DNA of 64,000 bases from Marsupella aquatica. Lineage: Eukaryota > Plantae > Marchantiophyta. The notes beneath the pieces were generated by a model, which made no database searches, was not told the origin of the DNA, and saw only the letters and a program-made list of their open reading frames with translations. The stretch is from positions 3,516,490 to 3,580,489 of the forward strand of contig OZ316893.1 in the NCBI GenBank assembly GCA_973895155.1, in the 5' to 3' direction. Shown here in pieces: positions 1 through 64,000 of the stretch (positions are counted from its first letter, which is position 1; the number at the start of each line of letters is the position of its first letter). A program made the position numbers and the translations under genes.

Positions 1-217
1 CAAGAACGACCACGCACTAACCCAGGTAAAAGGGAAACTTAACCATGGTTAAGGGGAAATTAACCATTGTTTATAGCGTCTCCTATATAAAGAGGAGCGG
101 GCTGCCCATAAAACGTTTGCTTTCGCCAGAGCAAATATCTCCTGATTGAGAGCGAATACCAAACTCCCATCAAGTCTTACATTCCTCCCAAGCGATTCGA
201 CTCTTTCTACCGAAAAC

Positions 218-554
218 CCGACAAATTTATCGGAACAGCCATTCCTGTTCAAGTTCTCCATGTAAGACTAACTAGTCATTTAGTGTAAAATGTCCAGATC
301 CGAGCGGACTGCGATAAATTTATCGCATTTTGCATTCCTCTGTTGCAATCATTTAATCCAGTGTGTTTAGAGAGGTGTTGCCTTCATTCCGATAAATTTA
401 TCGGAGTCTCCATTCCTTTCATGGAAAGAGGAGTAATTGAGAATCCGATAAATTTATCGGAGTTGTCATTTTTGTGAAAGATTGAATTCAGGGCTTAGGT
501 GTCTGAGGAAGTCATATTTTCAATTCGAATGCGGAGTGCGATAAACTTATCGCA
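218..554. promoter_or_regulatory. Cluster of five palindromic CGATAAATTTATCG-type sites
   Basis: Copies at 218-233, 310-327 (perfect 18-bp TGCGATAAATTTATCGCA), 388-405, 444-461 and 537-554. Confidence 0.7.
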
Positions 555-686
555 TCCTCCTGTGAGAATCATTTTCCTTTGTTTTGTTTGGAGACTCATC
601 TTCATCTCTGATGTCGCAGTGTTGCCGGGTTTAGGAGGCACAACGGAAGGTCGATTGCACTCCGTGGACAACAGGTATTGTGACAA

Positions 687-1016
687 ATGGCTGTCTTCCT
701 TGAAAATTGTGTCAAACGTGCACGCCTATTGTACAAGAGACTTGTGCGACTCAAAGTTCTCCCCATCGGTATAGGAGCATTGTGGATGGGTGGTACTGAT
801 CCTAGAGATAGGCAGAATCCTCTCCGCATTGAATTATGCGGAATGAATGATGCAAGAGTTCCAATTTGTTCGAGGTTGATGTTAACGGCGTGTTTACATT
901 CTTTGGAGTTTTCTTGTAACTATTGTTGTCGTCGTCTTGACAACAAGTACCACAAACAGGCTCACTTCTGTTGTAAGATTTGGAACGAAGACCCTTGGGT
1001 GAACCTTTCACGATGA
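687..1016 (+). CDS. Small Cys/His-rich hypothetical protein
   Basis: 109-aa ATG ORF with CNYCC and HFCC clusters, co-oriented with the other cargo ORFs. Confidence 0.25.
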   Translation: MAVFLENCVKRARLLYKRLVRLKVLPIGIGALWMGGTDPRDRQNPLRIELCGMNDARVPICSRLMLTACLHSLEFSCNYCCRRLDNKYHKQAHFCCKIWNEDPWVNLSR

Positions 1017-1291
1017 GTGTTTCGACCTTTTCATTGAGGTGCATCTTGGAAGGACATATTTAAATAAACAAGTCCTACCCTTGCGCAGTGAATATAATAC
1101 GTCACGAGTCCTAATCGTTAAACTGTCGTGCAGGGTTGGTACTGTGGATGTGTTCGGTTACACCTGGTGATTGAAGGTATTTTTATTGGTGGTTTTGGTA
1201 GCTCTGCTTCATGGCTGCATTGGAGAATCTAATCGTTGCAAAGATGGGATCCGTTTTAGCCCACGAGCGTAGAAAATATATTTGAGGAAAA

Positions 1292-1759
1292 GTGCCCGAT
1301 GTGGAATGCGAAAGTTTGTTGAATGGACTTCCCGATGAACTCGTTGAATCTCACATTTGGCCCCTCCTAGCCTTGTCTTGCACACAAGATGAACACCTTG
1401 GCCTTGACCTAAAACTTCTACCAGAAGAACGACTGACTCGAATGAGAACAATCATTTGTCTTGGAGCCACCTCGAAGAAATGGAACCATCTTGTTGTTGG
1501 TACACGATTTTGGGCGCTATTGAAATATGCAGTCCGTGAGATCAATGACATAAACAAAATGCTCGCAAGCATTCCTAATGCCGACCTTCTCTCAAACCTA
1601 CATATTGCTAGGGTCTTCCGAGAGGAAACTCATTTCCTCCCTCCCATAGATATGCTTGGGTGCTTTTCGTATGAGCAGTTAGATCAGTTTCGTAGAGTTT
1701 GGATAAATCTTGGAGAAAGCGGGAAGCGGACAATTCTTGCATGGCATGGACGAGTCTGA
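1292..1759 (+). CDS. F-box-like protein (transposon cargo)
   Basis: N-terminal LLNGLPDELVESHIWPLL...RTIICLGATSKKWNHLV resembles the plant F-box consensus (LPDEL...I...L.....V.K.W..L). The start codon is uncertain. Confidence 0.55.
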   Translation: MPDVECESLLNGLPDELVESHIWPLLALSCTQDEHLGLDLKLLPEERLTRMRTIICLGATSKKWNHLVVGTRFWALLKYAVREINDINKMLASIPNADLLSNLHIARVFREETHFLPPIDMLGCFSYEQLDQFRRVWINLGESGKRTILAWHGRV

Positions 1760-2051
1760 GTGGATGAGGCATTGCAGCGAACATCCGATAAATTTATCGC
1801 ACTCCTCATTCCTCTAGTCGATTTTGGGTGCTTGTAAAGAAACACTTTGAATATAATTGACTCTGCCTCCCCTGACTTCGGGTTGTGTGGTCCAGAGTGT
1901 ATTTTTTTGTGCCTCTTCGGACGATTAGCTGAGAAGTGCATTGGCAGTACAGCCCGTTATACAAGGTACTATAAAGTTGGATGAAACTTGTAGAATTGTA
2001 ATTAGTATGTTCTCCAAAATTTATTCCTGATTTCTATTCGGTGATCAGGCC

Positions 2052-2531
2052 ATGCTCGAGCGACGCATTTTTGTACCCTTCTCGGATCCTCCAGAATGGG
2101 GGAATGGAGCCATGCTGGACCAGCTAAGGAGGCTCGATGAGTCACTAATTTTAAAGATATGCAGGCTGGTAGTAAAACTGTTTTACCATAACACATTTCA
2201 CTTCTACGTAGATCAGGTAGGGGGAGAAATTTATATTCGGTGGGATAGATATGTTGGATTTTCTAGAAGAGTTATCCTACTCTTTCTGAAAACCGGTGCA
2301 GTAAGACGTTTTATACTCCACTGCTGTCATGTTGTGAAGGGCAATCCTGCTTATGAGCCAGAATTCTATGCCGACAACAGACGTAGAGCATTCGATGAGA
2401 TTCAGGATGTGATTGACGAGCTGGACAATCCTCTTGCCACCGAGTTTTTTATTGACACTGGTGGGAAACTATATTCATACAAGATTCGTCAACTCCCCCC
2501 CCCCAGCCGGTCTGTGGGCTCTTTAACTTGA
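2052..2531 (+). CDS. Hypothetical 159-aa protein inside the transposon
   Basis: Intact ATG-started ORF with globular-looking composition, co-oriented with neighbouring cargo ORFs. No family recognised. Confidence 0.4.
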   Translation: MLERRIFVPFSDPPEWGNGAMLDQLRRLDESLILKICRLVVKLFYHNTFHFYVDQVGGEIYIRWDRYVGFSRRVILLFLKTGAVRRFILHCCHVVKGNPAYEPEFYADNRRRAFDEIQDVIDELDNPLATEFFIDTGGKLYSYKIRQLPPPSRSVGSLT

Positions 2532-2767
2532 TCTATGTAAGTTGCCTGTGGACGAACGTCCTTGCCAATGGTGAGATCTGTCCATGCTGCACAAATGCTT
2601 GTTGTGACATTCCGTCACGCCGGTATTCAGTAGCAGTAGTGAATCCTGAGACTGGTGAAGTTGATTTCCATTGGCTGTGGGCTTATGATCATCGCGTCAC
2701 TCATATTCCCCAATGGCCCAAGAAGCGGATCGAACGCTTCGCTCTGGCGAGGTTCAACTATGATTAG
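2528..2767 (+). CDS. Small Cys-rich hypothetical protein (CPCCxxxCC)
   Basis: 79-aa ORF overlapping the stop of the previous ORF, with a Cys cluster. Non-ATG start, so it may be an exon. Confidence 0.25.
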   Translation: MIYVSCLWTNVLANGEICPCCTNACCDIPSRRYSVAVVNPETGEVDFHWLWAYDHRVTHIPQWPKKRIERFALARFNYD

Positions 2768-2805
2768 GGTTTAGGTTTAGGGGTTAAGGTTTTGGATTTA
2801 GGGTT
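2764..2805 (+). repeat. Degenerate plant telomere-like (TTTAGGG) tract
   Basis: ttagggtttaggtttaggggttaaggttttggatttagggtt. Confidence 0.55.
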
Positions 2806-2987
2806 CCGTAGCTGATTCTTTGACTTGTACACTCGGCCATCAATTTAAAGAAGGCTCACTTTTGCGATAATTTTATCGGTCTCTTTGTCCTTGTGTGATG
2901 AGATGTCGTGTCCACATGTGCTGTGAGATTGGCGGCGATAATTTTATCGCTCTTTGCATTGGAATTTGTTTATTTGCAGACTTTTCC

Positions 2988-5900
2988 ATGGCTGCTAGTG
3001 GAAAGAGTGGATCTGCTGAGGCAGAAAGTCTCATGACAAGCCTCACCAATGCAATTTGGACAAGTGAAGACATTTGTGAAGAGGTCAAGTGTATCAAGAA
3101 GTCATGGTACTTCCGTGACGCCAGATTACAGTCCACGGGTTTCGAAGACTGTGCTACCCCAATCCTTTGGGTCCAGTTGCAAAAATTGGCGAAGGTTAAT
3201 GTTTCGTATGGCCCTGTCACTGCTGTTGCCGTCGTCGAGTTCATGGTTGGCCACGGGGAGGGAAAAGTGTTGACAGAGGGCCTTAGTTTCTTGACAATGT
3301 GTGGGCGCAAGGGTTTCACATCTCTCATTGTTACTCTCGATAACTTTGATGAGAAATCGATGGACAGTTATCCAGAAGATCCCCTTGTTGCCGATGTTTG
3401 GGCAGCAAGAGAGATGAATGTTATGGGTTCAGCTTGGATCGGCCAGTATGTGCAAGATTGTGATGCCATCATGCTTCCAAGGGTGAACGCAGAGTACAAG
3501 AGACTTGTGGGTGAAGAGTTCAAACCTGTCCGCAAAATTGTTTTCAAGAAACCAGGTTCAAGTGGCAGCGGTGGTTCTAATGCCGATAAAATATCGGGGC
3601 GGAAAGAACCATTGCAATCCTCTACACATATTGACGTGGACGAACCTACAACTTCTGGTCGGGTTTCGGGAAGTGGAAAAGGGAAAGGGAGAGGTAGCGG
3701 CAGGGGAGATGCCGCGGGAACTTCTGACGGTGGGAAGAAGAGCCAGGAAATTGGCGGTAGTGGGAGAGGCCGGGGCAACCGTCGAGGACCATCCGTTAAA
3801 CCAAGCGAAAGTAAAGGATCCGAGGGATCCGGGCCATCTGGTTCTGGACTTAGCACAAAGAGGAAGAGGACTGGTTGGACTGAGACGGTGGCTGCAGAAG
3901 TAGATAGAGCTCCATCAATTCCATCAGTTCCAGTCGTGGTTCCTGCGGCGCCATTGGTAAGTACTACATCGTTGTACTGTTTAACAAACACGAAATCCGA
4001 TAAAAATCTCGCTATTTATTTCCTGAATTACGGATTGTGGAGTTATGTTGAACAAATGCGAACTCCGATAAAAATCTCACAATTTCTTTCCTTAATTGAA
4101 TTTGCAATGCTTTTGTAGGCTGATCAGGAGGAGGAGACGGCTATTTCGATGTATGAGATGGACGCGATCAAGGCAGAGCTTAGTCTTCTGATGCAACGAA
4201 GGGTGCAAAGGACAACTATGCTTCTGCATGTCGACAATCTCATATTTGATGAGGAGGGGGATTTGACAACTTTGATTAGACCAGTGGATAGATTGCATGT
4301 GGAAAATATCAAGATACTTCTCATGAAAAACCCCACCAACTTCAGTGCCCCGTTTGTGCTGTGTGTGGATCCGAAGGATTGTCCCACAACCACAGATTGG
4401 GACATCCTGAAGTCAAGGGTATGGAAGTATAGAGTTATTGGAGGGAATCATGGTGCTCGGGCAAAGTCCGAGTTGTTTAAAATGTACGAGAAGCAAATAT
4501 ATGGTGAGCTGGAAGCTTGGGTTTACGCTGGGCTTACGAGATCCGAGGTCCGAAAGTTAGGCTTCCAGCATAACTATGACCAGGAGTATCGGAAGAACAT
4601 GACTAAAATTGACCAAGTTCGCGCTTGTCACAATATTTTCCTTGAAATGGGTGTGGGCTCGACTAAAGATGTCCGCGAAGCATGTTGTCAAGAATGCATG
4701 ATGGAGTACACGCCAGGAGTTTGTGACTCCATGGCCAAACATGATCCGGCTTTCCAAATTGCTTTCCGAACAGGTGAAATTTGGGATCTTGAGGAGCAGA
4801 TTTTCCAGATGTGGGAGAAAGGTATTGTCTTAGGACAACCCAAAAAAATTGTGGCAATGACGAACGCAAAGGGAAAGGTAAAACCTTTGACGGTAAGGGA
4901 GATTAAAATGAATAAACTTGCTGGTGACCTCAACTTAAATTCATTTCGAGGTCTCCAAGGACTGTCAAATAAGGAGCATGTCAAGCGTCTCTTGAATAGG
5001 GTTATCGGGAAGGTGATCACTTTGGATCAAATGCACAAGGAAGGTGAGAAGTTGAAAAAGCTTGCCAAGGTGAAGAAACTATTTTTGCAGATATCTGGTC
5101 AGCCAGATTGGGCAACATGCAGAGACATGTTTCCCAACAAAACAGATGTCTCGGTCCTTGGCATATGGGCGGAGAAATTGAGTGACGCGGTAAGCATTCC
5201 TCTCACAACATGCTCTATCGCGAGATTTTTATTGGCTTTAGCATTCCTTTGTTGGTTTCTAAGCGATTGCATCTATCAGCTAGCGTGCTCCATCGCGAGA
5301 TTTTTATCGGCTTTAGCATTCCTTTGTTGGTTTCTAAGCGATTCCATCTGTTGGCTAGCGTGCTCCATCACGAGATTTTTATCGGCTTTAGCATTCATCT
5401 CACGCTATTCTAACTGTAGATGTGTCTGACATTCTTACAGTTGAAGATTAATTCAAAAAGGAAAAGCAAAGTGGTTCCGGTTGTCACTTATAATTCTGCG
5501 GGGGAGGTTATTGTTCCCTCAGCTAAAATCCCTTATGTGTTTAAGAATTTTGTGCTTGCTGCAATCGATAAGTACAATCGGCTGAGGTCCTTAGGCGAGG
5601 ACACAGCAGAAGCGTTTGAACAAACATGGAAAAATGCAGACGGGGATTCTTTTCCCTACTATCTCCATGTTGGTGATGTTCGAATTTTGGATTCTTTTGT
5701 TCAGCCAAGGGCTTACACCCTTGCGGTTGCGGATATTCCGTATGGTTTTAATGCTCCTGGTTCGGAGTTTGATGAAGTGGCCTTCACAGAAAAGGACGTT
5801 TTAGACATGTTGACAAGTTTCTCAAAGATGACGACCGCTAAGCAGTGGAGGTTTGTTGTGATCCATTCACTACAACAAACGCATATGGTGATGTCTGCAC

Positions 5901-6553
5901 TGGAGAGTGTATGCAACTGTGGGGTCGAGGCTGGAATCTGGGAGAAGACTAACATTCATGAGCGTCCCGCTGGAGCTCGATTGGCGTGGGGTTTTGAGAA
6001 CTGGTCGATAGGTTTCTATAGCAAGGAAGGCATTCGGAACATGAACATGTACAATTTCCAACCGGATGAGTCTCGCGTCAATATCATCAAGGTTCCATGT
6101 GTAACCAAGAAGTCCGTTGATCCGTTGGGATTTGTTGTGAACCCATATTAGAAGCCTGTTGGTTTAGGGGCTTGGTTTGTTTCCCATTTCTCTGAGAAAG
6201 AGGATTGGGTTATTGATCTTTGTTGTGGAACCGGATCGACATTAGCTGCTACACTCCTCAATTCTCGCCAGGGTTGTGCTATTGATAAGAGTTCTGCGCA
6301 GATTGGTTTTGTAAAATCCCGGATCATGATTCTGGAGTCAAACTGGAATTTATATGAAGAATCCCAGATTGAAGGGCACGGCGTTGAAGGTCATGAGATT
6401 CAACCACCAATTGCAGGCCAATTGGGTGTACTCGGGACATCGACTTACGTAGTTGAGGTCGTGAAGGAGACCGAAGAGGAACAAGAAGAAACTGAGGAAG
6501 AGTCTCCCAGAACACCAAATGAGGATGATCTCAACGACATGTTATTAGATTAG
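2988..6553 (+). pseudogene. ParB/Srx-like domain fused to beta-class N6-adenine/N4-cytosine DNA methyltransferase, ~1050 aa, 3 exons (2988-3956, 4119-5189, 5441-6553), single in-frame TAG at 6149-6151
   Basis: Two phase-0 GT-AG introns. Exon 2 has LIRPVD..HV..I...YRVIGGNHGARA (ParB-like). Exon 3 has GDVRIL, LAVADIPYG (motif IV), NPY*KP (HPxQKP-like) and, read through the stop, WVIDLCCGTGSTLAATLLNSRQGCAID (motif I, SAM binding), in frame with ORF 6326-6553. Confidence 0.85.
5211..5395. repeat. 75-bp tandem repeat (~2.5 copies) in MTase intron 2, each unit with a motif variant (CGAGATTTTTATCG consensus)
   Basis: Units start at 5211, 5286 and 5361. Confidence 0.9.
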
Positions 6554-6881
6554 TTGCGTGTGCTCGTTAGGATAATGTCAATCACCAATGAAGTTGTCAA
6601 TAAATTTATCGACTTCTGTATTCCATGAGGAAGAACCTTTGTCACATTTATTAATGTGATAAATTTATCGGACTTTGCATATATCGGACTGTCGCGGTGT
6701 TCCTGTTGGGGGAATGGAGTTGTCGATAATCTTATCGGACAGCATTGTATTCTCTAACTGGTTTGTCATTGCAATTATTTAAAAAAAAAGATATCATTAT
6801 AGCTGCAGAGTACATAGTCCCAGAACGATAACCACTGTACATATTCATGGGAACGATAACCATTATAACTTAAACCTGAAA

Positions 6882-9800
6882 CTAGCTTCGACTATCAACG
6901 ACTATAGTCTCCATTGCATTTTGAATGATTCGTCTTGTTTGTATAGGGAGAGTACTATTTGCCAATAACGCAAAGTTATACGCATAAACGGCAGTTTCTG
7001 ATAGGGACAATTCATCCTCCAGTACTTTGCTAGACGAAGCCTCTTTCTCCGGATAATATCTGCCTTCAATTGCAGACTCTTCCTCCGAATCCATTGCATA
7101 CCAAGTGATTTTAATCCGCTCCGGGATGTCGTTAATTCTTGTGAGAATCTCAGTCACTTTTGCCATCCAGAATGGTCTTCCCTTGGGATCCTGATGGGCT
7201 GCTACACATATCATTGCAAATTTAGTATTCACCTCTAGATCCTTGAAGTCTCCAATTTCCGTGACTTTTCTTTGACTTCCGGAATACATGACTGTCCTCA
7301 CACCCGCTACTTTATCAACCAAGCTAGGTTCCATTGCTACTTCCGTAGGATTACTCGGAAGTTCTCTCTGTACGTTTACCTTGGGCCAACTCCAATCAAA
7401 ACTCCATTGTGCAGGTTTTAGGTGGTGCTGAATCACTTCTTTTTGTTTGTCAAAAAAACGACCCCACCATAGATGATCTGCGTCGTCAAAGTAATTGAAT
7501 CCATCTTCAATTGCTCTTCGATATTTTTGAAGAGTTGACAAATAACTTTGAGCCGCCCGCTCATCTTGTTCCTCAGCATCATTCTCTTGCTCTTCATTGT
7601 CTCCTGTCGCTCCCGTGGCCGACTTCAATGCCATTTGTGGTGCAACCCACATTCCAGATGATGGAATGTACCGAACAAAATCCACCGTCTCCCCCCAATC
7701 GATTGTCGTTGAAAGATGTTTGGCATGGAATACGGACCGAACACTTCCATCTTCGAGTACTCTAGTAATCCGAAATTGTTTTTGAGCACTTATGCCGTGG
7801 AGAGTACGTAGAACCTGACCATCCATATCCTTGTCATTTGCTTGATCCTTGTCTGACACAAATTTCTTGAAATCGGCAACCTCGTCGACAAAAAATATCT
7901 TTGCCGTAGGATTGTAGGATTCCTCTATGATTGCTGAAAGAGTGTCCAACCGGAAAGCTTTCCGCTTGTTCAATTTTGAAAAAACTTGCTAAACATTTGA
8001 TCAATTTGATCATGGGTGTGCCCCACCAATAGGAAACCAACCTTTATTTTCTGGAAAACACCTATCTCCACCAACATATTCAAATATGCCATAAGATATT
8101 TATTCTTGTTTTCCCGAGCTGTGTTATCAAGCTGGAGGTAAAGCACTGGAGGGAGCAGACCTTCCCAGGTATTCAGAATATGCTGGATAACGTGGATGGT
8201 CAGGTTGCTATCATTGTGAATATTTGGATAGTTCAAAAAAACATTTGAACTTAATTGTTTGTTGAAGATCAAACAACCCACTACGTGTACGGGGATGAAA
8301 TACTTTTCATCCATATTCTTCGGACACCGAATGAAATGAGGTAACTCTGTCTTCTTTTGATCCATTCCATCAATACAGATGCCCAAATATTTCTCCGGAC
8401 TCTTGTAACATTTGCTTCGGTGCTTTGCTAACTTCTCCCTCTCGATTGCTTGTGCCTTCTGATGCTCATTTAGCAATGTTGAGAATTTTCCTACAATAAT
8501 AAAAATGTTTAGGACAAAACATGGTAACCGCAATGTTGAACCCTGACAGCGATAAATTTATCGGGTTCAGTATTCAAACACGAGACCGTAATGATAAACC
8601 CTGACAACGATAAATTTATCGGGTTCAGTATTCAAACACAAGATCGTAATGAAAAACTGTGACAACGATAAATTTATCAGGTTCAGTATTCAAATTGTTC
8701 AAACGATATATTCACTCACATGGCCAAAGAAGAAGCACATGAATACTCAACCCGATAAAATTATCGGGAGTAACACACAGGTTTAGAAACTTACTTTTTT
8801 CTGCTTCGAGTGTTGCCTTGTCACGTAGTGCTTTGAATTCAGTACACGGGGCGCAGGTGGAGAAACGGCTCCTTTTGGGGATGCGCACGCAAGGAAACTC
8901 CTTGTTCCAAATGCAAACAAACCACGAATATGTCATGCCTTGTTCTTGGCGCATTAGAGTTTCGGACTGGAAGGCATCAAAAACTTCTGTTTTTGTCCAA
9001 TTGTCAGGTAAATGAAAGATATCCTTGTTGGGGAGACTCTCGACATTTGTGGAAAAAAAATCATCCAGCCATTGGACGAGACCAAGATGTGCGGGTGATT
9101 TTTCTCGACAAACTGTACCGATCTGTATCCGAGAAAACATGTTCTGCGAGATTTTTTGGAGATGATTATTTCCCAGTGAAAATAATTTCTTAAAACCACT
9201 TCGACAAAAGGATCTACCGCTAACTGAGTAACCACTTGCACCAGCATGCCCACCATTCACACATCCTCTTAGAAGGACGTTCTTCTCTGGGTAGGATAGC
9301 CCATAGTAATAAGTGCATTGTTTTGTCACGGCTAGCAGACCCAAATTCCGCAGATAGTAATTATCACAACATGAATACTTATGAATTTCTCTCATTTTGT
9401 TTCTATTCAATTTGTCATTTATCACATTGTCTTTCCTAGTAATTCGGTCCCTATCTTTTTTACTAGGCTCATTTGACTTCTCTACAACCTGAAATCCGTT
9501 CATAACATTGGCATTTTCGGGTCCTTCAGGTGCCTCGCGAATAGATGCATCACTCTTTGCTGAGCTACCATCCTCTATAGATCTCCTTGACGCATTTAGA
9601 GGGGCACTGAATAGACGACTATAGCTATTCTCTTCGACAGCTCCTTCTAAACATTCAGACACAGCTTGTGCTATTATATCGGATTCTCTATCTCCTTCCT
9701 CATCTTCGTCCTCCGATGCACTCGACTCATCTGAAAACACAATTGGACTCCATGGCTCTCTATACATAACCCGAACGCCACTAAGACCTCTCCTCGATAC

Positions 9801-10472
9801 TTGGAGCCTGGAACCAATGACAGTCCGCCCTTGAGAACTTGGAGATTCTGGATTCGCACGTGCAGTCCCAACGACTCCGCGAGCTGCTGGAAAATTGAGC
9901 ACTTGTTCACCACGATTCCCACGGACCATTCGAGAAAGGGCCGAGTCTGGACTTCGCAGTCCGATTCCCTCGCTTGTTCGCACATCCAGTCCAGGCAATG
10001 CAAAGACCGATCGCCGTATCGGTCTTTGTATTTCTGTGTCCCGATCCTCACCCGGAGACTGAAAGATCCGTCGTTGAACTTGTGTTGAATGTGGCGACTT
10101 GAATGCCGACTGTGATACGCGTATCGGTTGCCTGATACCCTCTCCATAACCCGGGATGGATGGCCTGAAGCGACGTCTCGGACCTAAACCTGGGATTGAA
10201 AGTTTCTCATTTCTTGGCGATGGAACGCTCAAGAGACGACGCTTCTCAGGTTTACTAGGCGACACATAGTAAGCACTGGGCTCAGGACCAGAACTTGCAT
10301 CAGAATCTGAGTCAGAGATTTCGGGCACTATTTGCTGTGAGAGAGGTAGAGCTTTAAGTATGCGACTTGGCAAACAGCGAGCGACAAGATTAGGAGAGGA
10401 TTCAACTGAACTGGAAGGTGAATCTGTGTCTGATTGAGACATGGCTATCCGAGACACTATGGGGCTTTGCAT
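6882..10472 (-). pseudogene. DDE transposase, Sola1-like/DUF7869-type, ~1095 aa, 2 exons (10472-8795, 8490-6882), one frameshift at ~7975-7985
   Basis: Motifs YSVSGRSFCRSGF, WNKEFPCVRIPKRSRFSTCAPC, CIDGMDQKKTELPHF, LPPVLYLQLDNTARENKN, FLLVGHTHDQIDQMFS. The GT-AG intron 8794-8491 joins EAEK-R-KFSTLL in phase. The frameshift lies in a T run. The N-terminus is long and Ser/Arg-rich; the C-terminus has a PFWMAKV...ITWY module. Confidence 0.85.
8538..8695. repeat. 58-bp tandem repeat (~3 copies) in the transposase intron, each unit with CGATAAATTTATC
   Basis: Motif starts at 8550, 8608 and 8666. Confidence 0.9.
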
Positions 10473-10726
10473 TCCTCCCACAATCAGGGAAAACGAAAGG
10501 CTCAACGGACAGAATGTTGCTCCAAGAACACAACTTCCAAAACTCTACTCTCGATAATGACGCCAAAAACTTATCGGCGGTGGCCCTTTTATAGTGTCTG
10601 TTGAGGGGTTGGCCCACGTGTCCACTTTTGATTGGCTGTCACCCTCAACGACAAAATAGCAGAAAATGGTATATTTCTTGGATTTCCAATTTCATTCTCA
10701 CACGTGCATCGTGGCAAAATTATATA

Positions 10727-10950
10727 GTTTTGAAATTGAAGCGATAAATTTATCTGATGTTGGTATTGCAAAAGTGGTTCCTTCATATGGAAGTTACAAT
10801 TTGAAATTGAAGCGATAAATTTATCTGATGTTGGTATTGCAAAAGTGGTTCCTTCATATGGAAGTTGCAATTTTGAAATTGAAGCGATAAATTTATCTAA
10901 TGTTGGTATTGGGAAGAGTTTTCTTCATATGGATAGGAATTTTGAAATTT
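10727..10950. repeat. 71-72-bp tandem repeat (3 copies) upstream of the transposase, each unit with GCGATAAATTTATC
   Basis: Motif starts at 10741, 10812 and 10884. Confidence 0.9.
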
Positions 10951-11929
10951 AACCGATGAACCGAAGGATCTTAGTATTGTCGACTAGTATTATTATCGCC
11001 CGTAGTTTTTGCGATAATTTTATCGGATTGCGCATTGCTGTTGAAAGAATGGCATGTTGACTATGGTCACTTGCGGAGGTAACTGGTCAATTGCGGAGGT
11101 AACTGCAAGGTAAATTTGATGAACCGTGCAGTAATTCTTATCGACTGTGATGTAAAATATTTTTGGTAAATATCCAAAACTGAGAAACCTGAGATTGGGT
11201 CGGAGTTTTCGTGGCTCAAATCCGGAGTCCGATACAGTTATCACACTTGGCTCAAAACGTGGATATGGATTTATAGATAAGACCTTTCATATATCTTTGG
11301 AGAGCGTGAATATGAGGTCGAGGAGAAAGTTTTTCGGATCTAATTGTTCCTTGATAATATGAATGTTTGTTAGCATGAATTTCATTGGTTTTGATCATTA
11401 TTAAATTTGCTGTTTCAATCCGAACTCCGATACGAATTACATTATTTCCCCAAAAACGCGTTTTTGATGAAAAAAACTGTTGATTTCGCGAGATTCGGCG
11501 GAAAATAAAAATACACTTCTCGTTTAGAGGAAATAGTTCTCGTTCGGTCCGAAATCGTGTTGCGGATCTCTTAACCAAATTGTTGACACCTGCTATTCAT
11601 CAACGACATTGCGGCCATGCAGTTGGAATTTGGAGCTTACAACGATTGATGTCTGCAACGTGATCCACACTTTTGATATTGTCGCAGCTACTGCTTTCTT
11701 TTGACAATGTCTTTTTGGAGACGATTGTTATCATAGTTGCTCATAATTACTCATATACATTAGACAAGGAGGATTACAATAATGATACTCTTTTTCCTTT
11801 AGAACCAGATTTTAAAAAATAAAATTCTCTACTACCTTGATGGAGTTGTTTTTATAAAAGAGTTGCTAAAGGTTTTAACGAGACAGTCATCCTCACTTGT
11901 ACATATATATCATGTATCTCTTATAAACA

Positions 11930-12208
11930 TGATCATGTATCAAAACTAGACATATAGAGTTAGTTGCCTACATAGCTTTCACTCTATAGCCAAGGGGGAG
12001 TGTTAATTATAACCCATATGTCTAGAACTTGACCCTAGTTAGTTTACCCTAACCAGAACTGTAATACATCTCGTTTACCTATATATATACCTATCAGCGG
12101 AACTCCAAACTGCTTGGTCATTCATTCTATCCATCATTCTATGACATTCTAATCTTGGTTGTGGAGTTCTCAAAATAATTTCACATATATATTTTTCTTT
12201 TGTCAACA
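11930..12208 (+). mobile_element. Degenerate Ty1/copia 3' end: RNase H remnant, PPT and short LTR
   Basis: An xTRHIEL reading near 11940-11962 resembles RTKHIDI. AAGGGGGAG PPT is directly followed by TGTT (12001), and the segment ends in TCAACA (12208). Confidence 0.45.
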
Positions 12209-13605
12209 TTCTGGTAGTTGTTGGTGTCTAGTTGGATAGCTGAATGGTCAACTCTATGTTGTCCTAAGAATAAATGTAAGCTTTCAAGAACATGTCGAGT
12301 GTGACTGCTTATGCTAACTTTCCTATTTATCACTTTGTAAGAATCTCATGCTTAAAGAACCAATTTCCTTGAGAGCCTTCTCTACTCCCGGCCATTTCTC
12401 AAGTTCTTTGGGTTTGCCTTGTGCCTCTTACGGATTTCTTTAGATAAATTGGGTGAGAGTGGACCTCCCACCACGTGCCCATCCAAACTTGTTTCTCAGC
12501 CTCGTTCTCAACCTTGAAACAAGTGGAACCTTGCACTAACGTGGAATGTTGGGGCAAGTTCTCTTCAACTACACTCCACCCCGCACTCCACTCCCATATA
12601 AAGTCAAATTTGCCCTCGTCAGCACGACCGTCGCTCAACAATCTTTACTATTTGCGCAAGCAACCAACCAATTGGCAAGTAACCTGTCTGGATCTCAAAA
12701 CTCTCAAGACTATTGTCTTGCATCAAGCTCAACAGTTCTTAGTAAATAGGTCAATGGATAGAGTCTTCCAAGCCCGCATGACCTTGCCATAAGCAAAAAC
12801 TTCTTAGGGTCAATATCAACGTTTGTTCAAAACAGTATATCTATAGGATGCCGTCTAAGCTTTCCCATTTTCTACCCATCCATGGCTAACCGCCTTGCGT
12901 CCAGGATATGCCCATGGTCCCTCGGGGGTTTCACTACATGGAGGCCTCCCCATCACTTGCAATGTTTTTAGGCCTCATAAGATTACAAGCACCTCATTAT
13001 TTAAGATCCTTTTTTCTGTCAAATTGAAGGTCTTAATATTTTGTGCGAGCCAAATACTCCACAATACTTGATAAAACACAAAAGACTAGAGGATATACAA
13101 TGGTATTTTTCCCAAAGGCAAAGCTAGAACAATCCCATCAACTCCAGTTCCCTAGCGCTATCGTCAGGAAATTATGATATGGTATAATAGTTTGATTTTG
13201 TGTGAAAATTATTATTAATCTTAGGGAAGTCACTTCCCCAAAAGTGACACATCATGTGCAACAAAGTATAGACCCATTTAAATGGGTGTGGCAAAAGACT
13301 TCCAAAGTTTTGTGGAAAAATACAAAGGGCATGTTTTATTGACTAGCCAACTTTAAAGAACACATAGGCTTATCTATTATAAAATATATATTCTTAAATT
13401 TTTTGGGGGGTTTTTTAGTAAAAATAACAAAATTTTAAAAAAAACATGTTTGCAAAGAAATATTTTTACTTATAAGTTAGGGGGGTCAAACCCTAAAACG
13501 TTGCATGCGATGTATGGCCCTCCATATAGTGACCCCCAAGTTATTCATATTTTCTAAAGATACCTAGAAAGCTTACTAGGCAATGAGGTAACTTTTGAAT
13601 AAAGT

Positions 13606-13808
13606 CCCAGGGCCCTCACTCCATGTAAAAGAAGTGGAACCCTTGCAATGGGGCCCTTTTTGTGTTTACCCATTGTTATTTCCATTTTACCATTAAAAGT
13701 TCCCTTATTACTAGTAATAATTATAAATATTAGTTCAAAATGAATAAAAACTACCCTTTGAGCTTTTGCACATCCTCCACGTATTAGTTAAGACTAAGGG
13801 CCCAAGGG
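13606..13808 (-). mobile_element. ~205-bp MITE (family A), copy 1
   Basis: TIR CCC(A/T)GGGCCCT, flanked by 8-bp TSD AATAAAGT (13598-13605 and 13809-13816). Homologous to 14676-14879 and 25963-26164. Confidence 0.85.
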
Positions 13809-14115
13809 AATAAAGTATGTTAGAATGAAACCTGAGCAAATTCATAATATGGCGTGATAGGAAGGAATTTGAGAAGGTTCCCAATATGGTGTGCTAGAAA
13901 TGAACTACTTTTGGCCAACTTCTTAGAGAAGTTGTGTTTTATAGAGTATAAATAAGAGGGAGGCCCACAAGGGTCGGGACAAGGGTAATCCAATCTTTGT
14001 AGTTTTGGATATGCCCGGTTCAAGAGGAGTAGGAAAACATTACCAAGTGAGCCGACTCAAGAAATTTGCAGAGGATTTGAATCCAAATGGGCAACAAGTC
14101 TTCTGACCCAATATC

Positions 14116-14322
14116 TTGCTTGATGATGTGGAGGAGTACATTGTAGAGACTATTCTTGATCACCAATACAAATGTCGGATTGAAAAGCCAATGCTTGAAT
14201 ATTTGGTTAATAGTCTGGATAACACCAAATGGAAAGCACATGGGAGCCTGAAGATAATCTCAAGTTACGCAATCCCAAAATCCTTGCAAGCTATCGTAAG
14301 TGGAGAGGCCTTATTGAAGTAG
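14116..14322 (+). pseudogene. Chromodomain remnant of chromovirus (Ty3/gypsy) integrase
   Basis: DDVEEYIVETILDH...LEYLV matches the chromodomain consensus EYEVEKILD...EYLVKW. Confidence 0.6.
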
Positions 14323-14675
14323 GACAATTGCAATCACCTAAGCAAGTTGTATCCTTCTGCACTCAAATAGGAAGAAGGTTTTTCCAATAGTGGCGCCAAA
14401 AACAGGACCACACCTATGTCACCTACTTATCAAACGAGTTACACGACAAATGTACATATGTTTCTTCTACTAAACTTATTTGTGTTGTATTTATGGGAAC
14501 GTGGAGGGACGTTATTTAGATTGTTCACACACAAAAATGAGTATATTGGTTTCCGCTCCTGAACATCTATTTTTTGATCAAGTCTACCAACTGGGCATGT
14601 TCCCCATTTTTTATCAATACAGTAGACCAGACTACTCATGCTTCTCCTCAATGGCCTTTGGCAGAGTGCTGTCAC

Positions 14676-14879
14676 CCCTGGGCCCTCAGTCTTAACTAAC
14701 ACATGGAGGACGTCCGAACGCTCGAAGGATAGTTTTTATTCATTTTGAACTAATAATTATAATTATTACTGGTAATAAGGGAACTCTTAATGGTAAAATG
14801 GAAATAATAAGGGGTAAACATGAAAAGGGCCCGATCGCAGGGGGGTCCACTTATTTTACATAGAGTGAGGGCCCAAGGG
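14676..14879 (+). mobile_element. ~205-bp MITE (family A), copy 2
   Basis: Same TIRs and body as copy 1, in opposite orientation. Flanked by a (G)CTGTCAC(C) duplication. Confidence 0.85.
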
Positions 14880-16228
14880 CTGTCACCACTCTCACTCACA
14901 TTGTTAGGGTCGATTGAACCGTGCAAGTATCTTTTAAATAATCATTCTAGGGAAGAACACAATTGCAAAAAGAAAGAGAGACAACACCACACCAAAAGTA
15001 GTGAAACAACCAAATCCATGTCTCTTGGTGGCTAGCGTAACACATTGCATGGGCAACCCAACCGTCTACCCAACTCTTGTCTCAAGGGACAATGCGCACC
15101 TCTCCACCTCACTACTTTGGATTCATTCTCTATACTCACGTAATGCTAATCTTCCAACATACACTTGACTGAGTTCCCCCCCTTCACCTACTGAGGGCTA
15201 CCCTTAAATACCAAGAAACCACACCAAAGCACACAAGCCCTACAAGGGTGTGGCAGCCATGCCCTGGCTGGCCGCTACCCCCTATCAGCGCTACTAACCT
15301 AAACCTTTCAAACACATGCGACAAACACATGTGTCACGTCGTCAGCATAGGCCTTAACCCGGGCTTCGGCTTAGACAGGCACATCCTTCGTCAAAATGAG
15401 GGTTCGGGCAAGGAGGGAGGCATGGAATGCACCTAACTCACGTAAACTAGTGCTAAGTGCGCCTATTGTCATATACGAACACCTCCTAGGTATGGTTTGT
15501 GTTCCGCTGCCGGAACGTACCTTAGTCGATAGCAGGATCAACCCCGGCTTACGGGCTTCTAAGCCTTTGTGTTGTTTGCCTTTGATCCGGATTCGATGAT
15601 ATGGGTACTCAACCCGGGCTCGCAACCACTTACCTGCAAGTTGCACCCCGTGCACGACTTGGGTAGTGCGTTTGGCCAAGCGTTGGCACCTATACACGAG
15701 ATTCACACATATACATATGCACAAGCATACAATCTCAATTTACACGAAGGAAATAATGGGAAAGGATTTTACTACATAGGAGACATATGCGTACACTTAG
15801 TTGACCCAAAAGCTCTTGAATGAACAGGTCCAAGGCCGAGGGTGTACACTAGTACAATGGAGCCCGGCTTTGCACTCGCCCAGCGAGCTTAGTCCTACGC
15901 CCTCCCCTTGGTACTCTTTCACTCCCAGAGGTCGGGACTCCCCGCACATACCGCGGATGTCCAACACTAAGACTAAAGCCCCCCCGGCCCTCTACCAAGG
16001 GGTGTAATAAATACTAAGAGCCGAGGACCGGAGTGCTCTCGTGCCCAAAGATTCGCTAACTAAGATCCTAACTAAATTGGCTATCAGGCCGGAAAACGGC
16101 TTGTCTTATTAGAAGATCCTAATCTACGCAGGCTGGATAGCATGGCTGTGCTGCTTTAACTACGGCAGGTGCTTGTCCCTATAGCCTGATTTAGCTATTC
16201 CTAACTCTATTTTAATCCTACTCCGCCG

Positions 16229-18270
16229 CTAATGCCTGGCACGCTTGCCAGAGCCGCCTGAGTGGGAGCGGCTATCCCGCTGCCTTCTGAGTCTGTTGGT
16301 GTCCTGCTTGAGTAGCTGGACCTGGTCCAGCAGAGATTCGTTCTCCCGCTTCACCACATCCACCTCTTTCGCGGCCTCCTGGCATGCCTCCTCCAGTTGG
16401 TGGGTGTCGCTCGTTAGCTTATCCACCAACTAGGCCTATTTCATGGCTTCTCCTTGAAGCCATGCCACCTCTGTCTTTAGGGTGTCAATCTCGGCTGTGT
16501 CCCGTTGAGACCTAGAGTCAGCTTCCTCCAGATCTTTTTGCCAACTGACGGCTTGTCCCTTCAAACCGTCAATCTTGGTCCGGAGCCGTGCGATCTCGAC
16601 GTCCTTTCCGAGCCCGGCCTGTTCTGCTAAAGCTGCTTGGGCCCTAGCCTCGGCAACCTAGTCCTCCGTGGCCGTTACCTGAGGCCGCAGTTGCTAGAGT
16701 TCAACCTCCAGGGTTGCCACTTTGTCCTTCAGGTAGGCAAACTCAACCCGGTATCACTCTATTCTCTGCGCTGTCTGTGCCTGCGCATGTCTTGCCCTTA
16801 CAGCCGCAACCAACTCCTGGTTGAAGAAGTAGGCCATCCACCGGGCCATGTATTCCCCGGTGTCCCGAGAGATCTGTTGAGAGAAATCTCCCAACAACCC
16901 ATTCAGAAATGTGCCCGGCGCAAAGAGTTCCAGATGGTCTAGACTGTGTCCATCTGGATTCGGGCACGGGTAGACTCCAACCCGTGCGGGAGTAGGACTG
17001 GACACATCCAGCCCTTGAGGTAAGTTGGTCGAAGGGGCTGGTTCCACTGGAGGTGGGCGGTTCTCCTGCACAACCGCAGGGGGTGGCGGAATCTCCTCGG
17101 CTACCGTGGCATCTGCTTCAGGTATGGCTTTGTCCGGACCGGCTTTGATTGCATTGTCCCGATTGATCGCGTCTAAGGTTGAAATAACGTCTATGGGTAT
17201 GCTTGGCGGGGCGGCAGCGGCGGGTTGCGGGGCCGGGGTAGCAGGGCTTGCAGCTGCCAGACTTCGGGCCTTGGGCTGTGGTCGCCTCACCTAGGCTGGG
17301 AACACCCATTTTGATGGGGTCAGCTCGGGCTCGTTGATACGTGGGAGGCTGCGGCGGTCGAGACGAGCGTACCACTCGATGATGATTTTGATGTGGCTAG
17401 CGAAGTACGCCTTTCCGCCAAGGTACAAAGTCTTTCTTCTCCGCTCCATCTCCTCGTGGAACTTCTTGATGAAGAAGGACGCCCACTTCCTGGGCCGATA
17501 GTTCTCCACCTGGATGACCTGGGCGGCCGATATTTTGCCTATGGGTTCCATCATGTGGAGGGCATACCGCTGGAACTCCAAGCGTTCTGCCACTTCTGGT
17601 ATGAGGCACGTTCTCATTAAGAATCCATTGTCCACTGCTTCCTCAGTCGGGAAGCTAGAAGACTGGTATTTAGCTCCCTTGCCCCCAGGAGCTCGCAACT
17701 CTACCCGGTTTATCCCCTCGGGTAGGCCAAAAATCATCTTCAAATGTGCCTCATTGAGACACATCAATCTCTCATGCGCTCGGTTTGTTGACGGGCCTCG
17801 TTGAAGTTCTGAATGAACTCTGTCATATCCTGCCCATAGTACCTGCTTTCGTTCCAAGGGAGAGAGGCGAGGTGCTCAAACCCTTGGGTCTTCAGATAGC
17901 ATGCATGCTTGGGGTGGAGGATGTTCTTGTGAACATTGTCCCCCATGCGATGCATGGTCAGCTTGGCTACCGCAACCGTGGCCAAAGGCAACCCGGATAC
18001 GGCTGCGGGTTCCTTCCTCTTCCTACCCCGAGACTGATTCCCGGGGTGACTAGAAGAAGGAGACATCTCTCCTTCCTCTCGGTCAGGTGGTGGTAGCACT
18101 ACTGCCGTGAGTATTGGTGTCAAGGCTGCTAGAGTTACCGTGTTATCCCCTCGGGCTTGCTGGAGTGATGCTGGGTTGTTCGGCGCTTGTTGAGTTGTAC
18201 CCCGCGGCCGTCGATTCAAAGGAGGATGAGCCTCCTTGTCTTTGAAGCTAATATTCACCGCATTCACCAC
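16229..18270 (-). pseudogene. Retrotransposon-type accessory ORF (plant-mobile-domain-like region, Pro/Ala-rich linker, coiled coil), decayed
   Basis: ORF pieces 18270-17764, 17857-17291, 17290-16754 and 16429-16229 are joined by one frameshift (~17780) and in-frame stops. Motifs HLKMIFGLPEG and KWASFFIKKFHEEM resemble Tat/Athila-type extra ORFs; the C-terminus is heptad-rich. Confidence 0.55.
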
Positions 18271-20838
18271 GGATCATACTCGGAGAGGTGGTGGGACCGG
18301 TGGCGGGGACCGGCTTGGTTGAGGCCGAGGAGGTGTAGGTGCGGGTACAGGCACGGGTTGGCTGGCACTGGTTGTTGATGGTAGAGTTTCCATGAAGTTC
18401 TGCAGGTGCCGGTGGAGGTTTTTCGAAGCAAGTGTAGATGGCCCTGTCGACCGGGTAGTGTTGAACTCGCTATTGATGATAGCCCGGACCCGAGTGGGGA
18501 TGTGGTCAAAGTGGTGCCATTGCAAGTCGATCGTGCCCGGGATATTGAAGACCTTGTCCGGAAGCCAAAGCAATGCCTCCCAGAAGCCGATGTATTTTCC
18601 TCCGTCAAAGAAGTACCCTGATATTTCTTTGGGTCGGTAAAGCTCGCTCTGGGACGGGTAATCAAAGTTAAGGAGATAGTGGTGTTGTCTTGCTAGGCGG
18701 ATGGCTCTCTCGTACTCGCATTCAATTTTGTATCATCGCGGGTTGGCGTGTTTTAATGAGTTGACCAAGTGCCCTTTGATAGACAGGAACTGCGTCCAGA
18801 ATTGTATGGCCAAACTGGACAGGATTGTGTGCGACATTCAGAGGAGATAGACGGCGACTAAGGCTGAGTGAGAGAACTGGGGTCGAAGCTGGCGCATGAA
18901 CTGAAGAACTGGTGCCCTGCCAGATCGGCCCCCGTTTTATACTCCTGAGAGCTCGTCGGTCGCCCGACGCCTCCTCGTCACTTATAGGCCAAGCCTTTCA
19001 CGCTTGCAGTGTACAGGACAATCCGCCAGTCCGGGTCAACGTGTGTCAGTGGCCGCCTCCCTGAGTTTGTTATACGGACCCGAGGAAGGGGCCCATTACA
19101 CGCTCGCAACCCGGGCGTGCAAATGGCGACCCGCCGCCGGGCCAAACACGGACGCCCCTTATTGACTAATGATTTCCTACTCATAATGGCTACCTAAATA
19201 CTATCGTTACACTAATAATTATGGCCTAAGATACCCCTAATGCGCGTGCTAAGCGTCATTAGGCCGAATCACTCATTACCCACCATACCGGCGGCGTCAC
19301 AACATGCAAGACTAACCCTATCCCTACCTAGATGCGGCCGATGGTGCCTTCGTTGGCCATCACTAATTCCTACTAACTCACCTTATCTACCTAACTAAAG
19401 AGTCAACCATGTTCACCGATCATCATCCTCCTGATTGCCACCGCCGTCATAAAAAGAATGGGCCCCAACAATTGTCAAAAATAAAATTTTCTCAGAATTC
19501 ACTTTTGAAAAATATCTGGGTAGCCTTGATCTTCCTGAACACAACCCTATAAACGGTGTATAAAACGGAGGTCAAACAACCGAGATATGATTGTTTACAT
19601 TTTTTAGTAATCGGGGCAACGTCTCCCTCCTCTCCATTTGTACAACACACAACCCCGACTTTGCAAAATAGGGATCCCCGTATGTGCTGCTACTTCCTCC
19701 CTCCCTAGAAAAGTTGGGACCTCCTACAGTATGGATGTCCGTACGACCTCAAACTTTTGTATTCTAAAAAGAAACGTGATCCATTATATCTCCTCCATCT
19801 TAGCTCCATTTTGGCCGTGTGACACGCCGGGGTGACACGTCATTGGATTCAGCTTGGCAAGCTCTTTCCAACAAGCCCATAAACTCCTGATTTTGAAATG
19901 GTCAAAAATTTGATGCTTGTACAACCAGGGTCTGTACACACGTTGCAAGCAAGCACAACAGGGAAAGGGTGGGAACCCCACAAGTGAGAAGCAAAAAAAA
20001 GGGAAGGAAGAAAGTGTGGGGACCCCTTCTATGGTGTGGGGAAGGGGAAATGTGGGAGCCCCACAAAGTGTGAAGGGAAGGAAAGCAAAAGAATGTGAGA
20101 ACCACACAAACAATGAAAGAGGAAAGGGGGACACAAATGTGGGAACCCCTTCCTTCTTAAGGCCCTCCACAATCACTACTCCTAGATTGCCTAGTTTTGT
20201 CATTTTACAGACATTGAGTTTTGTCAAGATGTCGTTGTTTGATACAGACCTTAACTCAACTAGGGAACCCCAGTTTTGCAATGGGGCTCATTGAGGGCTT
20301 CAAATTGAATCCAAACGTGACCATGTTTGGAAGAGTACTATGCAGCAACATCTGGTTTAAGTTTCAACATTTTCTATATTTTGGTCATTCTTCCCGTTTT
20401 GCTCCTTATGTGGAGCCTCCGGCCAGCTCCCACCCATCCGAGATGCCCACACCTTGGCCTCCAAGTCCTCGGGCTACCTTTTGGCCTCCATGTACCCCCT
20501 CAATGGCTCCATTGTCATCCATCATCGCCAGACACCCCTCTCAACTCCGGCCTCCGGTTATTGAATTAATTTATTAGAACTAACAAAAATTAATTAAAAA
20601 TTTGAAAATCCAAACACGTTTGCTATATTTACTTGTCTTTCTATTTATATACACAATTATAAGTCATCACTAAGTTACTACCGGGTTTGGGGCCCTGTCA
20701 TAGCTGTCCTTGGAGCTATCACACCATTATGAGTGCTATTAGAGTGCTATTAGAGTATATTAAATTTAGAGTTTTTATATATGTGCTACTTGAGCACTTT
20801 ACCTAGGGTTAAGTATCTATGATTGGAGGGATATTTAT

Positions 20839-23800
20839 GAGGTTTTTCCCCGTGACAGGAAACAGTAAACAGGAATTATCATAACAGTAAAAATGGTCAA
20901 AGATAACAGGAGTTTTGTGCGCAATGCCGAAAGAAAATTCCCACTTTAGGGACCAAAATTACACTACAATTTGAACTGAGCAACTGTAATATATGTAACA
21001 GATACAATTATTATAGACATAAATCTTTACTAGCGCCAAAGATTTTCTACACATGAAGGCTCAAAACTATCGTGCACGACGTCAAAACTATATAAAGATT
21101 ATAACACAAAAGTTTATTCCCCTTTAGACACCCTAATTATCATGCTCAAACTAACTTAAATTATATTGAATCGTACTTTGATTTGGACGTCTAGTAGTGA
21201 CAAACTATCGATAAAAGAGCACATCATATCAAGGGTTCCATGCATCTTCCAAAGTACTACCTAGAAGATTGTAAATGTGTGGATTGATCAAAGGTTAACA
21301 TCCTCACGTAGAGTGATGTGAGCAAAAAGATATACTCTTGCTATCAAATGCAATACACTCTGGTCATTGAATGCTCTAACCAATGATGAAGAGTTTGACA
21401 TATTGTAAATTTTGATTGAACCGTCTTAGACCATTAGAGGATGCTATGTTCTTTTTTGCTAGTAACAAGGTCAGCAGCCGTGACATTGGATAATATTAGT
21501 GATAATATAGCCATTAAAACATTACAAATGATGATATAATATAGTAGCACCACAAACTACTATAATAAATTTGATAATTAGAGCCATTGCTTTTGACCAA
21601 AATTTATAGCAGCGCCTGGCGCTTATCAAAATATATCCTTTAGGCTATAGTCATTTTTGTTCATATTACCATAGTAGCACTCAATGCCAACAAAAAGTCC
21701 TCTTTGGTGAGGTCTCATTTACATAGATATTTCTTTATTACTTGCAAAATTACATGACCTTCTAAAATATCCTTTGGTGCATTTAACAACAATAGCAAAC
21801 ACAAGAGATAAAACGGTAATACTACTAGTGAAATAGGTGGTATATCAGTAAATAATTAAAGGTCACAGACTCAAAAAAATGTTTTTCTAGAGGGTTTGGG
21901 CCAAAGTCACATTACTAGCTTTTGGCGCTAGTAATGTTCCTTTGTTTTCTACATTTTTTGCGAAAAATTTCTCTTAAAAATTTCTCAAAATGGTTCTATT
22001 ATGGAGGGTCCAAGCAAGTGTGACATTACTAGCTCCCGGCGCTAGTAATGTTAATTTATTTTTATAGCCCAATTTTCAAAATTTGTTCTCATAAATATAC
22101 TCAATATGATGTTATTTTAAAGGGTCTAAGCGAGTGTGACATTACTAGCTCCCGGCGCTAGTAATGTTAATTTATTTTTATAGCCCAATTTTCAAAATTT
22201 GTTCTCATAAATATACTCAATATGATGTTATTTTAAAGGGTCTAAGCGAGTGTGACATTACTAGCTCCCAGCGCTAGTAATGTTAATTCATTTTTATAGC
22301 CCAATTTTCTAAAAAATTTCTCACAAATATACTCAATATGATGTTATTTTAAAGGGTCTAAGCGAGTGTGACATTACTAGCTCCCGACGCTAGTAATGTT
22401 AATTCATTTTTATAGCCCAATTTTCTAAATTTTTTCTCACAAATATACTCAATATGATGTTATTTTAAAGGGACTAAGCGAGTGTGACATTACTAGCTCC
22501 CGGCGCTAGTAATGTTAATTCATTTTTATAGCCTTTTTTGCTTAATTTTTTTTCATAAAGACACTAAAAATAGTGTCATTTTGGAGGATCCAAACTGGTG
22601 TGATATTACTAGCTCCCGGCGCTAGTAATGTTATTTCATTTTTATAGCCTTTTTTGCTTAATTTTTTCTCATAAAGACACTAAAAATAGTGTCATTTTGG
22701 AGGATCCAAACTGGTGTGATATTACTAGCTCCCGGCGCTAGTAATGTTATTTCATTTTTATAGCCTTTTTTGCTTAATTTTTTCTCATAAAGACACTAAA
22801 AATAGTGTCATTTTGGAGGATCCAAACTGGTGTGATATTACTAGCTCCTGGCGCTAGCAATATTCCTTCATTTTTATTACCTTTTTGCCTGTTGTTTTAT
22901 GTAACATGCTCAAAATACTCTCATTTTGGAGGGTCTAGGTGGGTGTGACATTACTAGCTCCCGGCGCTAGTAATGTTAATTCATTTTTATATCCTTTTTT
23001 GCTTAATTTTTACTCATAAAGACACTCAAAATAGTGTCATTTTGGAGGGTCTAGGTCGGTGTGACATTATTAGCTCCCGGCGCTAGTAATGTTAATTCAT
23101 TTTTATATCCTTTTTTGCTTAATTTTTACTCATAAAGACACTCAAAATAGTGTCATTTTGGAGGGTCTAGGTGGGTGTGACATTACTAGCTCCCGGCGCT
23201 AGTAATGTTAATTCATTTTTATATCCTTTTTTGCTTAATTTTTACTCATAAAGACACTCAAAATAGTGTCATTTTGGAGTGTCTTGGTGAGTTGAATATT
23301 ACTAGCTCTCGGTGCTAGTAACATTTTTAAATGTTTTATACTAATTTTAGCTCAATTTTTGTATAAAAATTCTTAAAATAATATCATTCTTAGAGGGGTC
23401 AAGCCAAGTAGGATATTACCAGCGCCCGACGCTAGTAACATTTGTATCTTTTTTATTAAATTTGTTGTATGGGTTTATGTTTATTATTTCTTGTAATTAA
23501 CTCTTCTGCCAAATTTTCTTTAAAAAATGATGGATGTTTTTACATATAAATGTGTCATTTGATGATAGCACCTATTACTTTTATCAATCAATACGTCAAA
23601 TAAATATGATTTATGATAGCGCCTAGTGCTATTATACATTTTGCACAAGATTTTAGGACTATTGAGATAGCAATTAGGTACTAAATTATGGATTATATCA
23701 TATAAATATATTCAATTTGTCTCAATTTCTTTTGCATCTGGAGCTATTATGGGATTTATTCCTAGATTTAATCCAATAGTTTAATCTTCATGACCTTTAA

Positions 23801-24870
23801 ACACATCAAATTATGCCAATTTTGTATAGTAGAGTATGGCATTACTATCATATTTTCCTTGTTTCTATACTAGATATTTTGGGGTCACTAGAGAGCGTCA
23901 AACTCTAATCCTATTGTAGCCCAAAACTTTTCTCATTTTCTTAAGCACATCACCTTCTTATGAAAATAATTTAGAAGTAATTCTAAGAAATTTTATGAAA
24001 ATAACAACAACCCACATATATAGAATCAACAACTTGAAAAATATAATGATGTTTGTGGTTTGAAAAAGACAATTTAAACACTAGTCAAATTAATATTGTC
24101 CCAGATTTTCTTGCGAAATAAAGATTCAAATCACACTTGATTTTATAATTTGATCCCATTTGTGTGTATATCCGTCACATGGGTTCATAAATTTTTGTTA
24201 CCCATGTGAAATTATATCCATACATTGATATTTATGTTCAAGAAATTACAAAAACATCCATGAGATTTCCTATATTGAAGGTTTGATTTAATTAGAAATT
24301 AGATTAAAAAATCTTCCAAATGAAGATTTTTTTGGCCAAGACTGTGCCCCTCACGTAAGCACTCTTTCAATAAACTTGATGATGATGTACACTTTAAGTC
24401 TCCTCCTTAAAATTTAAAGAGGATCAGATTTGGCCAAATACAAGAAATACGCACTTGGATTATAGGAGAAGTATATTGCATTTTTGTAAGCGTTCAACAA
24501 ACATATGAATTTGTTGTATATTAATTGTAAATCTTGTCACTATATAAAGACTATGATGGTATTTTGGCTAGCGTCGGGAGGGGGTGTTAATGATAACCCT
24601 TGCCAAAATGTTAAGTATCCACTGAAAAAATATAAATTACATATTTTCCAATAAACCATGCACATTTTGTTTGCCTAACATGTGATGTAATTTGCTAATT
24701 GTAACCCTTGCAACTAATATGAAAACGTACCATTGTATTTTCGCTAGCGCCCGACGCTAGTAAACTTATCCCATTATGACAACGTGAGCGCAAAAACTCC
24801 TGTTATCTTCCTTGATTTTTCCTGTTATGATTTTTCCTGTTTACTGTTTCCTGTCACGGAGGTCAGGCCC
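20839..24870. mobile_element. Non-autonomous Mutator-like element (4032 bp)
   Basis: ~80-bp imperfect TIRs (CCGTGACAGGAAACAGTAAACAGGAA at 20850 and its reverse complement ending 24859), G...C termini and a perfect 9-bp TSD GATATTTAT (20830-20838 and 24871-24879). No transposase ORF. Confidence 0.85.
21890..23445. repeat. 116-bp tandem array, 14 units, each with an 11-bp-stem hairpin ACATTACTAGC-N7-GCTAGTAATGT
   Basis: Hairpin cores at about 21909, 22023, 22139, 22255, 22371, 22487, 22603, 22719, 22835, 22948, 23064, 23180, 23296 and 23413. Confidence 0.95.
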
Positions 24871-25339
24871 GATATTTATCCCTTTGTGGTGACTTGAAAG
24901 CTCATCTTTTGATATTGAACCGGGTATGGACCCTTCAAGCATGAGCTTTGGCGGCTATGGTATGGTTGGCCAGATTGGTATGCAAACATTGATTTCTTGT
25001 AATTGAATACAAGGTGTGTGTGGCTCAACATATGAGCGCGATTGGATTGGGCACGATGAATTGGCATTGATCACTGTTGGATTAATTAAAAATTATTGTT
25101 GGTTTTGGACATGTGTGTACATGAGTTCTACTTGTATCTATGTTTGTTTGTGTCTACATGTTTGGATGTGTGTGACAATCATGCAATTGGGAGGCAATCA
25201 AGCATGCAATGTATGTTGTATATAGCAAAGTGTATGCGCACAACAAGCTAGCTAAAGTAGTTAAGGAGTCCATTTGGTTAGGCAACCTAGCTGGTGAAGA
25301 ATTTGGTGAATGATTACACAACGCATTGTGCTTTTCCAT

Positions 25340-25452
25340 GTGATAGCAATAGTGGTTTATAGATTGTTGTCAACCAAATAACACATTGATGGTAAACTCA
25401 ACCCAACTGAAATGTTGACCAAGGTTATCCCTCATGGTGATTTTGCAAGACA
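25340..25452 (+). pseudogene. Ty1/copia RNase H remnant
   Basis: Translates HIDGKLNPTEMLTKVIP, resembling the copia NxADxLTK motif. Confidence 0.5.
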
Positions 25453-25754
25453 CTCGGGGGTTTCACTTCCACCAAAATGGCACATCACGTGCGACGAAAT
25501 ATACTTAGGTTCATTTTATTGGTTTGAAGGGAAGACTTAAGAATTTTCCAAGAAGAACAATATGGTATTTTAAATCCAATTTTGAGACTTCTAAGAGCAT
25601 TAGGGTCCCTATAACCAAATTTTTGGAATATTCCAAGAATATTCCAACTTTATAGGGCTTGAAAAATAAAAATAATTCTTACATTTTGGGGGGTCCGAGG
25701 CCTAAAAACGTTTGCAGGTGATGGGGAGGCATCCATATAGTGAGACCCCCCAAG
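25453..25754. mobile_element. ~300-bp MITE (family B); related copies at ~13220-13540 and an inverted partial copy at ~12920-13130
   Basis: Termini CTCGGGGGTTTCACT ... AGTGAGACCCCCCAAG with a flanking (G)CAAGACA duplication. The internal sequence is similar to 13220-13540. Confidence 0.6.
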
Positions 25755-25962
25755 CAAGACATTGCAATTTACTACTGACAAATCTTAGCTTCAGATTGCT
25801 AGCAGCTAGCGCTTAGGAGTTTGTTACCTAGATTTTGACTCAACCTTGGCTAGGTTAACAAGAGTAAGCTAACCGGAGTTAAGATTACTTAACTAGACTC
25901 TTCATGAAGGGATAATCATCTTTGTATCTGATGGAGAGAGAGAGAGAGCGCTAAGTAGCTAA

Positions 25963-26164
25963 CCCTTGGCCCTCAGTCTTAACTAATACATGGAGGACGG
26001 CGAATGCTCGAAGGGTAGTTTTTATTCATTTTGAACTAATAATTATAATTATTACCGGTAATAAAAGAAATTTTTATAGTAAAATAGAAATAACAAGGGG
26101 TAAACAGGTTGAGCTCCCGATCACAGGGAGGTTTACTTCTTTTACACGGAGTGAGGGCCCAGGG
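25963..26164 (+). mobile_element. ~205-bp MITE (family A), copy 3
   Basis: Same TIR and body; degenerate 8-bp TSD GTAGCTAA/ATAGTTAA. Confidence 0.8.
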
Positions 26165-28062
26165 ATAGTTAAGAACTTGGTGTGACAGAGGGGAGCTTGG
26201 ACAATAGAGCTATGGTTACATTTTTGTGTTCATAGTGAAGCTCTTGGTGTGGCCATGGACATAGCCCAAATGGGGTGAACCACGTATCTTTGGGTCGGTG
26301 TACTTGTGTGGTATATTTGTGATGATTTTGAGACATTATGCTCTCAAACACAACTGTTGCTCAACCGTCCTCACAGTTTGCACAAGCAACCAAGCACTCC
26401 GATAAGTAACCCAATAGGATCTAGATCTCCCCAAGTCTAGCATACTAATTCAAGCTCAACAAACATTGGTAAGTAGGTCAGCAATAGGTCCTCCCATTGC
26501 CATAAACTGGAACCAAAGCCAACACCCATTGTTCGTCCAGCATAGCTCCTCTTTGGGTGCAGTCCTGGTTCCCCCTTGTACCTATCTATCACCAATTGAC
26601 CACCCTGCCCCCAGAACATGCTCATGGCCCAAGTAGCGTAGCTTGTCCTAAAGCTTGTCCCAAGCTTGTCCTAACACGTTGGGACTAGAATGGTCTCGAC
26701 TCTAACAACCAACTCTCGGTTCTCACCAAACTGATAGCCTAGGGGTCAAGTGTACTTGGAACTCAACCTCCATGCCTACTTGGCCTTGCCTCCCCAATGC
26801 AAGCTCCCTTGGGAAATTGAATGCGGCTTGGCTGCTATTTTGGTAGGATTTGGCAAGTGGGCAAGATAGCCCTCGCAAACCCCAAGAATGACATCCTAGA
26901 CCCAACTCAGCTTAGAAGGATGTACAGTCCTCCTCAAGAGCTTTTCAATGCACCCAAGAAGTCCTCCAATAGACTTCCATTTGCCTGGGAAGTTATCACC
27001 ACTTACGTTTGGCGTTTCCCCTTAGTGTCGCGACCACCGTGGTTCACGACTTTGGCTCGCCCTTAGCCCCCAAGGAGACACCACTTCCCTCACATATGAT
27101 TCTGGAGACCTGTCATCCCCGGACCTACTTTGGTCCCCAAATTTTGGCCCTCCACCTGGACCCCAACTCACACGTCTAGGCATGCCACCAACTGGCTATG
27201 CCCATAACTTTCTAGTCAGGCATCCGTAGGCGGAGTGCCTTAGCCCGTTGTGATTGGGCCGACCCAATACTCATGCCTAGGCCCTCAGAACCCATCGTTG
27301 CTTGGGGCCCTCGAGCGGCCAAACCTCGGTCGGGCCATATCTCGTGCCCCAAATGTCCATTGTGCATGAAGTAAACTCCATTAGCCTTGGGCCCAAGAGG
27401 AGCTCTCACTCAAGCCCTCAAAACTCAAAGTCCGTGCGAGGGTCCAAACAGTTGACCTTGAGTCTAGCTCTTTCCCATGACCCGACCAGCCCCCAGCTAG
27501 TCTAAGTCCTTAGTGTGGGTCACTAGCTTAGCGCATTGTGTTTGTCAGTGCCATGCTCCATTGCCCACAAGTCTCCCCATGCTAAGTCCTCCCCGGATGG
27601 CCGTTCTGGGCTTGGGCCATAGGGGTGCTCGGCGTCGGAGTCAGCGACGCCGGAGCTAATTGTTAAGGTAGTTGAGTTCTGTGATTGAATACTACACAAG
27701 CGTTGATATATGTATGCATTCAAGCAAAACATAGGGGAGACTAGTTGGCTTCCAATTTGTGGTGCACCCTGGGGTCTTGGCGTGCTGCTTTCGTGGCATG
27801 TTGGTGGGACTGTATGTTGTTGCTGCCCATGGGCAATGGACCATAATTTGAGATCTGTAGGGGACCTCAAGGAGCTAGGGGTGCATTGCAAATGCCATCA
27901 AGGGTGAAAGACAGTAGGTGGATCCCAGTCAGAGCTGAGTCGGGATGCTACACTCCATTTTGTCTTTGCTTTGTTGTTGGCCCTCTTGTCAGAGTTGTCT
28001 TTCCTTTGCCTTCCGTATGTGGCGTTGCTTGTTTGCACTTATCTGTGGTGTATATGTGGAAT

Positions 28063-28064
<2 letters not shown>

Positions 28065-28121
<57 letters not shown>
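28065..28121. repeat. Compound microsatellite (AC)n(AT)n
   Basis: Directly visible. Confidence 0.95.
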
Positions 28122-28914
28122 CATTTGCAAGAAATACAAAACCCCTTAAGAACGCCCTTTCAATAAGAAAAACTACTAAACTACACCATAGTAAAATTGA
28201 GGAAGACAAGAACTGATAAGAAAACCATAAAGATGGAAAGTCACTACTTTTGATTATCCGTGTGGTTATCACAACTAATTTGGTGTTTAGCAAAACGACC
28301 AATGAGAATTGGTCAAGAGGATTGTCCTCAATCAAAGTATAAATACATCAATGTGGGCAGAGTTTTGAGCCCCAATGTTTTTCCCAGAGTGTTGAGTCTT
28401 TTTTCTTTTAACGTGAAGGGGTCCTTCTTGCCATTTTGCTAGTCATCTGGCACTTGTTCCCATATAGAATATGCATAGCGTAGAGTGTGTGATACCTTGG
28501 TCATGCCTCAGTCAAACTCAGAGTTGCCTTTGAGTTTAGTAGAGTCATCCCCTGATGTTAGACCTTGATGACTGTCAAATTATTTTCAAAATTGCTTCCA
28601 CTTGCCCAGCATAGCATACCTGAAATATCACATTCAGATCAAAGTTTGAAACCTGACAGATGAAGTCGATTGAACATCCATCATCGGAGATGGAGAAACT
28701 CTCAATCTAAGGTTTAGGTTTGAGACATCAATTCATACCATCCATCCCTGACATGGACAAGGAATCACAAAGACTATATGGGTTTGTGAAATCAGTTCAT
28801 ACCATCCATCCCTGATAATTATGGACAAGGAATCACGAAGACTAGATATGGGTATTGGCATCTACATACCTTTGACTCATCAAGATCTCAACAACTTTTA
28901 CGACAGATCTTGCA

Positions 28915-29165
28915 ATGATGTGGACCGTTTGCTTTTTCCACATTTGCTAAGTTTGATGAGGACAGCGGACCATTACTTTTTGCCACATTTGCTAGGTTTG
29001 ATGAGGACCTCGGTCCATTTGCATTAGTTTGTTTCCACTTTCTTGGTTTTTAGGGGTTAACTTTCCCTTTGCTCACTTCTCTTGAGTTTGGTTTTTGTCC
29101 ACTTTGGACTATTTTGTTTGCTCTTTTGTACTCTGTGTGGCCCTTTCTGTAAAAAGTTTGTATAC
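28915..29165 (+). mobile_element. Short 3'-end fragment of the same LINE family as 34320-36635
   Basis: Aligns with 36378-36635 (GATGTGGACC...GAGGACCTCGGTCC...TTCTTGGTTTTTAGGGGTT...TTTGTACTCTGT...AAAAAGT) and has an internal ~47-bp duplication. Confidence 0.75.
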
Positions 29166-31317
29166 CCTTGCAAGGGGGAAGAAAGAAAAAAAGTTGCAAT
29201 GCAAACTGTGATTCACTGCCTTGGCCAGAAACGGGACCTAGATATGGAAGCTTTGGATTGCGAAGTCGAGAGTGTACACAATCCTAAACTTTTTTGGATA
29301 TGAGCACTGCAACCGTTTCAGTGATTCTCCAAAAGAGTACGTTGCCCGCGGAGGGCGAGCTGTAGGGAAGTGGGGGCCATAAAGTTACCATTGGAACAAA
29401 GGGGACTCGTCGGGGGCTTTCTGAATTTCATCTCCATAAGGGGCCCATAAGTCTTTTCTTTGATTAGTAATGTACTGTAGAGATGCTCCAAAAGGTGAGT
29501 AGGACATGGCGCCCCACAACATTGCAAAGGTGCAAGCCCTCAGGGCCCACACCAATTCGGTACCGAACCTTTGCATGCCATTCCTAATATTAGGGGGCTC
29601 GCAGTATGGGCCTTCGCATTGGTTGGCAGACCATAATAAAAATCCCAGGACACAAACAAATTATTCTGTTCAGGTCAGGCCTGTTCTGGCCCCATGCTAC
29701 TCCGGTCCCTCGGGATTCCCAACAATGTCAGGACAGACTCGAGCATTTACGGTCTCTTCGGCTACGAACATTCTGTCTATCTAGAGTAGTAAACCTACTA
29801 CGCTGTCCTTGTTGCTTATGAGTGAGTGAGTTGGCCGTCAACAAAAGGGATGATCGACGGTGGTCGAGCAATGTCGAGTGTGTTCCCTATCCGTTTCTTC
29901 CGATGGCAGCCCACGATGCAAGCCGCTAAGTTTTGTCAGCTGGGACAGTCTTGCACGCAGTCATCAGCTTGCCTCTGAGCACATTTCTGCAATTCTGCTG
30001 GACTTTCTCGCTCTAGAATTCAGTGTACTCCATCGTGACTCGTGAGGCGAAATCTGCTCGAGTATGCGCAGATTTCTCCTGTATTTCCTCGCTGTAGAAT
30101 TAAGTGTACTCTATAGTGAGGACTGAGGAGTTCGTGTGCATGTGGTTGGCTTTACGTCAAGGGAGGGGGGCACTTGTGAACTTTTTACACCAAAGCAAAC
30201 TGCAAGGTTAATTGAGATATTAAAGGTGCTGAAAGAGTTGTTGGAATTCTATAACGGCCCCTCATGTTTTGTAAAACTAACTGCACAAATTGTGCTGGAC
30301 TAATAAATAATATATTAATATGTAACGAGACAAGTTGAAGACCCAGTTCGCCTGAAACTCAGGTGCTGGACTATTAATACGCTAAGCGACAAATTATGTC
30401 CAAAGAATGCTCATATTATAGAGTTATCCCGAGAATAGATAGGCACACTGATCACTCCAATCATATGCTAACAATGTGTGAACTGAAACTATCGTGAGGG
30501 TGACTTTACACGATATCAGGTCATTCAAGCAAGTAGTGGGCCAAAAATATGCTGATTGTGAAACGCTAACTTTGTTTAGAATTTACACCACCTCCAGATT
30601 TGCTCCAAACATTTCCAACCCTTCGCTTCAAAGGATTTGCATTTATACTGAATTTCATTTCAAATACTTTTGGTTTGGAGAATATCTTTAGAACAAGAAT
30701 TGGCCACCTTGAGAAATTGCTGAATCCAAAAAAACAGGTGAATTACATGTTGGATGAAGCTGGTCACAAAAACTATGTTTGTCCTATTCTGAATTCTTTG
30801 ATACAGAGACTTGATCTACATTTTCAAAGTGAAAGTGAAAAGCTCAAATGTGAAAAAAAAAAGATTTCTTTGGTACTCCCAGAGCAGGATAGTGGTAGTT
30901 TAATGACAAGCACGTCAAGAAGGCCTACACACAGATTCACCCATATCAAACTCACCTTGAACTCGAAATGAAATGCGATATATACCGCATACCGCAACTA
31001 CTACAGTACTGTGTGCGAGCCTAGGAGGGCGAGTAGCGTAACTACTCGATAAGCGCAAGCGCAAGCGCCGAAGGTACTCTCGAGTACACAGTATTGTACT
31101 GTTATGGGATCCAGCTCGGGCTTATTAGGCACAATGACACATGACTGTTGTGGAGGTCCTAATAACGAGCAGTCCAACGTCCGAAATCAATATTATCAAA
31201 AGCAGTGTCGAGTCGCAACGTAGTCCTTTAGGCTGTACTGAGAATTTTACTAAGTTTGCACTGAAAGCAAAGCAAAGCTACGAAAGCAAACGAAGCAATA
31301 CTGGTGTACCGTACTCA

Positions 31318-31674
31318 CTACCCTACTTCGTCCTGTCCTGTAGAAACTGTAGACATTATAGCAGCTAGCTTGCAGTGAGTGGATGAGGAATCGATCCAGA
31401 AAGAACAAGTCTTGCTGCACGTACCGTTGTCGTAGCTGGAATGGACCGGCCGAATCCAGAGTTCCAGATTGTAATTTATCGATCTTGAGTCAAAGGAGGG
31501 AGCAATATCGACCCTAATTTTCAAGTACTGTTCCACTTCTGAGAGAGTGCCACACTGCCGGGTGAAGGAATTGTCCCCTGGTCCTTCGTAGAAATAGCAA
31601 TTGAGGCATGACCGACAGTTACACTTCCACCCCAGTCGGCTGAACTCAGCAGGGTACGCATCGATGAACCCTGT
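31318..31674 (-). CDS. Possible terminal exon of a Cys-rich protein
   Basis: Open frame after a TTTAG acceptor: TGFIDAYPAEFSRLGWKCNCRSCLNCYFYEG...CSKTCSFW...; no upstream exon identified. Confidence 0.25.
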   Translation of the reverse strand, partial: TGFIDAYPAEFSRLGWKCNCRSCLNCYFYEGPGDNSFTRQCGTLSEVEQYLKIRVDIAPSFDSRSINYNLELWIRPVHSSYDNGTCSKTCSFWIDSSSTHCKLAAIMSTVSTGQDEVG

Positions 31675-32089
31675 CTAAAGTCTGGCACCCACAGTTTTGA
31701 TTTTGACTAATGAGAAAAAGACGAATAATGAGGTGGATGTGCAATAGCTTTGGGAACGAATAAATACATTTCAAAAGCATAAGGTACATACTGTTTCGTT
31801 GGTTTACTCGATGGTCAAGGCAAACTTTACGAACAGGATTTCATCCTACACGCTGTTCGCATGCGCAACATTGCCCACTCAAGAGCACCCGCTTGCTGTC
31901 AGTAGGACAGGAGGAAAAAGTATCCATCCATCTCCAATAGTTCTGTTATTGGCGGAAATTTGCCAAATTCGATGTCACTGAAAAGTATTGGTCCCTTCCG
32001 GTGAAACTTTTCCAGGCTTTTTGTCTTCAATATGGCTCTCGGACACAATTTTTATGGATTTTGAAATCAGTGTCTTGGACTTTTGGGTT

Positions 32090-32700
32090 TTGTTACGGAC
32101 GTTCATAGATATGGGTGCAAGGAAGCTTCAGAAACTGGGCACTAGAAAACAAACTTTCACCTAAAGAATATGTACAGCTAGATATTATGACCAGGACCGA
32201 TTCGCCCTCCACTGTAGCTTGAGGATTGAGAGCATCCAATGGGTCCTTGACAATAATTACCCTATCCATCCACAAAAACAAACTCCTACCCTGAAACAAC
32301 CTATACTTCATAGAGGTGTAGGGGGCACCGGGGACTTGGAGAATCTCCTTATGAACCTCCCAAAGGCTGGCACATATATCCCTAGTCCAAAGACATGTCA
32401 GCAAAAATACCATTGGCAATAACTTTCCCAAGCCAAAGTCTAGATCTGGATTTTTGGATGACAGCATGGGGGGGTCTGAGCTGTTGTGTTCAATGAAGTG
32501 TGACCTCATATCTTTCCAAACATTCTAGCAAGCAATGGTTTTAAGAATATCCCACAGTTTCTAGGTATATCCCATTCTTCACTGAAGCGGCACCACCAGG
32601 AAAATGTGGGTCGGGTTCAGGACAGAATGAAACCTACCAGTGGGTGAGGCGAGTTTCAAAATGTAGAGAACCCAGTTTCAAACCTGCTGAGTTATGAGGC
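32090..32700 (-). mobile_element. Highly degenerate L1-type LINE C-terminal remnant
   Basis: LWDILKTIAC*NVWKD and FLLTCLWTRDI resemble the W..IWK.RN and HLL..C.W...W motifs of plant L1 ORF2 C-termini. Confidence 0.3.
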
Positions 32701-34319
32701 AACTCCAATGTCAATGAAAATTGTACTCTTGAGTCCCAAGAGTGCAACAAGATGCACCAGGTGATATGGTTTGTTGCATGGCAAGAAGGGAAACACCAGT
32801 ATTGTGTAGCCGAGATACTGTAGACCATCTGCCAAATGACTATTTTTTTCTACTTCAGCAATTGGTGAGTGATTGAACTCCCAAATGACTGTCTTTTCTA
32901 CTTCAGCAGTTGGTGACTGATTGAACTCGAGACCTCAAGTAAGCAAGTCCAGGAGTCCAGATTGTCTTTTCTACTTGTGCTGGTTAGCTGAACTCGAGAT
33001 CTCGAATAGTCCAGTAGACGTGCGGAGAGAATTGATAGGTCTGCAGATAAAATACCGTACCAAGGTCATTTACTCCAAGGCAGACCAAATATTTGATGAC
33101 TCATATTGTCCAGAATTTGACCTTAGAAATTCCTTCGTATCGACAGAGAACTATACTCTGAGTGCAAACTGTATGGCAATAATTAGTATTGCAGGACGAG
33201 CGTGAACTCAGCAGCAGTAATTCGTCTCCTGATTAGTTTATCCCGAGCATTTCATGCTGAATGCCACGATTTGCAGTACCTGAGCTTTGGTATGATTGTG
33301 CTGTACGAAGTCAGTTGCAAACTTGGCAGAAATAAGCACCGTCAATTATATAGGCTTGAATGCTTGTTATCCTTGTCTGCACTAATATCGGAATTCAGAG
33401 GTGATGAAGCAAAATTGAGAAGCATTGGGGGCGTCCACGTCAGCGCTCCAGATATCAAAGGTGACGAAGCAAAAATTGAGGCGCATTTAGGACGAGTTGG
33501 TCACACCGGGAGCATTTTCGAAGCTGGTCAAATCTCTTGTATTGTTTGTCACCGACCATAGTCTGCCCAATCATCAACAATAGCTGAGGTACTACCAGAG
33601 ATATGTTTGATGGTCCCACCTGGTAACTCTTGTCTCTAGACACCTGCAAAAACGTACCGGTGGACCTCTTGAGACAGTCGGTTTTCCAAATATTTTGGAA
33701 TGGAGTAATTGCTTGATGTGTATGAACTCATTTTTATCCTTGCATATAACTAAATATATGGAAACTAAAGAGCCCATGGACCTCCGCTTTGTTCTACGAA
33801 ACCCAAATGGATTAGCAAATTTTGAATGGATTTGCTCAGAATGTTTAAATTGACTTAGCTAATATTGTTTATATTTTTTAGTGAAATGTGACCTATGAAT
33901 AACCTCTATGCCATTTGCAGCCAGTTTCAATTACATAACTAACTGGTTTCCTCGGTAACTTGACTACTCTGAACCTGAAAGAAGTCAAGACGTCATCTCA
34001 TTACTCAGGAACACCATGACATTTTGGCTACTTTCTCCCCAAGGTAGCCATCGTTGTCAACTATTCGCCACCGGTTCCTTTTTGTTTTCAGTATGAAAAT
34101 GACGATCCCTTCACGCAGTCTCTAGGGATGGGCAGGGGCAATGTCTTAGTTGGTCCATCTGGGCTTTTGTTTCCAAATAAATGCTACAAATATTTAATAC
34201 ATATATTGCCCTCTGTAAATCCTCTTTATTCTCTATAAATGACTTAATGAAAAACACATATTATTTTGAATATGCATTTTGAAAATTTCATTTTTCAAAC
34301 CATTCACTCACTACCATTT

Positions 34320-36635
34320 TGCCAGTGTATTGCAGCCGGTCGTTTGCCTCCTCCCGTCTCTCGGCTCTTGAGTGCTTCTCGTTTATTGGCCATGGCTAAG
34401 TCTTCACCGGGTGTTCGGCCAATTGCTATTGGGGAGGTTTTTCTTCGGGTTGTGTCTCGCACACTTTCCTCGCAGTTTCGCTCTGCACTATCGGATCATC
34501 TCTCTCCACATCAGTTTGCAGTTGGCATTCCTGGCGGTTGTGAGACAGTTATTGCGGGTATTCGAGCTACCTTGGACCTCCACCCTGATTGGGTTGTCCT
34601 CTAGGTTGATATCTCTAACGCTTTTAATACGGTTTCTCGGGTAGCCATTTTTCGTGCTTTGAGGGCGGCGGATCCAGACATCCAGTCCCTGATCCCCTTT
34701 GTCCGTTGTTTTTATGGACTCGAGGCCCCACTCTTCTATAGTCATCACTCCTCTACAGGTGTGTATACCACTCTTTCCTCTGCAGAAGGTACTCGTCAGG
34801 GTGACCCTTTGGGTGGGCCTCTTTTTGCTATTGCCCATTTTACAGCTTTACGGGAAGCCGCCATGGCCCACCCCCAGTGTATCTTCCCCTCCCTTTCAGA
34901 TGACACCCACATCATTGGTCCTCCTGCCGCGGTTACTTCTGCCCTCGCCACTCTTTCCACCCATTTGATGGGCCTCGGTTTACGAGTTCAGCCTGTGAAG
35001 AGTCGTGCATGGAGTCCAGCTGGGTTACCCTCTGATCTTGCGCTTCCCCCAGGGTTCTTACGTCCAGTCAATGGTCTTCGGGTCCTTGGCTCCCTAGTCG
35101 GTACCGCCTCCTTTTGCTCCTCTTTCATCGCTGACTCTCTATAGGCTGCCTTAGCCTCTACTCCTATGCTCCCTAAGTTAGCAGATTCTCAAGCAGCATT
35201 TGGGATGTTGTTGAGGTGCATCCACCCTCGTGCGTCTTATCTGGCTAGGACGCATCCCCCTACCGAGGATCTTTGTCTCCACCTTCGAGCATTTGATGTC
35301 TCCATTCGTCAGACCCTGGCCTCTCTTTTGGGGCCGGGTATGTTGCTCTCATCTCCGTGGCTTCATCGACAACTCAGTCTTCCTATTTCGCAGGGTGGTT
35401 TTGGGCTTACTTCCATTGAGAGCCTTGCACCTTTGGCCTTTTTGGGTGCGTGGGCAGCCGCCTTCTCATTGTTGGCCGATCGTTTTCTTATTGAGGATCG
35501 CCCTTTTTTACTTTCATCTCTCATGGAGGTAGAGGAGGGTTCCCTCCCGTTTCCATCATCCTCTCCGAGGCACCTGACACGGACCGAGCTCGGATTCTTT
35601 CTTCCGGAGGGAAGGGCGCAGGTGGATGGCTTCAGGCCAATCCAGTCATTCCTTATTTGCGGATGTCTTCAACGGAGTTCTCCACAGCCATGCATCTTCG
35701 TATGGGGCTGCCCCACCCACTTCTTGCAGGTTTACCTCCTTGCACTTGTGGGAAGCCTTGTGATGCCACAGGTGTCCATCTTCTTCGGTGCAGTTTGGGA
35801 GGTGAAACCATTATAGTTCACGACGTTGTGCGAGATGCGACTGCTCAGGTTCTCTCTGGCTCTTTGGTATGCGTGCGGTGGGAGGTGGTACTCGAGTTAC
35901 CTGGTCCTCCATCACAGCGGTTACGGGTGGATCTTACCATGGTCCGTGAGGGTCAACGTACATTGGCAGATGTAGTGGTGGCAAACCCATTGCGCCAAGA
36001 CATCATTGGGACAGCGGCAACTACAGCAGGGGCAGCAGCATCACGTGCGGCAACAACGAAGGAGGCCAAATATGCTGCACGAGCTTCATCCGACAGCTTC
36101 CTCCCCCTTGCTCTGGAGCTATTTGGGAGTTTCATCCTCAGTTTGATGGGCTTCTTCGGCAAGCTGCCCGGGATGTTCATGGCCGCATGGGTCCCACCAG
36201 ACCCCCGCTTTCTATTTTGACCATGCACTTTCGCCAACGCATTTCAGTCACCTTGCAGCGTGCTCAAGCTCGGGCCATCTATCGTCGATCTCTTACAGTG
36301 GGTGCTAGTGTGCCTCCGCAGCGGCTAGCTCCCCTTGAGGATGTTCCAATCCCACTTGCCGATCTAGTTTTGACCCTTGATGTGGACCATTAGCTTTTTG
36401 CCACATTCGCTAGGAATGATTGAGGACCTCGGTCCGCTTGGGTTAGTTTTAGTCTCTCTTTCTTGGTTTTTAGGGGTTCCCTATTGCTCATTTCTTACTT
36501 TTTGTTCCTCTTTCTTGGTGTTTAGTGGTTCCCTTTTGCTCATTTCTTTTTCGATTGGTTTTGTACACTTGGGCCCTCTTTTGTTTGTTCATTTGTACTC
36601 TGTTTGGTCCCTTTGTATATAAAAAGTGTGTATAT
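34320..36635 (+). mobile_element. 5'-truncated non-LTR retrotransposon, CRE/R2-type (RT + CCHC finger + restriction-like endonuclease), pseudogenised
   Basis: GVRPIAIGEVFLR, HQFAVGIPGGCE, *VDISNAFNTVSR, GTRQGDPLG, SLSDD, CTCG...HLLRC, HDVVRD, RVDL...LADV...KEAKY...FLPLALE. Stops at 34602 and 35142 plus frameshifts; T-rich 3' UTR ending in an A run. Confidence 0.9.
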
Positions 36636-39600
36636 TTCACATTGGGCTGTTCATGTATTAGTAGTAAGGTAAATTGTTGACCATAAGGCTACTGTTTTCC
36701 ACCTAGCGTTTGAAACACTAACAGATGGTGTACCAAAACAATATAGAAATATATTTATTTCATTTCTTGAATAGAAAACCCTACGTAAAGGAAGGCCAGG
36801 CACGAGCTTGAATTTTGTTGTTGTTGTGTTCCAGGTTGTGTTCCCGGTTGTGTTCCTCCACGTGATCTTTGTGTTTAATCAAAGCAGATAAACCAAGCCT
36901 TGAGTCAATTAAAAAGTTTTGCCTCAAAACAAAGACCCTATCGTATCCTGACAGAAAACTTACTGGTTGAAACTCAAACAGTGTACCTTTTTTAAATATC
37001 TCAGGTGCATTATTCGCACACCAGGTAAATGTCTTGTGTTTTGAGTAAAATGATAATTATCTACTGTAGGTGGAAGTTAGGGCCCTCACTCCTACAATAG
37101 CAATAGCTTACCAATAACCAATCGACTTGGACTACATAGAAACTTGTGTGGATAGTGATACTCGCTGTCACTACTAAATCTGAAACGAAACAAATTATGC
37201 CATGTGGCACACACTGAAAGGATCACCCAGTCTAATAAAAGTGCACATAGAAAATTACAGAAAATTTGCTTAAGGCCCCACACAATCTCGCGCATGTGCC
37301 AAGTGGGGCCTTATTTAAAACAATGTGCTTCACGCTCAGGGTGTACTGTCGAAACAGGTGAAGTGTTAACTTGACAAATATTTGCGATAGGCCTGACACA
37401 ATCCCATGCAAGCACAAAGGTTAGGATAAAGTGCAACTGACTCCACTTGTCTAATTGGTGTGACTGGGTGAATTCTTGAAGAAGTGAACCTACTCTCATT
37501 GCCACCTTTTCTCAATTGTGAGCTTCTTATTAGTAGCTGCGATACATATCAAATTATAAACTAATGGGTGCTTTTGTTTAGCTTTGTCCTTGCCTCACAT
37601 CAGGGACTAAACTCACCAAAATGGATGTATATCCATTTGATATTCAGATTTGTAACTAGTGTAACCTACATATATCTGAAAATTGACAAGAGTTTTAATA
37701 TTGCTTTTCATTTTATATTGTGCTAGTCTCGTCTACCCATTCTTTGAGTATGAATAGCAAGGAGTACAATAAAAATGTCACCAAAATATATTACTTATTC
37801 ACATTCTTTGAAGGTTAATGAAATGAAAACAAAATCATCATACATGTCATCATTTTCATAATCATACATATCATGCCATACTATTTTCTATGCATATCAC
37901 TCCTTCTATACACATATGTTAGGATGGAACCATAAAGTACATTTTTTAGTGTAAATAACAACCATGACAAAAAGCATGCATGTATCATTTGACATACATC
38001 ATAGGTATAAATTTTCCCATCCACATGATGAGCCATGGAGTTAGTGTCTAGAGGCTTCACTCTAGAAGTCTAAGCCCCAACTCTACCTTGTAGTTGGCCC
38101 TTTATAAATAAGATGTATATCTTTAATCTCATCTGATTTATATTTATATATCACAGTGCCCAAGGGAAAAAAATGCCCAACAGGGAGACATGGTCCCAAT
38201 GGCAAAGCAGGGCCCAAGGAAAACAAACCAAGGGGTCCCAACCAAAAGCTAACAAAAGAACAAAAACAAAAAAAAGTAATCTACATATAGGAGCCCTCAA
38301 GGCCATGTGATTGCATATCTAATATTTTAGGTGAACATCATTGATGGGTGTCATAGAAGTGACATCAAACCATGTCGAATTTTGCACTAGTATACTTTAC
38401 AGTAAATATTCATCAAAATGACCCAAACTGATTTTTGTGAGGTGGATCACAAATAAAATAAAACTACACTGCAGGCTGGGCTTACCCTTGTTAGTTCATG
38501 GCCTCTGGGAGGCCATGGCTTTAACCCCATTGGGCTCACCATCCTCAGGGATTGCATCCCATAACCTCTATCCTACATTCTCAGGGTGATAGCATGGTCC
38601 AGAAAAAAGATAATGAAAGGCCTACAGTTAGGAGCAAGGTAGCCTAAACATGAGTACAATGGTGACTAGGGAAGGCCAAAGGCCACATTGTATTATATTA
38701 TATAGAAGGTTACATTACTTCACATCCAGGAGTACAAGCACAACAAATCATGGTGTTCCAAGTTCATGAACCTTAAGCTTCGGATTATTCAATGACCTTG
38801 TCACAAACCTGGTTACAAACTGACCTGAAGGCATCACTGCAGTTGATGCTAGATACTTTCAAAGGTAAGCCTCTCCAAACCTACTCAGCATATATTGTCA
38901 CCAAAATTTCTTCATGGACTAGAGACGGTGCTCGATGTATGGTTTGCATTCTTGATATGGATTTCAAATCCAAATAATTGACAGTAAGTGGTGAAAACTA
39001 GCCACCTTGAGATGAATAATTATAATTGAGTACCAAACCCTCATGTAAGGAAGGTTCCCAATTGATTTCATGCAGACTTTTATAAAGGGCCCAGGCACAT
39101 TTGCATTGCAAATTTCCTTAATTTTGTAAGTTGTATGCACACGAGCACTGAGGCCAAGGACTATGGCCCTCGCATGCTCCAATGCTGTTGTAAATGCCTT
39201 TGCAGTTTGAATCCAATTGGCACAATGTATTCATTCAAGCTGGGGGCCAGGGTGCGATGGCTCTTGCCTGCTCCAATGTGGCCTCAAATAATTTCCTTTG
39301 CAGCTTGAATACAATTGGCACAATGTATGCGAATAAGCTGGGAGGCCAGGCTGGGCGCTCCAGCCATAAATACTGTTCAAGCTGGGTGGCCCATGGGCTA
39401 TAGTGCATGCATGTTCCAATGCTGGTGTAAATCCTGTCCGACGTCGTTAAAATACAATTGGCACAATGTATTCAAGCTAGGCGGCTACAGAGCTTGCATG
39501 CTGCAATGCAGCCCTAAATCCTTCCTGCACTGCATTGCTACCCTTTGCCATTACTACACTGGACCAACCTCGGTGCTACGTGACTACACCTCGGTGCTAT

Positions 39601-42600
39601 AGCTTGAACTGTGTGGTAGAGCCCTCACGAGGAGAGCATGGTTTATGAGAGAATGTGAAAGTTTTGGTCATGGGCAGAGAGATTTGTGCCAGGAGGTCGA
39701 CTTAGTTATAGATCTCTACACAGAAGAGTAGTACCAAACAGGAGAAACTTTGGAGGACGTAACTTTGGTCATTGGTCATCACAGTACATGCAGATTGACG
39801 TGGTTGACCCTGTTTCAGTAAGTTGGTCCTATCCTGCGACTACAAAACATGGATATTGACCAAAACTGAATCATGGAGTTTCTCCATATGGGAAAATTTC
39901 AAATTGAAGAAGACCCATAATAATTGGCATGATACAAGTTGTCGATTCAGCAGCGAGAGCAATCTCAGATGATTACAGTACGTCCGTATTGCAGCTGTGA
40001 TCGCTCATCCTGGGACACAACCTGGCCTCATTGAGTAGAACTCAGAGCAGCCACAGCCCACAGCTTTTGCGTGGATAGACCTCATTTCGTGATGATTGTC
40101 AACCTCCTGGGACCTGGTCAGCAGACGACCTGAAGAGGCAGCTCGACAGCAGCTCTTTTCAATCGAGAAGCTAACTGAGTGATAATGGCAAGCGACGCTT
40201 CGATCTGCCACTCTCTCGCTGACGAGGCTTCCCTGATTCATTCACTGCTGACTATTCAGGTTTGTGTCAGCGGGTGCACAACTGCACATAGAACATTCAG
40301 CTTCTTTATTGTTAACGGGAATTTGCATCTGAATAATTAAACAGGCGGTTTGTCATTCATTAGAACTCCGTGGACGGTCACCTATTATGATCAGTTGGTC
40401 AAGGTCAAGAGATTGACCTGACGCTGTAAGTCGTGGACGCCTAGTGGTTGTAATAACCTTACAGGACTGTACTCTGAGACGACTCTAGAACAATCGTTTC
40501 CATTTCCCTGAGCTGAATCTCTGCAAGCTTCTCGTGGTCTTCTTGTGGCCATTTTCCTTTCTCTTACTGGGCTGCTTTGACGTTGGGACCATGTCTCCAG
40601 GTTTGGCGTTTTCTTATCTTTTGGCATTTTTTGTCTTTTGGCCCAGTGATATATATCTTTGTTCAGCCCTTGACACTCAAAGTGGGAACCAGCTGATGGG
40701 AGGATCATCAGTCTGGACGAGAACCGGAGCATGTGAAAGGTTATAGTTAGTCATTACCTATCTAGAGTTTAGAATTGCGGAGCGCGGGAATTCCTTACCT
40801 ACCCAAAACGGCCTCAATAATTACGTCTCTGCAAATTCTGGTACGCGCTGACAAGATAAAGCAGGGTACAGTAGAGAGAATATGTCACCTGACCAACCTC
40901 AAAAATGCTATTATCGCTCCACTTTGAGGTAAAGGGTGATAAGATGAACCTTATCTGTAGCAAGAGAATCCCACCACATGCTCGACCTGGAAACGACACC
41001 TGGGATCAGAGATCGCTGGTAGATCCTGTACATCGAGAATTCCATCATCATCGCGTTTGTGCAGGTTGCAGGAGTTACAGTTTCTTATGTGGTTTGTCTA
41101 GGGGACCTCCGTGTCTTGAACAAAGGAGACACCAGTCATTATGCCATCCCTGAGACGTCCAGATGCACTAACAAACTCACCTAGCTTCGCTCTGGCGCTT
41201 CAAATCTAGGATATCTGTTTTATTGTCCACTATTGTAAGGAACTTTGATCGACCGTAAGCCTTGCTGAACTATTGTACCCGGCGGTACGTCCTGCCTTTG
41301 CCAGCAGTACGGTCCTTCTTTCCTGCAGTATGCAGTAGCTTCCATTAGACTATCATCAAGCTAACGAAGTCGAACTGGCAAGCCCCAAGACCCCAAATAC
41401 TATATAGGATTAGAGCCAAAAATACTGCGGACAATGGAGTCAGAACAGTCGTGTTTTTCACTGCAGTACTTCCGTTCATGCCTGCAGTAGTTTCGAGAGG
41501 AACTTCATCAAGCCAACTAAATTGAACTGGCAATCCCCAGACACGAGATTGGAAGTAAAAACTACGGCGGACAATGGAGTCAGGACAGTTGTTTGTCAAT
41601 CTAGACGTGAAGTTTTTTCACACTGAACAAGACACCTGGTGAAAAATCAATTTCGTTTTCAAACCTCTTGAAAATTTAGCAATTTTGACGCCATGAATGA
41701 ATAATCATAATTGAAATTGACTAATTCTTTGGAGAGCTAGCACATGCTGATTTCACAACCTCTTTCGTTTCCTTGAAGAGAGAACAGATCCAGCCCTCAA
41801 AACTGAAAAATAGATACCAAGCTGGTCGGTAGATTTGTTTGAACTGGACTTTTGCGAAAGCTTTGTGACCATATATTGGGCAAACAGCTTGCAGAGTAGA
41901 AACTTGGCTGAAGCAGGCAAAAACGTTTATCTCGTGGGCAGACAAGGGTAAGATTTGTGTGTCATTCAGAAAAGTTTAAAAGGAAAGAGGGTAGCCTGTT
42001 CACGTCAAGCCTTATGATTGACGAAGTGTGCATTCGATTACTGTGTCTCTGTCAGCTAACCCTTCCCCCGTGGCTTCGAACCGAAAGCAAATTTCTGGGA
42101 TCACTCATGTGTGATAGAAAATGAATATCGTCACTTACATAGAGTTGTCAGAGTATGACCAGGTTCTTCACTCTTTGGCTTTTGCACTGACTCCTTTCCT
42201 TGCCACGGGGCGATTTCGCAAATCAGACGAGCAATTTGAAGTCTGGGACAAGAATAAGAAAATGAACTATGGAAAGGCTCAATCTACTCGACTTTCAACG
42301 TGATCAGCATGTTGAAGTATGTGATAAAGAAGCTGTAAACACCCATGCAAAAGAATTAGGGGAAACCAATGCTTGCAATTCACTTGTGGCGCAATGCCCT
42401 GGTTTCTATGTGAAGCTTGCTTACTACCCGAGGAGTCGAAGATCTTGTGGCAAAAGTTTTTCTGGGCAATATATTATTTCGAGCACCTCAGTCTAAAAAC
42501 AGCGGAAAAATGATTTAACCCATAAATGAGCAGCAACGTGTAATGCAGACCGGAGCCGATGTAGCGATCCTGTAAGTGTTGGTTGAATGCTGTTAGCTCA

Positions 42601-42724
42601 CTGACACTAGCTGCTGACTAAGGCGGAAATCAGGACTTATTCATCAAATTCACTATTAAAATCCAGCGGGGCATGGAAAAATGGTGGTTTACAATGTAAA
42701 TGGAAAAAGGAAAAGGTGCTAGAA

Positions 42725-45460
42725 TTAGGCGCTTTCATGGTTCATCAATCTTAGCCGCTCTCTTGACCTGATATCGGCCTGCACAGAAAGGAAGTCATGG
42801 CCGTCTCTTTTTGCTCAGACGCTTGTTATGCAAGATACATCAAACAGAGCATGAAATCAAAGCCGCTGACTTAGAATATTCTTCATCTCCTCTTATGGAA
42901 CAGTCACGTATAACTAAGGAAACGTACTCTGCCCCCAGCAAACATGTATATGAGGATCTGGCGATTATGAGAAGAGAAAATATATCAGTGAAGAGAGGGA
43001 CGGACCTGGCGGACAGGTTCTGGGACGCGATATTGACAACATCTCCGAACCACAGCTGTGGCTGTTTCCAGAGAAATTCGATGGCCAATCGAGACGTAAA
43101 TAGGTTTTGTCGAGTCTGCATGACTTTTAACGGCCTGCCGATTCCAAGATATGAAACTTTACCACCAATGACGATGCAAGGTGGGGACGCATTCGTAAAA
43201 CAACAGGTCTTGGCAAGTAATGAACAATAATATCTAGAAAATAAGATCCCTCGGACGTTGTCATCGATCCTTCAGTACCGAAACTAACATATTTCCAGGC
43301 ATGATTGAAGCTTCCGTTTAAACACTAACCATGCCCCATACACGCCCACTTCTTCCAGTCAGAGGAATTGCATCTCCTGAACTAAGATTGGTCTTGGACA
43401 CCTCCAGCCTCACTTCTGCATCAGAGAGACCATCAACATGATGAAGCTGGAAGACAAAACAACATGAAACATTTTTTTCAGGGCACTTATCCGTTCCTGC
43501 CGATGCCCGCACTCAGATTACCAGGGGATTCGGACCAGGCATATTCAAACCCTCCAGATAAGCTATGATTGCCACCAGAGTCCATAAACCCCATTCGGCC
43601 TTTTCGAATGGAATGGATGGCTGAATCCAACAGGAGTGACGTGCAATCTAGATACTCCTGAGTATTGTGCGTGTCTTGCATTTGTTATCAAGGTAAAATC
43701 TACCGAGGTCTTGGCTCTTACAACACAAGGCTTGTCCACTCAAAACAGTTAAAAAATGAGAACTAAAAACATAAAATCAAGAAGTCTGGAAAAATATAAA
43801 ACTATGATTCCAAACCTACATTTTTCCCGACACCAATCGTTGGGATGTCTGCCAGGACTCCAAGATGACTCGCTAATCCAAAGCCTGCACTCGTCACAGC
43901 GTCATCACAGTGTCAAAATTGAACCAAAGACCTTTTTGACAAACACCCATTTTGCGAAGTCATGGTGAGGTAGGGATCCTTAGTCTTTACCGTCAGAAAT
44001 GTTTTCAACTTAACACCAAGTAAAACTAACAATCTACGTTAGTAAGCGAGAGCTTAAGACATTATTTCCGCAGAGAAAGAAATCCAGCACGCACCTCTGG
44101 GATGCAGGATGCCATTACCGTCCACCATCAGCAACTGTTGCATATACGAGTAAACTCTTGTGAATTTTCTGTGACTGAAAAACAAAAGCATAAGCAATTC
44201 CGAGCGTTTCTCGTCTATAGTCAAGATTGCTTTGACTTGATTGAATTCCCCAAATATCGGCTTCTGAAACGTTCTTTGAGAATTTGGCCGAGCTGAGCTG
44301 AAAGGTACTGCACACCTGAGGATATAGAGTCTTGGTACTGGTGGCCATCTTCTTAATAAGGTTCAGTAGCGCAGGACTCTGCCAACACAATTTCCAGAAT
44401 AAAACTAAATTTTGAATGAATTTGCACTGTCATTAATTGAAATGTGCAAAAATAAAGGCGAAATAAATTTGCATTCTCATCAATCGAAACGTGACCTTCA
44501 GGGAAACAATAAATCACACATGAAGCTGCGAGAGTTTAAACCCTGATCCTCTATGGAGACGAGATAAAACCTTCTTCATATGTGACTTATCGACAAGACG
44601 ACCCTATAGATCAATTGGAGATGGGACAGAATGGATGAATAAATGGAATTTGAAGTCCATAGCCATGGGACCAGAAAGGAACAATTGTAGCCAATGTAGA
44701 CAAAGGGATCCAGTTAAATTAAACAAACCTCTCGAAAGGCAAGAAACCCTGGGATGTACGGCATTGTCAGCTTCACCATTTCATAATCTTCATAAACCAC
44801 TTTCATACTGTCTATGTCCAGAACAACCACAGCACCGAGGGCGACTGAAGGATCAATCTTGGAGAAGCTGAGGTCGACACCTCCAACGTATCGGAGCCTA
44901 TTTCGCTCTTCAATTAGAGAAGACCCTGAAATGGATGACCCCGTAGAGTCTGAGCTTTTCGGAAGTAGTTTCCAAGCGAAGTCATCATGCAATATTAACC
45001 TGGACTTCAATGCTTCTTGTTCACTGCAAACGATTCACTATGTAAGGGAATGGTCGCATGAATCGGCTCTAGAGGATCCACTAGAAACCACGCAATGCCA
45101 TTTTCATCTGGAGCTGATGCCATCACCACCTCAAGAAAAATAGAATATATTCAGACAGGCATGAATCACTCATTGACCGCGGTGTAAATGATTTTTATTG
45201 TAATCGCCCACCTGATGCACAAAGAGGTATGAGAGCTATTCTCTGTCGCGGCCACATCCTCAATGCTGGAGTTTTTACTGCTTAAATCTAATTTTGTTCA
45301 TGGCATCTAGGTAACCGATTTACAAATTGTAAAATATAAAAGGATTGAGACCACTTCGGAAACAATTTGAGAAGACTCACCGCATCCATTCCTGTAGTTG
45401 TTCTGAAGCAGGCTCATTCTGCGCAAATGTGGCTGAGAATTCTGATGAGCCAAAATCCAT
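42725..45460 (-). CDS. ENDOV: Endonuclease V (deoxyinosine/inosine 3'-endonuclease), 8 exons: 45460-45381, 45023-44729, 44378-44316, 44134-44095, 43884-43820, 43446-43330, 43134-43006, 42778-42725
   Basis: Motifs VGGVDLSF, PYIPGFLAFRE, LLMVDGNGILHPRGFGLASHLG, PTIGVGKN, KPIYVSIGHRISL and YRVPEPVRQADIRSR; all introns are GT-AG and in phase. Confidence 0.95.
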
Positions 45461-46426
45461 AGTGAAGAACACCCGACAATATCACTGCATCGATTGAAAG
45501 ACGGAAAACATTCATCCTTGAGCTATATAAAAATCGCCAGCACAGATGGCCCGTATCCGCACGAGAAGCTGCGAGTCCGGTTCGTTCTGGCGTGTGGGCA
45601 GCAATTCTTTCTCTCGCGATTGTCGTCCGATGGCTGTTTTGACGCCATCGGAAGAATTGTTATGTAATCCACTCCGTCAACAGCCTTGGTGGTCAAGGGC
45701 CCGGTTGCCTCGCCCTTCTAGCCCTTCTAGCCCTTCTTGTCTCCTCCGTGCCTCCGAGCTCGCTTCCCAGACAGGGGACACCCGTGACAGAACAAGTACT
45801 GCACGCAATTCAGAGCTTGTCTTTGGTGTCTTTATTGCGGAAACGATGGGAAGAGAACTCTACCCTGTCACCGTGACTAGTTTATGCTGTCAGCCCTCAC
45901 GCGTGCCCTCATCCCTTCCCTGCCCGAGTCCGCACTGCCACTTGAGGGTAGAGACGGAGTGACTTCCCTGGCCCCCCTTAGCTGAATCCGCATTGAACCC
46001 GCCCAACGGTACACTGGGAATGCTCGACGGTGTACCGGATTCTTTGGCCGACGGGAATGATTGTGCCTTTCGCCTTAGGCAAGCAAGCTCTACGAACTCT
46101 GCTCTTGAAGAACTCCCAGCCATCGCTAAACGAAGTACTTACGAAGCATCGCTCGTGAGGCAGCCGTCGATCAGCTCAGAAGATTTTATGGACGGTCGAG
46201 GTCAGCATTTCCGGGCACCAGATCCACGAATTTCTTCGGAGCTTCCAAAAATTCACTCGTTTGGTTCTTGCCATTGTTCATGAAGTGCTGACTTCGCTGA
46301 GATTCTTCACATTACAGCAGGTGCTAGAACTGTACAGTTTCAGCCAACTGACTCCTGAAGCAGAATCCAATCAGTGCCATTTGGAAGTACAACTCGTTGC
46401 CGGCATAGGAATCGCCCAATTGCAAA

Positions 46427-49400
46427 ATGACAACTCGTTTAATGAGACCCTTTTGCGTTCGCCTCTTGTCGTCTACATCCTTTTCACCAACATCTTGGGG
46501 GCAGTCTTCTCCGGGGCGCTGGGCATCTGTGTCATCCGCAAAGGCTTGGATGTTCCAAGAGTTTTCTAGGACATCAATACATTCGGTCTCTGCAGGGCAA
46601 GGTGTTCGGATTCGATATGGAGGTGGGCTGTCTTGTTGTGCATTTGGAGTGCAGTCTCACAGTCGTAATTGCCGTCAGGTAGAATCTTCCAGCAAGGGAA
46701 GCCGGAATGAAGATCTTTTAGGTAATGTTTCTCGTGAACAGCAAACATATGTACCCTTCATTCTGAGAGATTGAAATAAGTAAAGCAAGTATAAGAAGAG
46801 AGAGATTTGTCTGGGGTTTCCACAAAATGTTTTAAGAAACCAAAGGATTGATGGAATGGAAATATTGGTCATGGGCAAGAACTAAAATTTAACAACTAAG
46901 CACGGTCTGATTTACAAGGGAGTCTTGGTGCAGAACAAAGTGAAGAGCTGTCGACTGAGAAAGAATGGGAAAGTCTACAGAAGTGGACGAGGGGTGGAGG
47001 AGTTGTACACAAGCTTGCAAAGGTCTTTCGCTTGGACTGTCTTTCACCTCCCACTTGATAACATTTAATTATCGACGGCAAGGTCCGACAAGAGCATTCG
47101 GGGCTATATGTTGCGTACGATTATTTGGTCGGTGTACGAGCAGGAGTTGATTTTGAATCTCATGTTCTTGTGTATACATGTGTTGGTGTAGGTTAATGCA
47201 TCTGTTGTGGTTGAAGAAGGGGCCATCATACATTCACACGCCATCATTGGACCGCACACGCAAATCTCTTCGGGCTCTGTAGTGGGCTCTCATGTGGTTA
47301 TAGGCTCACACAATAAGCTTGGGTACTGGGCTTGAAAACCTCTGTTGTAAATTTGTAATTGTGACATCATGGGCTGCTCCTGCACTGAAGTTGGATTCTT
47401 CTGATGTACTCGATTGGAGTTGTTTTGCTATTCTCCATGTCAGCTGGATTTAGGGCTTAAGGTTTACATTCTGAGATTTTTCTTTATGTACTTAATAATA
47501 TATTTTGACAGCGTTGAATGTGACTTGCAGCTTCAATGTTGCTCTGCAGAATTGCTCTGTTGGAGATTCGTGCATTTTGCACAGTGGAGTTTGTGTCGGC
47601 CAAGATGGTTAGTCCTCATTTGATCTCCTGAGTCATAGTCATCCATTCCATTCTCCCCAAGTACTTGTGTTTTCGTGGCAAAATCTGTCAGATGCGTGCA
47701 CTTTCCTGCAGCTTTTCCCTGGAAGATCTTCGGTTGACCTTGTCATTCCGATCAGCAATACTGCTTGTTTCATTTGAGAACTTGTCAAGTGGGAATTTTC
47801 TCTTTGAGCACATACCTAGTCAGAAATCCTCGCAGGCTGTCGATTCCTGTGACCAGCATCTTCTCAAAGGGTCTCTGTGGTCTACTGGCGGTCTGAGGTT
47901 TCGAGCTTGTCATTCAACAAAAAACTTTATATGGTTTGATCGCAATGGGCCTGACAACATCTCTGATCCTGGACAGGGTTTGGATTTACTGTCAATGACA
48001 AGGGCGAGATGGTGAAGAGACCTCAGGTGAGTGTCCCCACCGACTGCTGTAGTTCAAGGGAGGTATGATATTGCTTAGTGAGAACTAGCTATTCATTCAA
48101 CTAATTATCCCCGTGGTATTGAGGCAGATGCTAAGGGTTCAAATAGGGAATAATGTGGAGATTGGTGCTAATTCATGCATTGATCGAGGAAGGTATTAGA
48201 TATTTTTTAATAGTTCCTGGTAACTTGGATCAAACTCAACTTTTCTTGGGTAGAGTATTAGTTCTTTTTGGTGGAAATGATACTTCTGGCTTCCCCTCTT
48301 CGGATTCGTGAACATACAGTCTGAAGGTCTTGCAATTATTTTGAATGGATGGATGGTAGGAGGTCAAGATGCTCGCAGGTAGATCAACTTAAATTTAGCT
48401 GTCGTCAGAGAATAAATATGATGGTGTTTAGCAGGCTAGAGCAAATTGGCGATTGGGGCATTTATGAGTTGATGCTTGCAGCTGGCGTGATACAATTATT
48501 GGAGACCATACCAAGATTGACAATCTGGTTCAGGTATGCAATTCCGACTGTGCCAAAATATTTCTGGATTTAAGTAACAGGCAAGGATGTATGTCTTGCC
48601 GTTGGGTGCATTGTGTGAACGAAGCGAGGATTGTATCGGCCCTATTTTTGTCACTTTAAGTACGACCAGACTGCTATGTGGATAAATAGGATCAAGTCAG
48701 ATCTTACTGTCACATATGGTGCTCTCCTCCATGCTCAACTTGAACGTCCCATGAACCGTGTCATTGAAGCAGATAGGGCACAATGTGGTAATAGGACGCT
48801 GCTGCATACTTTGTGGACAAGCGGGAATTGCGGGATCTGCCACGTATGTAGGACATACCTAAAGGCTCCTCTGTTTTCTTTTCCGTGCGTGACCTGTTGG
48901 ATGTTTTAAGTGCAGTTTGATGCATTTTCCGTTTACTGTTAAACTTGTAAAACCTCTCTTCATGAGGAGAAATATGGGAAGTTTGCTGAGAGCAGCAATT
49001 GGTTGCAGGCTTGGTGATTATGTTGTCATGGGCGGAAAGTCAGGTGTGGCTGACCATGTGTCAGTTGCCAACAAGGTAAATCACCATAGGGAGGACCAAC
49101 TGGTTGTTGTTTGATTATATTTGTACAGCATGGCGACTTGAAGGACTCATTTCAACGCTGCTTACAGGTGCGCATTGCAGCGAAGAGTGCTGTAACCTCC
49201 AGTATCGTAGAGCCTGGTGACTACGCAGGATTTCCAGCGGTAAGTTTTCTATATTGAGCTGGAGCTCCATTATCTCAAAATTAAGTCGAAACATGCTGGA
49301 GGATGATTTAGCTGAGGGGATTTGGTCACCAATCAGGGTTAGTAATTATGTCTAAATTCAGTTGGAATGTGCTGGAGGAAGAATCTCGAAGGGGATTCGG

Positions 49401-49773
49401 TCACTAATCAGAAGTAGTCCATTACGTCGGAATCCCGTTCAAGTGTGCTGGAGGATGTGAGTCATCTGAGCGGATTCGTCCATTGCGTCTAATCCTATTG
49501 GAATATGTTCAAGGGTTTACTCATTTCAGGGGATTTGACCACAATGTTTGTGATATATTTAATATGGAAAAACAGGTACCTGCCAAGGCATGGCGTCAAT
49601 CAGTCTTGAATTTCCGGAAGCTGGGAAAACAACCGCAGGTAGGGACAAATACCACCTTATGTATTCTACAAACCACAGAGTTTTGCGAGGACTCAGAAAT
49701 TTGTAGGTTTCATATGTCCATCCAAGAAATGCGTTCCTGCCCTTCTCTTGTCAGACTGCAAACTGTTTTCTAA
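46427..49773 (+). CDS. LpxD: UDP-3-O-acylglucosamine N-acyltransferase (LpxD), organelle-targeted, ~11 exons; 3' end uncertain (after 49638)
   Basis: Exon 1 (46427-46721) is transit-peptide-like. Later exons give [10 protein letters not shown], hexapeptide repeats, [60 protein letters not shown] and [15 protein letters not shown]. Confidence 0.93.
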
Positions 49774-50490
49774 GCTCTGTTCTAAATGCTATTACGAACG
49801 TTTCTACTGATAAGCAAAAATCTCCATTTAAGGCTTAGAAATATGGAGGTAGATGAACGTTTCTAGTTCAAAGGACGAATCTCCCTTCGAGGACAGACAA
49901 AGGAAGTTAAAATGGACTTACAGCATGACCTTCAACTGACTCCCAATCATGGGAACGTACAGGTACAAGGATATGATCAAGAAGATTGACAGAAAACTGA
50001 CGAACAGAAGCGAAGTGCAAGTGTTGGAAACTCGAATTTACCTTCCTTGGGGCAATGCTTCCCCAGTCAAAATCTTGTACTTCTTCCTTAGTCTGCCATG
50101 CCTCCCTTCCCATTCCCATACTCTTGCTCATGAGCCGTGAGTGAAGCTTCACTGACAGGATTTCTTGTCCTCGGTCAGTGATGGAGTCTGATTGATCTAT
50201 TTTTTTGGTTCAAAAAGGTTTTCGTATCGATTTGGTTTGGAAACACATTTCTCAGACATCACTAATGCGTGGTTACAAAGTTGCATGAAGAGTTCAGTTT
50301 CACAAATAGGTTTGTTGAAGTTGCATGAAGAGTTTCATTACTCGTGGAATATGCAGAAAAATATGCAGAAAAATATGCAAATATAGTGATCATGCTGCAC
50401 AAATATAGGCCAAGTACACATATCCGATTGATGAGCACGTGTAAGGGGAACCACAGCCACATATGGGTCCTGATAACTGCACATCAAAAT

Positions 50491-50722
50491 ATGACATATA
50501 TGGTGTATAACATTTCTCTATATGATGATAAATCTTGTTATTTTTTTTAACTCAATAAGTGCACACCATATATTACCACATTTTGATATGTGATACTGGC
50601 AGGGCTGACATATATGGTGTATAACATTTCTCTATATGATGATAAATTTTGTTATTTTCATTAACTCAATAAATGCACACCATATGTTACCACATTTTGA
50701 TGTGTGATACTGGCAGGGGCCA
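50491..50722. repeat. ~115-bp tandem duplication
   Basis: TGACATATATGGTGTATAACATTTCTC...GTGATACTGGCAGGG occurs twice. Confidence 0.85.
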
Positions 50723-53700
50723 CATATGTGGTGGGTGGCTTAAGCCTACGAGCAACAGCTACACAGGCCAAGAAATGCCCGGCAGTGTGGGTAGGGCAAA
50801 CGGAGGGGGAGAAACAGGCGGGAAGGGGTTGTGGGCAGCCGGCAAAGCACCGGCTGATGCTGCAAGCCAGAAAACTTGTGCTTGAGACCCATACTTGGAC
50901 ACATATCCAATGTGGAAAGGCACGAGGGAGGCCAAAACGTGAGGAAGAAATAGCTAGGTAAAGTAAAATATCCAGATCTAAGCAATACCACCAGAAATGG
51001 AGATTATCTGCTCCCAAAAAGGAAAAAAATTGCTGTGAGCAATCCTAGCTATTCACCAAAAAATGAGTTTTCCATCACTGTGGAATCCACCCTATCACCA
51101 CTCTTGCCTGGCATGCATGCCTGAGCTGCCCTAACCATGCCAGTGATAACATGAATTAAAAAAATAATTAAATCAAAGTAAATTAAACAACCAAAAGCAC
51201 TAAAGACAAGAGATGGAAAATTTAACAACAAGACCGTCTTCCACACCAGGCCCAGAAACATGATTCTACAATGGCATCGTTGTAATGATAGCACTTCCTC
51301 ACTTTGCTTGCAATATTCTCTGTCTCACGTCAACATTCAGTCTGTGCAATGCATGATCTAGTGTCAGTTGTTACACCTATGACTGCATGGTCACAACTGC
51401 AATGCAAGTATTGTTGCACCAATGACTCGAGGGTCACAATTCTACCCTTGCTTGTATACATGCTAGATAGACAAAAAGAAAAATCACCTGAGCAACTCAA
51501 CATTTGTGTGCCATGCATATATGGATATGGTTGCACCAAATGAATGACAACATGGCTGCAATGACAGTCCATCAGACAGTGGGCTATAATTAAACATTGT
51601 GATCAAACTGTGTAATATGCATTGGCACATTTTTCTGGGCATTGTCTACTTGCAAAAACAAAAAATGGCAGGGATGGATTGTAGTTGTCCGCCAAACAAG
51701 ACTTTTACAATTTACATATCACTACTACCATATATAGCATGCTCATCCTAGAACATGCTTTACTTTTTGTCTGGTAGTGATATGTAAGTGGACAAAATTA
51801 GAGAGTAAAAAGAATACATATTAAATGTGAATGGGATAAAATAATAGAAATAAAGTTCATGCAAATAAAAGCACATAGTGACCAATGGAAAGTACAATTA
51901 AATTTTATGACAAAAAGATGCTAGGGAGTTGTGCACTTACTTCAATGTGTCTTATTAATGACTCTCATTTCAATCCCGATTTCAATAAAACCATAAACTT
52001 AGGAAAGAAAGCCATGAGGGGAACTTAAGATAGGATGTGTTCACATTACTTAAAATCATTCCTCTCACTCATGAGAATACTTAAAAGCGGTAGAAAATGA
52101 AGCCCTTAGTTTCTCTCTAGGAGACAACAAAGTTTGAAAATTAAGGGGGCTGCCAAAATAAATTCAAAATACTATAGGATACCAAAAATTTAAAGGGGTC
52201 CAACATTGAATTAAAAATCTATATGTTACAAAGGATGCCCCTTGTTAAGATACATTCAAATAAAAATACATGATACAAAAATATGAATAAGACAAAACAT
52301 GAAAGTTGGATTCACCACATAGCAGTGTCAAATGCAATACCTACTCATATATTGGAGGAAATGTCCAAGATTTTTCCCTTCTTGGGGCCTTTTTCCACAT
52401 TCCACCCACTTCTTTCTTGTAAGGGGCCAATATGCTCCACTGTTTTTGGGAAATTTGCTAGAAATGGCAAAATTTGGACCATACTGGTAACCCATAGCTC
52501 TTGAAACAGATATTACTGCAACCCATAGCTCTTGAAGGGGCAGTGTTTAAGGTCCATCAGATTTTGAGGTTTGAGGTCCCTTTAATAAATCATGCAATCC
52601 AGATCTATTTGGTTTAAGGTCCATCAAATTCTGAGGATTGAGACTCCCAATAAAGCATATGCAATCCTGTGCCCGTATCTGAGTCTCTAGTCTATTCCCT
52701 TTCTCCACACTTTACCAGGAAGCGAGCTGCTAACAAGGGGTCATTGTAGCATCCAAGGAAACAGTAAACATGAAACATGGAAACAGTAAACATGTTCTCA
52801 CATGAGCAAAAACTTTACTCACATGATCCCTAATTTTTCTACATCCAAGTGCCTAGCTAACAAGAACCTGGTTGATATCATACATTTTTGGGACTCCTCT
52901 TTTTGCTAGCAAACTCGCTAAGCCATCTGGAGTCATAAAAAAGACGTCATAAAGAACAGAAAAATTATAAAAGACAGAAACAAACAATTAAAAACCTTTA
53001 GTGCCTCACTAACAACACTCTCCTACCTAACTAAAGTTCCTTCTTTGCTCGCATTATACGATATCTTGCTAACGAGCATTATACAATACATAACAGCTAA
53101 CGAGTCAGTGCGATGTGCGCGGCTGAAATCAGGGCCAAAGTTAATGAGGGGAGTTTAAGGAGATGCATGTAGACGGAAAAGCAGCCGGCGGGAATCGGCA
53201 AGGAGCATGCGCAAAGAGAAGGCCTCGCTATGCAATGAACCCAGACGGCTTCGGAGCGTCTCCACCCGTCAAACCTGGCCCGACTGGACCCACTCTCTCG
53301 ATCTCATGCCAGAGATTCAAGCGCACTGTCCATCATCACTCTGTCAGCTCGATTCAATAATTTACTAACAAAATGCATCGTTTACTTCCCAAGCTTGCTG
53401 CTCAGATTCCATAGCCTGAGGAGTGGGCCTATTCCACCCTTCGCTTGACGACAATCGCTCTTTCCCACTTTTTCCCAGAAACCCGCACTTTAGTCCTGAA
53501 AGAGAGAGATGTCTGAGTCCGTCGTTTTCAACCGAAAGAATTCTCTGAAACTGGTTTTTGATCCGGTGTAGGTGTCTCTGAATATTTTTCGTTGAGCTTG
53601 TTTGCTTCACTGAGTACTTTCTCTATGTAACACTGTCCAAAAACAAAAGGACGCATGCGTCCTGGAGAGAGGAATGCACAGGAAAGAGACCCAATAAAGG

Positions 53701-54507
53701 GGACCCTTTCAGTAAGTTTCTTTCTTTCAAAATACCGTCATCCTTTGTTTGACCTGGAACAGAGCCATTCATTCATTATATAACACACTCACTACGACTT
53801 CGATTCTCACCCGTGCAGCCTACATCTCTCTCAACTCAGACTACCGGCACTCCTATCACATTGAGTACGTCCGCGCAGCTCCGCTCCAGCGTTCGCCTCG
53901 TCTGCCAACGAAGTGCAAACTTACGGCTCCGTCGTCTCGCTGCCCACACAGTCTCTTCCATCGTCTGTAAGCGGCGACCTGCTTCATTCTGTAATTATAT
54001 TCGGAGCATATCAATGTGTCCAGTCTTACAGAGGACATATATAGAACTGATGATTAGACCTTGCTCATTGTAGACTGAAACCGTAATCAGATTGCTTGGT
54101 GATTGAGCGTCACATCCTCATACGTAGGCAGAAAATTTGGGTCCAGCTGAAAGCATACTCTGACAGCAAGCGCCATTGATGGACTTCTGCGTTGGACGCT
54201 TAATTTATAACTCCTGACCTGTCAATTGGTACATAGCTGCGGGTAGATGTGAGGAGAATTCAATGCCTGATCGACGACTCAGGTGCATGCTGTCAAATTC
54301 TCTTGCAAAGGAAATATTGTCTAGGACGGCGTTATGGCGAGCTCAGTAGCCATAGCATACGCACGCTCCAGCTGGTCCGACACTGATATGTCAATTGTAA
54401 TAGGTTGGGCTCGTGTGGCGATCGCGCACATCAGAGTCTGACTTGGCAGTATTAGCTCACATCATTCTTTTGAGTAACGCCTTCTAACCGACTTCTTTTC
54501 CTTCAGA

Positions 54508-54719
54508 AAGGTGTTGAAGCGAATTCAGTCATGGCTCAATGGGATTCCAGGGAGGCGTCTCCGGCAGCACTGGAGACGATACACAAGTACTTCGAACACG
54601 CGTTTCTGGACATCAACTACTTCAATGCAATAACCTCAGCCGTTGCAAAACTTGGTTTCGAGAAGTACGTACCAAAACATGTAATACATGAAGAGACATT
54701 CAATGCAAATGGAGTCTAA
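54508..54719 (+). CDS. Possible terminal exon of an unidentified gene
   Basis: Pyrimidine-tract acceptor TTTTCCTTCAG followed by a ~70-codon open frame (...QWDSREASPAALETIHKYFEHAF...); upstream exons not resolved. Confidence 0.2.
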
Positions 54720-57700
54720 TGCTGAACTTGCTGAGAATTGACAAGCTGGCAATCTGCAAATGTTGATCAAGATGATAGCTTGAATTACGTCAAGTGAAAT
54801 CAAGTCCTGTTGATTTGATCCATCACTTGGTGTTAGTACGTTCCAAGAATTCCCCACTTGTTCTAGAATGCTCAATGAGAGCTTATTCATTTTTGTCGAC
54901 CTGACAAATTGGTCTGTTGAAAACTTCAAACAGAGAGAACAGCATCGCTTTGGTCAATTCTTGCAGAGATGAACTAGCCCGGCCGATTTCCCACTACTTC
55001 GATGAGGTGCGTATAATCGTTCATATTGATTCTTCCTCGTCCTGAGCCTCTCATGGAAAGCATTTTGATTCCTTTTCATAGTTGATCGCTACCAAAATTC
55101 TGCAAAGAACTGTCCATTTACAGGAGCCTCTTATGTCATACTCCTTCAATCACGGGTTCTCTTCGAAACTTGAGTTCGCATAAGCTAAATTTTGTGAGTA
55201 CTCCTGAAGTTGAATTCCGAATCTTTTGCCTGGATCGCGCAGACATTCGGCCACACCTTCAATCTTTCTGGCATTTCAGGAATCATAACCGCTGGCGCAC
55301 TGGGTTTCCTGGCAGCCACATCACATGCCCCAACCACAGCAAATGGCAGAGCCAAATGTAAGATTTTGAGTTCGTCCAGCACAATCATGAACCAGTACAA
55401 TATTACTGATTTCCAGCCAGTGGGTCAAGACTGATTTGCAATGAGGTGTTGGTGTAATTGTGTTGGTGTAATTGAAATTGTAGTCAAATCATGGTCATCT
55501 ACTGTAGCGATCCCTGCATTCGTCTAATACACGTTAAAGGGGCATTCTAGTCAAGATATGTTCGTCCAACAAGTAGGAAAGCTTATTCCGCTCCTTTCAC
55601 ATATAATGAGGGCAGAGCTCACTGTATGACGGTCTATTATGTTCTTGTATGACTTATCACTGCGCGTGTTTCAGATTTGTTCTTCGGATCCACTCACACT
55701 GCTGTTGACGAGAAAGGTAACGCATTTGATAGCTGGCCATTGCGACATTTCATAGTCACTAGTAGTTTATTTTGCATTGTCTATATATTATTATCATAGC
55801 TGAGGGTTGAGGGATGAGAACAGATCCGATTATGATCTAGCCGAACGGAACTTCGTCAGAAACTTCAGATATTTCGGGACCTCGAGTTATGGAAGAATTG
55901 GTTCATTGTTTCAATGCGCAGGTGTGGAGGGAGCCATTTTGAGAGAAGGCCAAAATCACGTTGGACACGCGTGTGGAGCTATCGAGGCAATCAAGGGCGA
56001 AATCGAAAGAGGAGAAATCCAGACCGGTGAAATCCGTGATAACAATGTCGAGTATGACATTTTGAAGAAGAAAATATTCGCCCATGTAAGCTTTCAGCTC
56101 TGTTTGTACCCTCTTAACTCGTGATGCAAGGCCACATTTCTTGTTGTTGATGGAGTTCTTCTCCGCGGTGAGAAGTTTGGACAGGCCGACTTGTTGATTT
56201 ATCATTTCATGTACTCGGCTGCCGATTGTCGGAATCATCCAATTTTTTTCGGCTGCAGAACCCGGCACCCACCACAACAAAGCCAACCAACTTTGGAATC
56301 ACCCAAATCACTATCGATGTAAGTACGAGTACACTTTTAGGACGATGCTTTTATTAGAAACCAACTTGATCTGGTTAAACACCGTTCCTAAGTTGGCTGA
56401 TATTTGAAATTCAGAGCTACAATGATCGTTCTCAACGTTACGTTACATTCCCATTCTGGCTTCTTTTGTGAGCTGCTGAAGTATGTGGAACGTCGTGTTA
56501 TCTATTCAGTTCATAGAGTAAAGTTTCTCTGCAGATAATTACCAAGGATTTGGAGGATTATATCAAGACCTTGGACACCTCTAATGCTGACTATGCTGTG
56601 TTCACCGGTGTCCAAATCCACGCTGGTGTTCCGGGAGGCGCTCCTGGGAACCACTTGGATTACATCGCACCAGGTAAAGATTAAGTTACCAAGCAATAGT
56701 ATCAATGCAGCAACCCTCACTTACTAGGTGGAATGAGCAATTAGATCCTGACTTTTGGCTGTACTTCACAGCATTGCGAGTCAAGCTGCCAACAATTTAT
56801 GCTATGCAGCAAACACTGACAGCAGACATTGTGCAATATCTATGCAGAGGCTTCATACGTAGTCCTAAATGGGAAAAAAATCGACTTCAAAACCGATGGC
56901 AAGACATACTTCCTCGAGAAACTATGAGTTAGAAGTTCTGGGCCGCTTGACAGCCCAGAATGTCTCTCACGGTACGTTTCCCTCTGGTCAAAACTCTCAA
57001 AGGATGAATTGCCGTAGGAGACGAAATGCTTTTGACATGCCTTGCAAATTCAGATGAGTTTCAGTTTAAACGCTGCATTATAAGTCCTTTGCTTCTCTAC
57101 AAATTAGAACAAGTCTGCTTAAGGGTTTAGGGTTAGATAAAATGAAAGTGACATGTTGAAGTTGTCTCGAACTCAGACAGCTGATGATAGACCATCAGGC
57201 TATACACAATTCATGATGATACACAATTCATGGTCTGGAATATTGGGATGTACCATCAGGCTGCAACAGTAACGATCGAAACGAATTCTTTTCAGATGCA
57301 CCCATGTGAAATAGATAATACGCACTGTAGTTAAGAGTGCCCGTAATCTATTCATTAATAGTGAACTTCAGATGTTAGTACAGTTTAGGATGGTATGACC
57401 CGAATGCTGAGGATCCATAAGTTGGATTAAAACACCGTTCGATTGGTTCGATTGTAAGTCTATTAAGTTGGTTTCAAAATTATAGAGACGATTGTAAAAA
57501 TTTGGGCACTTTCAGAATATAATTAAGTGCAACCCGCGCTTCTCAAATACGATGGGTACCAATCTGGTGTAATTTAATACTTCCGACTCATCGAAACCTT
57601 CAATCCGGTTATCATCCTCTTCGGTACGATCCGATCGACGAATGTGAAAATAGATAAATCCGATTGATGAATGTGAAAATAGATCTAAAATCTCAAGCCG

Positions 57701-57920
57701 TCCACAGGGTTTCAAGATATGACAGTCTTCACAATAGCCTATGCATCATGACTAAAGCATACCACACTGAGACTCAAGAATCTAATCATTATTCCCTCTG
57801 CGCATTGCTACACACAAACTACAGGCCACGAATCCACAGACCTAAATGGTGCTAATCGCAACCACTCCCAGATCTGACACTTCCTGAGATTTCCCAGACG
57901 CATAAATCTGCATGTAGTAC

Positions 57921-59959
57921 TCAGTAACTACGGTGTTCCTGTGCGTATCTTCCCTCATACCGCCTCCTATCGTACTCTCTCCTTTCTTTAGCTCCCATTC
58001 TACTTCTCCGTCTTTCGACGTGATCGTTCGAAATTACATCGACGTCATTCAATTCATCCACCCCAACCCCAGTTTGCATGACGAGATCAAAAGGATCTGC
58101 CAAAATGTCCGCTCCATCGTCCTGGAATGAAAGAACTTGTCAGTCATGCTGTCTATCAACAACGAAGCAACTACTAAAGACCAAAAAGAGTAGCAGGATG
58201 ATTAAACTGAATCTCACAGCAATGATATATCCAGTGCCTATATTACTGAAACGTACAGTTCCCAAAGCGCAGGCTGTAGAGAATAGTCATCAATCTAAAG
58301 ACCAAGGCACCAGTAACCTAGCTAGCAAGCTTAGCCAAATACGACAACAAAAAGAAACAGAAGCAGACACCATATCAGCACGACCCGAGGATTCGGATAT
58401 AGAACCGTCTACAACGTTTACCTTTTTCAGAGCTTCCTTTCTTTCTGCTATTTCCCATATCCTTGGTATTCTCCTACTCCATTCCTGGTCATTCCCATTC
58501 CCACGTCCAAACATATCTGGCCAATCGCTACTTTTAGCAGTTGAATCCTCTAATTCTAACGCCCAATCTTCAGAAGACACCGGTGCATGGGCTTCTTGGG
58601 CATAATCTTCCGACTCACTTGCAGGCTTAGACAAGGGTCTATCAAATCGCCCAAGATCTGTTTTTAGTAGTGAATGATCCGGATAGTCTTCCTGCAAGCT
58701 GGACAGTACATCGATAATGAAGGATCAATTTCATCTGCTCACTTCCTTTAGAGTACTCTCATCCTAATAATAACATGATGAGACCAAAACTTGACCAAGA
58801 TTCAAATAATAATCATGATTGCAGACATTAGAAAGTAATTTACATGGATATCAGTTCAGCTCGCAGTGAACTGCCTTCCAAAGAAAGGATCCTTTTCATA
58901 CAAGAATACCCAGCAATTCTCCCGCCAATGTCACGTCCGATCCCTATTGCAACTGCAAGTAAACAACGAAGAGTTTGCTGAATTGTGAAGAGCAAACATT
59001 ACGGAAGTTCGTAAGCCTACTCCCACAGCATGCAGTAGAAATCACCCTGGATCAATTTGTCGTGAAGTGCTCTAGTACCATTTACCACCAGTCATGAAAA
59101 CACGCGGGATGAATTTGAGTTTATTCCGGGCCATTCCTGTCACTGCACGTGGTGGCATGGAAGGCACTGTCAAAAAAAATAATGGTCGACTAGCGAGCAG
59201 ACAGACATTCCACGGTTGATCTCGTAAGCCCAGAAAAAACCAAAAGCTGTCTTCCATGCCACACGTCTTTGCACAACTGGAACGGGCATTAACAAAACTC
59301 CAAAGACACAAACTCCACTCACCATTCCACGCTATGGCACCAGACAACAGGGCCCCATTGAGAAAGTACCACCTCCCATCCTCAAAGCATTTCGAAAGTA
59401 CCTCTGTTTCTTGTGGAGTGGGTTTATACTAAACATTCAAAAGCCAAAAGCAGCAAAGCAATAAGTTCGACTGCCATTTTTCAATCACAAGCGTATTGAA
59501 AAATATACATCGGCTGTGGTAGCACTATCTACACGAAGCCAGAAAGTTTAAAGTAAGAGAGCTGATACAAGTGGGCCACCACCAGGGGTCAGGAGGCGCC
59601 TGTCTACAAGACTGGTGCACGAAACCATGGAGTGCCAGCTTTCTTAAGCAGAAGATATAAGGAAATTGTGGTCTGACGTTCGAAGGGAAAGTCTAGGTAC
59701 CATGTTACAGAATTCTCAGTAACGAAGACACGATGATGGAAGGAGGGACTATACATCATCTAAGCTACAGTACGAATAAGGGGGGTAGAAAGTAACCCTG
59801 TGAACATGTAGTCCAAAATCGAGACTTGAAATTACTTAGTCCGCAGTTGGAGATAAAACTGACCTTGTTGAGGCGTATTTGCCAGCCAAGTTTCGCCAAC
59901 GGATTCAATCCCGGCGGAGCATTAGGCGGTGGATTCCTCTGCTCCACTTGCGTCCCCAT
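57921..59959 (-). CDS. Uncharacterised plant protein with two Gly-rich hydrophobic segments and Arg-rich C-terminus, 6 exons (59959-59864, ~59429-59324, ~59142-59087, ~58952-58846, 58698-58422, 58121-57921)
   Basis: In-phase GT-AG splicing gives MGTQVEQ...LNK|YKPTPQETEVLSKCFEDGRWYFLNGALLSGAIAWN|VTG...GVAIGIG...SCMKRILSLEGSSLRAELISIL...|DDGADILADPFD...RRRSR. It resembles a conserved plant family of unknown function (OCIA-like layout; inference). Confidence 0.75.
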
Positions 59960-62900
59960 GATGGTCCGAGTAATCACACCAGGGTGTGAGAGCAGCTTCA
60001 ATAGGATTACAAGATTAAATCACCTCACCATCACAATGCCGTGCCCTCTACTCGCATCAATAGTGGTAACCAGAGCATCGTAAATTGCAACCATTTCGCC
60101 CACCTGTTGGTTGGACTCAACAAAGTTAAGACCAGCGAATGAGATTTCGCAGCTAAGACTTGGATAGTGAGTTGGACTCTCGAGTTAGAGTTCAGAACAC
60201 GGATATTGAAGACGGGTCTTACCCTGCAATTGACATAAGGATTCTAATCCTCGGCAGAGGTGAACACGCTTACAGGCAATCTTCAGATATAGGTCTACGA
60301 AGACGCCTACTACCTGAACATTTGCGTGCTTCCCTCGTGGTCCCTTTTTGCAGTGAAAATGCTATGCAATCTTCAACTAGAGACTACAACAAGGTACCAC
60401 GAGTGAAGGGCACAAATCTTCTCGGTCAGGTCAGTTGAACAGGAGCAAGAGCCTGTTCCTCGAGCAGCACAACTGGGAAACAGGAGATTCACACAAAACT
60501 CTAATTTCTTCTCTCTAAATTGCAAAGAAGCCCTATCTCCGCTTTAGCTAAGGCTGGATCCGACTGCAATTGAGAGAGATAGCGATCGACAGAGGAACCA
60601 CATTCGAGCCGATAAGCAAGACCGGAAACCATAACCTAATGTGATGTAATAATACTCCTGGATCGGATTGATTGCTGGACATCTCAATGCGTACCTGCGT
60701 ATCGAAGGTGCGGCCGAGGCTGGCTTCACCAGATCCGTCGAACTCCAGATCAATCTGGTGGTCGTCAAACCCCTACTTGAGTTTAGAGTCGTTCAACGGG
60801 AAAATGTTCATGCCGATGCTCCCTCCCAACGTCGTTCTTGAGCTGGGTCGGATATGGCCGCCAATCCTCCGATGCGATTGGGGAACTTGCTCATAGAGCT
60901 GGCTACTCCGCAATCCCTTCGGATGCTGCTCAATCCAACGAAGGAAGGTCAGGTTTCATGGCGAGTACTGAGGGCCGTCTTGCATGTCTCCTCTCATACA
61001 TTTCCAGCCCTCGAAGCCAACTCGCATGTAGCCGCCCTCAACATCAGGGGGTCTCAAATATTGGGCCCGGACAATACTTACTGGATTTGAGGGCACCCTA
61101 TTTCTTCCGTGTCTCAATTCTTTTAGGACCATAATAGAGGGACTCAATCCTTGGAGTCGCGGGGAAAAACAGAGGCTTGGAACTAGCAGTTTTGGTCACG
61201 GTCCAGCAGTGTGCGGACATGGATTTTCGTGTCCGCCAATTTTTTCCCGGGATTCCGTCTCTGACTGCAACCAGAAGCTGCAACGTGAAGTTTGAGACGC
61301 CCTAATGTGTGAATCCATGCCAAAGGAACCTGTTGCAGCCAAAGTTTCATGGATGGTGCCCAATTTTGAGCCAGCCCAGATGCGGACTGATTTTGGGCGA
61401 GCCTGGGACTCTACCAGTTGAAGCGAATTAAATCAAGGTCCCAAAACTGGCAACCAGTGGCAGCATAGATGACCAGTTCTCTCTGCCGTCCCAGTGGCGC
61501 CGCCACCCCCCCCCCCCCCCCCCATTTAGCAACAGTTCACCTCCAAATTTTGGGTCCAATTAGCTAGCTTCCCACCAAGTCACCTTTCAGTAGCGACAAA
61601 CTGATAGCTCTCACTCCATATATGAAGTAACATATTAGTTACAGCTTATTTGAGCAATTCTTGTACTGATGGGCTGAATTAATTATTCACGTAAGTAACA
61701 ATTACAATTTTTTAATTAATTAGTAATATTTAAGTGACAAGGAGGACATGGTTGGGCAAAAACCTTAGTTGACTTTCACTTAATCCAACGATGGTTAACA
61801 TTCTATGTACAAAGGCTGAAAATGTGAGTTCAAATTGTTTTGACCTTTATTTATAAATAAAGTCCTTTATTGCAAGTAACAACTTTAACCCAACTAGAGC
61901 TAGAGTGTCACAATGGTGTGCATTATCATTGGTATTTGGGAAGTGCAAGTTTTGAACCTTTGTGAGGCTCTTCTTATGTCAATTTCAAAACTGGGTATAA
62001 GAGTATAAAAGAAACAACTTCTAAAGTAATTTAATGAGTTTTATATCCTATTTCACATTGGTATATATACTGACATAGGAAAGAGTTCCACAGGAATCCA
62101 TATAGCAGTGTCAAAATCTAAGAATATGTAAGTGCCAAATATGAATCTAGGAAACACTGCATCACAAAAATTCTTTGGATGTCCTTGACCCTGGCGAATT
62201 TTAATAAACCCTTGATTTTCATGACCCCCGCCCCCCTGCACAACACCCCTATGTGTAGAGCGTTTTCCCTTGACTCGCTGAGAGAGCGGGAGAGAAAGAA
62301 TTCAACACGTCACATAGTATAGGACATACGGCGTTGGCAGAGCCGACAATAATCTGAGCAGCAGCAGCCCTTGTGGTTGTACTCCTGGAGTCCTAGTACC
62401 TTTTACTGTCTTGTCATTGGTCTTAAGGATCATTCAGTAGCACTAAAATAATGAATTGTACAATTCTCACTCAGCATCTCATATGTCATCTCATACTCTA
62501 ATAATTAATAATTACTGAACATTTTAGTATAGAGGACAACATTTTAGAGTGTGTAAAACTTGTAAGAATTACAATATATATTACATGGTTTAGGGACATT
62601 TTAAATACTTTAATGTAAAACACTGATATAAAGGTAAACATAAGACAATTGTTTTGTGACACCTACATAATGTAACTTCAATGCCTTTCTTTTTCTTGAT
62701 TGGTGTCCTCTGTGGACCAGTCCTCGTTTTCTTTCTTTTCATTATACTTTGTTTTTCACTTTTGTATAAATAAATTATTAATGGTTCCTCGGGAGAAATG
62801 TAACATGCAATCCCCTATTCCCCTCAAAACTCCTCCATTGGCTGTTTATGAATTGAGTTGTGGTTGGGAAACAATCCTGACTGTTGGATGGTAGACATTT

Positions 62901-64000
62901 GTTTTTTGTGGTTGGATCACCCTTAGACCCCTTCTAGAGCCTGTCTGCACAGCTCCCCCACCACCCTCGCTTTGCACGCCTGCCTGCAGCACAATGGTCT
63001 GCCTCTCAGCCCCGCTTTCGGCCCAGTGCCCATCTGGAGAGGGGAAGGAGAAAAACTTGAGGGAGAGGAGACTGAGGGGGATGAACAAAATGACAAAAGA
63101 CCTTCTCCCTTGCAATCACCTCCCTTTGCCCATGCCCCAGCCCTCCCTTGCTTGCCCTCCTGGTAAACTGTCAACAACACCGTATGGTACCATGGCTCAA
63201 CCCCACAGGAAATGCTGATGACTAAGTTTTGTTTTGATAACATTTTTGCATCAAAACATTCATAGTGACCCAGTTCCTTGCCTCTACCATACTTCTTTTT
63301 CTCAATAACTTCCTTGCCTTAACTACATTTCCATGCCTCCAGAATTTTTTTGCTTGGAGTACACACCCTTGCATCAATGACATATAAGATGTGTAAACAA
63401 TTAATTTGTCCCCGTCAAACTTCTTTGTTTCACCTTTGAGTACTTTGCCTCACCTGGATATTGGGCTTTTATGAAACGTCAAAATATAAACTTTGTGAGC
63501 TGATTAAATGTAACAGTCGTTGTTAAGTTTCATATAAGAATCTGGGTAACTTAACAACGACTGTACATAATGTAATGTACAACATTCACAGTGCAGCTTC
63601 GCCGTAGTCTGAGGCAAGGATGTACACTGTTGCTCCTGGGTAGATAATTGAAGTTTGAAGGTACAGAACATTATTTTAGCAACAACGTCCAATAATTGCA
63701 GGACTATTAGATCGATGTACTTGACCCATAAAATCTGGTCGGACTTTGTGGCTCCCTTGCAATTTGCATTTTGGGCAAGCGCCTCACGAGAAGATAATAG
63801 ACACTTTAAAAAACCAGCCTTTATGCAGGATATGCGATATGGATTATCAATATCAATTGTCTGACCCTTCACATTTTCGCAAAGTGATGCTATCAATTTT
63901 CAAAAACACTTACAGTGTCCCGAATGCACGTTGATTATTGTGTTTATCTGCTACATAATTATGTAGATGCCACTCTTCGTATTGAATGCCTGATCTGTAT

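Follow-up and report, generated by a model that had tools for sequence, protein, structure and literature searches.

What does a liverwort transposon gain from carrying a gene that resembles a bacterial DNA methyltransferase? The question arises from a 64,000-nucleotide stretch of Marsupella aquatica (assembly GCA_973895155.1, contig OZ316893.1, positions 3,516,490 to 3,580,489), which was analysed as a whole and is called the window below. A sequence-only reading had described here a ParB-fused amino-methyltransferase gene beside a DDE transposase gene. We put a probability of roughly 0.55 on the following answer: the window holds a broken DUF7869 (likely Sola1) transposon whose cargo protein, in its intact form, would bind the dyads of the element as a dimer, methylate DNA nearby and help to keep the element active.

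Gene model, boundaries and linkage

The accessory gene had been proposed to span about 1050 codons, hidden by two introns and one stop codon. Indeed, three exons joined by GT-AG splicing, with both introns in phase 0, give 1050 codons and a terminal stop, and the motifs IRPVD, IGGNHGARA, DIPY and DLCCGTGST lie at the positions given for them earlier (Table 1). The join of exons 2 and 3 is supported by a relative (P0166) that is open, with no intron, across the position of intron 2, where the remaining relatives break. The single internal stop of the assembled sequence is a TAG at codon 917, between NPY and KP. Relatives are intact at this position, as had been anticipated, with Q in 91 of 95 rows and E in the other four; the frame through the SAM-binding motif, broken in the window copy, is open in L001, L002, L003 and L006. 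Since the stop precedes motifs X and I, the window copy is incapable of writing 6mA or 4mC.

The partner gene encodes a DUF7869 transposase (E 4.5e-40), a domain that we take to mark Sola1-type DDE transposases; our literature search returned no paper with the term DUF7869. The element is likely a Sola1 cut-and-paste transposon. The tail-to-tail arrangement with a gap of 328 bp between the stop codons was described correctly by the sequence-only reading, but the transposase intron and a frameshift at a T-run were overlooked. As the methyltransferase is interrupted by a stop codon and the transposase reading frame is shifted, the window copy is dead and could be moved or marked only in trans.

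The element had been placed at 2988–10472. Both genes do lie there, but the bounds were too narrow: dyads run from 219 to 11025, and the probable right end at 11561 carries the only GTGTT between 11026 and 11700. The left end, and with it the partner of the right TIR, falls outside the window. One left-arm ORF (1286–1759) has an F-box-like match below the cut-off (E 0.044), and none of the four gave a match above the Pfam cut-off, in PHROGs, in the 63 related loci or among the fetched proteins. The CpG observed/expected ratio is 0.83 in the element vs 0.49–0.68 elsewhere in the window; age and coding content confound this comparison, which we do not take as evidence of protection.

Table 1 Features of the element and its surroundings in the window
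Feature	Position	Strand	Basis
Left arm, extending beyond window start: nine dyads, four ORFs (684-1016, 1286-1759 F-box-like, 2031-2531, 2456-2767; ORFs all +)	1..2987	.	ORF and dyad scans
Palindrome family CGATAAWWTTATCG, dispersed: 19 matches when 1 mismatch is allowed, 25 when the intron variant and 2 mismatches are	219..11025	.	Shuffles: mean 0.07, largest 1
Accessory exon 1: folded N-terminal part of ~185 aa, family unassigned, and low-complexity linker	2988..3956	+	ORF; 30-32% identity to exon 1 of L001, L002, L005
Intron 1 (GT-AG), two dyads	3957..4118	+	Splice model, dyad scan
Accessory exon 2: ParB/Srx-fold nucleotide-binding-type domain (~aa 30-155, GGNHGARA), then helical ParB-DNA-binding-like region (~aa 157-314)	4119..5189	+	AF2, Foldseek, structure comparison
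Intron 2 (GT-AG), 75-bp tandem repeat bearing three dyads	5190..5440	+	Splice model, dyad and repeat scans
Accessory exon 3: amino-methyltransferase domain of the beta class, with DIPY as motif IV, NPY-KP and DLCCGTG as motif I; acidic tail	5441..6553	+	PF01555, AF2, Foldseek CcrM, family profile
In-frame TAG cutting motifs X and I off the window copy	6149..6151	+	Q in 91/95 relatives' rows
Intergenic gap, 328 bp, three dyads	6554..6881	.	ORFs, dyad scan
Transposase exon 2: DUF7869 core (IDGMDQ, QLDNTARENK, GHTHDQIDQ) and C-terminal part; T-run frameshift near 7975-7990	6882..8490	-	Pfam, gene model
Transposase intron (GT-AG), 58-bp tandem repeat, four dyads	8491..8794	-	Splice model, dyad and repeat scans
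Transposase exon 1: low-complexity N-terminus and Cys-containing region; start taken as first plausible ATG	8795..10442	-	ORF; 26% identity to L022 transposase, E 4e-17
Right arm: dyad-bearing tandem repeat of 71 bp; probable TIR ending GTGTT at 11561	10443..11561	.	End common to 16 related loci

Repeated linkage of the accessory gene to the transposase within shared TIRs had also been predicted, and was found. Transposase matches occur in 10 of 63 related loci; nine lie in place within the element, two tail-to-tail and seven head-to-head, and the match in L014, just past the right TIR, was rejected. L022 is a whole element, with both genes between 37-nt AACAC..GTGTT inverted repeats that are 97% complementary. 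AAC..GTT-type ends were seen in 16 of the 63 loci, with differing flanks, and at both ends in L022; in 15 loci a right TIR lies downstream of the accessory gene. The window shows the right end only. The 4 bp flanking L022 (ATTG and GCCA) do not match each other as a target site duplication of Sola1 would, but they may derive from different copies, as the contig name indicates about 111-fold coverage. The identities of transposase, ParB and methyltransferase sequences rank alike among four elements (55, 55 and 66% for window/L003; 25, 36 and 40% for window/L022; 52, 73 and 66% for L022/L023). We conclude that the linkage is real.

The two halves of the accessory protein

Exon 1 had no match in Pfam or PHROG searches. 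For exon 2, the ParB/Srx domain expected from a structure search is supported by model-based comparison: the AF2 model (pLDDT 75.8) matches Noc/ParB in Foldseek (E 4e-5), and its N-terminal domain superimposes on Caulobacter ParB with Z 9.6 (rmsd 2.0 over 95 aa). The helical region that follows resembles the DNA-binding part of Spo0J-parS weakly (Z 5.6, rmsd 3.7 over 103 aa). By sequence, Pfam gave no ParB match for the window copy; HTH_ParB was detected below its cut-off of 22.6 bits in L002 (E 8e-4, 20 bits) and, also sub-threshold, at E 0.04–0.09 in 3 of 16 family members. The predicted exon-2 homodimer scored 0.42, with 0.00 for the best control, contact agreement of at least 72% and pLDDT of at least 73. 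This mark was reached by 17 of 29 solved eukaryotic homodimers and by none of 30 single chains, but by only one of seven eukaryotic dimers lacking an older solved relative, and the score may stem from likeness to solved ParB dimers. The arginine patch of the ParB CTPase clamp is GxxRxxA. The GNHGARA of exon 2 does not fit it, and all listed variants have H-[GSTCY], making CTP clamping doubtful.

Exon 3 was modelled with X at the stop codon (pLDDT 87.8). Its model matches CcrM in Foldseek (E 1.3e-13) and the family profile matches M.BceJIV (E 2.5e-17), with further structural or profile likeness to RsrI and bdelloid N4CMT; a PDB search with the single sequence gave no significant match. PF01555 (N6_N4_Mtase) is sub-threshold on the window copy (E 8e-5, 23.1 bits, cut-off 26.7), and its cut-off is passed by 15 of 21 scanned relatives, including the 71%-identical P0002. 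Together, these models and profiles support the Rossmann fold of a beta-class amino-methyltransferase in which motif IV precedes motif I, the class that the motif order had suggested.

Motif conservation was counted in 101 covered rows among the 150 relatives listed. In motif IV, D and the second proline are each kept in 93 rows and an aromatic residue (Y/F/W) in 88, and the first proline is present in only nine; this proline works via its main-chain carbonyl (PMC10406627). The motif I glycines are kept in 87 and 88 of 93 rows. The sequence-only reading had further suggested that such elements could have seeded plant 4mC enzymes, which gained no support: Marchantia DN4MT1 has TSPPY and no extra domains, whereas SPPY occurs in one of the 101 rows.

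An exhaustive search gave 238 methyltransferase relatives, and a word-index search for longer ones found none among 1970 candidates. Named relatives come from Chara, Riccia, Adiantum and Ginkgo. In a quick-method tree of 63 methyltransferase domains, the window copy groups with Ginkgo in a set of 21 rows (SH-aLRT 93, unstarred), separate from Chara; because the phage, Riccia and Adiantum rows failed the coverage filter, we draw no donor or host lineage from this tree. The best phage match to the methyltransferase has 22.7% identity. ParB-exon relatives were not found by sequence in viral contigs, phages or prokaryotic genomes, nor transposase relatives in viral contigs, which gives no support to a recent transfer from bacteria or phages.

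Purifying selection on the accessory gene in related copies appears strong. Estimates of dN/dS are about 0.02–0.1 in both domains, D-x-P-Y being kept, and about 0.02–0.08 on the catalytic exons in most pairs. Medians are 0.046 for ParB (13 of 253 pairs usable) and 0.07 (10/210) and 0.039 (17/55) for the methyltransferase exons; most of the related loci belong to about three lineages, and several of them are one element recovered from different assemblies, which makes these pairs non-independent. Mutations private to single copies are also hidden where repeat contigs have collapsed. Little constraint is seen in the two closest pairs of transposases (21 synonymous and 18 non-synonymous codons; 2 and 7).

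A dispersed palindrome and the proposed role of the protein

The sequence-only reading had overlooked a palindrome with the consensus CGA[TG]-N6-[AC]TCG. There are 25 dyads in the element and none in the remaining 52 kb of the window. They occur in every intron and gap, with at least two in each of the three introns, and are absent from the 6.4 kb of the five modelled exons. The dyad recurs in relatives with an N6 or N7 spacer that varies by subfamily, and again lies off coding stretches (20 of 20 in L002, 6 of 6 in L003, 10 of 11 in L001); in L026, seven dyads lie between the two divergently oriented genes, and either end is more than 3.5 kb away. L022 has one perfect dyad only, and many short loci have none.

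This distribution and the predicted dimer suggest that the ParB half likely binds the dyad as a dimer in intact copies, although the transposase could equally be the binder. On our preferred reading, the protein would dimerise on the palindromes in the introns and gaps of its element and the predicted enzyme would methylate nearby DNA, more probably as 6mA than as 4mC. The mark would then help the element to stay active by anti-silencing or by licensing transposition, by analogy with VANC on VANDAL.

The strongest alternative, which we consider unlikely, is that the protein helps by binding DNA and has no useful catalytic activity: the ParB half would bind the dyads and the methyltransferase fold would just hold or flip DNA, aiding the transposition complex or blocking host silencing proteins. 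The motif D-I-P-Y in place of DPPY points that way, and methyltransferase domains on DIRS1 have been judged inactive (PMC4738411). Against this, D, the second proline, the aromatic residue, QKP and the SAM-binding glycines are kept in about 87–96% of covered rows, from Chara to Ginkgo; exact [AI]D.PYG was matched 29 times in the 33 loci covering that stretch; and the catalytic exons have the low dN/dS given above.

More doubtful still is an active enzyme aimed elsewhere, with the transposase bound to the dyads and the methyltransferase marking RNA, target DNA or host DNA in general. Transposases commonly have repeated internal binding sites, and a cargo-less control element was not found. Eukaryotic amino-methyltransferases have, moreover, often moved to RNA (PMC4738411). 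However, the dyads are intronic or intergenic and kilobases from the ends, a ParB-like DNA-binding region with a predicted dimer suits a palindrome, and inverted-repeat arrays adjoin the ParB-like PAG3 genes of an unrelated transposase family.

That a methyltransferase gene of host or horizontal origin came to lie beside an unrelated transposase by chance is very improbable and largely refuted: the transposase is not in place in 54 of 63 loci and gene order varies by lineage, but most loci end before they would reach it, both genes share one TIR pair in L022, right TIRs with differing flanks come after the gene in 15 loci, a single dyad family extends over both genes and their identities co-vary.

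Relation to known systems and significance

The reading of a self-binding, self-marking cargo has precedents. In Ectocarpus, Sola1-1_Ec32 carries a 1104-aa accessory protein with ParB-like and N4C/N6A methyltransferase domains on the strand opposite the transposase, and its authors propose self-binding and self-modification (PMC12477816). The best match of its transposase is the moss element Sola1-1_PPa, and the supplement calls the accessory gene Ectocarpus-specific (PMC12477816). The cargo and the self-marking idea are therefore not new. By description rather than by sequence, the Marsupella element is alike in that its accessory gene, too, has two domains, is of comparable length and lies inside the element on the strand opposite the transposase; both have AAC..GTT termini (AACCG-CGGTT in Sola1-1_Ec32, AACAC-GTGTT here). 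It differs in its land-plant host and in size: the brown-algal element is reported at 21.5 kb with a 282-bp TIR, L022 has 7.6 kb with a 37-bp TIR, and the window element exceeds 11.5 kb. Brown-algal names were absent from our named sequence matches. The literature searched, without Repbase and subscription journals, held no land-plant report of such an element; supplements of the algal papers may list plant relatives.

In the Bostrychia Plavaka elements, PAG2 (PF01555 + SET) and PAG3 (ParB + 2OG oxygenase) likewise carry these domains as transposon cargo, and inverted-repeat arrays are proposed as ParB sites (bioRxiv 10.1101/2025.02.11.637652). There, however, in EnSpm/Plavaka elements, the domains sit on separate genes with other partners; here one protein of a DUF7869 element has both. 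VANC is an accessory protein that binds subfamily-specific short motifs clustered in the introns, gaps and tandem repeats of VANDAL, a layout like that of our dyads; unlike our protein it has been tested, causes 5mC loss, has no ParB or methyltransferase fold and accompanies a Mutator-like transposase (PMC5735166).

The methyltransferase shares the fold and the order of motif IV before I with CcrM, M.BceJIV, M.RsrI and M.MboIIA (6mA) and with M.PvuII, bdelloid N4CMT and Marchantia DN4MT1 (4mC), but with 14–20% identity only, and with D-I-P-Y instead of their DPPY or SPPY. Bdelloid N4CMT and DN4MT1, in addition, are encoded by the host, have SPPY and lack a ParB domain. Bacterial ParB/Noc with parS offers the N-terminal fold, a following helical DNA-binding-like region, a dimer (predicted here) and a palindromic site (a candidate here); identity is 9–21%, the arginine patch is altered and there is no ParA. 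To our knowledge, the dyad is not the parS sequence.

To summarize, the window holds a land-plant instance of the ParB-plus-methyltransferase cargo reported from seaweeds, in a copy that is itself dead. The origin of plant DNA 6mA is debated. If active, intact relatives would provide a transposon-encoded 6mA/4mC writer in plants. Land plants have been described as having few N6A methyltransferases (PMC4738411). The algal reports propose that such cargo marks its own transposon, and the land-plant relatives make this idea testable, with open-frame copies that keep the catalytic residues, whole elements of 7.6 kb and a candidate site with N6 or N7 subfamily spacers. Tentatively, and at well below even odds, Chara and land plants from liverworts to gymnosperms may share an old Sola1-type family that writes its own amino-methyl mark, likely 6mA, with a ParB-like dimer loading at parS-like dyads in every intron and gap and marking the element; this would be a writer-based form of anti-silencing and a so far unrecognised origin of 6mA/4mC in the genomes of seed-free plants, and fungal Starship DUF3723 may be a similar ParB-like cargo.

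The accessory gene and its transposase partner

The transposon copy in this window is genuine but dead. It belongs to a land-plant family under selection that carries a ParB-methyltransferase and is probably of the Sola1 type. We infer, with a probability of about 0.55, that the intact protein would use its ParB-like half to bind, as a dimer, spaced palindromes (dyads) dispersed over the element and would methylate the element's DNA, with adenine the more probable target; this would help the element against silencing or license its transposition.

The spliced gene of about 1050 amino acids with two introns and one stop, described in the sequence-only reading, is present: GT-AG joins give 1050 codons with a sole internal TAG. 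The alignments of relatives are also interrupted at intron 2, and the related protein P0166 is intronless and continuous across this position. Among the matches listed, 91 of the 95 covered relative rows have Q at the position of the stop. Decay of CHG-methylated plant DNA typically yields C-to-T changes in CAG context, which the TAG fits. The partner reported on the opposite strand, 328 bp away, is indeed a transposase (DUF7869, E 4.5e-40); its frameshift may be genuine or an assembly artefact. As they stand, both window copies are broken.

Features of the window, in order of position
Feature	Position	Strand	Remark
Four ORFs	684-2767	+	Dyad-bearing left arm; TATA-like stretch near 84
F-box-like ORF	1286-1759	+	One of the four; E 0.044, below cut-off
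Telomere-like repeat	2764-2783		Short, plant-type (TTTAGGG-like), within element
Accessory gene exons	2988-3956, 4119-5189, 5441-6553	+	
Internal stop TAG	6149-6151	+	
Transposase frameshift	near 7975-7990	-	Within run of T
Transposase intron	8491-8794	-	Only one
Inverted similarity	10133-10208 vs 17132-17206		76 nt, 78%; transposase N-terminal exon vs unassigned GC-rich ORF region
Second spaced dyad	11562-64000		TAGC-N7-GCTA, 15 occurrences vs 0.55 expected, somewhere within this stretch
Inverted repeat pair	13603-14881		Long (169 nt, 88%), plus outer 40-nt pair; separate MITE-like element
Decayed reverse transcriptase	34605-36220		Non-LTR type (RVT_1 E 3e-5)

Purifying selection on the methyltransferase (MTase), anticipated in the sequence-only reading, was found among related copies. 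Taken from pairs with dS 0.05-1.2 (window pairs are saturated), median dN/dS was 0.07 (10/210 pairs) and 0.039 (17/55) for two MTase stretches, with maxima of 0.20 and 0.29, and 0.046 for ParB (13/253). The two nearest transposase pairs showed far less constraint.

The methyltransferase and ParB-like halves

An exhaustive protein search with exon 3 gave 238 proteins at E ≤0.001, and the species names among 30 looked-up relatives are Chara braunii, Riccia sorocarpa, Adiantum nelumboides and Ginkgo biloba. The C. braunii protein P0008 is a single 1825-aa gene model with two ParB-MTase units, probably two copies fused. In Pfam the N6_N4_Mtase match of the window copy is sub-threshold, and 15 of 21 scanned relatives pass the PF01555 cut-off. 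The family profile matches M.BceJIV, M.RsrI, M1.HpyAVI, CcrM and M.MboIIA (E 1e-17 to 1e-12); PvuII and the bdelloid N4CMT rank lower (E 1e-7 to 1e-6). CcrM is also the best structural match (E 1.3e-13) of the exon 3 model (pLDDT 87.8), and the model of exon 2 (pLDDT 75.8) matches Noc and ParB (E 4e-5); both folds proposed from sequence are supported as models. The best phage MTase relative shares 22.7% identity, and sequence searches with exon 2 found no relatives in viral contigs, phages or prokaryotic genomes; judged by sequence, the prokaryotic relatives are remote.

Motif IV reads D-x-P-Y: among the matches listed, D is kept in 93, the second P in 93 and the aromatic residue in 88 of 101 covered rows, and the first P in just 9. 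According to PMC10406627, the first-P residue acts through its main-chain carbonyl, so its replacement does not necessarily abolish catalysis. A D rather than S points weakly to 6mA, since the amino-MTase domain has switched specificity repeatedly (PMC8885841). It is against this pattern of residues that a binding helper devoid of useful catalysis has to be weighed, a reading to which we give about half the weight of ours.

No ParB match was obtained by Pfam on the window copy, and HTH_ParB reached E 8e-4, below cut-off, in one relative. The N-terminal domain of exon 2 aligns with ParB over 95 residues (Z 9.6, rmsd 2.0), and residues 157-314 align more weakly (Z 5.6) with the DNA-binding region of parS-bound Spo0J. 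The arginine patch of ParB is altered. Prediction of two exon 2 chains as a dimer scored 0.42 vs 0.00 in three controls (shared contacts at least 72%, pLDDT at least 73), a score that may stem from likeness to solved ParB dimers. In an ESM Atlas feature search, fungal DUF3723 clusters ranked top for this exon (0.95, 171/256 shared). DUF3723 is a conserved cargo gene of Starship; the literature search found no report of it together with ParB, a Pfam scan of 16 family members gave no DUF3723 match, and we regard the tie as a lead only.

Linkage within the transposon

The metagenome scan gave 63 related loci; since they fall into about three lineages and include repeats of the same element, they do not amount to 63 independent observations. 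A transposase match is present in 10 of them, and in 9 it is placed within the element. L002 and L003, about 50% identical to the window, have the two genes tail-to-tail, and L017, L022, L023, L026, L039, L044 and L055 (about 33%) have them head-to-head. L022 is a complete 7.6-kb element whose 37-nt TIRs enclose both genes. The linkage inside TIRs that the sequence-only reading put up for testing is supported. Most loci without a transposase are too short or stop at the TIR on the transposase-free side; the long upstream stretches of L034 and L042 gave no match. Ends of the type AACAC..GTGTT, with differing flanks, were found in 16 of the 63 loci; the window's probable right end (GTGTT at 11561) is as in related loci, and its left end lies beyond the window. 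No TSD was demonstrated at the L022 flanks or in the window, which offers one end only. Among four elements, transposase, ParB and MTase identities rank in parallel. That the two genes lie together by chance has a very small probability. L014 was not counted, as its transposase match sits beyond its TIR; the fragment (3928-4052) lies directly against the right TIR, as a nested or tandem insertion. In L058 (4739-7895), a copy truncated at its 5' end lies beside a dehydrogenase-like host ORF.

The dispersed dyad and the known elements

The dyad CGATAAWWTTATCG occurs 19 times within 219-11025 and nowhere else in the window (shuffles: mean 0.07). Counting the intron variant raises the number to 25: every one of the three introns holds two or more, the gap that separates the genes holds three, the arms hold the rest, and the five exons and the other 52 kb of the window hold none. 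Several are carried by tandem units of 58, 71 and 75 bp. In relatives, CGA[TG]-N6-[AC]TCG occurs 11 times in L001, 20 in L002 and 6 in L003, and an N7 form 7 times in L026 and 8 in L024, nearly all outside coding stretches; L022 has just one, and many short loci have none. It is unlikely, and somewhat less probable than the helper, that the enzyme is active but aimed elsewhere and the transposase binds these dyads. The layout of the dyads is that of VANC sites on VANDAL (PMC5735166), and inverted-repeat arrays adjoin the ParB-like PAG3 genes of Bostrychia. The left-arm ORFs are possibly a third cargo gene; no relatives of them were found among the 63 loci and the related proteins compared.

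In the accessible text of Iyer et al. 2016 (PMC4738411), no listed clade fits the window's family and few N6A MTases are given for land plants. The suggested link to Marchantia DN4MT1 is unsupported, because that enzyme, as described, has TSPPY and lacks extra domains. This kind of element was already described in 2025, and the window family is likened to it by description only; in the literature covered, which lies outside Repbase and most subscription journals, we found no land-plant report. What the present analysis adds is a set of complete relatives bounded by TIRs and showing two gene orders, catalytic residues that purifying selection has kept, and a conserved candidate site present in each non-coding interval.
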